Assembly (NCBI GenBank): GCA_963705505.1
Contig: CAVPJU010000010.1
Coordinates: 128,001-192,000 of the forward strand
Origin: an uncultured bacterium
Lineage (GTDB): Bacteria > Desulfobacterota_D > UBA1144 > Nemesobacterales > UBA2774
DNA: 64,000 bases
Direction of reading: 5' to 3'
In this document: piece after piece, positions 1 through 64,000 of the stretch
How positions within the stretch are numbered: position 1 is the stretch's first letter
How the letters are laid out: every line of letters begins with the position of its first letter
Made by a program: the position numbers and the translations under genes
Notes under the pieces: model-generated
What the model was told of the DNA's origin: nothing
What the model saw: only the letters and a program-made list of their open reading frames with translations
Databases searched by the model: none

Positions 1-250
1 CCAGCTGCCGTGCGTACCGCTTCTCGTGGGCATGGGGGTCGACGAGCTCAGCATGAACACTTACTCGATACCCAGGGTCAAGAAGCTCCTGAGCGCGATA
101 ACCTCGAAGGAGTCGAGGGAAATTGCCGACAAATGCCTCCGCTTAAAGACAGGGCCCGAGATAAGGGACCTCGTATCCAGGTCCATTATAGAGAAATGGG
201 GGGAGAGCTTCCCTCCTGATTTCATCGTCGAGATCGCTGCAGGCGGCTGA
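1..250 (+). CDS. ptsI: PEP-protein phosphotransferase (PTS enzyme I), C-terminal end; runs off the window start
   Basis: Frame open from nt 2: ...VPLLVGMGVDELSMNTYSIPRVKKLL..., the typical enzyme I C-terminal motif (LLxGxGxDELSM). Confidence 0.75.
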   Translation, partial: QLPCVPLLVGMGVDELSMNTYSIPRVKKLLSAITSKESREIADKCLRLKTGPEIRDLVSRSIIEKWGESFPPDFIVEIAAGG

Positions 251-663
251 CCCTCTTTCCGACGGTAAACTAAAACCGGGAACTCGCACCCCAACCCGGA
301 AAAACCCTCATCTAATCCGCTTCCGCCATAAATACATCACCCCAATGTTGGAAAAAAGACTGAGCTGATTCCGACCGGTTGATCTTTGTATAATTAGCTA
401 TTAATCGATAATAAATACTCGAAATATTAACAGAAAAAGATAATTGATAATAATTCGGAATGGGTATAAGTTTAGGATTATTAACGAAGAACTTTGATTA
501 CTCGCAATACCGGTTTGCGGATTCAATAAGTGGATCTCAAAGTCCTTTATTCTTCCGACGGGTAAATAAAAGAGGGAATGAAGACGCCGATGCATTCAGT
601 ATCCGAAGACAAACACACCGTGTTCATAGCTCCGCTTGATGTTATATCCCCGGGGAGGGTGTC

Positions 664-2436
664 ATGACTACCGGCTCCAGTACGGATTTCATCGCCTCGC
701 TCAGGCGGTCATCAAACGTAGCAGGCATTGCGGTCATCGCAATCGGCTGCCTCGTGCTTATCGGCTGGGTGTCCGATATCGGTTTCTTGAAGAGTGTCTT
801 TTCCGGATACGCCTCGATGAAATTCAATACAGCCTTTGCTTTTATACTGGGCGGCGTATCCCTTTGGCTGATCAACAGCGGACAGGAGAAGGAATGGTCC
901 CGCCGCTCAGCGCAGGTGTGTGCGCTCATCGTTTTCGTGATAGGCCTGCTTACCCTAGCCGAGTATATTTTCGATTTCAACATAGGGATCGACCAGCTCC
1001 TGGTCAGTGATACGGGAGGCGACGCGCAAACGTCTCAGCCGGGCCGTATGGCTCCGATCGCCGCACTCAATTTCTTCCTCCTCGGCTCAGCCCTGCTGCT
1101 GCTTTCGATTAACTCACTCCGTTACCAATATATCCACCTCGTCACTCTGATAGCGGCCTTTTTAAGCCTCGTGTCCGTCGTGGGATACCTTTACGGGGTC
1201 CGTTCGTTTTATAACTTCTACTCGTACTACTCGCCCGTCGGTCTCAACACCGCGCTCACGTTTATCCTCCTCTCGGGAGGCATCCTGTTTGCGCGCCCTG
1301 ACCGCGGCTATATGGCCGTCATAACGAGCGACCGCCTGGGCGGCTTCCTGGCGCGCCGTATCCTGCCCTTCGCCTTGATAGTTCCGTTAGCGATAGGCTG
1401 GCTCAGGCTGCGGGGAGAGCAGTCCGGGTACTACAATACCGAATTCGGGATCGCGTTATTCGCGACATCGACAATGGTCATTTTTACAGCGCTCATCTTG
1501 CTGAGCGCGAGGTTTCTGAACGCGGCGGATACAGAGCGTAAGCGCGTCGTGGAAGAGATATGGGAGCTCAACGAAGGACTCGAGCAGAGGGTCAATGAAC
1601 GCACAAGGGAGCTCGAAAGCGTAAACAAGGACCTCAGGAAAGAGATGTTCGAGCGCGGCCGTGTCGTGGAAGCGCTCAAGCAGTCGGAGCAAAAAATCCG
1701 TACGCTAAACGAAGAGCTCGAACAAAGGCTCTCGGAGCTCACCGACGTCAATAAAGAGCTCGAGGCGTTCAGCTATTCCGTATCTCACGACCTCCGCGCC
1801 CCGCTCCGCGCGATCGACGGGTTCTCCCGTATCCTGCTCGAGGATTATTCCGACAAGCTGGACGACGAAGGCCGGCGACTCTTCTCGGTCATCAGGAAGA
1901 ACACCCAGAACATGGGGGAGCTAATTGACGACCTCCTCGCGTTTTCCCGCCTGGGCAGGCAGGAGGTTATGCCGCTTGAAATCGATATGTCCAAGCTCGC
2001 GCAGTCCATATTTGACGAGTTGAGGTCCGGGCTCCAGGGGCAGGCTCTGAAATTCAACATCGACTCGCTTCCCAATGCATGCGGCGACAGAGCGATGATC
2101 CGTCAGGTGATCGCCAATCTTTTATCAAACGCCATCAAATTCACAAGACCTAAGGGAGAGTGTGCGGTCATAGAGGTCGGGAGTTCCGCTAACGGAACCG
2201 AAAACGTTTACTTTGTCAGGGACAACGGCATAGGGTTCGATATGAACTATGTGGATAAGCTTTTCGGCGTATTTCAGAGACTCCACAGCCAGAACGAGTT
2301 CGAGGGGACGGGAGTAGGACTCGCCCTCGTAAAGCGCATTGTTAACAGGCACGGCGGGCGGGCGTGGGCCGAAGGCAAGATAGGGGAGGGAGCGACATTT
2401 TACTTCAGTCTTCCAAAAGAAGGAGGCGCGGAATGA
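664..2436 (+). CDS. Membrane sensor histidine kinase (multi-TM N-terminus, coiled coil, HisKA, HATPase_c)
   Basis: Several hydrophobic segments; H-box [15 protein letters not shown]-box [11 protein letters not shown]-boxes DNGIGF and GTGVGL. Confidence 0.93.
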
Positions 2437-2876
2437 CCGATATGAACGAAGTGGAGATACTTCTTGTCGAAGATAACCCGAGCGACGAAGAGCTTACGCA
2501 GAGAGCGCTCAGGAAAAACAACATTGCGAACAGCCTTCATGTGGCGAGGGACGGGGCGGAAGCCCTCGAGTTTATATTTGCGACGGGAGCGTACACCGGG
2601 AGGAAGGTCGAGAACGGGCCGAAGCTCATACTCCTCGATTTAAAGCTTCCGAAGGTGGACGGCCTGGAAGTCCTCAAGAGGGTCAAGACCGACGAAAGGA
2701 CGATGTCGATTCCCGTGGTCGTGCTGACTTCCTCGAAAGAGGAACGGGACATAGTCGACAGCTATAAGCTCGGCGTGAACAGTTACATAGTGAAGCCCGT
2801 CGATTTCGATAAGTTCGTAGAGGCTGTCGCGCAGCTCGGCCTTTATTGGCTGCTTCTAAACCAGTCGCTCAGATAA
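2433..2876 (+). CDS. Single-domain response regulator (Rcp1-like)
   Basis: ATGA overlap with the kinase stop, AGGAGG upstream; [32 protein letters not shown]. Confidence 0.93.
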
Positions 2877-2954
2877 TTCTTAGCTATGCGGAAGGGGACA
2901 AGGTTATGAGTACGGAAGTCAGCCTCGCCATTGTTTACGAGACGGAGATTACAT

Positions 2955-4952
2955 ATGGATAAAGAGCTTCGCATACTGATAGTGGAAGACATGCCCACGG
3001 ACATAGAGCTCCTCGAGCGGGAGCTCCGCAATGCAGGGATCACATTCCAGTCAAGGAGCGTGGATACAAGGGAATCGCTACTGAGGGAGCTTGAAGGTTT
3101 CAGTCCGGATATCGTTTTATCCGATTATACCCTTCCTTCATTCGACGGTATGAGCGCGCTGAAAATAGTTCGTGAGAAGAGTCCCAATATACCATTCATA
3201 TTCGTTTCAGGAACGCTCGGGGAGGAAAAGGCTATCGAGACGCTGAAAGCGGGCGCTACGGACTACGTGCTCAAGGAAAGGCTCTCGCGCCTCGTACCGG
3301 CGGTGCACCGGGCATTGCGCGAAGCCGAGGAGAGGCGGGAGCTCGAGAGGGTCGAAAACACGCTCAGGGAGAACCTGGTGCGTATCAGCGAGCAGGCTGC
3401 GCTCCTCGATATAGCCGCCGACGCGATAACGGTCAGGGACATGGATCAGAATATCGTGTTCTGGAGCAAAGGCGCCGAGAGGATCTACGGCTGGAAGGAA
3501 CACGAAGTCATAGGCGGGAAAGTAACCGAGCTGCTCTATAGCGAAGAAAGCCCCGAATCCGGGGAAGTCCACGAGGTTCTCATGGAACACGGGCAGTACA
3601 AAGGGGAAATGCAGCATGTGACCAAAGACGGGCGTGAAATCATCGTGGAGTCCCGTCTGACTCTCGTTACGGACGATGAGGGGAAACCCGAATCGATACT
3701 CTCCGTCAGCACCGATATAACGGACAGGAAGCTGTTCGAAGCGCAGCTCCTCCGGGCGCAGCGCATGGAAAGCATAGGGACACTCGCCGGAGGAATAGCG
3801 CACGACCTTAATAACGTTTTCCAGCCCATGCTTATGTCGCTCGAGATTCTCAGAATGAGGTCTCCCGATAAACAATCCATGAACCTCATACATACGATCG
3901 AGACGAGCATTCAGCGCGGCAGCAATCTTGTGAAACAGGTACTGTCGTTTGCAAAAGGGCAGGAATGCGAGCGGACCGACCTCCATATAAAACACATAAT
4001 CTCCGAAATTACGGATATGATAAAGGAGACATTTCCGAAAACGATAGAATTCCGCTCCGACCTCCCGGCTGACCTCCTGACCATATCGGGCGATTTCACT
4101 CAGCTCAATCAGGTGCTTATGAACCTGTGCGTTAACGCTCGCGACGCAATGCCGGACGGCGGAAGCCTGTCAATTACCGCTGAGAACTTCCATATCGACG
4201 AGAACTTCGTAAAGATGAATATCGATGCCAAAGTCGGACCGTACATTGCCATAACCATCTCCGATACCGGTTCGGGCATTCCGCCCAAGGTGCTGGACAA
4301 GATATTCGAGCCGTTCTTCACGACGAAAGAACCGGGTAAGGGTACAGGGCTCGGCCTCTCGACCTCATTCAGGATAGTCAAAAACCACGGGGGCTTCATC
4401 GACGTGTGGAGCGAGGCGGGAAAAGGGACGAAATTCACGATCTATCTGCCCGCTCTCGAATCTGCCGAAGCGGTATCCACAGGGGTAAATAGTTCAGCCG
4501 GGCTCCCCCTGGGACAGGGAGAAATGATACTCGTTGTCGACGACGAACCCTCGATCCGCGAGATTACACAATACACATTGGAGACTTACGGTTACAGGGT
4601 TATGACGGCGGATGACGGAGCTCAGGCAGTATCGAAGTATTCGCAGAAAAGGGAAGAAATAAAAGCCGTTATTATGGATATATCCATGCCTGTGATGGAC
4701 GGGCATACGAGCATCAAATCAATACGGGAGATCGATCCCCAGGTCAAAGTTATAGTCATGAGCGGATTAAAGAATAATAGCGGGAACAGGGAGATCGGTC
4801 CAGGAGAAACCGACGTGTTCTTGCCCAAGCCCTATACCGCGGAGGCGCTTCTCAGGACCCTGCGCGAAGTCATAAATTCCGACCCGGGGTTCAGGCGCGA
4901 CAACATATACGCTGACAATCCGGCTAAGACCGTTCATTACGAGCCGAATTAA
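2955..4952 (+). CDS. Hybrid sensor kinase (REC-PAS-HisKA-HATPase-REC)
   Basis: N-terminal receiver (ILIVED, DIVLSDYTLPSFDG), PAS/PAC, LAGGIAHDLNN, FEPFFTTK, GTGLGL, C-terminal receiver (ILVVDDE). Confidence 0.93.
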   Translation: MDKELRILIVEDMPTDIELLERELRNAGITFQSRSVDTRESLLRELEGFSPDIVLSDYTLPSFDGMSALKIVREKSPNIPFIFVSGTLGEEKAIETLKAGATDYVLKERLSRLVPAVHRALREAEERRELERVENTLRENLVRISEQAALLDIAADAITVRDMDQNIVFWSKGAERIYGWKEHEVIGGKVTELLYSEESPESGEVHEVLMEHGQYKGEMQHVTKDGREIIVESRLTLVTDDEGKPESILSVSTDITDRKLFEAQLLRAQRMESIGTLAGGIAHDLNNVFQPMLMSLEILRMRSPDKQSMNLIHTIETSIQRGSNLVKQVLSFAKGQECERTDLHIKHIISEITDMIKETFPKTIEFRSDLPADLLTISGDFTQLNQVLMNLCVNARDAMPDGGSLSITAENFHIDENFVKMNIDAKVGPYIAITISDTGSGIPPKVLDKIFEPFFTTKEPGKGTGLGLSTSFRIVKNHGGFIDVWSEAGKGTKFTIYLPALESAEAVSTGVNSSAGLPLGQGEMILVVDDEPSIREITQYTLETYGYRVMTADDGAQAVSKYSQKREEIKAVIMDISMPVMDGHTSIKSIREIDPQVKVIVMSGLKNNSGNREIGPGETDVFLPKPYTAEALLRTLREVINSDPGFRRDNIYADNPAKTVHYEPN

Positions 4953-5128
4953 TCCACTCTCATCCTCCTTTTTTAAGCGCCTGATGTGCAGGCGCCTCAT
5001 CAAGCTTTCCGCCGAAAATTCGTGTAAGATCAATCCATAAGCTTCCACCGTCAGCCGTTTCCGGGTCAGTTAATCAGGGGTGGGCAAATTCGTTTCTATT
5101 CGGGTATATTGTTACCTGAGTTTCAGGT

Positions 5129-5758
5129 ATGGATTTAAACTTTTTTATCAAAGGGATCATAGTCGGCATAGTGATCACCGCCCCGATTGGGCCGGTGGGA
5201 GCTCTTGTCGTTCAGCGCACTATAAACGAGGGCAGGGCGTCGGGCATCGTCTCGGGGCTCGGCTCCGCGGTCGGTGACACGTTATACGCTATCGTTGTGG
5301 CGTTCAGCCTGACGTTTATCTCGGAATTTCTCATACATCACGAAGCATGGGTACACGTAATCGGAGGAATCATATTATTGGTCTTCGGGATAAGGGTGTT
5401 TCTATCTAAACCTGCTTCATATACCTCATCTAAAACCGGCAGAAGCCACTTCGGGACTTTCGGCTCGGCGATGCTGCTCACGCTATCGAACCCCATGGTC
5501 ATACTGTCCATACTCGCGCTTTTCGCCATCCTCAGCATCCACGAGCCCGCCGACTACTACAGGACGGCGGCTCTCCTGGTGGCGGGCATATTCACGGGCT
5601 GCACCGCTTTATGGATCGTCCTATGTTATGTGATTTCAAACATCCGCGGAAGGTTGAGCGAAAGGGGTCTCGTGCTTATAAACAAAATCACGGGCATAGT
5701 CATACTCGCCTGCGGCGCCTACGCGTTCATAAGCCTGATCAAACTTCAAGCGGTTTAG
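5129..5758 (+). CDS. LysE/RhtB family translocator
   Basis: APIGPVG near the N-terminus, LTLSNP motif, about six TM segments. Confidence 0.85.
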   Translation: MDLNFFIKGIIVGIVITAPIGPVGALVVQRTINEGRASGIVSGLGSAVGDTLYAIVVAFSLTFISEFLIHHEAWVHVIGGIILLVFGIRVFLSKPASYTSSKTGRSHFGTFGSAMLLTLSNPMVILSILALFAILSIHEPADYYRTAALLVAGIFTGCTALWIVLCYVISNIRGRLSERGLVLINKITGIVILACGAYAFISLIKLQAV

Positions 5759-5870
5759 ACATCCGGCCGATACAGGCCCTGCTAAATTCCCGTTTATATT
5801 CAAATTGAAACCTATAGCGTCATTTAATTCCCTGCTTTGTAAAGAACGAATGCTCACTCGTTCGTATTAG

Positions 5871-6797
5871 TTACTCCCCCTCGCCCAAATCCTCGGGCTT
5901 TTCCCCTCTGAATATGACCAGGAATATCACCCCGATTATTATCCCCGCGCCCCCTATGAGCTTTATCACCGAGGGTATCTCGTGGAATATGAAGTACGAG
6001 AATAGTACAACGAATATGGATTCGAGCGGGAGTACGGCCGTTGTCCGCGACACGTCTATCAGCTTTATCGCCTGGAACTGGCACGCCTTCGCAATATACG
6101 CTCCGTTAATCCCCCCGAGAGCCATGAATATCAGGTCCCTTAATCCCGGCTTCTCGAGCGTACCCGTTGCGAGGAGGTAGATTAGCAGGCATAGCGCCAC
6201 ACCCAGCGCCCTGACGTTAGCGACAGTCAGCATATTGAGCTTCTGGCCGACTTTTTTGACTATGAACGACAGGCTCGAGTAGAAAAACGCAGCCCCTATC
6301 GCGGTGAACGTGCCTACGAGGAGAGAAAATTCCCTCTGGTAAGCGACTATGATCCCGCCCGTGATAGTAACCACGATACCCACGCTCTCCCATTTATTCA
6401 GCCTCTCGCCGAGGAAAATCATTCCCAGGAGCAATGAGAACAGCGTCTGAGCCTTCATGAGGAACGACGTGAGCGGTATTCCGATGGTCTTGATCGCAGA
6501 GATCCAGAGCGCGGCGCCTATAGCGGTAAGTATGGAGCTATATATGAATATTTTCGTGTATTTTCTCAGGTGCCTGATCTCGGTCCTCTGTGACGGGATC
6601 GCCAGTACGACGAGCACCGAGCATACGAAGGCGCCCGAGAACCAGTAAAAAGTGATGACGGTCGGGTGCAGGCTCCTGTCTATCGCCCTCCCGAACACGT
6701 AGGACAGGGCGGTGAATAAGGCTGTCCCCACGAGGTAGAGATAACCCGCTATGGGGAATTTTTCTTTAGTTCTCTTGACTTCGCTTAGTCCGTTCAT
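5871..6797 (-). CDS. EamA/DMT family transporter
   Basis: 308 aa, about ten hydrophobic segments in two repeats (IFLGERL; FIFHEIP). Confidence 0.85.
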   Translation of the reverse strand: MNGLSEVKRTKEKFPIAGYLYLVGTALFTALSYVFGRAIDRSLHPTVITFYWFSGAFVCSVLVVLAIPSQRTEIRHLRKYTKIFIYSSILTAIGAALWISAIKTIGIPLTSFLMKAQTLFSLLLGMIFLGERLNKWESVGIVVTITGGIIVAYQREFSLLVGTFTAIGAAFFYSSLSFIVKKVGQKLNMLTVANVRALGVALCLLIYLLATGTLEKPGLRDLIFMALGGINGAYIAKACQFQAIKLIDVSRTTAVLPLESIFVVLFSYFIFHEIPSVIKLIGGAGIIIGVIFLVIFRGEKPEDLGEGE

Positions 6798-6985
6798 TGC
6801 TGAAATCCGGGCCTTTTCACCGTGTGTGCCTCCTCCACCACCACGCTATAGCGGAGCCCGATAGATTGTGCCATACGCTGAATATAGCCGCGGGGAGGGT
6901 TGAAGAACGCGATTGTCGATAACAGGATTATCCAGAACGTGAAATAGTCGGTTACGACACTGTTTAAATATGAAAGATATTTCAA
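6794..6985 (-). pseudogene. Short ORF whose N-terminus resembles a bile acid:sodium symporter start; probable gene remnant
   Basis: YFTFWIILLSTIAFFNP resembles BASS TM1, but the ORF is 63 aa and its stop overlaps the EamA ATG. Confidence 0.35.
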
Positions 6986-7075
6986 TAGAGCTTCATTTCA
7001 GGTCGAATTTTCTAAGCTGGCAAAAGTACATAAATATCGATGGAGTGTCAATTTGATCATTCTCTCCCTTCAGTC

Positions 7076-7152
7076 TAATTCCTTCCCCCTAGAGGGAGGA
7101 AGGGTAGGATGGGGGTGAACAACCCGTTCATCCTGAGCCCAGTCGAAGGATG
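7076..7152. repeat. REP-like palindromes, family B (TTCCTTCCCC..GAAGG-GTAGGATGGGGGT) followed by family C (CCCGTTCATCCTGAG..GTCGAAGGA)
   Basis: Family B recurs at 20530-20574 (inverted) and 60324-60365; family C recurs at 53283-53313 and partly at 50700. Confidence 0.8.
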
Positions 7153-7212
7153 TAACTCCATCACATCCAAATATTGCATTTAACCGCCAAGTCGGTAATT
7201 TATACGGCTGAT

Positions 7213-8920
7213 ATGAGATACTCGCAATACTTCATTCCGACGCTGAAGGAAGACCCCGCAGATGCCGAAGTCGTGAGCCAGAAGCTCATGATAAGGGCGG
7301 GGATGATTAGAAAAGTCGCAGCCGGCATCTATAACTACCTGCCTCTCGGTCTCAGGTGCCTGAGCAAAGTGGAAAACATAGTCCGCGAGGAGATGAACAG
7401 GGCAGGGGCCATAGAGCTCCTCATGCCCGCCGTCGTGCCCGCCGAGTTATGGAGAGAGAGCGGCAGGTGGGATTATTACGGCAAGGAGCTTCTGCGCTTT
7501 AAAGACCGCGCCGAGAGGGAATTCTGCATCGGTCCCACTCACGAAGAGGTTGTCACGGACATAGTGAAGCGGGACGTGCGCTCCTACAAGCAGCTCCCGA
7601 TAAACCTCTACCAGATACAGACGAAGTTCAGGGACGAGATACGCCCCCGCTTCGGTGTCATGCGCGCCCGCGAGTTCATAATGAAGGATGCCTACAGCTT
7701 CGATGCGGACGTCGCCGGAGCGGAGAAGTCCTATCGGCTCATGTACGATGCCTATTGCCGCATATTCGAGAGGTGCGGCCTCGAATTCAGGGCGGTGCTC
7801 GCCGATACGGGGAACATAGGCGGGAGCTTCTCCCACGAGTTCATGGTGCTCGCCCCGACTGGTGAGGACGTCGTGATGAGCTGCAGCAAGTGCGATTACG
7901 CGGCAAATCTGGAGCTTGCCGAGATAGACTGGCACGAGAAGGGGGTTAAGCCCCCGAAAGACGGGAAGGCTGTCCACGAAGTCCACACGCCTGACCTTAA
8001 AACAGTTGAAGAAGTAGCTCAATTTTTGAATGTACTTGCCCTCTAATCTCATAAAAACTATGATCGTAGAGGCCGACGGCATACCCGTAGCCGCCCTCGT
8101 CAGGGGAGACCACGAGCTAAGCCTCACGAAGCTGAAGAAAGTGCTCGGAGCCGCTATTGTCGAGCTTGCGAATGCCGCGACGATAGAGAATGTAACGGGT
8201 GGTCCGATGGGATTCAGCGGCCCGGTCGGGCTCAAGATCAGGGTCGTCGTCGACAGGTCGGTCGTGGGGATGGGAAGCTCGGTAACCGGAGCCAATAAAG
8301 GCGATTACCACATCGTAAACGTCGTCCCCGGCAGGGACTTTGAGATAAAGGAAATAGCGGATATACGCGTTGCTATAGAAGGGGACAAATGCCCCAGGTG
8401 CAAGGAAGGCTCGCTCACATCCACGAGGGGGATAGAGGTCGGGCACGTATTCATGCTCGGCACGAAGTATTCAGAAGCGATGAACGCGACTTTCGTGGAC
8501 GCCGACGGAAAAGAGAAGCCATTCATAATGGGATGCTACGGTATAGGCATAGGACGCACCGTAGCCGCGGCGATAGAGCAGAACCACGACGAGAACGGGA
8601 TGATATTCCCCAAATCCCTCGCCCCGTTTCAGGTCACGGTATTGCCGCTCAAGGTCAAGGACGAGGAAATAATGTCCGCGGCAGAGAAGATTTATTCGGA
8701 GCTAATGGAAAAGGGTTATGAAGTCATAATAGACGACAGGGACGTCGGACCGGGGTTCAAGTTGAAGGACGCGGAGCTCATAGGCATACCGGTACACATC
8801 GCCGTCGGACCGAGGACAATCAAGGAAGGGGAGGCGGAGCTGAAAGTCCGGAAGGGCGGCATTTCCAGGAACGTCAAATTCGAAGAAGTGGTAAAAGAAG
8901 TAGAGTCGCTCCTTTCATAG
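7213..8920 (+). CDS. proS: Proline--tRNA ligase (long form with editing domain); split by a 1-nt frameshift near 8035
   Basis: [44 protein letters not shown]; ORFs 7174-8046 and 8030-8920 join as [12 protein letters not shown] after removing one base. Confidence 0.95.
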
Positions 8921-8938
8921 ATATATAATTCTATCCAA

Positions 8939-9662
8939 ATGGCGAGACCCGACCTCAAACCCAAGGAACGCATAATCCTCGCTCTCGATTTTGCCGAGCT
9001 GAGGATAGCCAAGTTCTGGGTCGAGAGCCTAAAGAGCAAAATAAAGACGTTCAAGGTAGGCCCCATACTCTTCCTCGACGCGGGGCCCATAGGAATAAAG
9101 GAGTTCCGCGACATGGGGGCCGACGTATTCCTCGACCTCAAGTTCCACGACATACCCTCGACTGTTGAATTGTCCGCGAGGCAGGTCGTCCGCTTCGGGG
9201 TCAGGATGTTCACGATTCACTCCCTCGGCGGTCTAGAGATGATGAAGGCGGTTGCTGACGCAGTGACCGAGGAATCGGATAAGCTCAAGAGGCATAAACC
9301 TCTCGTCCTCGCCGTCACTGTTCTCACGAGTCACGACGAGGCAAGCCTCAAGCGTATCGGTATAAATTCATCGACGAAGGATACGGTGCTGAGCCTCGCA
9401 TCACTGGCGGATAAAGCGGGCGTTGACGGGCTAGTGTGCTCGGGGATGGAAGTAGAGATGCTGAGGAAGGAATTCGGGGACAGGTTCACGCTGGTCGTTC
9501 CCGGAATACGCCCCGGCAGGAGATAAGCACGATCAGAAGAGGGTAGTGACCCCAGCCGAAGCAGTCGCCAGCGGAGCCGACTACCTCGTCATCGGCCGCG
9601 CAATAACCGAGGCGGAGAATCCGGGTTTAGTTGTGGATGAGATTGTGAAATCTATTTCGTGA
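8939..9662 (+). CDS. pyrF: Orotidine-5'-phosphate decarboxylase; frameshift in a C run near 9512
   Basis: FLDLKFHDIPSTV, AVTVLTS, VVPGIRP; after removing one C it continues AGDKHDQKRVVTP...GADYLVIGRAI to TGA at 9660-9662. Confidence 0.93.
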
Positions 9663-9681
9663 ATGTTTAAATCCCCCTGTA

Positions 9682-9769
9682 ATTTGGTTTTAATAACCTA
9701 GCCACTTCAGTCAAGGGCTCCGTTGTTTTTATCCAAGTTCGACCAATTCCTCTTATTCATCGGAATTGT
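9682..9769 (+). mobile_element. 88-bp structured insert (copy A) interrupting a family A REP-like palindrome (9668-9790)
   Basis: Removing it gives TAAATCCCCCTGTA|TCCCCTTTACAAAAGGGG; shares motif spacing and the terminal hairpin with the insert at 20368-20454. Confidence 0.6.
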
Positions 9770-9803
9770 TCCCCTTTACAAAAGGGGAAAATAACTTGTA
9801 GTA

Positions 9804-9847
9804 TTCTTAATTCCCTCCTTAGAAAAAGGAGAGTCAGAGAGGGTTTA
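9804..9847. repeat. Family A REP-like palindrome (left direct copy flanking the TA module)
   Basis: TTCTTAATTCCCTCCTTAGAAAAAGGAGAGTCAGAGAGGGTTTA, close to the copy at 10541-10583. Confidence 0.8.
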
Positions 9848-9876
9848 CTTAATAATATAGGGCGATTAACTTTGGA

Positions 9877-10092
9877 CTAGTTATGAAAGGTGAAAACTGG
9901 CGTTTCTACAAGACGAGAGGGTTTTTTCTTGCTCCATACAGTTTCCTGAATCTTTTCAACTGTTTCGGGAGAGAAAAACTTCTCGCCCGTTTCCAGACAT
10001 ACCCTTGCAGGCACATTCTCGATAATGATAACCTTGTTATCTAATTCGAGTACATAGGTCACTATTTTCTCAACTATTGTTTCTTTATGCAT
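9877..10092 (-). CDS. YgiT-type zinc-finger protein (putative antitoxin)
   Basis: IIIENVPARVCLETGEKFFSPETVEKIQ signature; directly downstream of DUF4258. Confidence 0.8.
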   Translation of the reverse strand: MHKETIVEKIVTYVLELDNKVIIIENVPARVCLETGEKFFSPETVEKIQETVWSKKKPSRLVETPVFTFHN

Positions 10093-10105
10093 ATGTGCTA
10101 TTAGT

Positions 10106-10411
10106 TTAATTCCTCCTAAACTTGTTTTCAACCCATTGGTTTAGATCAGGCTCGTAGACTGTAATGATTTTTATTATTGGTCGCGAAGGATAACTACATT
10201 GAATGTGTATCGGTCTTCCCAATTTAGTGATGCCTAGTATCAGGCAGCTAGGTCCGCGGTTGTCGTCCGGGTAGTCTTCGATTATTTCCCCATTCGAGAA
10301 AGCCTGACGAATCTCCTCGACGGTTATATGACGAAGAATAGATTGATCGACGGCATGCTTTGAAAACTCAAAGAACCCTTCTGTGATCTTGGTTTGAATA
10401 TCACTAATCAT
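10106..10411 (-). CDS. DUF4258 protein (putative RelE-like toxin)
   Basis: FSKHAVDQS, GEIIEDYPDDNRGPSCLILG, RPIHIQC, IITVYEPD motifs. Confidence 0.85.
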   Translation of the reverse strand: MISDIQTKITEGFFEFSKHAVDQSILRHITVEEIRQAFSNGEIIEDYPDDNRGPSCLILGITKLGRPIHIQCSYPSRPIIKIITVYEPDLNQWVENKFRRN

Positions 10412-10540
10412 TTTAATAATGAGTAGAGTTTGATAAACGACTTGTCAAGCTTTCATGACAAAAATATTACCCCGCGGTTTCTCGATGATAGAGAAGTAGT
10501 GTCATTTCGACCGGAGGGAGAAATCTATTTTTTACTCTTT

Positions 10541-10583
10541 TTCTTAATTCCCTCCTTAGAAAAGGAGGGTTAGGGAGGATTTA
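10541..10583. repeat. Family A REP-like palindrome (intact reference copy)
   Basis: TTCTTAATTCCCTCCTTAGAAAAGGAGGGTTAGGGAGGATTTA; stem CCCTCCTT/AAGGAGGG. Confidence 0.8.
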
Positions 10584-10587
10584 TATT

Positions 10588-10623
10588 AAAACCTCGGCAC
10601 TCCCCCATCGCTGAGGGAGTGCC
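10588..10623 (-). terminator. Probable intrinsic terminator of clpB
   Basis: GGCACTCCC...GGGAGTGCC stem just after the clpB stop, with a short T tract on the minus strand. Confidence 0.6.
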
Positions 10624-10634
10624 CGGTTCAATGC

Positions 10635-13271
10635 TTACTCATTCGCCGCTTTACTCTTCTTCTCTTCCTTTTCCTTCTTCGGAGGCTTCACTTCCCTGGT
10701 CAGGACGAGGTTCTTGTCCTTACCGACATCCACTACGACATGGTCTCCCTCTTTGAAAATCCCCTTGAGTATCTCGTTCGCTAGCGGGTCCTGTATCAGC
10801 TTCTGTATGGTCCTCTTGAGCGGCCTCGCGCCGTAAACCGGGTCGTATCCCTTCTCCGCAACGAGCGCCTTCGCCTCGTCCGTGAGGTCAAGCTCTATCT
10901 TCCTCTCGGTGAGCCTCTTCCTCAGGTGCTCTATCTGTATATCGACGATCTGCTTGATCTGCGCCATTCCGAGCGCCTTGAATATGACGATCTCGTCTAT
11001 CCTGTTCAGGAACTCGGGCCTGAACGTGCTCCTCAGCACCTCCATGACCCTCTCTTCCATCGTCTCAGGCCTGTTTATGAACTCGTGTATGTACTCGCTC
11101 CCGAGGTTGGACGTCATGATGATGATCGTGTTCTTGAAATCTACAGTCCTCCCCTGACCGTCCGTCAATCTGCCGTCGTCTAATATCTGAAGGAGCACGT
11201 TGAAGACGTCCGTGTGCGCCTTTTCTATCTCGTCGAATAGAACGACGGAGTAGGGGCGTCTCCTCACCGCTTCGGACAGCTGTCCGCCCTCCTCGTACCC
11301 CACGTATCCCGGAGGCGCGCCTATGAGCCTCGACACGGTGTGCTTCTCCATGTATTCGCTCATGTCTATCCGTATCATTGCGTGCTCGTCGTCGAACATG
11401 AACTCCGCGAGCGCCCTTGCTAACTCCGTCTTTCCCACCCCCGTGGGTCCCAGGAATAAGAATGAGCCTATGGGCCTGTTCGGGTCCGATAGACCGGCGC
11501 GCGAGCGCCTGAGTGCGTTCGATACCGCCGTGATCGCCTCGTCCTGCCCTATAACCCTCACGTGGAGGTTATCCTCCATGTGTATCAGCTTCTCGACTTC
11601 CCCTTCGAGGAGCCTCGATACGGGGACTCCCGTCCACTTGGAGACGATAGACGCGATGTCCTCGGCATCGACCTCCTCTTTCAGCATCTGCTTCCCTTTT
11701 TGTACCTCGGCGAGCTCCTTGCTCAGCTTCTCCAGCTTCTGGTTGAGCTCGGGCAGCTTGCCGTAGAGAAGCTCAGACGCCCTCGAAAGGTCGCCCTTCC
11801 TCTGGGCTATCTCGGCGTCCGATTTAAGCTGGTCTATCTCCTCCTTGATCTTGCGTATCTCGGTAATATGCTCCTTCTCCCTCTTCCACTGCGCCTTGAG
11901 CGTGTTGGATTCCTCTTTCAGATTAGCGATGTTCTTTTCGATTTCCCTGAGCTTTTCCTTCGAGGCCTCGTCCTTCTCCTTCTTGAGCGCTTGCCTTTCG
12001 ATCTCGAGCTGCATTATCCGCCTCTCGATATCGTCTATCTCGGTCGGCAGGGAGTCTATCTCCATCTTGAGCTTCGCCGCCGCCTCGTCTATGAGATCGA
12101 CAGCCTTATCCGGCAGGAACCTCGCCGTGATGTAGCGGTTGGACAGGACGGCAGCCGCGATAATGGCTTCGTCCTTTATCTTCACGCCGTGGTGCACCTC
12201 GTACTTTTCCTTTAATCCCCTCAGAATTGAAATCGTCTCCTCTACCGAAGGCTCATCGACGAAGACCTGCTGGAAACGCCTTTCGAGCGCCGCGTCCTTC
12301 TCTATATATTTCCTGTACTCATCGAGCGTGGTCGCGCCTATGCAGTGCAATTCCCCCCTCGCGAGCGCAGGCTTCAGCATGTTGGATGCGTCCATCGCCC
12401 CTTCGGTCGCCCCCGCTCCTACGACGGTATGTATCTCGTCTATGAAAAGTATTACGTCGCCGCCGGCTTCGGTCACTTCCTTCAGCACGGCTTTTAACCT
12501 TTCCTCGAACTGCCCCCTGTATTTGGCTCCCGCGATAAGTGACCCGATGTCGAGCGCTATGAGCTTCTTGTTCTTGAGACCTTCCGGAACGTCCCCGTTC
12601 ACTATCCTCTGAGCGAGCCCCTCGACGATCGCAGTCTTACCGACCCCCGGCTCGCCTATAAGCACCGGGTTGTTCTTCGTCCGGCGGGATAGCACCTGAA
12701 TGACCCGCCTTATCTCCTCGTCCCTGCCGATCACAGGGTCTATCTTCCCCCGGCGCGCAAGCTCTGTGAAGTCCTTGCCGTATTGTTTCAATGCCTGTAA
12801 CGTGTCTTCGGGGGACTGGCTGCTCACTGTCTGGCCTCCCCTTATGTCTTTCAGCACACGAAGTATGCTGTCCCTCGTTATCCCGAGCTTCTTGAATTCG
12901 TTCTTTAGATCCCCTGTCGCTTCCTCGGCAATCCCCAGGAGCAGGTGCTCCGTGCTTATATACTCGTCGCCGAGCGACTTCGCTTCCTTCTCCGCCGCCT
13001 TGAAAGCCTTGCTCAGCTCGCGGCTGAGATATACCTGGTCGGATTCCCCCTGCACCTTGGGGAGCTTCCCCGCTTCCCTCAGGGCGATCTCACGGACTAT
13101 CCCCGTGTTGACCCCGAGCTTCCCCAGTATCTGTATGGGGATACCGCCCTCGGATAGGAGCGCCACAAGCACGTGGGGTATATCAACGACCTGGTTGCTT
13201 CCCTCCTGTGCGAGAGACTGGGCCTCCGAAAGGGCTTCCTGGGCTTTTATAGTCAGTTTGTCGAATTTCAT
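10635..13271 (-). CDS. clpB: ATP-dependent chaperone ClpB
   Basis: 878 aa; two AAA+ modules ([16 protein letters not shown]), coiled-coil M domain, [16 protein letters not shown]. Confidence 0.97.
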
Positions 13272-13500
13272 ATTTTCACTCTCTCCCTGGATGTTCTTAT
13301 TACCTTAATAAATAATAGTAATCAAAGCGGGGAATTCAACCCTGAATTATTAAATAATTTGAGACTTTTGTATGTTGTAAAGGAAGGGGTATAAGCCCGT
13401 CGGGACGCGACCCCGCGGCTCCAACCGGCAGCGTTGAGCCGCGCCTGTCGGATTTGATAGAAAAAATTAGTACTCACGGTCCTTATATTGCACGAATAAC

Positions 13501-13529
13501 TTGACTTTTTTTTGCGGAAATAATAATAT
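13501..13529 (+). promoter_or_regulatory. Sigma-70-type promoter upstream of the nitroreductase operon
   Basis: TTGACT (13501-13506), 17 bp, TAATAT (13524-13529); AAGGAGG RBS before ATG 13577. Confidence 0.55.
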
Positions 13530-13576
13530 GGTTGATTGTCTGGTAAGAAAAACATAATTTACATAAGGAGGCCGAA

Positions 13577-14606
13577 ATGAGTACATTGATTTCCGATGGT
13601 CTTCCTCAGGCTAGTCAGGTAAAACCGCTCAATACTTTCGAAGCGATTGGCTTGAGAAGATCAATAAGATGGTATGAACCCAATAAGCCTGTCGAAAGAT
13701 GGAAGATACAGGCTATGCTTGAAGCTTCAAGGATTGCCCCGTCCGCCGGAAACTTCAACGGACAGAGGGCTATCGTAGTTTACAGAGACGAAGACCCGGA
13801 GATTTGGGAATTCATCTCGGACTGGAGCCAGATCACGACGCAGATGGCTCCGATACTTGTTTTCTGGTGTTATGACTTGTCCTCGTACGACGTCCAGGGT
13901 CAGCAGCTCCACGACCTTATGAGGACAGGCGCCCTCGATAAGGCTCACGGATGGGAATACGACCGTGTGAACAGGCTGTTCCCGCTGCCTGCTCTTCTCC
14001 CGGATTTCGTTCTTCACAGACTCGCATGTATCGACCTGGGCAATGCAATACAAAACTCGATTCTCACGGCAACATCCCTCGGTTTGGGCTGCTGCCTAAA
14101 CGGAGCAAGCGGCGGCGCGAGGAGGAACATAAAGGATAAATTCAACCTCCCGCCATCATACGTATTCTGCTGGCTCATGACCGTTGGGTATCCGTCGGAG
14201 AACCTCGACGGCGGCGGAACCAGAGGGACGCCCCCCGTTCGAGACCATGTTCTTCAAGGGCAAGGTAGGACAGCCCTTCGAAAGGGACGCCAAGACCGTT
14301 GAGCTCCTAAAAGAGCTGAAGATGATTCAGGAGCCGGGACCGAAGCCGGGAAGGCTCGAGGAGATCAACAAGCTCACCAAGAGGTTCGGACTCGGAGACG
14401 AGTGGCTTACCGATTGGAAGCTCGGACCTTCACAGCTTAACGACCCCAAAATGGCAGTTGATACGAAGCCGGAACCCCTCCCCGCAGATCAGGTTAAAGC
14501 CTCTGCCGCAGGAGCGCCGGCCAGTGACTTTCAGCTGAATCCGACTGTTAAGAGAGAGGTCCTCGATCAGTACAGGAAAGAAAAAGGTATCGGCGACGCC
14601 GACTAA
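13577..14606 (+). CDS. Nitroreductase-family flavoprotein with a long C-terminal extension; frameshift near 14225
   Basis: RRSIRWY, APSAGN, LTATSLGLG, MTVGYP; ORFs 13577-14302 and 14184-14606 join as GGTRG-RPPFE after removing one G. Confidence 0.8.
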
Positions 14607-14626
14607 ATCAAAGGAGGTTCTAAATC

Positions 14627-14824
14627 ATGGCAGAAGTAACGATTCAGATACCGGATCCGATATTGAATATAATAAAGAAAAGGGCCGAAATGACGAAGTC
14701 CACGCCCGAGCAGCTCATAGCTACGACGGCTATCCTTTGCTACGCGTCGGCACACTATGATTCGTCCAAGTGGCTCAAGTTCCAGGACCCGAACAAGGGC
14801 GAGATGACAGCCCCCTGGAAATAA
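14627..14824 (+). CDS. Small protein with a ribbon-helix-helix-like N-terminus
   Basis: AAGGAGG RBS; VTIQIPDPILNIIKKRAE..TPEQLI pattern; followed by a terminator. Confidence 0.65.
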   Translation: MAEVTIQIPDPILNIIKKRAEMTKSTPEQLIATTAILCYASAHYDSSKWLKFQDPNKGEMTAPWK

Positions 14825-14872
14825 GGTCATTATCAGGATCTGAAAATTAAATAGGGTTACGATAAAGAACAT

Positions 14873-14920
14873 AAAAAAAGCGGGGACACATCAGCCGATG
14901 CGTCCCCGCTTTTTATTTTT
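14873..14920. terminator. Bidirectional intrinsic terminator
   Basis: A tract, GCGGGGAC...GTCCCCGC stem, T tract; lies between convergent genes. Confidence 0.85.
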
Positions 14921-14963
14921 GGATTAATATATTCCGGTTAAGGCCCGGTAAAGCCGTTTCGGA

Positions 14964-16106
14964 TTAGATACCCAGCTCGCGCGCAATGACTATGTGCTGT
15001 ATCTCCGAAGTGCCTTCGGTGATGGATGCGAGCTTGGCGTCCCTGTAATACCTCTCGACCGGGAATTCCACGCCGTACCCGTATCCCCCCAGCACCTGCA
15101 CGGCCTCTGTCGCGACCCACTGCACCACCTCGGCCGCATGCAGTTTAGCCATGGACGCTTCCTTGAGCGCCTTCTTGTCGTTGCTGTAGAGCCAGGCCGC
15201 CTTATAGACGAGGAGCCTTGCGGTTTCTATCTTGACCGCCATCTCCGCGAGCTTGAAGCTTATCGCCTGGAATTTCGATATGTGCTTCCCGAATGCCTCC
15301 CTCTCCTTCGAATAATTGAGCGCAAACTCGAACGCCGCCTGCGATAGACCGACCGATTTCGCAGCGTGCGTTATACGCGCTCCGAGCAGCGTGTCCATCG
15401 CCCCGTTAAAGCCGCCTTCCCCGACCAGGAGGTTCTCTTCTGGTATTTCGCAGTTCACGAACACGAGCTCGGCCGTATCGGCCGACCTGTGCCCGAGCTT
15501 GTGTATCTTGTTCTTCTCCGTAAACCCCGGGGCGTCCGCATCCACTATAAAGAGGCTTATCCCGGTTCCCTTCTTCGTTTTGTCCGTGTACGCGGCCACT
15601 ATGACGTAATCGGCCATCGTGCCGTTCGTGATCCAGGTCTTTGTTCCGTTGAGATAGTATTTCCCGTCCTTCTTTGTCGCCGTGGCGCGTATGCTCCTGG
15701 CGTCGGAACCAGCGTCGGGCTCCGTCAATCCGAGAGCGCCTATGACCTTTCCCTCTATCCCCGGTATGAGGTATTTCTCCTTTTGTTCCTTCGTTCCGAA
15801 TTTGTACACCGGCACGCATGAGAGGCTGGTGTGTGCGTTGATACACATGGCGATCCCCGCGTTTATGCGTCCCATCTCCTCGGCGAATATACATTCCGTT
15901 ACTTTATCGAGGCCCACCCCCCCGTACTCCTCCGGGAATGAGATACCCAGAAAACCCATTTCCCCGAGCTTCGGGAATATCTCCTTGGGGAATTTTTCGT
16001 TCTTCTCCGCTTCCTCCACAAGGGGCGCTATCTCGTTTTCGCCGAAGTCCCGGATCGTATCCCTGAACATCTGCTGTTCTTCCGTAAACTCAAAATCAAT
16101 AGGCAT
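14964..16106 (-). CDS. Acyl-CoA dehydrogenase
   Basis: LTEPDAGSD, LNGTKTWITNG, REAFGKHI, VLGGYGY, ITEGTSEIQ. Confidence 0.95.
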   Translation of the reverse strand: MPIDFEFTEEQQMFRDTIRDFGENEIAPLVEEAEKNEKFPKEIFPKLGEMGFLGISFPEEYGGVGLDKVTECIFAEEMGRINAGIAMCINAHTSLSCVPVYKFGTKEQKEKYLIPGIEGKVIGALGLTEPDAGSDARSIRATATKKDGKYYLNGTKTWITNGTMADYVIVAAYTDKTKKGTGISLFIVDADAPGFTEKNKIHKLGHRSADTAELVFVNCEIPEENLLVGEGGFNGAMDTLLGARITHAAKSVGLSQAAFEFALNYSKEREAFGKHISKFQAISFKLAEMAVKIETARLLVYKAAWLYSNDKKALKEASMAKLHAAEVVQWVATEAVQVLGGYGYGVEFPVERYYRDAKLASITEGTSEIQHIVIARELGI

Positions 16107-16307
16107 AGGACCCTCCTGAAAATATAAAATTATGTCCTTTAAAAACGGGTGTCTTTTTTTGTGAGATTGATTATAGCATGATTATAAAATTTGTGTAATA
16201 AAGTCAACCGGTGGGGATAAATTTACCTTGACTTTTTTTCCACATTTTTATTATAGTAGTAGGGGGGGCGAGTCGGCGGTGGCGTAACAAAAATACATAA
16301 GGAGGTA

Positions 16308-16520
16308 ATGGCTATGGCTGTTGCTAGGATCACAGAGATAATAGGTTCATCTCCCAAATCATGGGACGACGCGGTAAAGAACGCTCTCGACAGGGCGAAC
16401 AAGACGCTCCGCGGCCTAACCGGCATAGAGGTCACGAAGATGAACGCCGCTGTCGGCAAAGGCGGAAAAATCACCGAGTACAGGGCGCACATCAGGATTA
16501 CGTTTATATTAGAGGGCTGA
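16308..16520 (+). CDS. Dodecin family flavin-binding protein
   Basis: ITEIIGSSPKSWDDAVKNALDRANKTLRGL...EYRAHIRITF; AAGGAGG RBS (start may be 16314). Confidence 0.9.
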   Translation: MAMAVARITEIIGSSPKSWDDAVKNALDRANKTLRGLTGIEVTKMNAAVGKGGKITEYRAHIRITFILEG

Positions 16521-16880
16521 GAAGGCTGAATTCCGCCTTTTCCGAGGCAATACATATTTGAGGGGAGCGGATATTAAGCCGCTTTGAGAGATATAGGAAA
16601 GAGGTGCTTGTACAGTTATAAAGAGGGACACCCGGCTGCAATTTTACGAGGGTCATTCCTTCGGGCGTACTTCCGCTCCCCGCAGTAAAGACGGGATATA
16701 ACGTAACGGTGGCATGCAGCCGATACGCATGTAATATCTCCATAACCGCCCATTCAAAACAACTTATAATGCCTCTTCCTGCTTGCCAATGAGCGGGAAT
16801 AAACGATAGCCGGTCTCTCAGACCCTTGACTTTTATCCGTCTGGTTTATAATAGTCTTTAAAACGTTTAAGGAGTCCGAC

Positions 16881-17288
16881 ATGGCAAAGAAAGAAGGCGG
16901 CGAAAATATGTTTGCGGAATTCCTCAAAATCCTCGAGACGCAGAAGAACGAAATCGAGAAGATTACGAAGCCCATCCTGGAGAGCCAGAAAAAGGCCCAG
17001 GAGATGACGAAGCCCATGATCGAATACCAGCAGAGGCTCTTCCTGGAATCTATAGAGCTCCAGAAAGCGCTCATGGAAAACATCATGGAAACGACGAAGA
17101 GGATGCTGAGGATTATGTCCGAGAGCCCGATGAAATACGGAAGCGGAAGCCCGATGTCCGGACTGGGTATGGCGGAGGACAAGTTCTCCGAATACATGAG
17201 GAACATGCAGAAAATCCAGGATAGCTGGATGGAGCAATTAAAGAATACAGCATCCATGTTCCAGGACTTCATGAAAAAGGGTTCTTAG
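16881..17288 (+). CDS. Hypothetical alpha-helical protein, phasin/PHA-granule-associated-like
   Basis: AAGGAG RBS; Met/Gln/Glu/Lys-rich amphipathic helices; no catalytic motif seen. Confidence 0.5.
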   Translation: MAKKEGGENMFAEFLKILETQKNEIEKITKPILESQKKAQEMTKPMIEYQQRLFLESIELQKALMENIMETTKRMLRIMSESPMKYGSGSPMSGLGMAEDKFSEYMRNMQKIQDSWMEQLKNTASMFQDFMKKGS

Positions 17289-17554
17289 CAATTATTAAGC
17301 ATGTGTTGGTAGTCAGTTATAAGGCATTCTTCAAGTCTTTACATGCCTGAGAAGATTAAAGGTAATTATACCCTTTGTGTTTTTGTCCATTCTGTTCCCG
17401 CCCATATATCCCTGTTAAAATCCTTACTATGCATGAATGCTGACGCCAGGAAATATAAGCTCCCGCATAACAATATTTCCCGGTAAAATTATAATAATCA
17501 GCAATCACGGGCGGATATGAACATTAAAATCTTCGCATCTGCGTACAAAAACCC

Positions 17555-17583
17555 TTGACAACCCGATTCCGAGCCTTTATATT
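17555..17583 (+). promoter_or_regulatory. Sigma-70-type promoter
   Basis: TTGACA (17555-17560), 17 bp, TATATT (17578-17583), upstream of AGGAGG and ATG 17617. Confidence 0.6.
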
Positions 17584-17616
17584 AAATTTATATCACGACT
17601 CCAGGAGGTCATTAAG

Positions 17617-18036
17617 ATGGCAACAAGCAAAAATACTTATGATGTAAAAGATTTTACCGAGCCTGTAAAGGAATTATCCAAGCTCGTAAAGGATACATAC
17701 CTTAACACGCTTGATTTCTCTATTTCGGTAGCCGAGGAAAACAAGAAGGTATTCAACAAACAGCTCGACTACGTTATCGAAGCGGAGAAAGAATACATCG
17801 GCACGATGAAGGACTTCTACGGCTCGCTGCCGAAGGAAGAATATCCCTTCGCCAAGATCGATTCCAGAGCGTTCGAGGAAGGCCTGGAAAGGGTTTTTGA
17901 GTTTCAGAAAAACTTGGTAGACTCTTTTAAGGGTATTTCGGACAACGTAGCCGCTGAAAGCCGCGAGTTCGCAAAGAAGAATATGCTTAAAGCCTTTTCG
18001 ATGTTCGATGAAGCGCTCGACTCTATAAAGGCTTAA
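17617..18036 (+). CDS. Hypothetical alpha-helical protein, phasin-like
   Basis: 139 aa, predicted all-helical and amphipathic; strong RBS; hairpin at about 18066-18093 downstream. Confidence 0.5.
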   Translation: MATSKNTYDVKDFTEPVKELSKLVKDTYLNTLDFSISVAEENKKVFNKQLDYVIEAEKEYIGTMKDFYGSLPKEEYPFAKIDSRAFEEGLERVFEFQKNLVDSFKGISDNVAAESREFAKKNMLKAFSMFDEALDSIKA

Positions 18037-18244
18037 TTCAGCTTGAAACGTTAAAGGAAATTAAAGGGGAGAGCCCTTATCCCGGCTCTCCTCAATTTAT
18101 CAGATACTACCGTTATTACTGTTTATCCGGTTTCAAATAAGAAATTGAATAAAACCCGGAAACAGCGGGTACCCTCATATTCGTAAGGGATATTGAAGGA
18201 GCGTATAGTTTTGACTCTATGAAGAAACACCGGTCGTATCAAGG

Positions 18245-19453
18245 ATGAAGGGGAATATGAAAAAGCACAAAGCTCTGGAAAAGCTGACTCCGAGGCTCGT
18301 GGAAATCGAATCCGGCGCCCGGGATGAGGATTACGAAATATATTCTTACGAAAGGGATGAGGGGTTCGATCTCGGGGACGGAGAGTTCGATCCCGATTAT
18401 GCATCAGGCGGACACGCACCCAGGCAGAAGAGGAACCGCAAGCCCAAGCTCGAGGAGCATCTGAGGCTTCTTCACGTTTATTTCAAAGACCTCGAGTACG
18501 AAACTTCCCTCCTCTCGCCCCAGGAAGAGCTCAGGATCGCGGCGAATATCAAGAAATGCGAGAACAAGGCCGAGGCTATAAGGGCCGTTCTTTCCGAGAT
18601 TGCCAGAAACACCGAAAAGAAAAAAAGCGGCCTCAAGAGATACCCTGTCCATACAGGGACCGACATAATTGACTACATGGGCAGGTTGAATACTCTTTCA
18701 AACGCCTATGTCAAAAGATCATCCGAGCTCAAAAACAGATTCATAAAGTCGAACCTCAAGCTCGTCATAAGCATTGCGAAGAACTACATGGGAAGGGGCC
18801 TTCCGCTGGCAGACCTGATACAGGAAGGGAACCTCGGGCTGATGAGGGCGGTAGAGAAATTCGACTACACGCTCGGGTACAAGTTTTCGACCTATGCGAG
18901 CTGGTGGATTCAGCAGGCCGTATTCAGAGCGCCTTTCGAGAAAACCAAAACGATCAGAATACCGGTATATCTCTACGAATGGGCAGGCAAGGTCAGAGCG
19001 GTCACCACTATGCTGACGAAGGAGCTTGGCCGGGAGCCGACGTGCGAGGAAATAGCAAAGGAGCTCGAAATCTCCCCCGCTGTGGTGAAAAGGATAATCC
19101 AGACCGCCTCCGACGTCATGAACAACGTACAGTCCCTCGACACCCCCATCTCGAACGAAGACCAGAGAGCACACATCGAATTCGTTGAAGACAACAAGAT
19201 ACCGCCCCCCGACTCCGCGATACTGAAGAGGACGGTCCAGAACAGGATAGAGGACATACTTTCGCTGCTGACTCCGAAGGAGCGGGAGATAATCAGGATG
19301 CGTTTCGGTATCGGCATTGAAACCACTTACACTCTTAACGAGATAGGGGACAAGTTCGGCGTTACCCGCGAGAGGATAAGGCAGATAGAGAAATCCGCTC
19401 TCGACAAGATAGCGTCTTCATACATCGGGGATTATTTAAGGGACCTGGTTTAG
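18245..19453 (+). CDS. Sigma-70 family RNA polymerase sigma factor (RpoD/RpoS-like paralog, no obvious region 1.1)
   Basis: NLKLVISIAKNY, DLIQEGNLGLMRAVEKFD, KFSTYASWWI, TLNEIG..FGVTRERIRQIE. Confidence 0.92.
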   Translation: MKGNMKKHKALEKLTPRLVEIESGARDEDYEIYSYERDEGFDLGDGEFDPDYASGGHAPRQKRNRKPKLEEHLRLLHVYFKDLEYETSLLSPQEELRIAANIKKCENKAEAIRAVLSEIARNTEKKKSGLKRYPVHTGTDIIDYMGRLNTLSNAYVKRSSELKNRFIKSNLKLVISIAKNYMGRGLPLADLIQEGNLGLMRAVEKFDYTLGYKFSTYASWWIQQAVFRAPFEKTKTIRIPVYLYEWAGKVRAVTTMLTKELGREPTCEEIAKELEISPAVVKRIIQTASDVMNNVQSLDTPISNEDQRAHIEFVEDNKIPPPDSAILKRTVQNRIEDILSLLTPKEREIIRMRFGIGIETTYTLNEIGDKFGVTRERIRQIEKSALDKIASSYIGDYLRDLV

Positions 19454-19803
19454 GGGACGGTGCCGCTCAGGAGGTAGGGGCGCCATTTATTCACGTAGGC
19501 GTCGAGGTCAAAAGGCGGGGTCCAGTCCTGATCCACATAGACGTAAAGCTCCTGACCCGGGTATATCTTATTCGGGTTCTGGATTGTGCCCATGTTGGCC
19601 TGATATATCTTCACCCACTGCCTGCAGTCGAGGAAATAGTATCCGGCCAATAGATGAAGCTCCTCACCGCTCTTTACGGTGTGCACGATCATCTTCTTCG
19701 GCGGCTCCGGCGGGAATTCGATGGAATTTGCAACCCGCTGTCCCAATCCCAGAACAACCAAAGTTATTATCAAAGCGGTCGTAATGCGTATCATCTTTCC
19801 CAA
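19450..19803 (-). CDS. Secreted LysM-domain protein
   Basis: Signal-like N-terminus; HTVKSGE..L..LA..Y...WVKIYQAN...IQNPNKIYPGQEL. Confidence 0.8.
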   Translation of the reverse strand: MGKMIRITTALIITLVVLGLGQRVANSIEFPPEPPKKMIVHTVKSGEELHLLAGYYFLDCRQWVKIYQANMGTIQNPNKIYPGQELYVYVDQDWTPPFDLDAYVNKWRPYLLSGTVP

Positions 19804-19901
19804 TTATAATACAATATCACTATATGGTCACCTGTTTTTTATGTTTGTAATATTCGTGATGTAAAATATCAGTCCCATAATAGAGTCAAGACAACAATTT
19901 C

Positions 19902-20351
19902 ATGCGAGCCATAATCCAGCGGGTAAAAGAGGCGAGGGTCGAGGTCGAAGGCGAGGTCGTGGGCCGGATAGGGGAGGGTATGCTCATTCTCCTTGGGGCA
20001 GGGAAGGACGATACAGAAGAGGATGCCCGGTATCTCGCGGAGAAGATTTTGACGCTTCGCATATTCGAGGACACAGAAGGGAAGATGAACCTTTCCGTCA
20101 CGGACACAGGCGGCGGTGTGCTGGTCGTCTCCCAGTTCACACTCTACGGCGACTGCAGGAAGGGGAGGCGTCCCTCGTTCGACAAAGCCGCTCCCCCCGA
20201 GCTTGCGGAGAGGCTCTACGAGCTCTTCGTGAGTGAAATCAGGGAGCGCGGAGTGAAAGTCGAGACCGGCAGATTCCGCGCCATGATGGACGTGCATCTG
20301 GTCAACTGGGGGCCCGTGACGCTTATGCTGGATAGTAAGAGGGAGTTTTAG
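19902..20351 (+). CDS. dtd: D-aminoacyl-tRNA deacylase
   Basis: [36 protein letters not shown]. Confidence 0.97.
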
Positions 20352-20367
20352 AATTAAATCCTCCCTA

Positions 20368-20454
20368 AGCTGACATCAGCAAGTTTCCTGCGGTTTATGA
20401 GGCTTGGGTGCTCCTTAGGAAGTGTGACCGGTTCTTGCGCACGCTCAGAACCGT
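20368..20454 (+). mobile_element. 87-bp structured insert (copy B) interrupting a family A REP-like palindrome (20355-20480)
   Basis: Removing it restores TAAATCCTCCCTA|ACCCTCCTTTTCCTAAGGAGGGAATT, the reverse complement of 10546-10583 except for one extra loop base. Confidence 0.7.
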
Positions 20455-20529
20455 ACCCTCCTTTTCCTAAGGAGGGAATTGAAAGATTAAAGATGAAATT
20501 CCCGATAAAAACATACGGGAATCACAGGC

Positions 20530-20574
20530 TGTTCACCCCCATCCTTCACCTTCCCCCCTCAAGGGGGAAGGAAT
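20530..20574. repeat. Family B REP-like palindrome (inverted relative to 7076-7121)
   Basis: TGTTCACCCCCATCCTTCACCTTCCCCCCTCAAGGGGGAAGGAAT. Confidence 0.8.
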
Positions 20575-20620
20575 CAAACGGTAAAGTTGATTTCCCCCGC
20601 TCAGGCATTATATTAAAAAA

Positions 20621-21070
20621 ATGGAGAAGGTAGTCTGCACACATCCCAGAGCCAAGAGGGATTACGACATTGAGGAGAATTACGAGGCCGGCATCGAGCT
20701 CAAGGGCTCCGAGGTAAAATCACTTCGCGAAAATCAGGCGAGCATAAAGGAGAGCTTCGCCATGATAAGGGACGAGGAGGTCTTCCTCGTCAACAGCTAC
20801 ATAGCCCCTTACGAGGCTGCGAACATATTCAACCACGACCCGCGCAGGGAAAGGAAGCTCCTCCTGAACAAACGGGAGATCAGCCGGCTCATGGGCAAGA
20901 CCCTGATAAGGGGATACACGCTCATCCCCTTGAAGATTTATTTCAAGCGGGGGAAGGCGAAGGTCGATCTGGCGCTCGGGAAGGGTAAGAAGGTCCACGA
21001 TAAAAGGGACGACATTAAGAAGAGAGAGGCGGACAGGGAGATGGAGAAGGCTATGAAGAGGCGTTACTGA
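20621..21070 (+). CDS. smpB: SsrA-binding protein
   Basis: YEAGIELKGSEVKSLR, NHDPRRERKLLL, GKGKKVHDKR; adjacent to ssrA. Confidence 0.97.
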   Translation: MEKVVCTHPRAKRDYDIEENYEAGIELKGSEVKSLRENQASIKESFAMIRDEEVFLVNSYIAPYEAANIFNHDPRRERKLLLNKREISRLMGKTLIRGYTLIPLKIYFKRGKAKVDLALGKGKKVHDKRDDIKKREADREMEKAMKRRY

Positions 21071-21206
21071 TCCTGTTAAGTGCCCTAAAAGTAAGGTAAA
21101 CTAAGTACGGATCCTGAACAAGTGAAGGGATTGACATTATCGAAATAATAATTATTGTATCAGAATGAGTTACACTGCATTATTGAAGCATCACATTCTT
21201 TGACAC

Positions 21207-21562
<356 letters not shown>

Positions 21563-21749
21563 CCCTTCGCTCTTCGAGCTTCGGGTGGCTTACGCCGCGA
21601 AGCAAACCCGGGCTTACACTGTAAAGACATTTAAGAATAGTGCTAAAGAAGGGTGGTGTCGCCCGTAGCCTTTAATTCCCAGAAGCTTTTTCGGTCGAAG
21701 TAGAACTTCAGCGTAGGGGAGACTTCAATATTATTAGAGAACGAAAAAC

Positions 21750-21992
21750 ATGTTCTATGTATATCTGATCAAGAGCGAATCTCATCCGGACCAACGATAC
21801 ATAGGTTCTACCAAGGATTTAAAACAACGTCTAGAAGCACATAATTCAGGCAAATCAAAGCATACTCGCAAAATTTGTCCATGGAAACTTGTAACCTACC
21901 ACGCTTTCTCCGACAAACTTAAAGCACAGGAGTTCGAACGCTATCTGAAATCCGGTTCCGGACAGGCGTTTGCCAATAAGCGCTTCTGGTGA
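21750..21992 (+). CDS. Small GIY-YIG nuclease family protein
   Basis: MFYVYLIKS...RYIGST.DL..RL..HN.G....T...PW.LV......D...A..FE.YLKSGSG. Confidence 0.92.
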   Translation: MFYVYLIKSESHPDQRYIGSTKDLKQRLEAHNSGKSKHTRKICPWKLVTYHAFSDKLKAQEFERYLKSGSGQAFANKRFW

Positions 21993-22025
21993 TGAAACGC
22001 GTTAAACAGTTTCAATCATGGCTTC

Positions 22026-22524
22026 TTACAAAGTCTTTACAAAAGCGACCAGCTGATCGAGGGCTGTACCCCATCCTTCGTGAAATCCTCTTTCCTCGTG
22101 GACCTTGCGGCTTTCCTCGTTGGGGTGAAGCGCGATAGCCGTATACTTCGTCCCGTCTTCGTGCGACTCCAGTATAATTATCGCGGTGAAGAAGCTGTCT
22201 ATACAGTCGTTCGGCTGATTCGGACGGCCGATAGCCTTGCTCGAGCGCGTCGGTCCAGACGAGCTTTTCGTTCTCGACGACTTCCAGGTAACAGCCGGTA
22301 TTAGGATGATCCACACCTTCAGGCGAGCGCATAACCGTGCGGAATACCCCGCCCGGGCGCAGATCGATCTCACACTCTACTGTCATCCACGGTACGGGCG
22401 TAAACCATTTCATCAAGTACTCGGGCGTTGTCCAAGCCTTCCAGACGAGCTCTCTCGGCACATCGACTATTCGCTCGAGAACGAGGTCGAGCCGGGGATC
22501 GGGTTTATATTTTGTACGTGTCAT
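22026..22524 (-). CDS. SRPBCC/AHSA1-like (START) domain protein; frameshift near 22219
   Basis: [31 protein letters not shown]-terminus in another frame FTAIIILE...[13 protein letters not shown]. Confidence 0.88.
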
Positions 22525-22859
22525 CACTTTTTCTCCTTTAGTTCCTTTAGGTAATTGTCCAATTGATCCAGCCGCAGCTCCCAAAGCACGCGCCGCTTCT
22601 CTATCCAGTTCTCCGCAGCTTTAAGCGGCCCGGGCGTCAGCCGATATGTGCGTATCCGTCCCTTTTTTTGCGAGCGGACTAACCCGCACTCCTCCAGAAC
22701 ACCCAGATGCTGGATGAAAGAGGGTAACGCCATATCGAATGGGCGTGCCAGCTCGCTCACCGGAGCCGGGCCGTCGCTCAGCCGCGTTAAAACGGCACGG
22801 CGTGTAGGATCGGATAAAGCGTGAAAAACTCGGTCGAGCTGAACAGTATTGTTAGGCAT
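22524..22859 (-). CDS. ArsR/SmtB family transcriptional regulator
   Basis: [34 protein letters not shown]; stop overlaps the SRPBCC start. Confidence 0.93.
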
Positions 22860-22905
22860 ACACCTAACTATAAATCAGAGCTGATACTTATGTCAATGCC
22901 TAAGT
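22851..22905 (-). promoter_or_regulatory. Promoter and two palindromic operators of the ArsR-SRPBCC operon
   Basis: GTTAGG-N6-CCTAAC (22851-22868) and CTTATG-N6-CCTAAG (22887-22904); minus-strand TTGACA (22896-22891), 18 bp, TATAGT (22872-22867). Confidence 0.7.
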
Positions 22906-22930
22906 TATTTTTGAAGCTCCAGGGAGAGGA

Positions 22931-23123
22931 CGACGGCTCCTTAAACCCCGCTCGCGGGTTTAAATGAGGCGACATCAAAGCGGGCTGGTCTCCGGGCGAC
23001 GCACTGAACGCCTGAGGACGAGAAAACATTCGGAGCTGGCGGTGAAAACCCTGTCTATCGGTAACTTCACTGCGAGAACTAATGATAGACTAAGCATGTA
23101 GAGGCCTTGTGAGTCTCTTTCTC
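22931..23123 (+). repeat. 193-bp direct copy of the internal part of ssrA (21338-21530)
   Basis: Base-by-base identical by eye except one C>T in the loop of the TTAAACCC..GGGTTTAA hairpin. Confidence 0.95.
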
Positions 23124-23234
23124 TTGACAACAGTCTTTTTTACTGAAGAATCATCAGGAAACCACGCGTTAACACCCATGAACGTTCTTACAAAAGCATT
23201 TAATCCGCCAGTACGGTATAACCTGCCGAAAACT

Positions 23235-23449
23235 TTGTCATGCAATAATCCAAACTTAAAAACAGCTAAAAGCTTGAAGAAAACCCGTCGGGATAACGGC
23301 ATCTCGCCAGACGGCCTGTCCATACCGCCGGATTCGCCGCTTAATACCGTCGTTACTGTGGAATCCGGCGCAAATTCGGATACAACTATTGAAACCCTTC
23401 ACAAATCGCAAAAGCGTTTGATGTCGGCGTTGATGATTTAATCAAATAA
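23235..23449 (+). pseudogene. Degenerate or frameshifted XRE (HTH_3) regulator upstream of the Ehr operon
   Basis: LKKTRRDNGIS...LNTVVTVESGANSDTTIETLHK; adding one A near 23404 gives IAKAFDVGVDDLIK*, a typical XRE C-terminus. Start codon uncertain. Confidence 0.65.
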
Positions 23450-23453
23450 GAAT

Positions 23454-23993
23454 ATGTTCAGACTTTATTACAAAATTTTTTCGACTCCGAAGACGGTCAT
23501 AGATGTTCGGTCGTTGCGGTGCGATGCGGACATTAACATCATAGGGAAAAAACTTGAAGCCATAGTACAGCGGTCATTTCGCGGCTCGCTCGCGATCCGG
23601 GCCGTCGATGCCGGATCGACCAACGCGTGCGAGCAGGAGCTTACCGCGCTTGGCAACTCCTATTACGACATCGAAAGGTTCGGCATCCGTTTTGTGGCTT
23701 CCCCAAGGCATGCGGACATGCTGATGGTTACAGGCCCCGTTACCAGAAACATGAAAGAAGCGCTCGTAAGGACATACGAAGCCGTTCCTGATCCGAAAAT
23801 TGTCGTGGCACTTGGCAATGACGCGATAGACGGAGGCATTTTTAAGGGTTCTTACGGAGTCTTGGACGGAGTGCACAATGTCATTCCCGTGGATTTCCAA
23901 ATTCCCGGAGACCCGCCGTCTCCGAGAATAATACTTTGCGGCTTGCTGCAAATCCTTGAAATGCTTGATTCTCGCGCCAAGGCTGCTCAATAA
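23454..23993 (+). CDS. NuoB/HycG/HyfI-like small subunit (EhrS-like) with substituted Fe-S ligands
   Basis: SLAIRAVDAGSTNACEQE, YDIERFGIRFVASPRHAD.L.VTGPVT, VVALGNDA, IPGDPPSP. Confidence 0.9.
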   Translation: MFRLYYKIFSTPKTVIDVRSLRCDADINIIGKKLEAIVQRSFRGSLAIRAVDAGSTNACEQELTALGNSYYDIERFGIRFVASPRHADMLMVTGPVTRNMKEALVRTYEAVPDPKIVVALGNDAIDGGIFKGSYGVLDGVHNVIPVDFQIPGDPPSPRIILCGLLQILEMLDSRAKAAQ

Positions 23994-23995
23994 AT

Positions 23996-26041
23996 ATGTT
24001 TAGCACGCTCATTTCATCAAATATATTTTTTCTGTCACTCCTCTTATGGATAGCAGGGGCGGTCGGGGCTTTGGTTTTGAGCAAAAATGACCGCTTGGCA
24101 AACTGGTGGGGAAATTCTTTTGCGATTCTCGGATCCTGCGTTGGATTATCGTTTTCTCTGTCGGTGCTGATTCTCGGCTCCACATTTTCTTTTAACATCG
24201 ACTCCACTCTGCCTCTTCTGTCGTTATCTTTCAGCGTGGATAAATTATCCGCTTTTTTCATTTTCGTTATTTCGCTCATCGCTTTATTTGCTTCCATTTA
24301 TGCACTGGGATACGTAAAGCATTATTACAAAAAATATAATATCGGCGCGCTCGGCTTTTTTTATAATACTTTCCTGGCCGGAATGGTCATGGTCGTCAGC
24401 GCCCACAACGCCCTTTTCTTTCTCGTCGTCTGGGAAATAATGTCTCTCGCCTCGTATTTCCTTGTCATTTATGAAAACAAGGAAAAAGAAAATGTGCAAG
24501 CGGGATCGCTTTATTTCATTATGACCCACGTCGGAACGGCCTTCATAACGCTGGCTTTTTTACTCTTGTACCTTGCTACCGGGTCTTTAGACTTCGGCGT
24601 AATAAAAGAAACTATCGGAAACAGCTCGCCGCTCATAACCAATACGGTTTTCGTTCTTGCGCTTATAGGGTTTGGGACCAAAGCGGGCATTATCCCTTTT
24701 CACATCTGGCTGCCGAACGCTCATCCCGCCGCCCCGTCTCATGTTTCCGCCCTGATGTCAGGTGTGATGATCAAGACAGGCATCTATATGTTTATCCGGA
24801 TGTTCATGGATATACTGCCGGACGCGCCGCTCTGGTGGGGAGTCGTTATTTTGATACTGGGCGCTATATCATCGCTGTTAGGGGTTTTGTATGCTCTCAC
24901 CGAACACGATATCAAAAGACTTCTGGCTTACAGCAGCATCGAGAATATCGGGATTATTTTGTTGGGACTCGGCAGCTCCCTTGTGTTTTGGTCGCTGGAT
25001 ATGAAGCCGCTGGCCGTCCTTAGCCTGGTAGCGGCGCTTTTTCATACTCTCAATCATGCGATATTCAAAGCATTATTATTCCTGGGAGCCGGTTCCGTTA
25101 TTTCCCAAACCCATACCAGAAATATGGAAGAATACGGCGGCTTGATAAAATATATGCCGCAAACTGCGCTTTTCTTTCTTGCCGGCTCGATGGCGATATC
25201 GGCACTGCCTCCTTTGAACGGTTTTTTCAGCGAGTGGATGACGTTTCAGTCTCTTTTTAGCGGGATCATGGCATCGAGTATCTCGGTGCGCTGGGTATTT
25301 TTGTTGGCGGCGGGATCGCTTGCGTTTACCGGAGGGCTTGCGGCAATGTGTTTCGTGAGAGCGTTCGGAATTACATTCCTGGCCAGACCGAGAAGCGAGC
25401 ACGTCAGGCACGCCCGAGAGTCCGGTTTTGCGCTTCGCATAGGCATGGCTGTCCTCGCGGCTCTCACTTTAATCATAGGATTTACCGCCGGCAGCATCAC
25501 AAATACGGTATCAGGTGTTGTGAGCGATTTGAGCGTCTTTAATTCTTCCGAACCGGCATTTTTTTCGAATATGTATACGGTCGGACTGCGCAGCGGCTTT
25601 GCTTCAATTTCAATGCCGCTTATCCTGGCAAGTTTTATCGTAACTATGGCATTGACGTTTTTTGCCGTGTATCTCGCCTCGCGCAACAGAAAAACGAAGA
25701 TCGGCCGCACCTGGGATTGCGGAACAACTCTTGGCCCGAGGATGGAAATCACCGGTACGGGTTTCTCCCACTCTATCGTTACTATTTTCCGCGGGGCGCT
25801 CAAGCCGACTAAGCAAACGAGCATCGAGTATCGGGATGAAGATATGCGCTATTTTCAAAAATCAAGCACGGTCGAGCTTGGCATTCAGGATATTTACAAC
25901 AGATATTTTTATCAGCCGGTGCATATGATAACCATCAAAGCTTCCGAGTATGTGAAAAGAATCCAGAGCGGCAATATCAATCTGTACGTACTGTACATAT
26001 TGGCGATACTCATTGCCCTTCTGTTCGCTTCGGGTATGTAG
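23996..26041 (+). CDS. hyfB: HyfB/HycC-like proton-translocating membrane subunit (NuoL/MrpA family)
   Basis: 681 aa; WEIMSLASY, GFGTKAGIIPFHIWLP.AHPAAPSHVSALMSG, KRLLAYSSIEN, WDCG. Confidence 0.88.
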   Translation: MFSTLISSNIFFLSLLLWIAGAVGALVLSKNDRLANWWGNSFAILGSCVGLSFSLSVLILGSTFSFNIDSTLPLLSLSFSVDKLSAFFIFVISLIALFASIYALGYVKHYYKKYNIGALGFFYNTFLAGMVMVVSAHNALFFLVVWEIMSLASYFLVIYENKEKENVQAGSLYFIMTHVGTAFITLAFLLLYLATGSLDFGVIKETIGNSSPLITNTVFVLALIGFGTKAGIIPFHIWLPNAHPAAPSHVSALMSGVMIKTGIYMFIRMFMDILPDAPLWWGVVILILGAISSLLGVLYALTEHDIKRLLAYSSIENIGIILLGLGSSLVFWSLDMKPLAVLSLVAALFHTLNHAIFKALLFLGAGSVISQTHTRNMEEYGGLIKYMPQTALFFLAGSMAISALPPLNGFFSEWMTFQSLFSGIMASSISVRWVFLLAAGSLAFTGGLAAMCFVRAFGITFLARPRSEHVRHARESGFALRIGMAVLAALTLIIGFTAGSITNTVSGVVSDLSVFNSSEPAFFSNMYTVGLRSGFASISMPLILASFIVTMALTFFAVYLASRNRKTKIGRTWDCGTTLGPRMEITGTGFSHSIVTIFRGALKPTKQTSIEYRDEDMRYFQKSSTVELGIQDIYNRYFYQPVHMITIKASEYVKRIQSGNINLYVLYILAILIALLFASGM

Positions 26042-26048
26042 AAACACT

Positions 26049-26975
26049 ATGTCAATTATAATTTGGACAATTCAATTAGCGCTAGTGCCGGCCGTGTCGC
26101 CTCTGTGTATCGGTGTCGTCAGAAAAATAAAGGCGAGATTTCAAAACAGAGTAGGCGCGAGCATATTTCAGCCCTATAGAGACTTGTGGAAGTTATTCCA
26201 TAAGGATGAGGTGATAAGCGAGGACGCTTCCTGGATTTTCAAATGCGCTCCCTATATTATTTTTTCAACCACAGTGATTATAGGAGCGAGCGTTCCGCTT
26301 TTTACCACAATTTTTTCCATCAATGCCCTCGGCGACCTGCTCGTCGTAATATATTTGATTGCTTTTGGAACTTTCTTTCTCGCACTTGCCGGCATGGATG
26401 TGGGGAGCGCTTTCGGAGGGTTCGGATCAAGCCGGGAAATGACGGTTGCCGCTTTAACTGAGGGCGGTTTGATGTTTTCCATTCTCGTTCCTGCGTTATC
26501 GGCTCATTCCACGAATCTTTTTGCAATCTCGGGTGCCGTCGCTTCGTTTTCGTTTTTTGCTTTTGCCCCGATGATTCTCGCGCTTGCCGCGTTCATAATC
26601 GCCATGCTCGCCGAAACGGGGCGCTTCCCCTTCGATAATCCTGCTACACACCTTGAACTTACGATGATCCACGAGGCAATGGTTTTGGAATATTCGGGAA
26701 AGAGACTGGCGCTTATCGAATGGGCGGCGGCAAATAAGTTCTTTATCTTCCTCGCATTGGGGGCAAATCTTTTCTTCCCCTGGGGGATGTCGTCATCGGA
26801 GCGTCTCGGGGATGTTCCGCTTGCCTTGATCTTGTTTTTTGCAAAAATTCTGGCGTTTAGCGTATTCGTTGCTGTCCTGGAGTCCACTATCGTCAAATTC
26901 CGGTTTTTCAGACTGCCGGATTTATTATTCACATCGTTTATTTTAAGCATCATTGCTATGAGTTTGACTATCTAA
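26049..26975 (+). CDS. hyfC: HyfC/HycD-like NuoH-family membrane subunit
   Basis: KARFQNRVG..IFQPYRDL.KLF.K, FGGFGSSRE, ETGRFPFDNPATHLELTMIHEAMVLEYSG. Confidence 0.9.
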   Translation: MSIIIWTIQLALVPAVSPLCIGVVRKIKARFQNRVGASIFQPYRDLWKLFHKDEVISEDASWIFKCAPYIIFSTTVIIGASVPLFTTIFSINALGDLLVVIYLIAFGTFFLALAGMDVGSAFGGFGSSREMTVAALTEGGLMFSILVPALSAHSTNLFAISGAVASFSFFAFAPMILALAAFIIAMLAETGRFPFDNPATHLELTMIHEAMVLEYSGKRLALIEWAAANKFFIFLALGANLFFPWGMSSSERLGDVPLALILFFAKILAFSVFVAVLESTIVKFRFFRLPDLLFTSFILSIIAMSLTI

Positions 26976-26979
26976 TACC

Positions 26980-27639
26980 ATGATTCCTATTACGCCGCAA
27001 ATATTATTCTTTCTCGAGACGATGCTGTTCGCATCGGTCGTATTTATGCACATCGCCAAGAAAAATTCAGGGGTAATATTTCTTTATGCGGCACAGTCTT
27101 TGATCATAGCCATCGCCTTGTTCTATTCGTCCCTCACCGAGTACTCATTGTTGCTTGTGGTGGTGGCTGTAGCGACTTTTTTGGTCAAAGTGATAATCGT
27201 TCCGTATTTCTTTTCCGGGCTCATTAAAAAACACCGGCTGCAATTTTCCGTCAGCACTTATTTGAATACCCCTATGACGCTGATCGTCCTGGCGTTATTA
27301 ACCGCGTTTTCCTACTCGCATTTTTTCGGGCCGTTAACTATTCTCGCCCCGGATAAGGAAAACGCCTTATCGCTCGCCATAGCGATGGTGCTCATATCAA
27401 TATTTTTAATTATTAACCGCAAAGGGGCTCTGTCTCAGATGGTCGGTATTTTGTCATTGGAAAATGCCATCGTTTCATTCGCGTACGTTGCCGGGCTTGA
27501 GACAACTGCCGGGCTGCAAGTAGGCATCCTGTTCGATATTTTTATCTGGGTCGTGATCGCGACCGTTTTTGCGTCAATGATATACCGGCACTTCGGCTCG
27601 CTTAATGTGAGCATACTGAAACATTTAAAAGAGGAATAA
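26980..27639 (+). CDS. hyfE: HyfE-like membrane subunit
   Basis: 219 aa hydrophobic; RKGALSQMVGILSLENAI motif; lies between hyfC- and hyfF-like genes. Confidence 0.82.
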   Translation: MIPITPQILFFLETMLFASVVFMHIAKKNSGVIFLYAAQSLIIAIALFYSSLTEYSLLLVVVAVATFLVKVIIVPYFFSGLIKKHRLQFSVSTYLNTPMTLIVLALLTAFSYSHFFGPLTILAPDKENALSLAIAMVLISIFLIINRKGALSQMVGILSLENAIVSFAYVAGLETTAGLQVGILFDIFIWVVIATVFASMIYRHFGSLNVSILKHLKEE

Positions 27640-27643
27640 CTAT

Positions 27644-29089
27644 TTGGCCTTATTTTTAATTATCATCATTCCGCTTGTAGGCTCCCTCGCATCTTTTTTT
27701 GTGAAGAAAGATGTGCGGGTGTTGAGCTTTATCGCTGTCTCCGCCTCTTTCCTGGAATTGATAGCGACAATGGTAACGGTCGCCTCGGTTATGGATAGCG
27801 GATTATATCGTTTAAACGGCTATTTTTCGGTCGACGCGCTCGGGGCCGTCATAATCACACTGGTCGCGGTCATAGGCGCCATGGCGTCGTGGTACTCGAC
27901 CGGCTATCTGAAACTTGAGGTGGCGAAAAGAATCATAGGATTCAGCAGGGTACGGCAGTATTTTATTCTGTTGCACTTATTTCTCCTGGCGATGTTTTTC
28001 GCCGTTATGTCCACGAGCCCCATTTTGACCTGGATTGCGATTGAAGCGACCACGCTCTCTACAGCGTTCCTTATCAGCTTCTATAACAAACCGTCGGCGA
28101 TAGAAGCAGCCTGGAAATATTTGATGATTAATTCGGTCGGACTGTTGCTGGGATTCTTCGGCACCTTTCTTTTCCTCTACCCGTCCATACATGCCGGTCT
28201 TCCGGGATTGATCAGCTGGCATGACATGTTATCCAATGCTTCTGCGCTCGATCCGTTTATAGCCAAGATGGCTTTCATTTTTATTTTAATCGGGTACGGC
28301 ACAAAGGTCGGCTTGGTTCCCATGCATACATGGCTGCCGGATGCCCACAGTAAAGCTCCGGCACCGATCAGCAGCCTGCTTTCGGGCGTATTGCTTAATG
28401 TCGCTTTTCTGGCGCTTTTACGGTTCAAATCCGTCGTTGATGTTGCGATAGGTCCGCATTTTTCCCGGGAGCTGCTCGTATTTTTCGGCGTTATCTCGAT
28501 CTCCGTCGCGGCTTTGATCATTTTTAGTCAAAGAAACTATAAACGGCTGCTGGCGTATTCCAGTATCGAGCATATGGGGGTTATAGCCTTAGGGTTCGGG
28601 TTCGGAGGCGCGGGGGCGTTCGCGGCTCTGCTTCATATGATCTATCACGCGCTGACAAAATCGGTTCTATTTTTATCGGCGGGCAATATATTAGTGAAAT
28701 ACGGTTCCACAAAAATAAGAAACGTGAAAGGCGTTCTGACGGTCCTGCCTGTGACCGGCGTCCTGTTTTTCATCGGATTTTTGGCAATCACCGGCGTTCC
28801 TCCGTTCGGGACATTTATAACCGAATTTTCGATATTGTCGGCGGGCATTAAGACGCATCCGACAACGGTGATTATTACCTTATCGGTGCTGGCCCTGGTA
28901 TTTGTCGGTTTTTTGCGGCATGTCGTCTCGATCACGTTTGGAAACAGCGATATTCCCATGGCAAAGGGCGAGAGCGGATTGGATACAATTGTTCCCATTA
29001 TGCTTCTGGCCGCTCTTTTAATCATTGTCAGCTTTTTCATCCCGGAGAGTATGCGGTCGTTGTTACATTCAGCGACAATAAATTACTGA
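27644..29089 (+). CDS. hyfF: HyfF-like proton-translocating membrane subunit (NuoN/MrpD family)
   Basis: TTG start after AGAGGA; WIAIEATTL, EAAWKY, GYGTKVGLVPMHTWLPDAHSKAP, KRLLAYSSIEH. Confidence 0.88.
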   Translation: MALFLIIIIPLVGSLASFFVKKDVRVLSFIAVSASFLELIATMVTVASVMDSGLYRLNGYFSVDALGAVIITLVAVIGAMASWYSTGYLKLEVAKRIIGFSRVRQYFILLHLFLLAMFFAVMSTSPILTWIAIEATTLSTAFLISFYNKPSAIEAAWKYLMINSVGLLLGFFGTFLFLYPSIHAGLPGLISWHDMLSNASALDPFIAKMAFIFILIGYGTKVGLVPMHTWLPDAHSKAPAPISSLLSGVLLNVAFLALLRFKSVVDVAIGPHFSRELLVFFGVISISVAALIIFSQRNYKRLLAYSSIEHMGVIALGFGFGGAGAFAALLHMIYHALTKSVLFLSAGNILVKYGSTKIRNVKGVLTVLPVTGVLFFIGFLAITGVPPFGTFITEFSILSAGIKTHPTTVIITLSVLALVFVGFLRHVVSITFGNSDIPMAKGESGLDTIVPIMLLAALLIIVSFFIPESMRSLLHSATINY

Positions 29090-29093
29090 TACC

Positions 29094-30662
29094 ATGAAAC
29101 GAGAAATAATAGAAAATTATATTCCCGCTAAATTTGAGATAAGAATAGAGGGCAATGTCGTCGCCTATGATGTTCCCGTCGACGAAATATCCGTGATCGC
29201 TAACCAGCTCTATTTTGCTCACACGTTACAGCTCAAAACGATAACCGCGGCTGACGAACGTAACGAAGGCGGAGGTTTCAAGATCTACTACGTGTTTGGG
29301 GTACCTAAGGAGAATATTTTTCTCGTCCCCTACATAACCCTGACGGATCAGGAAAAGTTTCCTTCGATCACCAAAGCCATTCACGAGGCTTCCGGCTACG
29401 AAAGGAAGATCGAGAGCTTTTTCGGTTTAAAGCCGGCAAATCACCCCCATCCGCGACCGGTCATTCTTCACGAAAATTGGCCTGATACCGTTTTCCCGCT
29501 GAGAAAAGATTTTAACTGGCGGGACCGGCCGCCGGAGGCGCACGGATCGTATGAATTCCATAAGGTTGAAGGAAAAGGAATTTACGAAATTCCCGTAGGG
29601 CCCGTGCACGCCGGCATCATTGAGCCCGGGCACTTCCGATTCAACGTCGTCGGAGAGGAAATAGTGTCGCTCGAGCCGAAGCTGGGATATACACACAAAG
29701 GCGCCGAAAAACTCTTCGAGGTTTTAACGATGGAAGACAAGATCAGATTATCCGAGAGGGTTTCGGGAGATACTTCGTTCACTCATTCGCTGGCATTTTG
29801 TCAGGCCGTGGAAAGCCTGTCCGGCATTAAAATTCCTGAGAGGGCAAAGTATCTGAGAGTTGTTTTTTCCGAGTTGGAGAGACTGGCAAACCACTTGAAC
29901 GATATCGGTCTCATTATGCTGGACGCCGGCTATAATTTCGGCGGCAGCAACGGCGCTCGTCTTCGCGAAATCATTATGCAATGCTGTGAGCGTCTTGCCG
30001 GAAACCGTTTCTTACGGGGCATAAATACGATCGGCGGGGTAACGCGGGATATCACAAGCGAGATGAGCGCGGGACTCTTAAGCGACCTAAACAAAGTACA
30101 CCGGGATTTTAACGAAGTGATCGAAATCGCCGAAAGCAGCTTTTCTCTCTCGAACCGTCTTTCGGGTACCGGCAAGCTTGACCGTCAGATAGCCTTTGAC
30201 CACGGGGTTATCGGCGTAGCCGGCAGGGCAACAGGTATCGCGCACGATGCACGCATTGAATACCCCTACGCGGCGTACGACAAATTAAAATTTGAGATCG
30301 TCCTGGAAGATGAAGGGGACGTTCGGGCCAGATGGTCCGTGCGTGTCAAGGAAGTGCATTCTTCCATGAATATTATAGAGCAGGCGCTCCGGACTATTCC
30401 TTTGAACGAAGAATTAAAATCCGGCGAAAAAATGGTATTGAGGAGTCATAGCTACGGCGTCGGAGTGGCGGAAGGATGGCGGGGCGATATCGTTTATTTT
30501 GTAGCGACGGATGCAGCCGGTGAGATAAGCAGGGTAGATGTGCGCGACCCCTCATTCATAAACTGGACTGTATTGGGTCACGCGGGGAAGGGGAATGTGG
30601 TGCCCGATTTCCCCCTGATTAATAAAAGCTTCAATTTGTCGTATTCCGGAAATGATTTATAA
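29094..30662 (+). CDS. HyfG/HycE-like fused NuoCD large subunit without NiFe-binding motifs (EhrL-like)
   Basis: VGPVHAGIIEPGHFRF; L1 region reads ERVSGDTSFTHS and L2 region DFPLINKSFNLSYSGNDL, with no CxxC in either. Confidence 0.9.
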   Translation: MKREIIENYIPAKFEIRIEGNVVAYDVPVDEISVIANQLYFAHTLQLKTITAADERNEGGGFKIYYVFGVPKENIFLVPYITLTDQEKFPSITKAIHEASGYERKIESFFGLKPANHPHPRPVILHENWPDTVFPLRKDFNWRDRPPEAHGSYEFHKVEGKGIYEIPVGPVHAGIIEPGHFRFNVVGEEIVSLEPKLGYTHKGAEKLFEVLTMEDKIRLSERVSGDTSFTHSLAFCQAVESLSGIKIPERAKYLRVVFSELERLANHLNDIGLIMLDAGYNFGGSNGARLREIIMQCCERLAGNRFLRGINTIGGVTRDITSEMSAGLLSDLNKVHRDFNEVIEIAESSFSLSNRLSGTGKLDRQIAFDHGVIGVAGRATGIAHDARIEYPYAAYDKLKFEIVLEDEGDVRARWSVRVKEVHSSMNIIEQALRTIPLNEELKSGEKMVLRSHSYGVGVAEGWRGDIVYFVATDAAGEISRVDVRDPSFINWTVLGHAGKGNVVPDFPLINKSFNLSYSGNDL

Positions 30663-30838
30663 AACAGGTCAGGCGCGGACAAAATAGCCAGTCGGCCCGG
30701 CCGCTCTCCGCAATGGAGCGCTCGGACCTCTGTTGCAAGGAAATCTGATAAAACCAAAGAAGGCGAAAACAGCTAATCGATAGCAGCAGGTTTCCTGTAT
30801 GTTATTATTTGAAATCCGAAATTGCGAGGTACCGGAAC

Positions 30839-31555
30839 ATGCGGCCCGACGGCAGAGACTGGGACGAGCTCCGTCCCGTAAAAATAACGAGAGGAATAAT
30901 GAAATACGCTGAGGGATCGGCCCTCATTGAGACAGGAGAGACCAAAGTCCTGTGCACGGCGACGATTGAAGACAGGGTGCCGCCGTTCCTGAAAGATACG
31001 GGCAGGGGATGGGTGACGGCGGAATACTCGATGCTCCCGCGCTCGACAAAGGAGAGGATAACGAGGGACAGCGTAAGGGGGAGGATAGGCGGGAGGTCCC
31101 ACGAGATACAGAGGATAATCGGCAGGGCGCTCAGGTCCGTGATTGACCTCGATAAGCTCGGCGAAAGGTCGATCACGATTGACTGCGACGTGCTCCAGGC
31201 CGACGGCGGTACGAGGACGGCGGCTATCACCGGGGCCTTCGTCGCGCTTTCGGACGCGGTACTCAATCTCATAAGGGAAGGCGCTATAGAGGAGAACCCC
31301 ATCCTCGATTTCATCGCCGCCGTAAGCGTCGGCATCATAGGGGGCAAGCCCGCGCTCGACCTCAACTACGAGGAGGACTCGAAGGCTGAGGTCGACATGA
31401 ACGTCGCTATGACGGGGTCCGGACTTCTGGTAGAGGTGCAGGGTACGGCGGAAGGGAAGCCGTTCTCGAAAAGGAAGCTCAATTCCCTCTTAACGATGGC
31501 GGAAAAAGGCATATCCGAGCTTATCGGCAAGCAAAAAGAAATCCTCGCCGAATGA
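30839..31555 (+). CDS. rph: Ribonuclease PH
   Basis: [54 protein letters not shown]. Confidence 0.97.
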
Positions 31556-31574
31556 TCTTCATCCGGGCCTGACC

Positions 31575-32162
31575 ATGATAGAAGAGATAGTGCTCGCTAC
31601 GGGCAATAAGGGGAAGATAAGGGAGTTCACCGGGCTCCTCGAAGGCGCATTCGGGAAAATTGTTTCTCTTAACGATCTCGAATCGCCCCCAGAAGTAATT
31701 GAAGATGGCAAGACTTTCAAAGAGAACGCGCTAAAAAAGGCACGCGCGATAGCCGTTTATTCGGGCATACCCGCCCTCGCCGACGATTCCGGCCTCGAGG
31801 TCGAGGCTCTCGGGGGGAGGCCCGGGGTGTATTCGGCACGGTACGCGGGGGAGGGAGCGACGGACAGGGACAATATCAATAAGCTACTCCTTGAGCTTCG
31901 CGGCGTCGAGAACAGTAAGGCGAGGTTCGTATGCGTTCTCGCGCTTGTCACTCCGGAGGGAAAAGAGATCGTCGCCGAGGGAAGCTGCGAAGGAGTCATA
32001 CTGACTGAGCCCCGAGGGGAAGGCGGATTCGGATACGACCCGGTTTTCTATCTTCCGGAATTCGGCAAGACCATGGCGGAAATCCCACCCACGCTCAAAA
32101 ACAGGATAAGCCACAGGGCCCGCGCCGCGGAGTCCCTGATCGGACGCCTGCGGGAAATATAG
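31575..32162 (+). CDS. rdgB: Non-canonical purine NTP pyrophosphatase
   Basis: ATGNKGK, ADDSGLEV.AL.G.PGVYSARY, GFGYDPVF, KNRISHR; follows rph. Confidence 0.96.
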   Translation: MIEEIVLATGNKGKIREFTGLLEGAFGKIVSLNDLESPPEVIEDGKTFKENALKKARAIAVYSGIPALADDSGLEVEALGGRPGVYSARYAGEGATDRDNINKLLLELRGVENSKARFVCVLALVTPEGKEIVAEGSCEGVILTEPRGEGGFGYDPVFYLPEFGKTMAEIPPTLKNRISHRARAAESLIGRLREI

Positions 32163-32203
32163 GGTTAATGCTTCTTAGCCGGTATTACCTTTCACCGGGC
32201 CGC

Positions 32204-32983
32204 TCATTCAATGCTTTTGATACCCGTGAATACGGCTATCGGGAAAGTGAAGATCAATCTGTCATTTTCGCGACGGGCGTTAATTCCTAAATTATTAACA
32301 CCTATATCGGAATTGATCATATCCAGGATTTTTTCCCTATCTGAAGAGGTGTGGGACGATGCGTCGAGCAATGATTCCACTTCCGTATGTAGTCCGTAGC
32401 CGCTCCTTTTGAGACCCGTTAGCCCCGAAAGACCGAACATTCCGGCAAATTCCGATTCCGTCAGCGCGTGCACGTGAGAGTCGTCCCGCAATTTCTCCAT
32501 GCGGTCGTACTCGCCCGAGTGTTCCTCCCTCACGCAGACATCCGCAACCAGAACCCGCCCGCCGGGACTGCAGACGCGTATCATCTCCCGGAGAGCCTTC
32601 GCTGGTTCAAGGAAATGGTGGAAGCTGTAACGGGTAATGACGAGCGAGAAAGCACCGTCCTCAAAGGGAAGGGGATTCGCGTTCCCGCAAACCCACTCCA
32701 CGTTCCCGAGGTTCTTCTGCTTCTGGAGACCCCGCGCCTTCTCGATCATCGCTTCCGTAATGTCTATACCAGTTACGTGAGAGGCGTGCCGGGCGAATTC
32801 GCAGGCGACGAGCCCCGGCCCGCACGCCACGTCGAGGACCGTGTCACCGTTATGCACTCCGGACATCTCCACAAGCATATCCATCGCGTCCATATGAATA
32901 TCTAATTCGGCGAACGGAATCGCCTGTTTTGAGAACTGGTCTACGATCTTCGACAGATGGCGTTTCTCTATATCGCCGCTCAT
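32204..32983 (-). CDS. Class I SAM-dependent methyltransferase (UbiE-like)
   Basis: VLDVACGPG, LPFEDGAFSLV..RYSFHHF, PGGRV. Confidence 0.88.
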   Translation of the reverse strand: MSGDIEKRHLSKIVDQFSKQAIPFAELDIHMDAMDMLVEMSGVHNGDTVLDVACGPGLVACEFARHASHVTGIDITEAMIEKARGLQKQKNLGNVEWVCGNANPLPFEDGAFSLVITRYSFHHFLEPAKALREMIRVCSPGGRVLVADVCVREEHSGEYDRMEKLRDDSHVHALTESEFAGMFGLSGLTGLKRSGYGLHTEVESLLDASSHTSSDREKILDMINSDIGVNNLGINARRENDRLIFTFPIAVFTGIKSIE

Positions 32984-33238
32984 GTATTCCTCCCACCCGG
33001 TTTAACCTACATGCAGACACGATATTGTAAACAGCTGATTTTGAAAGATCGGGCTATCTATATTCGTTATGAAAATCGGAAATTGCCACATAAATTGCTG
33101 CCCGTTACTGTACTTATAATCGCTAAAAAAATTTGTATTCCAGGGTCTTGCAAGATTTCTCTCTTTTGAATATATTAATAAAGACCTAGACGGTCCCGCC
33201 TTAATTTTTTCGAAATCGCTCTCTGAGGTCAATATTAG

Positions 33239-35220
<1,982 letters not shown>

Positions 35221-35322
35221 CCGTTATCTATAGTTGTCCCGCTCGCCGGTTAATGTACCCCCGATATTGAATTTTCCCCGGATTTTTGTAATACTCACCC
35301 GCTTAATTAGAATACTAGCACC

Positions 35323-37332
35323 ATGACCCCATCGAGATTCCCCACGCAAAACGAGGTAGTCCTGTTCAGAAAACGCAAGGAGCCTTCGCTCGGCATATTC
35401 GTCCGTGCACTCGGCGACAAGTTCACATTATTTTCGGAAGAGGGCAGGGAGATTGAGGTCGACCCCGACAAGGTCGCTTTCGTGAGCGGCACAAGGATCG
35501 AAGGCGAATTCACGGCTTCGGAAAAAAAGCTCAGGCTCAGGGACTTGAGGAGAGACCTCGACGAAGAAAAACAGAATATAGACCTCTTGACAATATGGGA
35601 GTGCTACGAAGGGGGTGAGGAAGAGGTGCCGTTCGGCGAGCTCTCGGCGCTCTATTTCGGCGAAAAAGGCGTTTCCGACCGGGAGAAGCTCGCTCTATTC
35701 TGGGCCGTGGACAAGGACGATGTCTATTTCAGAAGGGGAGAAGAGGGATACTCGCCGAGGACATCCGAGGAAGCCAAGGAGATAATCAAAAAGAAGGAAG
35801 CCGAAGAGAAGAGGAAAGAGGAGCGTGAAAATGCGCTCTATTGGGCAAAAGGGGTGCTCGCCGGAAAAGCGCCCGCAGCCGGGGAAGTTAAGGAGACCGC
35901 TCCGGTGATAGAGCTCCTGAGAGGCTATATTACATACCTCGATAAATTCAGCCGCTCTCCGGAGGCGAAATCGTTCCTGTCCGAGATAGGCATAAAGGAT
36001 GTCGAAGGCGCAATCGAGTTCCTCATGAAAGCGGGAGCCTGGGGTGAGGATGAAGACCCGATACTGAAGAGGTTCTCGATACGAGACGATTTCCCCGAAG
36101 GGGTGGAGGTCGAGACCGATGCCATGATCGCGGAAAAACTGTCCTCGGAAGGTTATGAGGATTTGACACACCTGGAAATATTCTCGATCGATGATGAAAA
36201 TACGGAAGATATAGACGACGCAATATCCGTAACGGAGACCCCCGAAGGCACGGAGGTGGGAATACATATCTCGAACGTCGCAGCCGTCGTGCCCAAATGG
36301 AGCGAATCGGACGACGAGGCCGGGAGGCGCGGCGAGACGATATATCTTCCTGAAAAGCGGATACACATGTTCCCCCCCCGCCTCATAAAAGAGAAGCTGA
36401 GCCTCGTCGAGGGCAAAGAGCGCGCCTCGCTCTCGCTACTCCTGCTGTTCGGCGAAGATAACAACATCAAAAGCCAGAGATTCACGAACTCGATCATAAG
36501 GGTGAGGAAAAATATGAGCTACACCCAGGGGAGCGATTTCTTCCTTAACGACCGGGGAGGGATGAGGCTGAGAGAGATAGCGCAGAGGCTCAGGAATAAA
36601 AGACTCGAAGCGGGCGCGCTCATAGTCCAGCTCCCCCAATTGAAAATCAGGGTAAACGGGGAAGGGCGGATCAAAATAGAGAAGAATTACATGAACTCCG
36701 TAGCCCATGTCGTCGTAGCCGAGATGATGATACTCATGAACAGGATGGCCGGGAGGTTCCTCAAAGAAAGGAGGTCCCCGGGAATCTACCGTTCCCAGCC
36801 CGAGCCCGTCCCTGATGACGCGAGGTCGCTCGATGAGAATGACCCGCTTTACCCGGTGCGCATAATCAGGTTTCTGAGGGCGCCCAGGGTGGGGCTCAGC
36901 CCCGAGCCGCATCAATCCCTGGGACTCGACGTCTATACGCAGGTTACGTCCCCGATAAGGAGATACCCTGACCTCATCATGCAGAGGCAGATAGTCTCAG
37001 AGCTCGTCAACGGGGAGGCCGCTTATTCCGAGGAGGAGCTCGAGAACCTATATCCCAGGATCGAGGTTGGGATACGCGACAAGAGGACCGTAGAGAAGCA
37101 GAGGGAGAGATACTGGATCTATAAGCACCTGAGGTCGCTCGAAGGGACTCGGATAGATGGGGTCATAAGCTCCCTCACCGACACGAGGGCGAATATATAC
37201 CTGCCCGACTACCTCTTCGAAGCCTCCGTTAGCCTGGGCTCGGATAAGATCCGGGAAGAAGGGGGGGCAATAAAGCTCTTTATCCGGAAGGTAGACCCAC
37301 TCAGAAAAATACTTACTTTAACACCGGCTTAA
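35323..37332 (+). CDS. RNB-domain exoribonuclease (RNase II/R family)
   Basis: FSIDDENTEDIDDAIS catalytic motif, ETIYLP....MFP, YTQVTSPIRRYPDL. Confidence 0.9.
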   Translation: MTPSRFPTQNEVVLFRKRKEPSLGIFVRALGDKFTLFSEEGREIEVDPDKVAFVSGTRIEGEFTASEKKLRLRDLRRDLDEEKQNIDLLTIWECYEGGEEEVPFGELSALYFGEKGVSDREKLALFWAVDKDDVYFRRGEEGYSPRTSEEAKEIIKKKEAEEKRKEERENALYWAKGVLAGKAPAAGEVKETAPVIELLRGYITYLDKFSRSPEAKSFLSEIGIKDVEGAIEFLMKAGAWGEDEDPILKRFSIRDDFPEGVEVETDAMIAEKLSSEGYEDLTHLEIFSIDDENTEDIDDAISVTETPEGTEVGIHISNVAAVVPKWSESDDEAGRRGETIYLPEKRIHMFPPRLIKEKLSLVEGKERASLSLLLLFGEDNNIKSQRFTNSIIRVRKNMSYTQGSDFFLNDRGGMRLREIAQRLRNKRLEAGALIVQLPQLKIRVNGEGRIKIEKNYMNSVAHVVVAEMMILMNRMAGRFLKERRSPGIYRSQPEPVPDDARSLDENDPLYPVRIIRFLRAPRVGLSPEPHQSLGLDVYTQVTSPIRRYPDLIMQRQIVSELVNGEAAYSEEELENLYPRIEVGIRDKRTVEKQRERYWIYKHLRSLEGTRIDGVISSLTDTRANIYLPDYLFEASVSLGSDKIREEGGAIKLFIRKVDPLRKILTLTPA

Positions 37333-37368
37333 TAAGAAAAGAATATGAAGCATTACTTTAAGTTAATT

Positions 37369-38802
37369 TCAGCGGTTCTCGCCGCTCTTTGCAGCCTTGT
37401 CCTTAGCCTTTAGGGCCTCGAGCATCTCTTCTACGCTCGTATATTTGACCCTCGGCCTCCCGTGCGCTTTCCCCATCTCGACCTCAAGCTCGTTAAGCCT
37501 GAGCCAGTCCCCGTATGTGACGTACCGGGGCTCGGCCCCCCTTATGAACCTCTCGACACTCTCGGCGTCAGGGCTCTCCGGGTCGTTTATGCGGCCGCTC
37601 TTCACGTCCTCGACAATGCACCCGACGGTCTCCCCGGAGTCCTGCTTATTCGTGCCTATCACCCCCGTAGGCCCCCTCTTTATCCAGCCGGTGGCATAGA
37701 GACCCGTAACATGCTCAGCCGTCGCGGGATCGATGACGCGCCCCTTCTCGTTCTGTATAACCCCCCACCTCTCGTGGAAGGGCACACCCGGAAGCGGCAC
37801 ACCCTGATACCCTATAGACCTGAACACGAGCCCTGCCTTGAGCTCCTCATGCTCCCCTGTCGGCCTCGAGCGTATGCTCCCGTCCTCCGCCCTGTAAAGC
37901 TCGTTCCTCGCGAGCTTTACCCCCGAGACGCAGCCGTGCTCGTCCCCCAGTATCTCAACGGGTGATACGAGGAATCTGATGTGGAGCCTCTTATTCTTCG
38001 TGTGGGTTTTCGGGTCGGAAAACGATTTCAGAATTTCGAGCTTGTTTATCGCCGTCTGGTCCTTGTTCGTCCCGATCGCTTCGAGCGTGAACTCGTCGTG
38101 CTCGACCTCGTGGGGGAGAGTGACCGCATGGGCGTCCGCGAGCTTGCCGAGCTCCCTCACCTCGGGGTTAGTGAACGCGGCCTGAAGAGGGCCCCTCCTG
38201 CCGAGGAGGTAGACGTCACGCACCCGGCTCTTGGCGAGCGCTTCGAGAGCATAATCCGCAATGTCCGTTTCACTTAACTCCTTCGGCGTCCGGCAGAGTA
38301 TCCTGGCCACGTCTATAGCCACGTTGCCCACGCCTATGATAGCCACCCGCTCCTGCGTGAGGTCGAACTTTAAATGCCTGTAATCGGGGTGGCCGTTATA
38401 CCACGCGACGAACTCCGTCGCCGTGTGGCTCCCCTCGAGGTCTTCCCCGGGTATGCCCAGCCTTCTGTCCGTCTGCGCGCCCGTAGCGAATACTATCACG
38501 TGATAATGCCGTTTGAGGTCCTCGAGCGTAACGTGCTTTCCGAACTCCACGAGCCCGAAGAACCTGAACCCCGGGTGAGAGGCGATCTTGTCGTACACCT
38601 TCGTGACCGATTTGATTTTCTGGTGATCCGGGGCGACACCCGACCTTACAAGTCCGTGCGGGGTGGGGAGCCTGTCGAACATATCCACTTCGAATTGGCA
38701 TTCGCCCTGCTTCAGCATGTGCTCCGCCGTATAAAAGCCCGCGGGGCCCGAGCCTATAATGGCGGCCCTGATTACTCTCTTCTTGTCCTGGTTCATTTCC
38801 AT
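37369..38802 (-). CDS. Ferredoxin--NADP+ reductase (adrenodoxin reductase/FprA type)
   Basis: IIGSGPAGFY, GLVRSGVAPDH, WYNGHPD, IIGVGNVAIDVARIL, GWIKRGPTGVIGTN. Confidence 0.92.
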   Translation of the reverse strand: MEMNQDKKRVIRAAIIGSGPAGFYTAEHMLKQGECQFEVDMFDRLPTPHGLVRSGVAPDHQKIKSVTKVYDKIASHPGFRFFGLVEFGKHVTLEDLKRHYHVIVFATGAQTDRRLGIPGEDLEGSHTATEFVAWYNGHPDYRHLKFDLTQERVAIIGVGNVAIDVARILCRTPKELSETDIADYALEALAKSRVRDVYLLGRRGPLQAAFTNPEVRELGKLADAHAVTLPHEVEHDEFTLEAIGTNKDQTAINKLEILKSFSDPKTHTKNKRLHIRFLVSPVEILGDEHGCVSGVKLARNELYRAEDGSIRSRPTGEHEELKAGLVFRSIGYQGVPLPGVPFHERWGVIQNEKGRVIDPATAEHVTGLYATGWIKRGPTGVIGTNKQDSGETVGCIVEDVKSGRINDPESPDAESVERFIRGAEPRYVTYGDWLRLNELEVEMGKAHGRPRVKYTSVEEMLEALKAKDKAAKSGENR

Positions 38803-39147
38803 TATCTATGTCCTTATGTCGTTTGTATCCGGATTCACTTGCGAGGTTTCGGCGCGGCTCTGATTTCTTATTGACCCATTCGTTATCGGAAGTATATTTT
38901 TAGTCAGAAATTATGCATCCGGGTTTTTAACGAGTATTATAAATGAGGCAATAAATATACCAAAAAATCCCGCCCGGTGTATTTATTACAAAAAAACTTG
39001 TGTCAGCAAGCCGTTTAATTGCATGAGGCGCTTCCTGTTCGATGCTGCAATCAATAATTTTCGGTTAATTATATTACCGAATGCGGCTTTTAGTTGCATA
39101 ATAAATGATCGGGTGACTAATATGAATTACCGGGTCGGGGTTCTCAT

Positions 39148-41451
39148 ATGATTACCAAGAAGACAATAGACAGAGCCGATTTTCATCTGAAGATCGTCCA
39201 GGAAATAAGCGACCTGGTAAATAAATCCACGGGTCTCAACACCATTCTGAAAAAAGTGGTGAACAAGATAGCGGGCTCGCTCCATTTCGATGTGGTTTCC
39301 GTCTACATATGGGACAGGGATAAAAACGTGCTGTCGCTGCGGTCCACAAAAGGGCTTAACGTGGATCCGCTGCGGCACCCCATCACGCTGAGCCCTGATG
39401 AGGGTCTTACGGGGCTCGTATTCGAGACATCGAGACCCATAACCGTGATGCCCGCGTCCGAGCACCCCCGGTACAGGTATTTCCCGGAGATAGGCGAGGA
39501 GGAATACGAGAGCTACATAGGCGTCCCCATAATACTCCAGAATAAATGCATCGGGGTGCTGGTCGGCCAGACGAAGGACAAGAGGCTGATTAACCCCGCC
39601 GAGGAGACCCTGTTTCAGATAATCGCGTCGAGACTCGCCGGGCTCCTCGAAGTGGCCGACAGACTCGAGCGCCTGAAAACGCCGTCGATCGTCAAGCACG
39701 AGACGAGGACGTATCAGGGAAAGGGCGTATCCACGGGCGTCGCGATAGGGAACGTCTTCATATTCCGGGGGCTCTTCCAGCAGATGGGCGCCGGCAAGCT
39801 CACGCCGTCCAGTCCCAAGATAGAAAAAGAAAGGCTCAAGAAGGCGCTCGGGGAAGTCGAGGAAGACCTCCGCGACCTCATAAAAACCCTCGATTCCGAG
39901 GCGCTTTTATCTAAAGCCGAAATCGATATATTCAGGGCTCACCTGATGATACTCCAGGGCTCGACCCTCCGTAACGCGCTTTCCCAGAAGCTCAAGGATA
40001 AGAACATTCCCGCCGAGCTTGCGGTCATAGAGGGGATAGAAGCTATAGCGCAGCAGTTCGAGAGCCTGAGCGACAAGTATCTGCGGGAAAAGGCGCAGGA
40101 CTTCCGTGACATAGGCGAGAGGATCCTGCAGGACCTCGTCAAGCTCAAGAAAGGGCCGAGCGTCACGACAGAGCCCCGTGAGGGCTCGGTGCTCGTCGCA
40201 TACGACATAGGGCCGTCCTTCATATCGATGCTGTTTAAGAACAAGGTATCCGCGGTGGTGATAGAGAGGGGCGGAGAGACGTCCCACGCGGTCATCATAG
40301 CCAAGTCCCTCGGCATACCCGCGGTAGTGGGCATAGACAACATATGCAGCCTGCTTAAATCGGGCGAGAAGGTCATCGTCGACGGCAAGACCGGGTTCAT
40401 ATTTTCAAACCCCGACGAAAGCCTCATCGCAGAGTATCAGAACACCTACATCAAGCTCATGAAGGTGAGGGAGGTCATAGAGGAGGCGGGGAAAGAGAAT
40501 ACCGACAACAACGGACTCGGCGTAAAGATAACAGCGAACATCGGCTTCCCGATCGATGTACAGCTCGCGAAGCATTACGGCATAAAGGACGTGGGCCTCT
40601 TCCGCACGGAATTCGCCTTCAGCCAGTACTCCAAATGGCCGGGGGTAAAGGAGCAGGTGAGGATATACAACGACCTCGCGAAGGACTTCGAGGGATACGT
40701 CACGGTGAGGACGCTCGACATAGGCGGCGACAAGCTCCTCCCCTATTTCGAGTTCCCCAAGGAGGACAACCCGCTGCTGGGGCTCCGCGCTATACGGTTC
40801 TCGATGGAGTACCTCGACTTTTTCAAAGACCAGATAAAGGCGATACTCCTCGCGTTGAAGAGGGGGTACCGCTTCAGGATACTCCTGCCGATGATAACGA
40901 ACCTCTGGGAGGTGGAGACGGCGAAGGAGATAATAGAGCAGATGGCAGGCGAGACGGGCTTGTCCTCATCCGACATACCGCCGTTAGGCATAATGATGGA
41001 AGTGCCCGCCATCCTCTATCAGCTGGACGACTACAAGGACATGATAGATTTCATATCCGTTGGCACGAACGACCTCATTCAGTACATCCTCGCCGTGGAC
41101 AGGAACTCGAACGTGGTCGGGCACCTGTACTCCGGGTTCCACCCCGCAGTGCTCCGGGTGCTCGACGATATATATTACAAAACCAGACATTCGGGAATGG
41201 ACGTGTCCGTGTGCGGGGAGCTCGCCGGTACGCCATCCGGCGCGCTCGGCCTGATAGCGCTCGGGTACAAGCAGCTCAGCATTTCCCCCTCTCACGTCCC
41301 GTATATCAGGTTTCTCTGCAAGAAGGTGGACAAGTACATGCTCGGGACGGTCAGGCGGGACATCCTGAACATAAAGAAAAAGACGGACATAGAAAGGTAC
41401 CTGATCGAGGCTCTCGAGACCGTCGACCCCGCGCTCATTGAGATCGAATAG
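39148..41451 (+). CDS. ptsP: GAF-domain PEP-protein phosphotransferase (enzyme I-Ntr type)
   Basis: N-terminal GAF (EGLTGLV, HPRYRYFPEIGEE.Y.SYIGVPI), phospho-His GGETSHAVII, VGLFRTEF, SVGTNDL.QY, VCGELAG. Confidence 0.92.
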   Translation: MITKKTIDRADFHLKIVQEISDLVNKSTGLNTILKKVVNKIAGSLHFDVVSVYIWDRDKNVLSLRSTKGLNVDPLRHPITLSPDEGLTGLVFETSRPITVMPASEHPRYRYFPEIGEEEYESYIGVPIILQNKCIGVLVGQTKDKRLINPAEETLFQIIASRLAGLLEVADRLERLKTPSIVKHETRTYQGKGVSTGVAIGNVFIFRGLFQQMGAGKLTPSSPKIEKERLKKALGEVEEDLRDLIKTLDSEALLSKAEIDIFRAHLMILQGSTLRNALSQKLKDKNIPAELAVIEGIEAIAQQFESLSDKYLREKAQDFRDIGERILQDLVKLKKGPSVTTEPREGSVLVAYDIGPSFISMLFKNKVSAVVIERGGETSHAVIIAKSLGIPAVVGIDNICSLLKSGEKVIVDGKTGFIFSNPDESLIAEYQNTYIKLMKVREVIEEAGKENTDNNGLGVKITANIGFPIDVQLAKHYGIKDVGLFRTEFAFSQYSKWPGVKEQVRIYNDLAKDFEGYVTVRTLDIGGDKLLPYFEFPKEDNPLLGLRAIRFSMEYLDFFKDQIKAILLALKRGYRFRILLPMITNLWEVETAKEIIEQMAGETGLSSSDIPPLGIMMEVPAILYQLDDYKDMIDFISVGTNDLIQYILAVDRNSNVVGHLYSGFHPAVLRVLDDIYYKTRHSGMDVSVCGELAGTPSGALGLIALGYKQLSISPSHVPYIRFLCKKVDKYMLGTVRRDILNIKKKTDIERYLIEALETVDPALIEIE

Positions 41452-41512
41452 ATGAGCCGGCTCAAACTGACACTTTCAATTTCCGTTTACTGAGGTATTT
41501 TTTCTCCCTGCT

Positions 41513-42418
41513 ATGAAAATCGGAAAGATACATATAATCCTTTTCGTACTTACCGTGTTTACCACTTTCGCCACGGGCCTCTCGTTCGGGGGCACGATAC
41601 TGAGCGCGCTTGCGTTCTCGGGGGCGCTTCTGTTCATACTCGGGTCTCATGAGATGGGGCACTACTTTTACGGGAGGAAGTACGGCGTCGACATCACGCC
41701 CCCTTACTTCATCCCCGCGCCCCCGTTCATATCCCCCATAGGCACTTTCGGCGCGTTCATCAAGATAAAGTCGCCCATCTCGACAAAGAAAGCCCTTTTC
41801 GATATAGGCATCGCGGGCCCGCTCGCCGGCATAGTAGCCAGCATTCCGATACTGATAATAGGGATAAAGCTCTCGACAATCGTCGATGTGGCGAGCAAGC
41901 AGGGCGGGCAGGGGCTCATGCTCGGCTCACCCCTCATATTCACGTTCTTCTCAGGGATATTTTTCGGGAAAATACCCGAAGGCAAGGACCTCTTCCTCCA
42001 CCCCGTCGCTTTTGCAGGGTGGGTGGGGCTCTTCGTGACCGCCCTGAACCTCATACCCTCGGGGCAGCTGGACGGCGGTCATCTGGTCTATGCGCTCTTC
42101 TCGAAGAAGATACACAGGATAACGTCAGTCGTTATGATTGCGCTCCTCGTCGTCTTCGGCATAGGGACGGAGCCTCTATTCATGCTTTCCGAAAAGTACC
42201 TCGGGAGCGGCGCGTCGTCTTTTCTCAGCAGCCTGCCCGAATTCGAAGGGTGGCCCGGCTGGATACTCTGGGCCGTGCTGCTAACGCTCATGGGGACCAA
42301 GCACCCGCCCACTATACACGACGAAGGCGAGCTCGACAGCTCGAGGAAGCTCCTCGGCTTCATATCACTTCTCATATTCATAGGTTGTATTTCGCCCGTT
42401 CCGATCAGGCTCTCATAA
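41513..42418 (+). CDS. Site-2 protease family (M50) intramembrane metalloprotease
   Basis: HEMGH, FDIGIAGPLAG, LNLIPSGQLDGGH. Confidence 0.93.
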   Translation: MKIGKIHIILFVLTVFTTFATGLSFGGTILSALAFSGALLFILGSHEMGHYFYGRKYGVDITPPYFIPAPPFISPIGTFGAFIKIKSPISTKKALFDIGIAGPLAGIVASIPILIIGIKLSTIVDVASKQGGQGLMLGSPLIFTFFSGIFFGKIPEGKDLFLHPVAFAGWVGLFVTALNLIPSGQLDGGHLVYALFSKKIHRITSVVMIALLVVFGIGTEPLFMLSEKYLGSGASSFLSSLPEFEGWPGWILWAVLLTLMGTKHPPTIHDEGELDSSRKLLGFISLLIFIGCISPVPIRLS

Positions 42419-42651
42419 GGCTGTCGACGGGGAAAATAAGCGGCTCTCGGAGGGCTTTCCGGGACCTTTTTTCAGGACGGGATAAACTTTTATCGAAATT
42501 TTTTCGGAATATTGAAAAATTCCCGAGTTAAGGTAAGTTTAGTTGTCCGCAGAGACTCGCTTTTTGGACAAATATTCCTTGAAAAATTGATGTGGCTGTA
42601 AAGTAATAATAAAGAGCGTACAGGAAAGAGAGCGTACAAGGAGGAATTACC

Positions 42652-43956
42652 GTGGCAAAGGACACACTTAGCATAACGGACAATAGGACTGGTAAATCTT
42701 ACGAGATACCTATTGAGAACGATACCATCAGGGCAAACGACTTAAAACAGATAAAGGTTAAAGACGACGATTTCGGGATGATGAGCTATGACCCCGCTTT
42801 CGGCAATACGGCAGCCTGCATAAGCAAGGTTACGTTTATTGACGGCGACAAGGGTATTCTCCAGTACAGGGGCTATCCGATAGAGGAGCTGGCCGAGAAG
42901 AGCAATTTTCTCGAGGTCTCATACCTGCTCCTTCACGGTGAGCTGCCGACTAAAGCAGAATACGATCAGTGGGTTCACAACATTATCCATCACACGATAG
43001 TGCACGAAAATATAAAGAGGTTTATGGACGGCTTCCGCTATGACGCGCACCCGATGGGAATGCTCCTGGGTACTGTAGGGGCGCTTTCGACATTCTACCC
43101 CGAAGCGAAGGATATATTCAACAAGGAAGTCCGCGACATACAGGTGCACAGGCTTATCGCCAAGATGCCGACCATGGCGGCGTTCGCATACCGCCATCAC
43201 TTGGGTATGCCTTATGTCTATCCCGACAACGACCTCTCCTATACGGGGAATTTCCTCAACATGCTTTTTAAAATGACCGAGCTCAAATATAAGCCGAACC
43301 CGGCGATAGAAAGGGCTATAGACATATTGTTCATCCTCCACGCCGACCACGAGCAGAACTGCAGCGCGAGCGCCATGCGAAACGTCGGAAGCTCGCTTCC
43401 CGACCCGTATTCGGCGACTGCGGCGGCCATTGCCGCGCTCTACGGCCCCCTCCACGGAGGCGCCAACGAGGGCGTGCTCCAGATGCTCAAGGAGATAGGC
43501 TCCGTGAACAACATCCCCGAATACGTAAAGAAGGCCAAGACCGGCGAATTCAGGCTCATGGGCTTCGGACACCGCGTCTATAAGTCATACGACCCGAGGG
43601 CCAAGATAATAAAGGAAATCGCATACGACGTCTTCGAAGTCACCGGCAAGAACCCGCTCCTCGATATAGCGCTCGAGCTTGAGAAGATTGCGCTCGAAGA
43701 CGATTACTTCGTTAAGCGGAAACTCTACCCGAACGTGGACTTTTACTCCGGTCTCATATATCAGAGCATGGGGATACCGCTCGACATGTTCACAGTGCTT
43801 TTCGCTATCGGACGTACGCCGGGGTGGCTCGCTCAGTGGATCGAGCTGCTGGAAGACCCGGAGAGGAGGATCGCGCGTCCGAGGCAGATATATCTCGGCG
43901 AGATGGACCGCAAATACGTGCCCATCTCGGAAAGGGGCAAAAAGAAGAAGGCTTAA
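42652..43956 (+). CDS. gltA: Citrate synthase
   Basis: GTG start after AAGGAGG; IDGDKGILQYRGYPI, LHADHEQN, GPLHGGANE, LMGFGHRVY, YPNVDFYSG. Confidence 0.97.
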   Translation: MAKDTLSITDNRTGKSYEIPIENDTIRANDLKQIKVKDDDFGMMSYDPAFGNTAACISKVTFIDGDKGILQYRGYPIEELAEKSNFLEVSYLLLHGELPTKAEYDQWVHNIIHHTIVHENIKRFMDGFRYDAHPMGMLLGTVGALSTFYPEAKDIFNKEVRDIQVHRLIAKMPTMAAFAYRHHLGMPYVYPDNDLSYTGNFLNMLFKMTELKYKPNPAIERAIDILFILHADHEQNCSASAMRNVGSSLPDPYSATAAAIAALYGPLHGGANEGVLQMLKEIGSVNNIPEYVKKAKTGEFRLMGFGHRVYKSYDPRAKIIKEIAYDVFEVTGKNPLLDIALELEKIALEDDYFVKRKLYPNVDFYSGLIYQSMGIPLDMFTVLFAIGRTPGWLAQWIELLEDPERRIARPRQIYLGEMDRKYVPISERGKKKKA

Positions 43957-43997
43957 TCGAGAGCGCAAAAGGGAAGGGCAACCGCGCCCCCTGTTTA

Positions 43998-44351
43998 TCA
44001 GGTGCTCGTGAAGTGCTTGCCTATAAGAGTCGTATGGTAATAATCGATCAAATGCTCAAGGGAGGCGATATAAATGCGTATCGCCTCTTTTACCGCCCCG
44101 TCCGTATCGTTATCAAGCCCGTGTAAAACCGACCCGAAAGCCGACGTGAAGGATTCTACAAGCTCGCGGCTGTCAACCTTCAGTATCCCCTCTATGAGGG
44201 CTTCGTCCTGGAGGTCGTACTTCTTGTCCTCTATCGCGCGCCTGAGCTCCGCCCTCACGATCTCTCCGCCAAGCCCGGGGAAGCTTTCGGTCGCGGAATC
44301 GAACAGTTTCACAAGTTCTTCAACGTACGTCACTATCCAAATATAACTCAA
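43998..44351 (-). CDS. Hypothetical protein (acidic, helical)
   Basis: 117-aa ORF filling the gap, with natural-looking composition; no family recognised; start uncertain. Confidence 0.5.
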   Translation of the reverse strand: MSYIWIVTYVEELVKLFDSATESFPGLGGEIVRAELRRAIEDKKYDLQDEALIEGILKVDSRELVESFTSAFGSVLHGLDNDTDGAVKEAIRIYIASLEHLIDYYHTTLIGKHFTST

Positions 44352-44443
44352 TATTAGATTCGGGCAATTTTTGCCCCGTCTGAAAAACGGAATGAATAAT
44401 TTTCTTTCCTACAAGGCGGGCATACATTATCGCGGGAGCACCG

Positions 44444-45268
44444 CTATTCCTTCTCTCTCCTGGCTGTCTCACGCCCCGTCTCCTCCTTGATCCTGCTTAT
44501 CATCAGGTACGCGTATCTCCTGTTCTCAAACCAGTCTGGATAGAACGAGGGGTTCTTGTCTTTCACAAGGTCGTAAAGTACGCCAAGCGCCTCGTCGTAC
44601 TTCTTCTGCCTCTTCAAATTGAGTGCGAGGTAAAGCTCCGCTGAAGTGAGATGGGGGTCCACGGAGAGAGACCTCTTAAGATAGATCTCGGAGATGTGGA
44701 GGTCGCCGCCCAGTATAGAGGGCAGGTACAGGTAAAGGGCGCCCGTCATAGCGAGTCCGTTTGCGTGGTTCGGATTGAGATCGAGAACCGTTTCGAGCTC
44801 TCTTCTCACCTCGGGGAGCATGAACAGTGAGTTGAATAGACCCTTCGTATCACCCAGCGAGGCGAGGTTAGCGACGTAGAAAAAATGGGCATCGGGGTTA
44901 TCGGGCTCTATCTCTATTGCCTTCTCCGCCGCGCTCACACCGTTCTCGAACGCCCGTATCAGGTCCTCCTTCGTGCGCGCCTTCACGTACCCGTACGTGA
45001 GCCAGACGCGGGAGAGGAATATGAGTGCGGGCACGTTACGCGGGTCGCGGCTCAGTATCTCATCCGTCAGGGCTATCGTGCCGTCAATTTTGCCCGTATT
45101 TTTATAGTAGCCGCTGAATACGTCCCACGCCTGTGCGAGCGTCGGCGTGTTATCTCTTTTTATGGAAGCGTCAACGGATGCGGTTTCGCAGTATGCATCC
45201 CTCGCGGTGAACATTTGAATGAGAAATAGAAGAGTCAGTGCGGATAGTAAAAGGGTCTTATTCGGCAT
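44444..45268 (-). CDS. Exported tetratricopeptide-repeat protein (TatT-like)
   Basis: Signal peptide; TPR-like helices AEKAIEIEPDNPDAHFFY, LETVLDLNPNH, LPSILGGD. Confidence 0.75.
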   Translation of the reverse strand: MPNKTLLLSALTLLFLIQMFTARDAYCETASVDASIKRDNTPTLAQAWDVFSGYYKNTGKIDGTIALTDEILSRDPRNVPALIFLSRVWLTYGYVKARTKEDLIRAFENGVSAAEKAIEIEPDNPDAHFFYVANLASLGDTKGLFNSLFMLPEVRRELETVLDLNPNHANGLAMTGALYLYLPSILGGDLHISEIYLKRSLSVDPHLTSAELYLALNLKRQKKYDEALGVLYDLVKDKNPSFYPDWFENRRYAYLMISRIKEETGRETARREKE

Positions 45269-45285
45269 TATGCGGAATAAGTGTA

Positions 45286-46324
45286 TCAGAGGGACGGGTC
45301 CTTCCCAAAATCCCCTATATTTTCGATGACAGCGTGTATGAGCCCTATCGTGTGCCCTATGTCGGATTTATATGCGAGGCAGCTAGGGCTGTGGAGATAG
45401 CGGACGGGGACGGATACGGACGCAGCGCGTGTGCCCTTTCCCGTTACCTGCATGGCCGTCGCGTTCGTGCTTCCTGCTTTTTTTACAGTAACCTGATAGG
45501 GGATTTTTTTAAGCTCGGCGGTCTTCATGATAAAATCGCTGAAAGGCCTGTGCGCGACGAGGAACCTGTCCGATAACCTGACTTCGGGACCCTTCCCGGT
45601 GTTGGCGAGCGTCTTGTATTCGGGTATCCCCGGCACGTCCATCGCGACAGTTCCTTCTATTGCTATGGCAAAATCGGGCTCGATAGCCGGCACAATCACG
45701 TGCGCCCCCCTGAGTCCCACCTCCTCCTGCACGCTGGCCGTGAGATAGAGGTCGCAGGAAGGTTTAGGCTTTCTCCTGAGTGCTTCGATCATGACAAAAA
45801 GGCCGACCCTGTCGTCAATCGCCTTCGAGATTACGGCGTCCTCCGTCTCCTCGAACGGGTAAGAAAAAGACGCGACGTCCCCGACCCTTACAAGCTCGCT
45901 CACCCTGTCACCCGAAAGCCCCAGATCGACGACACAGTCCTCGACTTCCGGCGCTTCCTTGTTGGTTCGAGTTTTTGCTCACGTGGGGAGGTATTGCGGA
46001 CACCGTCCCTACGAGCGGCCTCCTGCCCCATACGGTTATCCTCTGCGCGTAAAATACCCTCGGGTCCATACCGCCTAAGGGGATAACGTGGAGGAACCCC
46101 TTGCTGTCGATATGGCTCACCATGAACCCCACTTCGTCCGTATGCGCGTCTATGACTAGCCTCGGCCCTTTCCCGCCGACGTGCGCGATTATATTCCCGA
46201 GCGCGTCCTCGGTAATGTCCTTCGTGAATTCGGAGAAGACTCCTCTTATGATTTCCTTGACAGGTCCTTCATGTCCCGGCAGTCCCGGCGCTTCGCACAG
46301 TTTCTTAAGTAAATCCAGGTCCAT
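45286..46324 (-). CDS. M42 family metallopeptidase; frameshift near 45965
   Basis: APGLPGHE, DAHTDEVGFMV, LGGMD in the first ORF; KAIDDRVG, VQEEVGLRGA, RYLHSP in the second. Confidence 0.9.
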
Positions 46325-46406
46325 GGGGGAGAATATTATAACCAACCCCGTGCATAAATCCAGCGAGGGTAGGGTGTTAAGAGAGTGAGTGGTGATGAAA
46401 TGTGCT

Positions 46407-47141
46407 TTACAGCCCCCATCCGCCGCTCAGGTGAATGTTAGTGCCGTTTACGTAGCGCGCCTCGTCGGATAGCAGAAACAATGCCGTGTCCACGGCGTCC
46501 TTCGTGCTCCCGATGTAGCCCGCCGGTATAGTCTTGACCATGTTTTGAAGCTCCTCTATAGGCGCGCTCCCCGATTCTATGAACCCGGGCGATATCGCGT
46601 TCACAGTTATACCGTGAGGCGCCAGGAGACGCGCGAGGGAGCGTGTCAGAATCAGCACGCCCGCCTTTGCGATGTAGTGCGCAGTTATCTCGGTCTGCGC
46701 GCTTAATTTATCCGCGTTGGCCATGCCGAAGTTGATTATCCTCCCCCAGCCGCGTGTTTTCATGCCCTCGGCGACGGTGCGGGACAGATAAAATACAGGA
46801 TGGAGGTTGTTGTCGAACATCTCGTGCCAGCCCTCGACGGATTCCTTGAGCAGGTTCACACGGTGATAGGGCCCGGCGCAGTTTATAAGCGCGTCTATCC
46901 TTCCCCATTCGGCTTCGACTTTCCGCACGAGGTCAACGGCGGACGCGGGATTCGATACGTCACACTTGTAGTGAATCCCCTTCGCCCCGAGCTTTTCTAT
47001 ATCCTTAGCCGTCTCGCCTGCTTCCTTTTTGCTCTTCCTGTAACAGACGGCGACAGACCATCCCCTCCCGGCAAGCGCAAGCGCTATCTCCCTCCCGATC
47101 CCCTTCGCCCCTCCGGTTATGAGAGCGACTCTTTCAGACAT
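46407..47141 (-). CDS. Short-chain dehydrogenase/reductase (FabG-like)
   Basis: ALITGGAKGIG, LINCAG, YIAK, ITVNAISPGFI. Confidence 0.92.
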   Translation of the reverse strand: MSERVALITGGAKGIGREIALALAGRGWSVAVCYRKSKKEAGETAKDIEKLGAKGIHYKCDVSNPASAVDLVRKVEAEWGRIDALINCAGPYHRVNLLKESVEGWHEMFDNNLHPVFYLSRTVAEGMKTRGWGRIINFGMANADKLSAQTEITAHYIAKAGVLILTRSLARLLAPHGITVNAISPGFIESGSAPIEELQNMVKTIPAGYIGSTKDAVDTALFLLSDEARYVNGTNIHLSGGWGL

Positions 47142-47252
47142 CTATGTTCTCCCTTTGATTTCTCAAATAAACAAATAATAGTGCAAAGCCTCTTATTTTG
47201 CCATCCCGAAAATTCCGGTGAAACCGGCATCAGAATAAAGTAGAGTATATCC

Positions 47253-47643
47253 ATGCCCGCTATAAAATGGACGCCGGTTGCGAAAGAAAATACCGACCCC
47301 GGCAGGGACTACATCGCCCTCATAACATACCTCCCCCTGACTACCCACTGGATAATCCCCAAGTTCCTCTACCTCACGGGGCAGATTCAGAAACAGCTCG
47401 CCGAATCGGACGGGGCAATCGGCTACTGCGCTGATCGCATATATACTGAAAAAGGAGTTCTGGACGATGTCCGTATGGGAGGACGACGATTCCCTTTCAA
47501 AGTTCGTCAAGACAGGCGCGCATCTCAAGACTATGAGAGAGCTCTCGCGCTACCTCAGCGACAAGCGGAAATTCGTGAAGGTCAATATTAAAGGCTCCGA
47601 GATACCACTGCCCTGGGATAGGGCGAAGGGTTTTGTGCGGTAG
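47253..47643 (+). CDS. DUF3291/ABM-like dimeric alpha-beta barrel protein; frameshift near 47428
   Basis: After removing one base: GYALIAYILKKEFWTMSVWEDDDSLSKFVKTGAH..TM...PLPWDRA, TAG at 47641-47643. Confidence 0.65.
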
Positions 47644-47825
47644 GATATTGGTTTTCGTTCTTTCACCTTTTTGCTTTTCTTATAATTCCCTCCCCATATA
47701 GAGCACCGGAGGAAATTCGCTTCAGGCTCTACATTGCAATATCACAAATCGGTTACTGTGGATTTTCGTGTCCCTTTAACAAAACCCGCTTCAGAATGGA
47801 TTTTAAAAATTTAGCTTGTCAGCTC

Positions 47826-48284
47826 TTACCGGACCGCGTACACGTCGTAAACCACCTCGCCGCGATCCAAAAATGCCTGGCCTATTCCAAGGCAAAAGAG
47901 GCGGTTGAGCCATCGGTAGTCGGGATGGGCTGTGTGACAGCGCGGATTGGTGCAAATGGACAAACTGCCGGAAGCACTCTCCCCCCTGAGAAACTTCTGA
48001 TACCCATCCTCTCCAAGATCCATCACACCCGTGTAGGTCAGATAAATCAGGGCGCCGTCGTGCGTTTCGATTGTAGTTCGCACATCGAGTATTGCCACCC
48101 CGTCGGTGCGAATGGTTAACCAGTCCGCTCCTACCGGGCGGAGCTTTCCGCGAAGCTTCGGACCGCTCACCTCCCCGCCGCCAATATAAAAGTTGGCCCG
48201 AATTCCCTCAGGAACGGGACCAATAACTTCCGGGTGGGCCGTGCTGCCGTAGGAAAAGATGTGTTCGAGGCTATAGTCTATCAT
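47826..48284 (-). CDS. DUF3237 family protein
   Basis: [46 protein letters not shown]. Confidence 0.85.
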
Positions 48285-48611
48285 GATTTGCTCCTCTTCT
48301 CTTAAATCCCGATTCTCGAATAACACATTAAGGTCACACTAAATAGATTCTAATGTCAACAAGAATTCTCTTTCAAATATTTGTCCTTTAGGCGAGTGCG
48401 TCCTAATGCTCTCATTCATCACATCGGTTCCTCTTTTTTTAATGGGAGAAATGAACACAATACCAAGCAAAATCGACAATACGACATTCCTGCGGGGCTA
48501 TATATACCTGCCGGAAATATCGGATGTCGTAACTTCTTCTCCCATACTCCAGAGGCGCATGAATCCTTTATCAGTTATATTAATCTACATAAAAGCAAGG
48601 GGCGTACAGTC

Positions 48612-49217
48612 ATGGATATCGCAAAGAGAATAGAAGCTCACAGAAGGCTCGTTTCGGGAATATGCTGCCCGGAGCGCAAGGTCAATCCCGATACACTCAA
48701 GAAGGTCCTGAGCCTGTCAATGGAGATCGCGAGGGAAGGGAGGGAAGGGAGGAAGATCGGCACTCTGTTCGTCATTGCCGATACGGAGGAGACCCTCAAA
48801 CAATCCCGTCCCATGATACTCGACCCGCTCTACGGACATCCGGACAGCAAAAAACGAATAGACGACCCCGGCATGCGCGAGACCGTGAAGGAGCTCGCAC
48901 AGCTGGACGGAGCGTTCATAGTCACCGAAGACGGAATAGTTCTCTCGGCCAGCCGTTACATAGACTCGACCTCGGAGGGACTCAACCTCCCGCTCGGTCT
49001 CGGGAGCAGACACATGGCCGCTGCGTCGATTACGAGGAGGACAAACGCCGTCGCCGTCGTAGTTTCCGAGAGCTCCATGGTGAGGGTATTCGATAACGGC
49101 GAGATAGTCGGCGAGATAATCCCCGAGCTCTGGATGCTGAGGGAGTACAGCACACAATTTAACGAGGCGTTATTCGAGCAGGATCCCGCAAAAGAGGAAG
49201 CAGTTACGGCAAACTAA
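48612..49217 (+). CDS. Stand-alone diadenylate cyclase (DisA_N/DAC domain)
   Basis: EGREGRKIGTLFV, KELAQLDGAF, GLGSRHMAAA, AVVVSES. Confidence 0.88.
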   Translation: MDIAKRIEAHRRLVSGICCPERKVNPDTLKKVLSLSMEIAREGREGRKIGTLFVIADTEETLKQSRPMILDPLYGHPDSKKRIDDPGMRETVKELAQLDGAFIVTEDGIVLSASRYIDSTSEGLNLPLGLGSRHMAAASITRRTNAVAVVVSESSMVRVFDNGEIVGEIIPELWMLREYSTQFNEALFEQDPAKEEAVTAN

Positions 49218-49229
49218 CGACAGCCGGCA

Positions 49230-49886
49230 ATGATAATAGTCAACATAGTCGATATACACGGCAATATTAAGCCCGTAGACAAGATCGGGGACGTAATTTC
49301 TTCCGCAGACCTCATAATCATCGCGGGAGACCTCACACAGTTCGGCGGAGAGAAGGACGCGGAAGAGGTTATCGGAGCCGTAGAGAAATATAATACGAGC
49401 ATCCTCGCCGTAACGGGGAACTGCGACAAGAAAGAGGTGGACGGATATCTGGACTCCCGGAACATGAACATCCACGGACGAAGCGTAAATATAGACGGAT
49501 TATCCTTCATGGGCGCAGGCGGCTCGCTACCCTGCCCGAGCCCGACGCCTAACGTCTATACGGAGGAGGATTACGTGGAAATTTTCGAGGAATCAGTCGA
49601 AGGTTCTGACGACGGCCTTCCCGCGATACTCGTCTCACACCAGCCCCCTTATGGCACACTCAACGACAGGATCTCGAACGGCACCCACGTGGGCAGCAGG
49701 ACGGTGCGGGAATTCATAGAGCGGCATAAACCCCTGGTCTGCTTTACGGGGCATATACACGAGGCTCCGGGCATAGACACATTGGGCAGCACAAAAGTGG
49801 TCAACCCCGGCCCCCTCGGCACCCGCTCCTACGCGTATCTGGACGTTACGGACAGGATAAACGCGCTCGAGATAAGAAAGTTCTGA
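49230..49886 (+). CDS. Calcineurin-like metallophosphoesterase
   Basis: DIHG, GDLT, GNCD, SHQPP, GHIHE, NPG. Confidence 0.9.
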   Translation: MIIVNIVDIHGNIKPVDKIGDVISSADLIIIAGDLTQFGGEKDAEEVIGAVEKYNTSILAVTGNCDKKEVDGYLDSRNMNIHGRSVNIDGLSFMGAGGSLPCPSPTPNVYTEEDYVEIFEESVEGSDDGLPAILVSHQPPYGTLNDRISNGTHVGSRTVREFIERHKPLVCFTGHIHEAPGIDTLGSTKVVNPGPLGTRSYAYLDVTDRINALEIRKF

Positions 49887-49927
49887 GCAGATGGCGGAGA
49901 AAATCCGGTCTATTCCATATATATTCA

Positions 49928-50629
49928 ATGACGAAAGTCAGTAACCTGACAAAAGTAAACCATCACATGAAGCTCATATTTCTCGTTCTCACCCTCATCT
50001 TCCTCATCTTTGCGGTACCTCCCGGCTCCCGCAGTCAGGAGCAGAAATACCACCCGCTCGAGAGCTACACGGTCAAGTATAAGATCGAGGGGAACAGCAC
50101 CGGCGAGAAGACCGAATACTCGGGAGACTGGGGGAGGACCCTCTGCTGGGTCGAGACCTCTCAGGCGAAAGTTCCGGAAGGCGGCACGATCAGGGTCAAC
50201 GAGAAGGTGATAACGAAGATCGAGGGCGGGGACCAGTGGATTATAAAGATAAACCTCGATGACAACACCGGGACGAAAATGAAAAACCCGATGTTCCCCG
50301 AAATCTTTAAACGCATTAAGGGCAAGGACCCGAAGGAGTTCACTCAGGAGTTCATGACGAACATGGGAGCGAAGCAAATCGGTGAAAAGGTCGTTAGCGG
50401 CGAGAAGTGCGAGGAATGGGAGATCGGGGAAGGTGCGAAAACATGCATTACCGACGACGTCGTGAGAGTTGAATCGTCCCTCGTTCTCGAAGGAGTATCC
50501 ATTAAAGAAACGGCTGTCGAAGTCAAAAGGAACGCTCAGGAGCCTGCGGGCATCTGCGGAACCGGAAGCGCCGTCATAACCGAAAAAGATATGAATAAAG
50601 AGACAAATGAAGAGATTAAGGTTGAGTAG
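49928..50629 (+). CDS. Exported hypothetical protein
   Basis: Signal-peptide-like segment (start may be the later MKLIF), beta-rich body with several Cys; no family recognised. Confidence 0.6.
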   Translation: MTKVSNLTKVNHHMKLIFLVLTLIFLIFAVPPGSRSQEQKYHPLESYTVKYKIEGNSTGEKTEYSGDWGRTLCWVETSQAKVPEGGTIRVNEKVITKIEGGDQWIIKINLDDNTGTKMKNPMFPEIFKRIKGKDPKEFTQEFMTNMGAKQIGEKVVSGEKCEEWEIGEGAKTCITDDVVRVESSLVLEGVSIKETAVEVKRNAQEPAGICGTGSAVITEKDMNKETNEEIKVE

Positions 50630-50894
50630 TCACACACATGGTGTGTTTCTACAATTGCTGCGTAAATCCTTTGCTTTCACCAACCAATGAAGCCTGGCCA
50701 ACCCGTTCACCCTGTTTGTCCGGCGTAGCTTTTTAGGCGGAGCTACGAGGAAGCGAAGACGGAAGCGTCGCTCGTCCGGCAAACGCCCGAGCAATTCGGA
50801 TATTCCGACAGCTCCGCAATGCATATGCCCCGGAGAAGTGTCGGAATGTCGGAAGCTATCTTTGATTCCCCCATAAATTAAAGGGAGAGGCAAA

Positions 50895-51509
50895 CTAACC
50901 CTTCTTCTTTATCCCTTCCACTTCGAGGGTTATCTTCACATCGTCCCCCACGACCAAACCGCCGGAGTCGAGCGTCTTATTCCACGTGATCCCGTAATCC
51001 TTCCGGTTTATGGTCGTCTCGGCTGTGAACGCCGTGCGCTCGTTCCCCATCGGGTCTACAGCCTTGCCGCCGTATTCCGCGTCGAGCTCGACCTGTTTAG
51101 TCACGCCGTTTATCGTGAGGTCTCCCACGATCGTAAAGTCGTTCCCGTGCTCTTCCTTGATATCCTTGCTCTTGAAAGTTATGGCGGGGTATTTTTCCAC
51201 GTTGAGGAAGTCGGGCGACCTCAGATGGTCGTCCCTCTTCTGCTTATTCGTATTAACGCTCGATGTCGTGATGGAGACGTCCACACTCGATTTGCCGATG
51301 TCCTTCTCATCGAAGTCATATGTCCCTTCCAGGAGATCGAACCTGCCCGTAACCGTGCTTATCCCCATGTGCTTCACATTAAAAATAACCTGCGAATGGT
51401 CGGGGTCTATCATGTATTCAGCCGCCTCCGCGCGCAATCCTCTCACGTCCGAGAGAGCGAGGAAAATTAATGCAACCAGCACAGCCACAAAACCTTTTGC
51501 GATTCTCAT
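50895..51509 (-). CDS. YceI family protein
   Basis: IDPDHS.V.F.VKHMG.STV.G.F, RDDHLRSPDF, GDLTINGVTK, INRKDYGITWN. Confidence 0.95.
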   Translation of the reverse strand: MRIAKGFVAVLVALIFLALSDVRGLRAEAAEYMIDPDHSQVIFNVKHMGISTVTGRFDLLEGTYDFDEKDIGKSSVDVSITTSSVNTNKQKRDDHLRSPDFLNVEKYPAITFKSKDIKEEHGNDFTIVGDLTINGVTKQVELDAEYGGKAVDPMGNERTAFTAETTINRKDYGITWNKTLDSGGLVVGDDVKITLEVEGIKKKG

Positions 51510-51691
51510 ATGCACTACCTCCTGTTCATGATCGAAATGTTCCGGTTGTACATTTAGATGGCTTTTAAGCGCGTACGATTCAAAAAAATACCACACGGTC
51601 TCCGTGTTTCCACAAATTTTTCCGACTGGACGTGTGTACAGAAAGACGCCGAGGCTCTTCCGGGTGCGGCGGGTGACAACGTTTTATTGCT

Positions 51692-52537
51692 TCAACGGGC
51701 AGGTCGGGCTTTAATCCCTTTTTTCCTTGTTAAGGCCGTCGCCCCGATACCGAGAAGTCCCAGCGCTCCCGCCACCGCTATCATCCCCCACTCGCTCAGC
51801 GTCGGTATCGGTCTTATGACAGGGACCTCTCGCCCCGCGAGCTGAAACGCCAGGTCGGGGAAATCAGCGCCGCAATCGGCCTGTGCGGGGGAAAATTTCA
51901 CGCATCCCGTGCCGAAGCCGTCGCCGGGGTTCTCCCAGACGAACGGGTTCAGCGTCTCCACCGTATTTTCATGCCAGAACCACTGACCGTTCTGAATGAA
52001 GCCTATGTTCGCCTGGACCGAGACCCAGTATAAGCCGGGCTCGAGTTTGCACGGGAACGGGAGATCGATCACGAAGTCGGGCACCGTGATATCTTCAGGC
52101 AGTATGTCCTGATAAACGCACCGAGCGATTTCATTACCCGGCAGGCCGTCCTTATCCGCGAAAAAGTATATATTTAACGAGTCGATAAGGTCGGGCGTAG
52201 TGTCGTCGAACGCGCCGAACGCCCTTATGTTGTCTATGACCCAGAAGAAACCCTCGGGCACGCGGAAATCGTCAGCCGCACGCGTATCGAAATGGTCGAA
52301 GGATCCTCCACCGTCCCTAAAATCCTGTGATGAAATATCGGCCGAGGATATGCCGGCCGTCTGGTCCCACAAAACATCAGGCGGCACGGATACCGCCGGC
52401 GGCGTGTCGATGTCCTCCATTAAAGGACTTACAGCGAGCGACCGGGTCGGCAGAAAAACCATAGCCTGAAATAACGAGCAGATTATAAGGAGCAGTAGAT
52501 ACAGGTATTCTCTTATTACTTGATTTTTACGGTACAT
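51692..52537 (-). CDS. IPTL-CTERM sorting-signal surface protein
   Basis: Signal peptide, AADDF.VP motif, C-terminal IPTLSEWGMI plus TM segment and basic tail. Confidence 0.85.
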   Translation of the reverse strand: MYRKNQVIREYLYLLLLIICSLFQAMVFLPTRSLAVSPLMEDIDTPPAVSVPPDVLWDQTAGISSADISSQDFRDGGGSFDHFDTRAADDFRVPEGFFWVIDNIRAFGAFDDTTPDLIDSLNIYFFADKDGLPGNEIARCVYQDILPEDITVPDFVIDLPFPCKLEPGLYWVSVQANIGFIQNGQWFWHENTVETLNPFVWENPGDGFGTGCVKFSPAQADCGADFPDLAFQLAGREVPVIRPIPTLSEWGMIAVAGALGLLGIGATALTRKKGIKARPAR

Positions 52538-52727
52538 TCTCTCATCCTCCTAAGGAAACCGGCTTTTGCGGCGGGTAAGAAATAATCAATTATAAACTTA
52601 ATTTTAACAGAAAGACAATCGCTTCATGTAATTCGATACTTATGAATTCATAGTATAGAAATTGCCGGTTTGAATATATATTTTATGTTCGTCTGATTAT
52701 CACGAATTATCGAAACCGGAGATTCCA

Positions 52728-53216
52728 ATGCCTGAAATCAATATCCGCGAAGCAAAGACCGGAGACGCAGTGCGTATGGCGGAGATACTGAAGGAGATAG
52801 GATGGTCCGAGCGAAGGAACGCGCTCCCGCTCGAAGAGGTAGCAGGGCCCATCGAAAAACTGATCGAGCACTGCAATCATGACCGCGAGGGCCACTCGTT
52901 GATCGTTGCGGTCGATGAAGGCGGCACAGTACTCGGCTTCTTGTGCGTCCACTGGGTGCCTTTCATAATGCTGGGGAGTCTGGAGGGATACGTCTCGGAC
53001 GTATTCGTCAGCCCTTCGGCCGGAGGAATGGGCGTGGGGAAAGCGCTCGTCGAGCGCGTCATGGAAGAGGGTAAGCACAGGGGCTGCATGAGGCTCATGC
53101 TCACGAACGGAAAGGAGAAGCTCTCTTACAAGACCGGCTTCTACAAGAAGCTCGGATGGACGGAGAGACCCTCAGTCGCAAACTTCGTTTACTATTACAC
53201 CGAGCCCTGGTCATAG
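52728..53216 (+). CDS. GNAT family N-acetyltransferase
   Basis: IREAK..D, VSDVFV.P...G.GVGKALV, FYKKLGW. Confidence 0.88.
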   Translation: MPEINIREAKTGDAVRMAEILKEIGWSERRNALPLEEVAGPIEKLIEHCNHDREGHSLIVAVDEGGTVLGFLCVHWVPFIMLGSLEGYVSDVFVSPSAGGMGVGKALVERVMEEGKHRGCMRLMLTNGKEKLSYKTGFYKKLGWTERPSVANFVYYYTEPWS

Positions 53217-53333
53217 GCACACACACATAGTGTGTTTCTATGATTCTTCCGAACATCTTCTGCCTAACCGGCAACGAAGACCAACCCGTTCGTCCTGAGC
53301 ATGTCGAAGGACGGATGATCGGAACCCTCAAAC

Positions 53334-53370
53334 AAAAAAGCCTCTTCCCCCGCTCGTGAGGAAGAGGCTT
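53334..53370 (-). terminator. Intrinsic terminator after the IPTL-CTERM pair
   Basis: AAGCCTCTTCC...GGAAGAGGCTT stem with an A run on the left (T tract on the minus strand). Confidence 0.75.
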
Positions 53371-53459
53371 CCAAATCTTTAGTCACCCTGAACCATGGTC
53401 CCGGAGAACGATCCGGGATCTATTCGGGGTCTCGTCTTTTATATCCCAAATTATCCCTT

Positions 53460-53999
53460 CTATACCGCCAGCGCTTTTCTTCTCTTAACCGCGAAGAACA
53501 CACCGACCAGCGCCAATCCTCCTGCCGCCGCGATCATCCCCCACTCGGAAAGGGTCGGTACATTCGTTACGTTTCCTCTCACGTTCGTAAACGTGCACGT
53601 TATCTCGGTCCCTCCGAGACAGTCGAGGCTGACACCGTTATCGATGAACGTGACGTTGACAAGCGCCGAATCGCTGCACTCGACGTTATCGAGCACCCAG
53701 CCCGGCTTAGATTCCTCGACGATTTCCAAATCAGACCCGCTGAAAGCTTTGCCGAAGCACTCGGAGTTAGGGGTCAAATTGAACAGAGTGGCTATGTCCC
53801 CTTGTGTCGCGGAGAAGTTAAAGATAACCGGATCGCCATCGGATAGAGGCTCCTGAAGCTCGGGCGCGCTCTTACATATAAGTACCGCGCACTGCGCCCG
53901 GGCACTGTCGTTAAGCGAGGGTATCAAAAGCAAGCCAGAGATAAAAAGAATAAAAACGCAAACAGGCATAGTGTTTCGTAGAACGGTATTCACGGACAT
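53460..53999 (-). CDS. IPTL-CTERM sorting-signal surface protein
   Basis: Signal peptide, Cys-containing beta domain (ICK, PGWVLDNVEC, ITCTFTN), VPTLSEWGMI plus TM segment and KRRK. Confidence 0.85.
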   Translation of the reverse strand: MSVNTVLRNTMPVCVFILFISGLLLIPSLNDSARAQCAVLICKSAPELQEPLSDGDPVIFNFSATQGDIATLFNLTPNSECFGKAFSGSDLEIVEESKPGWVLDNVECSDSALVNVTFIDNGVSLDCLGGTEITCTFTNVRGNVTNVPTLSEWGMIAAAGGLALVGVFFAVKRRKALAV

Positions 54000-54011
54000 T
54001 CCTCCTTGGCT

Positions 54012-54551
54012 TTAAGTATTAAACGCCTTCCTGCGCCTTAGCGCGAAGAACACTCCGATGAGCGCAAGTCCCGCGGCCGCCGCGATCATGCCCCACTCGG
54101 AGAGAGCCGGTACATTTACCGGCCTTCACATTAATGAATGTGCAGGTTTGGTGCCCTCGCTGACACACTCCAGGCTTACACCATTGTCAATATTGTGACA
54201 TTGATGCCGGGCACTTTATCGCAACGATTTGATCGAGAGCCCAACCGGGCAATGGGTCCTCAGAAACCTCCAGGCTCGTCTGACTCGATCCCGGACCCTC
54301 GACAACCCTCCGTAAGTTGGCGGGCAGTGTCGGTTTGTTGCCGATCTATCTCCAGCTTGGAGGGTGAAGGGAAAGAAAACCGCATCAGCCTCCGATACAG
54401 GAATTGGCAGCTCCGGAGCTTCCTTGCAAATTCTTACAAAGCAGGACGGCTGTGCGGTCGCGGTATCGGAGAACGAGGGAACCAATAAAAGCCCTAACAC
54501 GGATAGAACAAACAGGTAAACCGGCAGTGTTTTATTCTGATATGAATTCAT
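54012..54551 (-). pseudogene. IPTL-CTERM paralog of 53460-53999 broken by several indels (54120-54350)
   Basis: Homologous pieces in different frames: ICKEAPEL, EDPLPGWALDQI, DNGVSLEC, TCTFINV, VPALSEWGMIAAAAGL...RRRKAFNT*. Confidence 0.75.
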
Positions 54552-54717
54552 ATACCCATCCTCCTTTAAGACTTTAAAGAGCCATATTACAACGATTTAC
54601 GTGAATATGCAATAATCTTCATATCTCATTTATAATTGCCGATTATTATCCGTCCCTTCGATCATATTCCTTGCTATCCCTCTCACGGATGTTAGCCTTT
54701 AAACATAGGTGACCCCG

Positions 54718-55230
54718 ATGGCCAAATCAAAAACTCTCTTCATTGTACGCCACGCAAAATCAAGCTGGGACGATACAGCGCTCGATGATAAGGATAGGCC
54801 TCTTAACGAAAGGGGCAAGGAAGAAGCTCCTAAAATAGGGAAGCATCTGGCCGGCTATGCAGTCAAGCCCGATCTCATCACATCGAGCCCGGCGGTGCGC
54901 GCACTCAAAACCGCTGAGAAAATTGCCAAGGAGCTCGGGTTCAAGAAATCGGACGTGGTGGTGGACGAGGGGATCTATACCTTCAACGGGGGCAGCCTGA
55001 TGGACGTGGTGAAAGGGTTCGACGACAAGTACAGGTCCGTGATGATGGTCGGCCACAACCCCGCGATCACCTCCTTCGCGAACGAGCTCTCCGGCGTGGG
55101 CATAGACAATATCCCGACCTGCGGCGTGGTGCTCCTCGAATTCGACGCCCGTAAATGGAAGGACATAGAGAAGGGCTCAGGTAAGCTCCTCGAGTTCGAC
55201 TACCCGAAAAAGCTATGGGGAAAAGCTTGA
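54718..55230 (+). CDS. SixA-type phosphohistidine phosphatase
   Basis: [30 protein letters not shown]. Confidence 0.9.
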
Positions 55231-55279
55231 AATTTTTCCCCCGAGCAGTTTAAATCCCTTACTCGATAGCTTAATAGAT

Positions 55280-55768
55280 ATGGAATACTCGACACCGGAC
55301 CTCTGCGACCTTTACCCCGGGCTTATTAGAGTGGCTGAGCCCATATTCAAAAATTTCGGCGGCAGAAGCTCCTTCGGCGGAGAGGTCTTCACCGTAAAAT
55401 GCTTCGAGGACAATTCGGCAGTGAAGGAATCCGCCGGAAAACCCGGGCACGGGAAAGTGATGGTCGTCGACGGCGGCGGCTCACTGCATAAGGCGCTCCT
55501 GGGAGACCTCATTGCGGAGACGGCTCATAAGAACGGCTGGGAAGGGCTCATCATATACGGCGCCGTGCGCGACGTGGACACGCTATCGGGGCTCGACCTC
55601 GGCATCAAAGCGCTCGCTTCCATACCGCTGAAGACGGAAAGAAAGGGACTCGGGGAGCTCAATGTCCCCGTAACTTTCGGCGGCGTCACTTTCAGCCCCG
55701 GAGAGTACGTGTACGCAGACAGCACGGGTATCATAGTTTCCTTCAAGCCTCTTGAAATGCCCCGATGA
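55280..55768 (+). CDS. rraA: RraA-family protein (RNase E regulator / HMG aldolase-like)
   Basis: TPDLCD, FGG...F.G...[28 protein letters not shown]. Confidence 0.88.
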
Positions 55769-55945
55769 CACACGGGTTATACTCAAAAGCACGCTAATAC
55801 CGGTTGAAATCAGCCCGATTAGACCTATCCCCGGCGAAAATCTATTGATAAAGATTAGAAAATAATCTAGAATGGATTCGGACGGCCCATGCTATAATAA
55901 ATTAATTACCTTAGGTGAGCAGGATTCGATCCGAGCGGAGGACTG

Positions 55946-57821
55946 ATGAAACTTTTACTTATAAACCCGAGATTCCCCGAGAGCTTCTGGAGCTTCAAAT
56001 GGGCTGTGGATAATATCATGCCCCGGGACATACGGACTATCAACCCGCCCCTCGGACTCGCTACCCTCGCCGCTCTGTGCCCGCCCGAATGGGAAATAGA
56101 AATCATAGACGAAAACATCGAGACCATACCGCTGCAGCCTGTGGCCGACATCATCGGCATCTGCGGGATGGGAGTTCAGTTCCAGAGGCAAAAGGAGCTC
56201 CTGAGGTTCTACAGGAACAGAGGCTACTACGTCGTCGCCGGGGGCAGCTACGCATCGCTCTGCCCCGAGTACTACCAAACACTCGCTGACACCGTAATTG
56301 CGGGAGAAGCCGAATACATCTGGAAAAAGTTCTGCGCCGACTTCGACAAAGGCTCGCCCGGAAAGCTCTATAAGGAATGCGAGGAAGTTTCGCTCGAGGA
56401 CTCGCCGACGCCGCGATTCGATCTCCTAAAATTGGACAAATACCAGGCAGTGAGCCTGCAGTTTTCGAGGGGGTGTCCGTACCGCTGCGAGTTCTGCGAT
56501 ATAATCGTCATGTTCGGCCGCAAGCCGAGGGTGAAGTCTTTCGAGCAGGTGGGGAAGGAGCTCGACGAGCTGAGGAAGTTAAACATCACCAACGTATTCT
56601 TCGTGGACGACAACCTTATAGGCAACAAGCCCGTGGCGAAGAAGCTCATGGCCTATCTCAGGGATTACCAGAAAGAGCACGGCTACAAATTCCTTTTCGG
56701 CACCGAGGCGTCTTTAAACCTCGCGCAGGACGACGAGCTGCTCGATCTATTCGCTCAGGCGAACTTCGGCTGGGTATTCATAGGTATCGAGTCTCCGGAC
56801 GAAGAAAGCTTAAAAGAAACTCTCAAATTCCAGAACACGAGGGCAGACATACTCGGCTCGATAAGGCACGTATATTCGTACGGCATAGAGGTCCTGGCGG
56901 GATTCATTATCGGGTTCGACAACGATACAGTCCGCACGTTCGACCTCCAGTACAACTTCATTCAGAATTCGGGTATTCAGGCCGCCATGATAGGCCTCCT
57001 CACCGCCGTGCCCAAAACGCCTCTCTACGAACGGCTGGAGAAAGACGGCCGCCTCATCAAAGACGCGAGCGGTACAGACAACACGAAGCTCGGGACCAAC
57101 CTCATCCCCAAACAAATGACGTACGAGGAGATGGTGAGCGGCTACAGAGAGCTCTATTACAGGCTCCTTGACGACAGCACCATAGCGGACAGGATCATAA
57201 ACAAGACGACATACATGAAGAACCCTCTTTTCAGGAGCACGTACGGCATAGGGAACCAGCTCCGGTCGTTAAAGAACTTTATAATAAACGGAATCCTCCC
57301 CGGAGGGTTTTCGAGGACTTATCACTTTTTGAGGACATTCCCGTTCACCAGGCTCGACATGGTCCCTCTGGTCATACAGGATTGGACTATAGGCATATCC
57401 ATGAGGAATTACGTCGACCGTCACTTCATACGGGTAACGGACGAAGAGGGCAGTCTCGCCAAAAACCATCTCGAGACGCTGAAGAAATCATTCCAGCGGT
57501 ATCTCAGTAAAGGACACCTCGAGGTTTCTCTCAAGAAGGTCCGCAACGCGGCGCATAATCTTTCTATCTCCCTAAAAGGGAATACTCGACGGAGAATTTT
57601 TCGACAATATAGGCACACACCTGGAGAACGTCCTCAAAAATACCCCCTCCTCCATAACGCTCAACATCGAGGAGCTCCACGAGACGGAGCGCCAGCACCT
57701 GCACAGGCTCATTAACCGCCTCTCCCGGTACGGGGACAGGATATACATAGCAGTCCATGAAAAGCTCCGCGACAAGGTGCATATCGATTCCTCCGTTTTC
57801 AACCTCGTGCTTGAGAGCTGA
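55946..57821 (+). CDS. B12-binding radical SAM protein (DUF4070 type); frameshift near 57580
   Basis: SFWSF, PPLGLATLAAL, GEAE, SRGCPYRCEFC (CxxxCxxC), FFVDDN; alternative frame continues ILDGEFFD...FNLVLES*. Confidence 0.88.
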
Positions 57822-57872
57822 CCCCGGCTCTGGTAATTTTCTTCAACAAAATTCTACTCACGAGGGTATAAA

Positions 57873-58898
57873 ATGACTCAAGGGAAAGATCCGTCCTCCA
57901 TACTGCGTACAGGATTCGGCTTCTGGGAATCCAAGGTTCTGCTGACGGCCGTGGAATTCGAGCTCTTCACCGTGTTAGGCGATAAAGCCATGACAGGGGG
58001 GGAGATCGGAGAGAAGCTTTCACTGCACCCGAGGGGCATATGGGACTTCCTCGACGCTCTCGTGTCTATGGGGTTCCTCGACAGGAAAGGCGACGGCCCC
58101 GGCGGGCTTTACGGCAACACAGAGGCTACCCGGCATTATCTGGATAAAAAGAGCCCTTCGTATATCGGCGGGATACTCGAAATGCTGAATGCGCGCCTGT
58201 ACAAGCACTGGGACGACCTCGGAGAGGGGCTCAGGACGGGAAAGCCGCAGAACGAGATAAAGCACGGCAAGAAATCCATCTTCGAAGAGCTTTACTCGGA
58301 CCTCCCGCGCCTGGAGCAGTTCATGGGAGCCATGACAGGATTCTCGCGGGTAAACTTCGAGGCGCTCGCCCAAAAGTTCGACTTCTCGACGTACGAAACG
58401 CTGTGCGATGTCGGAGGCGCCACCGGTCTCCTTTCCATATGCGCCGCAAAAAGACACCCGCATTTGAGGTGCACATCGTTCGACCTCCCGGTGGTGGAGC
58501 CGATAGCGAAAAGGTCTATAGAGCGCGCGGGATTGTCCGACCGCATATCTACGGCCTCGGGGGATTTCTTCAGGGACCCGCTGCCAAAGGCAGACGTGAT
58601 TACGATGGGCATGATACTCCATGACTGGAACCTCGAGAAGAAGAAACACCTGATAAGGTCGGCATACGAGGCGCTGCCCGAAAAAGGGGCGCTCATCGCC
58701 GTAGAGAATCTTATCGATGACGCCAGGCGCGAAAATACGTTCGGACTCATGATGTCCCTCAACATGCTTATCGAATTCGGCGACGCGTTTGACTTCACCG
58801 GCGCCGATTTCCGGGATTGGTGCGGGGAGGCGGGTTTCAGGGACTTCGAGGTCATACACCTGGCCGGCCCCTGCAGCGCCGCGGTTGCGTATAAATAA
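57873..58898 (+). CDS. O-methyltransferase (dimerisation domain plus Methyltransf_2)
   Basis: SKVLLTAVE.ELF, CDVGGATG, FDLP, GDFF..PLP.ADV..MG.ILHDW. Confidence 0.9.
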   Translation: MTQGKDPSSILRTGFGFWESKVLLTAVEFELFTVLGDKAMTGGEIGEKLSLHPRGIWDFLDALVSMGFLDRKGDGPGGLYGNTEATRHYLDKKSPSYIGGILEMLNARLYKHWDDLGEGLRTGKPQNEIKHGKKSIFEELYSDLPRLEQFMGAMTGFSRVNFEALAQKFDFSTYETLCDVGGATGLLSICAAKRHPHLRCTSFDLPVVEPIAKRSIERAGLSDRISTASGDFFRDPLPKADVITMGMILHDWNLEKKKHLIRSAYEALPEKGALIAVENLIDDARRENTFGLMMSLNMLIEFGDAFDFTGADFRDWCGEAGFRDFEVIHLAGPCSAAVAYK

Positions 58899-59112
58899 TT
58901 ACGCGATAATCTCATACCCCTCCGTAGGAGCGGCAGCCTCGTAATTTTCTTTTCCGTCATTCCCGACGCCGATCGGGCCTGCCGGGGCGACCCTGGAGTC
59001 CGGTCTTTTCTCTTAATTCACTCTCCTTAAATCGCGCTGGACAAAAGGGGAGCAGTCCATCAACATATTACGTTTACATATAAATACAGTCACACCGCCG
59101 GAGGTTATTTAG

Positions 59113-60246
59113 ATGAAGACGCGAGTCCTGGTTCTTGGAGCGGGTTTCGGAGGCCTCGAGCTCAGCACCCTGTTGTCGGAGGCGTTCGGCGATGAGGTCG
59201 ATGTGACCCTCATCGACAAGAGCGACCACTTCATTTTCGGCTACTCGAAGCTCGACGTGATGTTCGGACGGACGGAGCCCGACGCGGTCCGCCTGCCGTA
59301 CCGCAACTTCGTTAAAACGGGCGTGCGCTTTCTGCAGCAGACGATTACCGCGATCGACCCGGACGCGCGGCGCGTCACAACCGATGCCGGCACCTACGAG
59401 TCCGATTTCCTGGTCGTCGCGCTCGGCGCCGACTACGACCTCGACGCCACGCCGGGTCTCGCCGAGGAGGGAAGCGAGTTTTACTCCGTAGCCGGGGCCG
59501 AGCGGCTGCGCGGGGTGCTGCAGAATTTCTCGAAAGGCCCGGCCATCGTCGGCGTTTCCGCGGCGCCGTTCAAGTGCCCGCCCGCACCCAGCGAATGTGC
59601 GCTTCTGCTGCACGATTTCCTGACGGCAAAGGGCGTCCGCAGCCGGTGCGAAATTACATTGGTGCTGCCGCTGGGGAGCCCGGTGCCGCCGTCGCCCGAC
59701 ACTTCGAGAGCGCTGCTGAGCGCCTTTTCGGAGCGCGACATCAAGTTTGTTCCCGGGCGCCGCGTGGCATCGCTTGACCCCGGACGCCGCGCCGCGGTGC
59801 TGGACGACGGCAGCGAGCTGCCCTACGAATTGTATCTGGGCGTGCCCAGGCACTGTGCGCCGAAGGTAGTCGAGTCAAGCGGCATGGCCGAGAACGGCTG
59901 GGTGCCCGTCAATCCGAGGACTCTTGAAACACGGTTCGCCGGGGTCTACGCAGTGGGCGACATCGCCAATACCGGAACACCGAAGGCGGGCGTGTTCGCC
60001 GAGGGCGCGGCCCGCGCTGTCGCGGCTTCGCTTATCGCGCGCATACGTGGGGGCGACCGGCCCGGGGCTTACACCGGCGCGGGTTCCTGCTACATCGAGT
60101 TCGGCGCCGGGCGGATCGGCCGGGTCGACGTGGATTTCTTCTCGGGGCCTTCGCCCACGGGCACCTACCACGAGCCTTCTGTCGCCATGCGGTCCGAAAA
60201 GGAGCATTTCGGTTCGAGCAGGCGCGCCCGCTGGTTCGGCCTGTGA
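59113..60246 (+). CDS. Sulfide:quinone oxidoreductase-like FAD-dependent oxidoreductase
   Basis: VLVLGAGFGG, LVVALGA, FKCPPAP.E, VYAVGD, PKAGVFA, GSCYIEFG. Confidence 0.82.
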   Translation: MKTRVLVLGAGFGGLELSTLLSEAFGDEVDVTLIDKSDHFIFGYSKLDVMFGRTEPDAVRLPYRNFVKTGVRFLQQTITAIDPDARRVTTDAGTYESDFLVVALGADYDLDATPGLAEEGSEFYSVAGAERLRGVLQNFSKGPAIVGVSAAPFKCPPAPSECALLLHDFLTAKGVRSRCEITLVLPLGSPVPPSPDTSRALLSAFSERDIKFVPGRRVASLDPGRRAAVLDDGSELPYELYLGVPRHCAPKVVESSGMAENGWVPVNPRTLETRFAGVYAVGDIANTGTPKAGVFAEGAARAVAASLIARIRGGDRPGAYTGAGSCYIEFGAGRIGRVDVDFFSGPSPTGTYHEPSVAMRSEKEHFGSSRRARWFGL

Positions 60247-60323
60247 TTCATGCAATAGCGTATGCCGGCATCGGCCCGTCCCATTGTCTCAATCCGTTCC
60301 GAAGGCGCAGCGATCTTTTCTTT

Positions 60324-60898
60324 TAATTCCTTCCCCCGAGGCGGGGGGAAGGGTAGGATGGGGGTCATTAATCCATTCAGAACCATAACCAAAATCCTTT
60401 CCGACAATCCGACAGACGCGCGGAGCCTATACCCCTGCGGATGTGTCGGATGTCGGATGATTCTTATGCATCTACTTTTTGCATGGCGGCGCGGAAGTGA
60501 TGAAGGCCGTAGAGAAGAAAGAGGGTTGGGAGAAGATAGATGGAATCATTGAAAAGCTCTCTGGGGCGCACACCGTGGCGCGTGCCGACAACCCCGTTTG
60601 TCGGGGAGAGATATTCACTGCAACTCCGCCGCCCGACCGACCCTGTCATCGCGAGGCTACAAAGTAGCCGTTGCGATCTTTCATTTAGTTGTCATTCCCG
60701 CGGAAGCGGGAATCCATATCTTTAAATCAAAATAAGAAAAGGCTGGATTCCCGATAAAGACCTTCGGGAATGACAGAAAAGAAAAAGACGAGATTGCCGC
60801 GCTGCGCTGATCGCCTTAGACCTGCCAGAGCGTTCGAAGGCTCGCATGACAGCATTAGATCTTTTTTGTCGGTGAGAGATATTCACTGCCACTCCGCC
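60324..60898. repeat. Cluster of REP-like palindromes with a 34-bp direct repeat
   Basis: Family B copy at 60324-60365; GTCATTCCCG..CGGGAATCCA and its inverse TGGATTCCCG..CGGGAATGAC; TGTCATCGCGAG..GCGATCT and GAGATTGC..CTCGCATGACA; direct repeat 60597-60630 / 60865-60898. Confidence 0.75.
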
Positions 60899-61069
60899 CC
60901 CAAACGGGGCATATAGGGCTCGCGGCGGACCGGTGATAACGGACGCCGTCTCCCCCTCGCCAACAATCATATTTACACCAGCCATTCGAAAACATTCCCG
61001 CAAAAATTTGACAACTCGCTATAAATATGAATAATTTTTACTCTTTTACAGCAATGGGAGGAGTATATC

Positions 61070-61381
61070 ATGCAGGCGGTAATTAAAACCGGCGGAAAAC
61101 AGTACAGCGTGAGCAAAGGCGATGTAATAAGTGTTGAGAAGATCAGCGGAAACCCCGGTGACGAAGTCGAATTCAAGGAAGTCCTGATGGTCTCGGACGA
61201 GGGCGGGGTCAAGATCGGCTCCCCGGTCCTGGACAATGCGGTTGTGAAAGCTAAGATTATCGGCGCGAAGAAAGGCGAGAAAGTCATTATCTTCAAGTTC
61301 AGGAGAAGAAAGGATTTCAGAAAAAAGACCGGGCACCGACAGACCTATACCTCGATCCAGATAACCGATATTTCAAAGTAA
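61070..61381 (+). CDS. rplU: 50S ribosomal protein L21
   Basis: MQAVIKTGGKQY.V..GD, KVIIFKFRRRK, GHRQ.YT. Confidence 0.98.
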   Translation: MQAVIKTGGKQYSVSKGDVISVEKISGNPGDEVEFKEVLMVSDEGGVKIGSPVLDNAVVKAKIIGAKKGEKVIIFKFRRRKDFRKKTGHRQTYTSIQITDISK

Positions 61382-61395
61382 GGAGGTAACTTAAA

Positions 61396-61656
61396 ATGGC
61401 AACTAAAAAAGGCGGCGGCAGTACCAGAAACGGAAGGGACTCAATAGGCAGGAGGCTCGGGCTGAAGAAGTTCGGCGGTGAAACGGTAAAGGCAGGCAAC
61501 ATCCTTGCCAGGCAGAGGGGCACCACGTTCCATCCGGGGCTCAATGTGGGCATGGGGAGGGATCATACCCTGTTCGCCCTTAAGGACGGCATCGTAGAGT
61601 TCCAGAGGTTCGAAAAAAAGAAGACCAGGATCAATATCCAGCCGGTTCAGGCCTAG
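61396..61656 (+). CDS. rpmA: 50S ribosomal protein L27
   Basis: [45 protein letters not shown]. Confidence 0.98.
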
Positions 61657-61970
61657 CTTAAGATTAATTTTGATGTGTTTTACCGTCCTTATCAGCGGCT
61701 CCCGGTGCCGGCGGGAATTTTAGCTTTGCCTTCCCGTGAAGTTCAGCAAAAGTAAAATAATTGTCCCGATCCATACGAACGTATTCCCGGATGCGGCTTG
61801 CGAAATATGCCGGGAATTTTGTTAACACTCTGTTAAAATCTATCTTTACCAGTTAAATTTTAGCCAGTATTATGAAAGTAGCTTTTCTTTAATTTTAGGT
61901 ATTCACTTTAACATGAATGTATCTCACTCATGTGTATGCATTCAATTCAGCAACCGGAGAAAAGAGATAA

Positions 61971-63200
61971 ATGGGATTCAAGTCCAGGATAGGAAATGTA
62001 TATTCGGGAAACGCACTGGTTCTCGTTTTTATTTTCACCCTGGTTTCCGTACTGATTTCCCTCTTTAACTCCTATTTTTTCACATCCACCATAACCGAAG
62101 AAAGGGGGCAGGAGCTCGCCCAGCTTTTCAATACGTCGGGCAAGAGCTTCGCCGACACTTCAAAGGACATACTCAATTCGAGAAAGGATATAATCTACAT
62201 TAAACTGCTGAACCCGGACGGCGTGCTGCTCGAAAGCTTCGGCGGCCAGGACGGGGATAACGTAGAGATTGTCCCGATAACCACGCCCGAGAACAACTCG
62301 ATAGTCCTGGGCGTCGTCGCCAGGGATTTCAAAAGCCTCGCCATATCGTCCTTAATGTGGAGCGCGCTTATCGGTATCGCGGTATCGGTAGTCGTAATAT
62401 TCATATTATCCCTGTTCTCGTCGGGCAGGAACGACTCGATGGAAAAACTTATATCGGCCATGAAGAACGTCACCCGCGGGGATCTCGCGGGCTCGAGGCT
62501 CGACCCGGAATCTTCGGACGACGTATCGACGATCAGGGCCTATGAAACCTTCAACCAGATGGTCGACCGCCTGAGGCGGAGAGAAGACATCGAGGAGGAG
62601 CTGCCGCCATTCCAGCCTACCCTGATCTCCTCCGAGGAAGACGAGGAGGACATACTCGCGAGGCCGAGGAACGTAACCGTGGTCGTCGCGAAAATAGCTG
62701 ATTTCCAGGAGCTCTCGAACACGCTCAAGCCGTCTGAGTTCAACTCGTTCCTCGCGGACTACAGGAAAGCCGCGTCCGCCATAATTTCTAACTACGGCGG
62801 CGTGATCGAAGCATTACTCAAAGACGAAATAGTCGCCTTCTTCAACGCACCCGAAGAGCTGGTAAACCCGGAGTTAAAGGCCGTATGCTCCGCCGTGGAA
62901 GTGCTCCAATTGCTGGCGAGCATAACGAGGGAGAGGAAGATCGAGGGCAAAGCCGCTATAAGCGGGAAAATAGGCATCGGGATGAAATCGATCCCCGTAT
63001 ACGACGATTCGGGCATCCCGCACGGTATAAAAGAAGTCACGGATATCGCGAGGAGAATAAGCACGGTCGCCCCGGTCTGGCGGGTGATAGTATCATCCGA
63101 CGTGTACAGTATCGTGAAGGATTTCGTTGAAGCCCGGGAGCTCAAGCTCGGAAACGAACCCTACTATTCGATAGTAGGCGTTGAAGAGGGCATAGCTTAG
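61971..63200 (+). CDS. Two-TM HAMP protein with a degenerate class III nucleotide-cyclase-like domain
   Basis: TM-extracytoplasmic-TM, HAMP (L..AM..V..GDL...FNQMV..L), then RNVTVVVAKIADF, YGGVIEALLKDEIVAFFNAP, KIGIG. Confidence 0.7.
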   Translation: MGFKSRIGNVYSGNALVLVFIFTLVSVLISLFNSYFFTSTITEERGQELAQLFNTSGKSFADTSKDILNSRKDIIYIKLLNPDGVLLESFGGQDGDNVEIVPITTPENNSIVLGVVARDFKSLAISSLMWSALIGIAVSVVVIFILSLFSSGRNDSMEKLISAMKNVTRGDLAGSRLDPESSDDVSTIRAYETFNQMVDRLRRREDIEEELPPFQPTLISSEEDEEDILARPRNVTVVVAKIADFQELSNTLKPSEFNSFLADYRKAASAIISNYGGVIEALLKDEIVAFFNAPEELVNPELKAVCSAVEVLQLLASITRERKIEGKAAISGKIGIGMKSIPVYDDSGIPHGIKEVTDIARRISTVAPVWRVIVSSDVYSIVKDFVEARELKLGNEPYYSIVGVEEGIA

Positions 63201-63380
63201 TTTTCACTGTCTCTCGTCTCTCAACATCTAATACCCAATCGTATTCCCCGGAAGCGGAAGGATCTTTCCTTTCTTTCCCCTGACCCGTCATTCTGAGCTT
63301 GTTTCGGAATCTCTTCTGATGAGACCCCTGCGACTCCTATTTGTCTCGGAATTGAGCTTTAGGTAATCTATGCTCCCAAT

Positions 63381-64000
63381 ATGCATAAAAAGAGGGTAGT
63401 CGTCGCAATGAGCGGCGGCGTCGACAGCACGACGGTCGCGGCTCTCCTGAAAAAGGAGGGATACGACGTAATAGGCATCACGATGCAGCTCCTGGAATAC
63501 GGCGAGGCTGAAGGGGGGTGCTGTTCCCTTGACCAGGTTGTCGACGCGAGGAGGGCCGCCGAGCAATTAGGCTTCCCTCACTATGTCGTCAATTTCACCG
63601 AGGAGTTCGGTAAATACGTGCTGACGGACTATGTGGACAAGTACAGGTCGGGCAAGACCCCCATACCCTGCGTGCTCTGCAACAAGTTCGTTAAATTCGA
63701 TCTCCTGCTGCGCCGCGCAATCGAGCTCGGAGCCGAATACCTGGCAACCGGGCATTACGCGAGGATAGAGAGGGACGAGGAGAGCGGGAAACTCTCTCTC
63801 AATAAGGCCCGGGACGCGTCCAAGGACCAGACATATTTCCTCCATACGCTCACTCAGAAGGAGCTGAGACGCCTTATGTTCCCCCTCGGCGGCAAGACGA
63901 AGGACGAGGTCAGGGAGATCGCGAAGGGCTTCGGTCTGAGGCAGGCGGAGAAACCCGACAGCACCGGGGTCTGCTTCGTCCCGGACGGGAATTACAGGGA
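63381..64000 (+). CDS. mnmA: tRNA 2-thiouridine synthase; runs off the window end
   Basis: Not in the ORF track (no stop in window): MHKKRVVVAMSGGVDS, GGCCS, TPIPCVLCN..VKF, ATGHYA, KDQTYFL, KPDSTGVCF. Confidence 0.95.
   Translation, partial: MHKKRVVVAMSGGVDSTTVAALLKKEGYDVIGITMQLLEYGEAEGGCCSLDQVVDARRAAEQLGFPHYVVNFTEEFGKYVLTDYVDKYRSGKTPIPCVLCNKFVKFDLLLRRAIELGAEYLATGHYARIERDEESGKLSLNKARDASKDQTYFLHTLTQKELRRLMFPLGGKTKDEVREIAKGFGLRQAEKPDSTGVCFVPDGNYR

Follow-up and report, generated by a model that had tools for sequence, protein, structure and literature searches.

The two inserts that interrupt intergenic REPs downstream of pyrF and dtd in the window (the whole stretch of 64,000 nucleotides that was analysed) belong to a family of short, gene-less elements that sit in DNA hairpins of a Dadabacteria-type genome and many of its relatives. 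The elements are mobile, they follow a constant target rule and they cause no target duplication at palindromes. We consider it somewhat more probable than an even bet that they form a lineage-specific family of non-autonomous DNA elements of 87-94 nt, which would be mobilised in trans by a putative hairpin-reading enzyme. The sequence-only reading of the window had proposed a non-autonomous mobile element selected on structure and mobilised in trans. This proposal is supported, as none of the four outcomes it had named beforehand as counting against it occurred (a lack of further copies, of covariation in a larger alignment or of empty sites, or a match to a known family).

Copies A and B and the REPs they interrupt

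The window comes from a Dadabacteria-type MAG (G000) that comprises 2.88 Mb on 10 contigs and is 93.6 % complete. By the consensus of the family, copy A spans positions 9680..9769 on the plus strand (90 nt) and runs from the 5′ end TAATTTGG to the 3′ end GGAATTGT; if the first TA is assigned to the REP, its bounds on the plus strand become 9682-9769 and its length 88 nt. Copy B, located downstream of dtd at 20368..20454 on the plus strand, has 87 nt, is divergent and lacks the T-rich 5′ motif. Our recount returned the insert lengths of 88 nt (9682-9769) and 87 nt (20368-20454) given by the sequence-only reading, as well as its 28 identities over the last 54 nt of the two copies. The spaced pattern that it had derived from them matches only A and B in the whole genome (2 matches, both strands).

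Both copies were recognised by our covariance model R1, copy A with 47.4 bits at C10:137718-137774 (window 9718-9774) and copy B with 42.3 bits at C10:148403-148459. The terminal module of copy A (9738..9769, plus strand) consists of the box TTCGACC, to be compared with GGCGTCC in the family consensus, followed by the stem CAATTCC / 11-nt loop / GGAATTG and a T. That of copy B (20423..20454, plus strand) has the box TGTGACC and the stem CGGTTCT / 11-nt loop / AGAACCG, again followed by T. The two stems differ at three positions and all three are compensated, as had been claimed.

Copy A is flanked on the left by the REP head AAATCCCCCTG (9669..9679, plus strand), which begins 6 nt after the pyrF stop codon (9660-9662), and on the right by the REP hairpin TCCCCTTTACAAAAGGGGAAAAT (9770..9792, plus strand). 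This head directly abuts the hairpin in four uninterrupted REPs. The flanks of copy B are the head AAATCCTCCCTA after dtd (20356..20367, plus strand) and the hairpin ACCCTCCTTTTCCTAAGGAGGGAATT (20455..20481, plus strand), and an empty target with the identical head, the uninterrupted REP AAATCCTCCCTA|ACCCTCCTTTTCTAAGGAGGGAATT, is present on the minus strand at 10546..10582. The second uninterrupted subtype, AAATCCCCCTGAA|TCCCCCTTTACAAAGGGGGA, was found at four sites. Since uninterrupted versions of both REP subtypes exist, the split between head and hairpin that the sequence-only reading had described is real, with the junction good to 1-2 ambiguous bases.

Next to copy A, another REP of this family lies uninterrupted in the opposite orientation (9809..9846, minus strand); its sequence AATTCCCTCCTTAGAAAAAGGAGAG-TCAGAGAGGGTTT corresponds to the order of head and hairpin in reverse complement. 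The composite at 9668-9850 is present as a repeat in relatives (query positions 728-912). A probable third copy, in decay, lies at 48306..48433 on the plus strand, with the head AAATCCC, the box GTGCGTCC, a degenerate hairpin and a degenerate REP; its R1 match is weak (22.1 bits at C10:176377-176433).

A conserved terminal module

Further copies of the 3′ part were found by short-word BLAST of A and B against G000, and a hairpin-aware scan recovered approximately 40 intact terminal modules in this genome. Measured from the T-rich 5′ motif to the final GT, 22 of 23 G000 copies have a length of 87-94 nt and one has 77 nt. The 5′ end is T-rich and can be summarised as YRWTTTGG (examples are TATTTTGG, TAATTTGG and CAATTAG..). 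The 3′ module is composed of the GGCGTCC box, the last C of which opens the stem, a 7-bp stem with a loop of 10-11 nt, commonly TTGCTTGCTC, the closing strand and then T, so that the element ends in GT. We aligned 44 distinct copies from several species, which are collinear at roughly 50 % identity and share the 5′ motif, a TGC some 15 nt upstream of the box, the box itself and the hairpin.

Structural selection on the terminal hairpin is far beyond chance. In the alignment of 42 terminal modules from G000, 97.6 % of the stem cells are paired, compared with 77.8 % after shuffling, and six of the seven stem pairs covary with changes on both sides. The observed covariation score was reached by none of 500 shuffles, and pairing drops to 20-50 % if the partner is shifted by 1-3 columns. 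The covariation expected in a larger alignment is thus strong.

The situation is different for the interior, as statistical support is limited to the terminal hairpin and interior hairpins are seen by eye. In the alifold prediction on the 44 copies, support is confined to the terminal hairpin and to a TGC/GCG helix that is weak and invariant. In folds of single copies the variable interior is predicted to form two or three further hairpins, 5′ hairpins among them. In the subfamily of copy A, a hairpin with an AGTTAAT loop was noticed by eye in about 8 of 13 copies, with CTGAAG/CTTCAG replaced by CCGAAG/CTTCGG. The upstream pairing of GGCT that had been suggested for A and B is peculiar to these two copies and is not predicted on the 44 aligned copies.

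A uniform length, a covarying hairpin, conserved blocks and single copies that fold into several hairpins could also be expected from a structured non-coding RNA gene or a cis-regulatory RNA that is merely carried by REPs. We regard this explanation as improbable. At gathering thresholds, Rfam recognised only the tmRNA in the window (21207-21562), and the permissive search did not place the element either: the best match of copy A was mir-890 (E = 0.033; 21.9 bits against a threshold of 56) and copy B had no match at E ≤ 10. Out of a set of 48 copies, 41 are intergenic and the remaining seven fall within questionable reading frames that extend across repeats. The gene upstream is co-oriented with the element in 15 cases and opposite in 25, and on the 74-kb contig C5 all 29 matches lie on one strand among genes on both strands. 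Copies are also nested in each other's essential hairpin. The G-U pairs that the sequence-only reading had taken as an argument for the plus strand lose their weight in the larger sample, since the terminal stem has 4 U-G cells and 7 A-C/C-A cells, so A-C mismatches are at least as frequent as G-U. An orientation unrelated to genes together with this ratio gives no support for an RNA function.

Copy number and distribution

We searched G000 with R1 at E ≤ 0.01 and its relatives at E ≤ 1e-5. The genome of the window contains 70 matches, of which 29 are on C5, 15 on C10, 11 on C9, 6 on C8, 3 on C4 and 2 on C2, and C1, C3 and C6, with 1.5 Mb altogether, have only four weak ones. Among 41 relatives, 22 have matches, and with hundreds of copies in relatives the further copies that had been called for are abundant. 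All nine other genomes of the genus (g1) are positive with 14 to at least 137 matches each, and G003 has 145. Matches were also found in four of four genomes of genus g4, in the single genome of g5 and, in small numbers, in g2, g6 and g9. Genera g3 and g7 had no R1 matches, and neither had the other families of the order represented among the 41 relatives. All compared genomes are MAGs, in which repeats are under-assembled.

At the level of the phylum, 30 of 120 genomes are positive: 26/32 in the family f1, 1/1 in f3 and 2/15 in f7, the last with weak matches. R1 matched nothing in f2, f4, f5, f6, f8 (37 genomes) and f9 (19 genomes). The element is therefore nearly confined to one family, f1, which holds almost all of its occurrences. 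A pattern scan of 185,579 species genomes returned at least 116 matching stretches. We re-scored the 80 listed loci with R1, which kept those in MAGs labelled as Dadabacteria, Thermodesulfobacteriota, 'delta proteobacterium' and 'Spirochaetia' and dropped single matches in Streptomyces, Planctomycetota, Clostridia and others.

The element had no BLAST match in plasmid and phage collections, and in the literature on Dadabacteria repeats and on nested miniature elements in hairpin loops we found nothing on this family. The family is apparently undescribed, and the remark of the sequence-only reading that it did not recognise a known family, now checked against Rfam and the plasmid and phage collections, stands.

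Insertion sites

The point of insertion is the apical loop, or the 5′ foot, of a pre-existing DNA hairpin, and the orientation is constant relative to each asymmetric host. In the REP type of the window the element enters at the 5′ foot, between the head AAATCCnCCC and the hairpin. The REPs named as the target by the sequence-only reading are thus indeed used, but the target is broader and comprises the loop or apex of many kinds of DNA hairpins.

The clearest host is an imperfect palindrome of about 110 nt, CACAGAATT...AATTCTGTG. We identified nine empty copies of it (109-113 nt), seven with one element (195-198 nt), one with two elements (283 nt) and four with three nested elements (365-369 nt). 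Near-identical palindromes read ..AATTCAGCCC-GCA-CCCCTAAAAG when empty and ..AATTCAGCCC-[CAATTAG...GGAACCGT]-CCCCTAAAAG when filled. As they differ only in the loop, nothing is duplicated or lost beyond one ambiguous nucleotide. In the REP ATTCCCG-loop-CGGGAAT the loops mostly measure 5-11 nt; one of 94 nt and one of 185 nt both bear the element. At least five further REP types bear the element at the apex in other species, where it splits, for example, GGATTCCTGC^TGCAGGAATGAC and GAGATCCTGAA^AGTTCAGGATGAC as well as AGATTTCTCG.. and GAGATTGCCGCG.. at this point.

The element also inserts into itself, either at or just after the 5′ arm of the terminal hairpin of another copy or 3-4 nt into its loop, which gives two- and three-fold nesting. 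Such insertions in the hairpin loops of other copies were located at C5:24164, 28099, 30791, 50695, 52872, 58574 and 46665. We considered recombination at hybrid sites between the hairpin of the element and that of the target. This was rejected on the basis of the nested copies, in which the hairpins of the elements are intact and those of the hosts are split.

A different kind of site was found at tRNA genes. The element lies directly behind three of 44 tRNA genes (Glu-TTC, Arg-CCT and Arg-TCT), all of them without an encoded CCA. Arg-CCT is followed by a tandem pair of elements, and the last 15 nt of the tRNA are repeated after each of the two; the same arrangement is present in another species. 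Behind Arg-TCT lies a single element, after which 16 nt from the end of the tRNA and the terminator hairpin of the tRNA follow in this order. The absence of target duplication noted at A and B holds at palindromes (0 nt) and does not extend to two of the tRNA genes, where the 15-16-nt duplication conflicts with a duplication-free mechanism.

Between 11 and 57 kb of C5, the palindromes of about 110 nt alternate with unrelated genes, which are encoded on both strands. The palindromes have covarying inner arms and one common orientation, and most of them hold the element in the loop; G003 has a stretch of 160 kb with about 40 co-oriented modules. Such a layout raises the question of whether the element is an integral part of integron-like cassette sites, i.e. 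the variable tip of attC-like palindromes, and not independent at all. We think this very improbable. The nine empty palindromes lack the element, and the element is found also in unrelated REPs, behind tRNAs and in itself. Moreover, no integron integrase was detected in 24 genomes of f1 (E ≤ 1e-30), the best score in G000 with the integrase model TIGR02249 being 90.7 bits against a cut-off of 265, and canonical R''/R' cores were unrecognisable by inspection.

Mobility, co-spread and loss

Eight elements located in the 110-nt palindromes are 94.2 % alike, compared with 82.6 % for the host arms, and the element is more similar than the arms in 27 of 28 pairs. Judged from these similarities, what we see is independent insertion and not co-duplication with the hosts. 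Across species, each element subfamily is found in one REP type, with one chimera. This coupling implies that composites of REP and element also multiply as units, and that independent insertions number around a dozen, far fewer than the copies.

Several host hairpins carry short remnants in their loops. Loops of 8 nt (ATCGTGGT) retain the last TCGT of the element, loops of 38 nt retain GGCGTC, and one host hairpin retains only the first 13 nt of the insert. Elements are therefore also lost by deletion.

We looked at the pyrF site in other strains. A strain with 98.5 % identity (run X1) is equally filled, and strain X2 has a different sequence after position 9662. The contigs of four DNA runs contained no joint across copy A. 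The contrast of empty and filled sites that had been expected is thus present as two versions of the same targets, but no near-identical strains that differ in presence or absence were caught.

Search for a mobilising enzyme

No match to Y1_Tnp, the IS110 DEDD domain, RVT_1, the TnpB zinc ribbon or DDE_Tnp_1 was detected in G000 (93.6 % complete). Y2_Tnp gave no match in G000 and likewise none in all 14 control genomes, so that this negative carries no information. The only insertion sequence is a single IS3 copy with the sole rve gene of the genome; it was rejected as a parent because its 26-nt inverted repeats are unrelated to the ends of the element. An all-against-all BLAST (≥60 % identity) returned a few families of paralogues, and none of the 14 that were searched with Pfam is a transposase. 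Pfam scans beside the modules on C5, C9, C8 and C10 identified no recombinase, the genes being ordinary or without known function, and none was present among the genes at the strand-switch point of the G003 array. The sequence-only reading had suggested looking for longer copies with the same ends around an enzyme gene. We searched for the other half of the host hairpin up to 6 kb upstream of every G000 module, and only distances of about 100 nt were convincing, so no such longer copy was found there.

We also compared the distribution of candidate enzymes with that of the element among the 41 relatives. Neither Y1_Tnp, nor the integron integrase, nor IS110 tracks the element. Y1_Tnp is found in 3/9 genomes of g1, 0/4 of g4 and 0/1 of g5. 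The Y1 gene of G003 encodes a RAYT, and the REP at its flanks is of another kind, the GTAG type. No RAYT was found in G000 or in 10 of the 14 high-copy genomes of g1, g4 and g5; RAYT was rejected as the mover. Two integrases of G000 are scattered among the relatives with no relation to the element.

The analogies drawn by the sequence-only reading (IS110, HUH enzymes of the IS200/IS605 type and group II introns) did not survive as assignments in these genomes. Class C group II introns are characterised by a reverse transcriptase, a 5′ GUGYG end and domain V. G000 has no RVT_1 match, Rfam gave no intron match at E ≤ 10, and the element has the ends TATTTTGG and ..CGT. A search for a fixed 5′ word, as in PATEs, in the 16 nt upstream of 44 copies showed only a C-rich bias. 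A MITE of a DDE transposon was rejected as well: the 5′ YRWTTTGG and the 3′ ..CGT are not inverted repeats, and the duplication is 0 nt at some sites and 15-16 nt at others.

The case of IS110 needed closer inspection. In the ISPpu9 report (PMC12288879), the small module ssr9 of this IS110-family element of Pseudomonas putida KT2440 forms minicircles alone, sits in REPs and shows no duplication beyond a shared dinucleotide. The element resembles it, as described there, in being a small gene-less module in REPs with orphan copies, no long duplication and a presumed mobilisation in trans (PMC12288879). A selfish module that borrows an IS110/IS1111 (bridge-RNA) recombinase, as ssr9 does with the ISPpu9 transposase, is therefore a conceivable explanation, to which we nevertheless give little credence. 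An IS110-family IS of G001 and G004 does occupy the same type of REP as copies A and B. It has entered at AAATCCTCCCT^AACCC, both of its joints show a CT core, and in G004 only 4 nt separate it from a 90-nt element downstream. However, the ends of this IS (TGTATCTTAA...GACGGTATCT) are unlike those of the element, and no common core dinucleotide was found at both element junctions in 44 copies. DEDD transposases are encoded in nine of the 41 relatives, with 3/9 genomes of g1, 1/4 of g4 and none in G000. A self-encoded guide, i.e. a mini bridge-RNA, was rejected, since matches of the interior to the own flanks had means of 4.6-5.0 and those to the flanks of other copies, the control, 4.65-4.84. 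According to the same report (PMC12288879), ssr9 shares boxes of 43 bp and 16 bp at its ends and the AG core with its IS. The ends of the element match no IS. The element further differs from ssr9 as portrayed in that source by the lack of an IS110 gene in most of its genomes, by copies 10-100 times more numerous and by many types of hairpin targets.

The main rival explanation needs no enzyme. A nascent strand that stalls at a hairpin could copy the element from a filled hairpin and switch back, so that the element would spread from loop to loop by template switching. We see this as unlikely. No transposase was detected, the targets are always hairpin loops, partial remnants exist, and a duplication of 0 nt in palindromes and of 15-16 nt at tRNAs could mark the points of exit and re-entry. 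On the other hand, the elements begin and end at exact positions, and in asymmetric hosts they point in one direction only. While the rest of the element is only about 50 % identical, its GGCGTCC box and loop motif are near-invariant, which points to a protein that reads sequence. Finally, host arms without homology to the host of the donor are also occupied.

Proposed mechanism and comparison with known systems

In the reading that we favour, mobilisation in trans by a hairpin-reading enzyme, integration would take place at extruded hairpins, with the element or its target being single-stranded DNA. A putative trans-acting nuclease or recombinase may use the GGCGTCC box together with the terminal hairpin as its handle. 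This enzyme would be specific for both sequence and structure and would be encoded outside the element. By analogy, its logic may be similar to that of HUH or attC-type enzymes, for which a hairpin and a motif next to it are the signal. A REP that carries the element also spreads as a composite unit.

IS200/IS605 elements and PATEs have no terminal inverted repeats, cause no duplication, have a hairpin near the end and follow a single-strand logic. Our element resembles them in the lack of inverted ends and of duplication and in a hairpin close to the end. It differs from IS200/IS605 in that no Y1 gene was found in G000 and there is no conserved 5′ target of 4-5 nt. Strong support exists for the 3′ hairpin, and 5′ hairpins appear in folds of single copies. 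The attC sites of integrons and the attP of CTX phage are recombination sites made of folded single strands. The likeness here consists in a structure that is kept while the sequence varies, arrays in one orientation and no duplication; the differences are that neither IntI nor the R/L box layout is found, and that the element enters loops and not the base of the stem.

Among the insertion sequences that target REPs are IS1397, ISKpn1 and IS621. REP-targeting insertion sequences have 1-1.5 kb, are autonomous and carry transposase genes, unlike the gene-less element of 90 nt. One paper (PMC1525189) adds ISPpu9/10, ISPa11, ISPsy8 and ISRm19/22 to these, and the element shares with such insertion sequences a fixed point and a fixed orientation in REP hairpins. 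It is also similar to REP/BIME and to REPINs with their RAYT (TnpA-REP) transposases (PMC2817692, PMC3333891, PMC3116915), these being abundant intergenic hairpins with covarying stems and an adjacent conserved motif. The hairpins of REP/BIME/REPIN and of the element would alike presumably be read by a single-copy host enzyme. The element has three times the length of a REP and a single hairpin, located at one of its ends, and REPs serve as its targets.

The way in which small palindromic repeats without genes multiply has long been an open question of bacterial genomics. To our knowledge, enzymes for such repeats are known only for REP/RAYT and a few IS-derived modules. The family analysed here offers a clean natural record of the process, with targets both empty and filled in a single genome, nesting over as many as three generations, traces of loss and a sharply conserved handle. 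The element-rich genomes are almost free of ordinary insertion sequences. With so few of these and a conserved handle, the enzyme should be findable by phylogenetic profiling or by pull-down, with an oligonucleotide of 32 nt as bait. Duplication-free insertion of DNA at hairpin loops would also make such an enzyme interesting as a tool.

A more far-reaching possibility, which we regard as speculative and rather doubtful, is that a new class of elements invading hairpin loops, a vertically inherited host enzyme outside the known transposase families that would read the GGCGTCC box and hairpin, and the integrase-less, integron-like arrays of 50-160 kb of accessory genes between palindromes of about 110 nt may together represent two linked, undescribed systems of single-strand recombination in Dadabacteria. 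As a side result, the search for the element revealed a cassette-like gene array that is not accompanied by an integron integrase.

Repeats behind pyrF and transposase genes at REPs

The region 3′ of pyrF (9660-9880 of the window, compared with loci L022-L027 from relatives) is a repeat hot spot. Behind this gene, the combination of REPs or elements differs in each of the six relatives. The related genome G003 has a module in the opposite orientation there, and in G009 and G005 the place of the element is taken by a REP of the GTAG type (GTAGGAGCGGCTTCCAGCCGC). Inverted GTAG-REPs also flank a RAYT-type Y1 transposase gene in G003 (locus L237, contig C8, about 3350-3976).

The REP type of the window is itself the insertion point of an IS110-family insertion sequence in two relatives, G001 (L230, contig C119, about 1242-2475) and G004 (L229, contig C15), at AAATCCTCCCT^AACCC with the core CT. 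The left non-coding end of this insertion sequence includes ATCCTCCCT, as a bridge-RNA target guide would be expected to.

Throughout the source genome, G000 (e.g. C5:58338, C2:62658 and C10:18327), there are also REPs of a second family, with the layout (G)GATTCCCGA-loop-TCGGGAATGACA. Its loops fall into classes of 6, 8, 11 and 38 nt, and those of 8 and 38 nt look like what remains of lost elements.

Cassette-like array and neighbouring genes

Outside the window, contig C5 of G000 contains a cassette-like gene array (about 11.6-57.2 kb), and similar arrangements were seen on C9 and C4 and at C8:141991 and C10:336607. The array genes lie on both strands and are mutually unrelated (permease, methyltransferase, AbiEii, RimK, type III PKS, CorA and others). 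They are separated by imperfect palindromes of about 110 nt, CACAGAATT...AATTCTGTG, with covarying inner arms and a single shared orientation. No integron integrase was found in G000 or 24 related genomes. In G003, about 40 co-oriented modules are spread along a stretch of about 160 kb.

Elements also lie immediately 3′ of three tRNA genes of G000 (Arg-CCT, Arg-TCT and Glu-TTC), none of which encodes CCA; the genes with their adjoining elements occupy C8:189208-189460, C10:547150-547304 (minus strand) and C8:144394-144530. In two of the three, copies of the tRNA 3′ end (15-16 nt) are followed by a CACAC-ATA-GTGTG terminator. Upstream of tRNA-Arg-TCT there is a truncated integrase gene. The window contains a tmRNA gene (21207-21562, plus strand; Rfam RF00023, 185 bits).

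Paralogous genes of about 177 aa, with a SpaA_4-like fold and an IPTL-CTERM sorting signal, were observed in G000 (C9:25037-28668) and G003 (L223, contig C2, 3973-4503). These genes stop at, or within, an element that lies on the other strand, an arrangement kept across both species.
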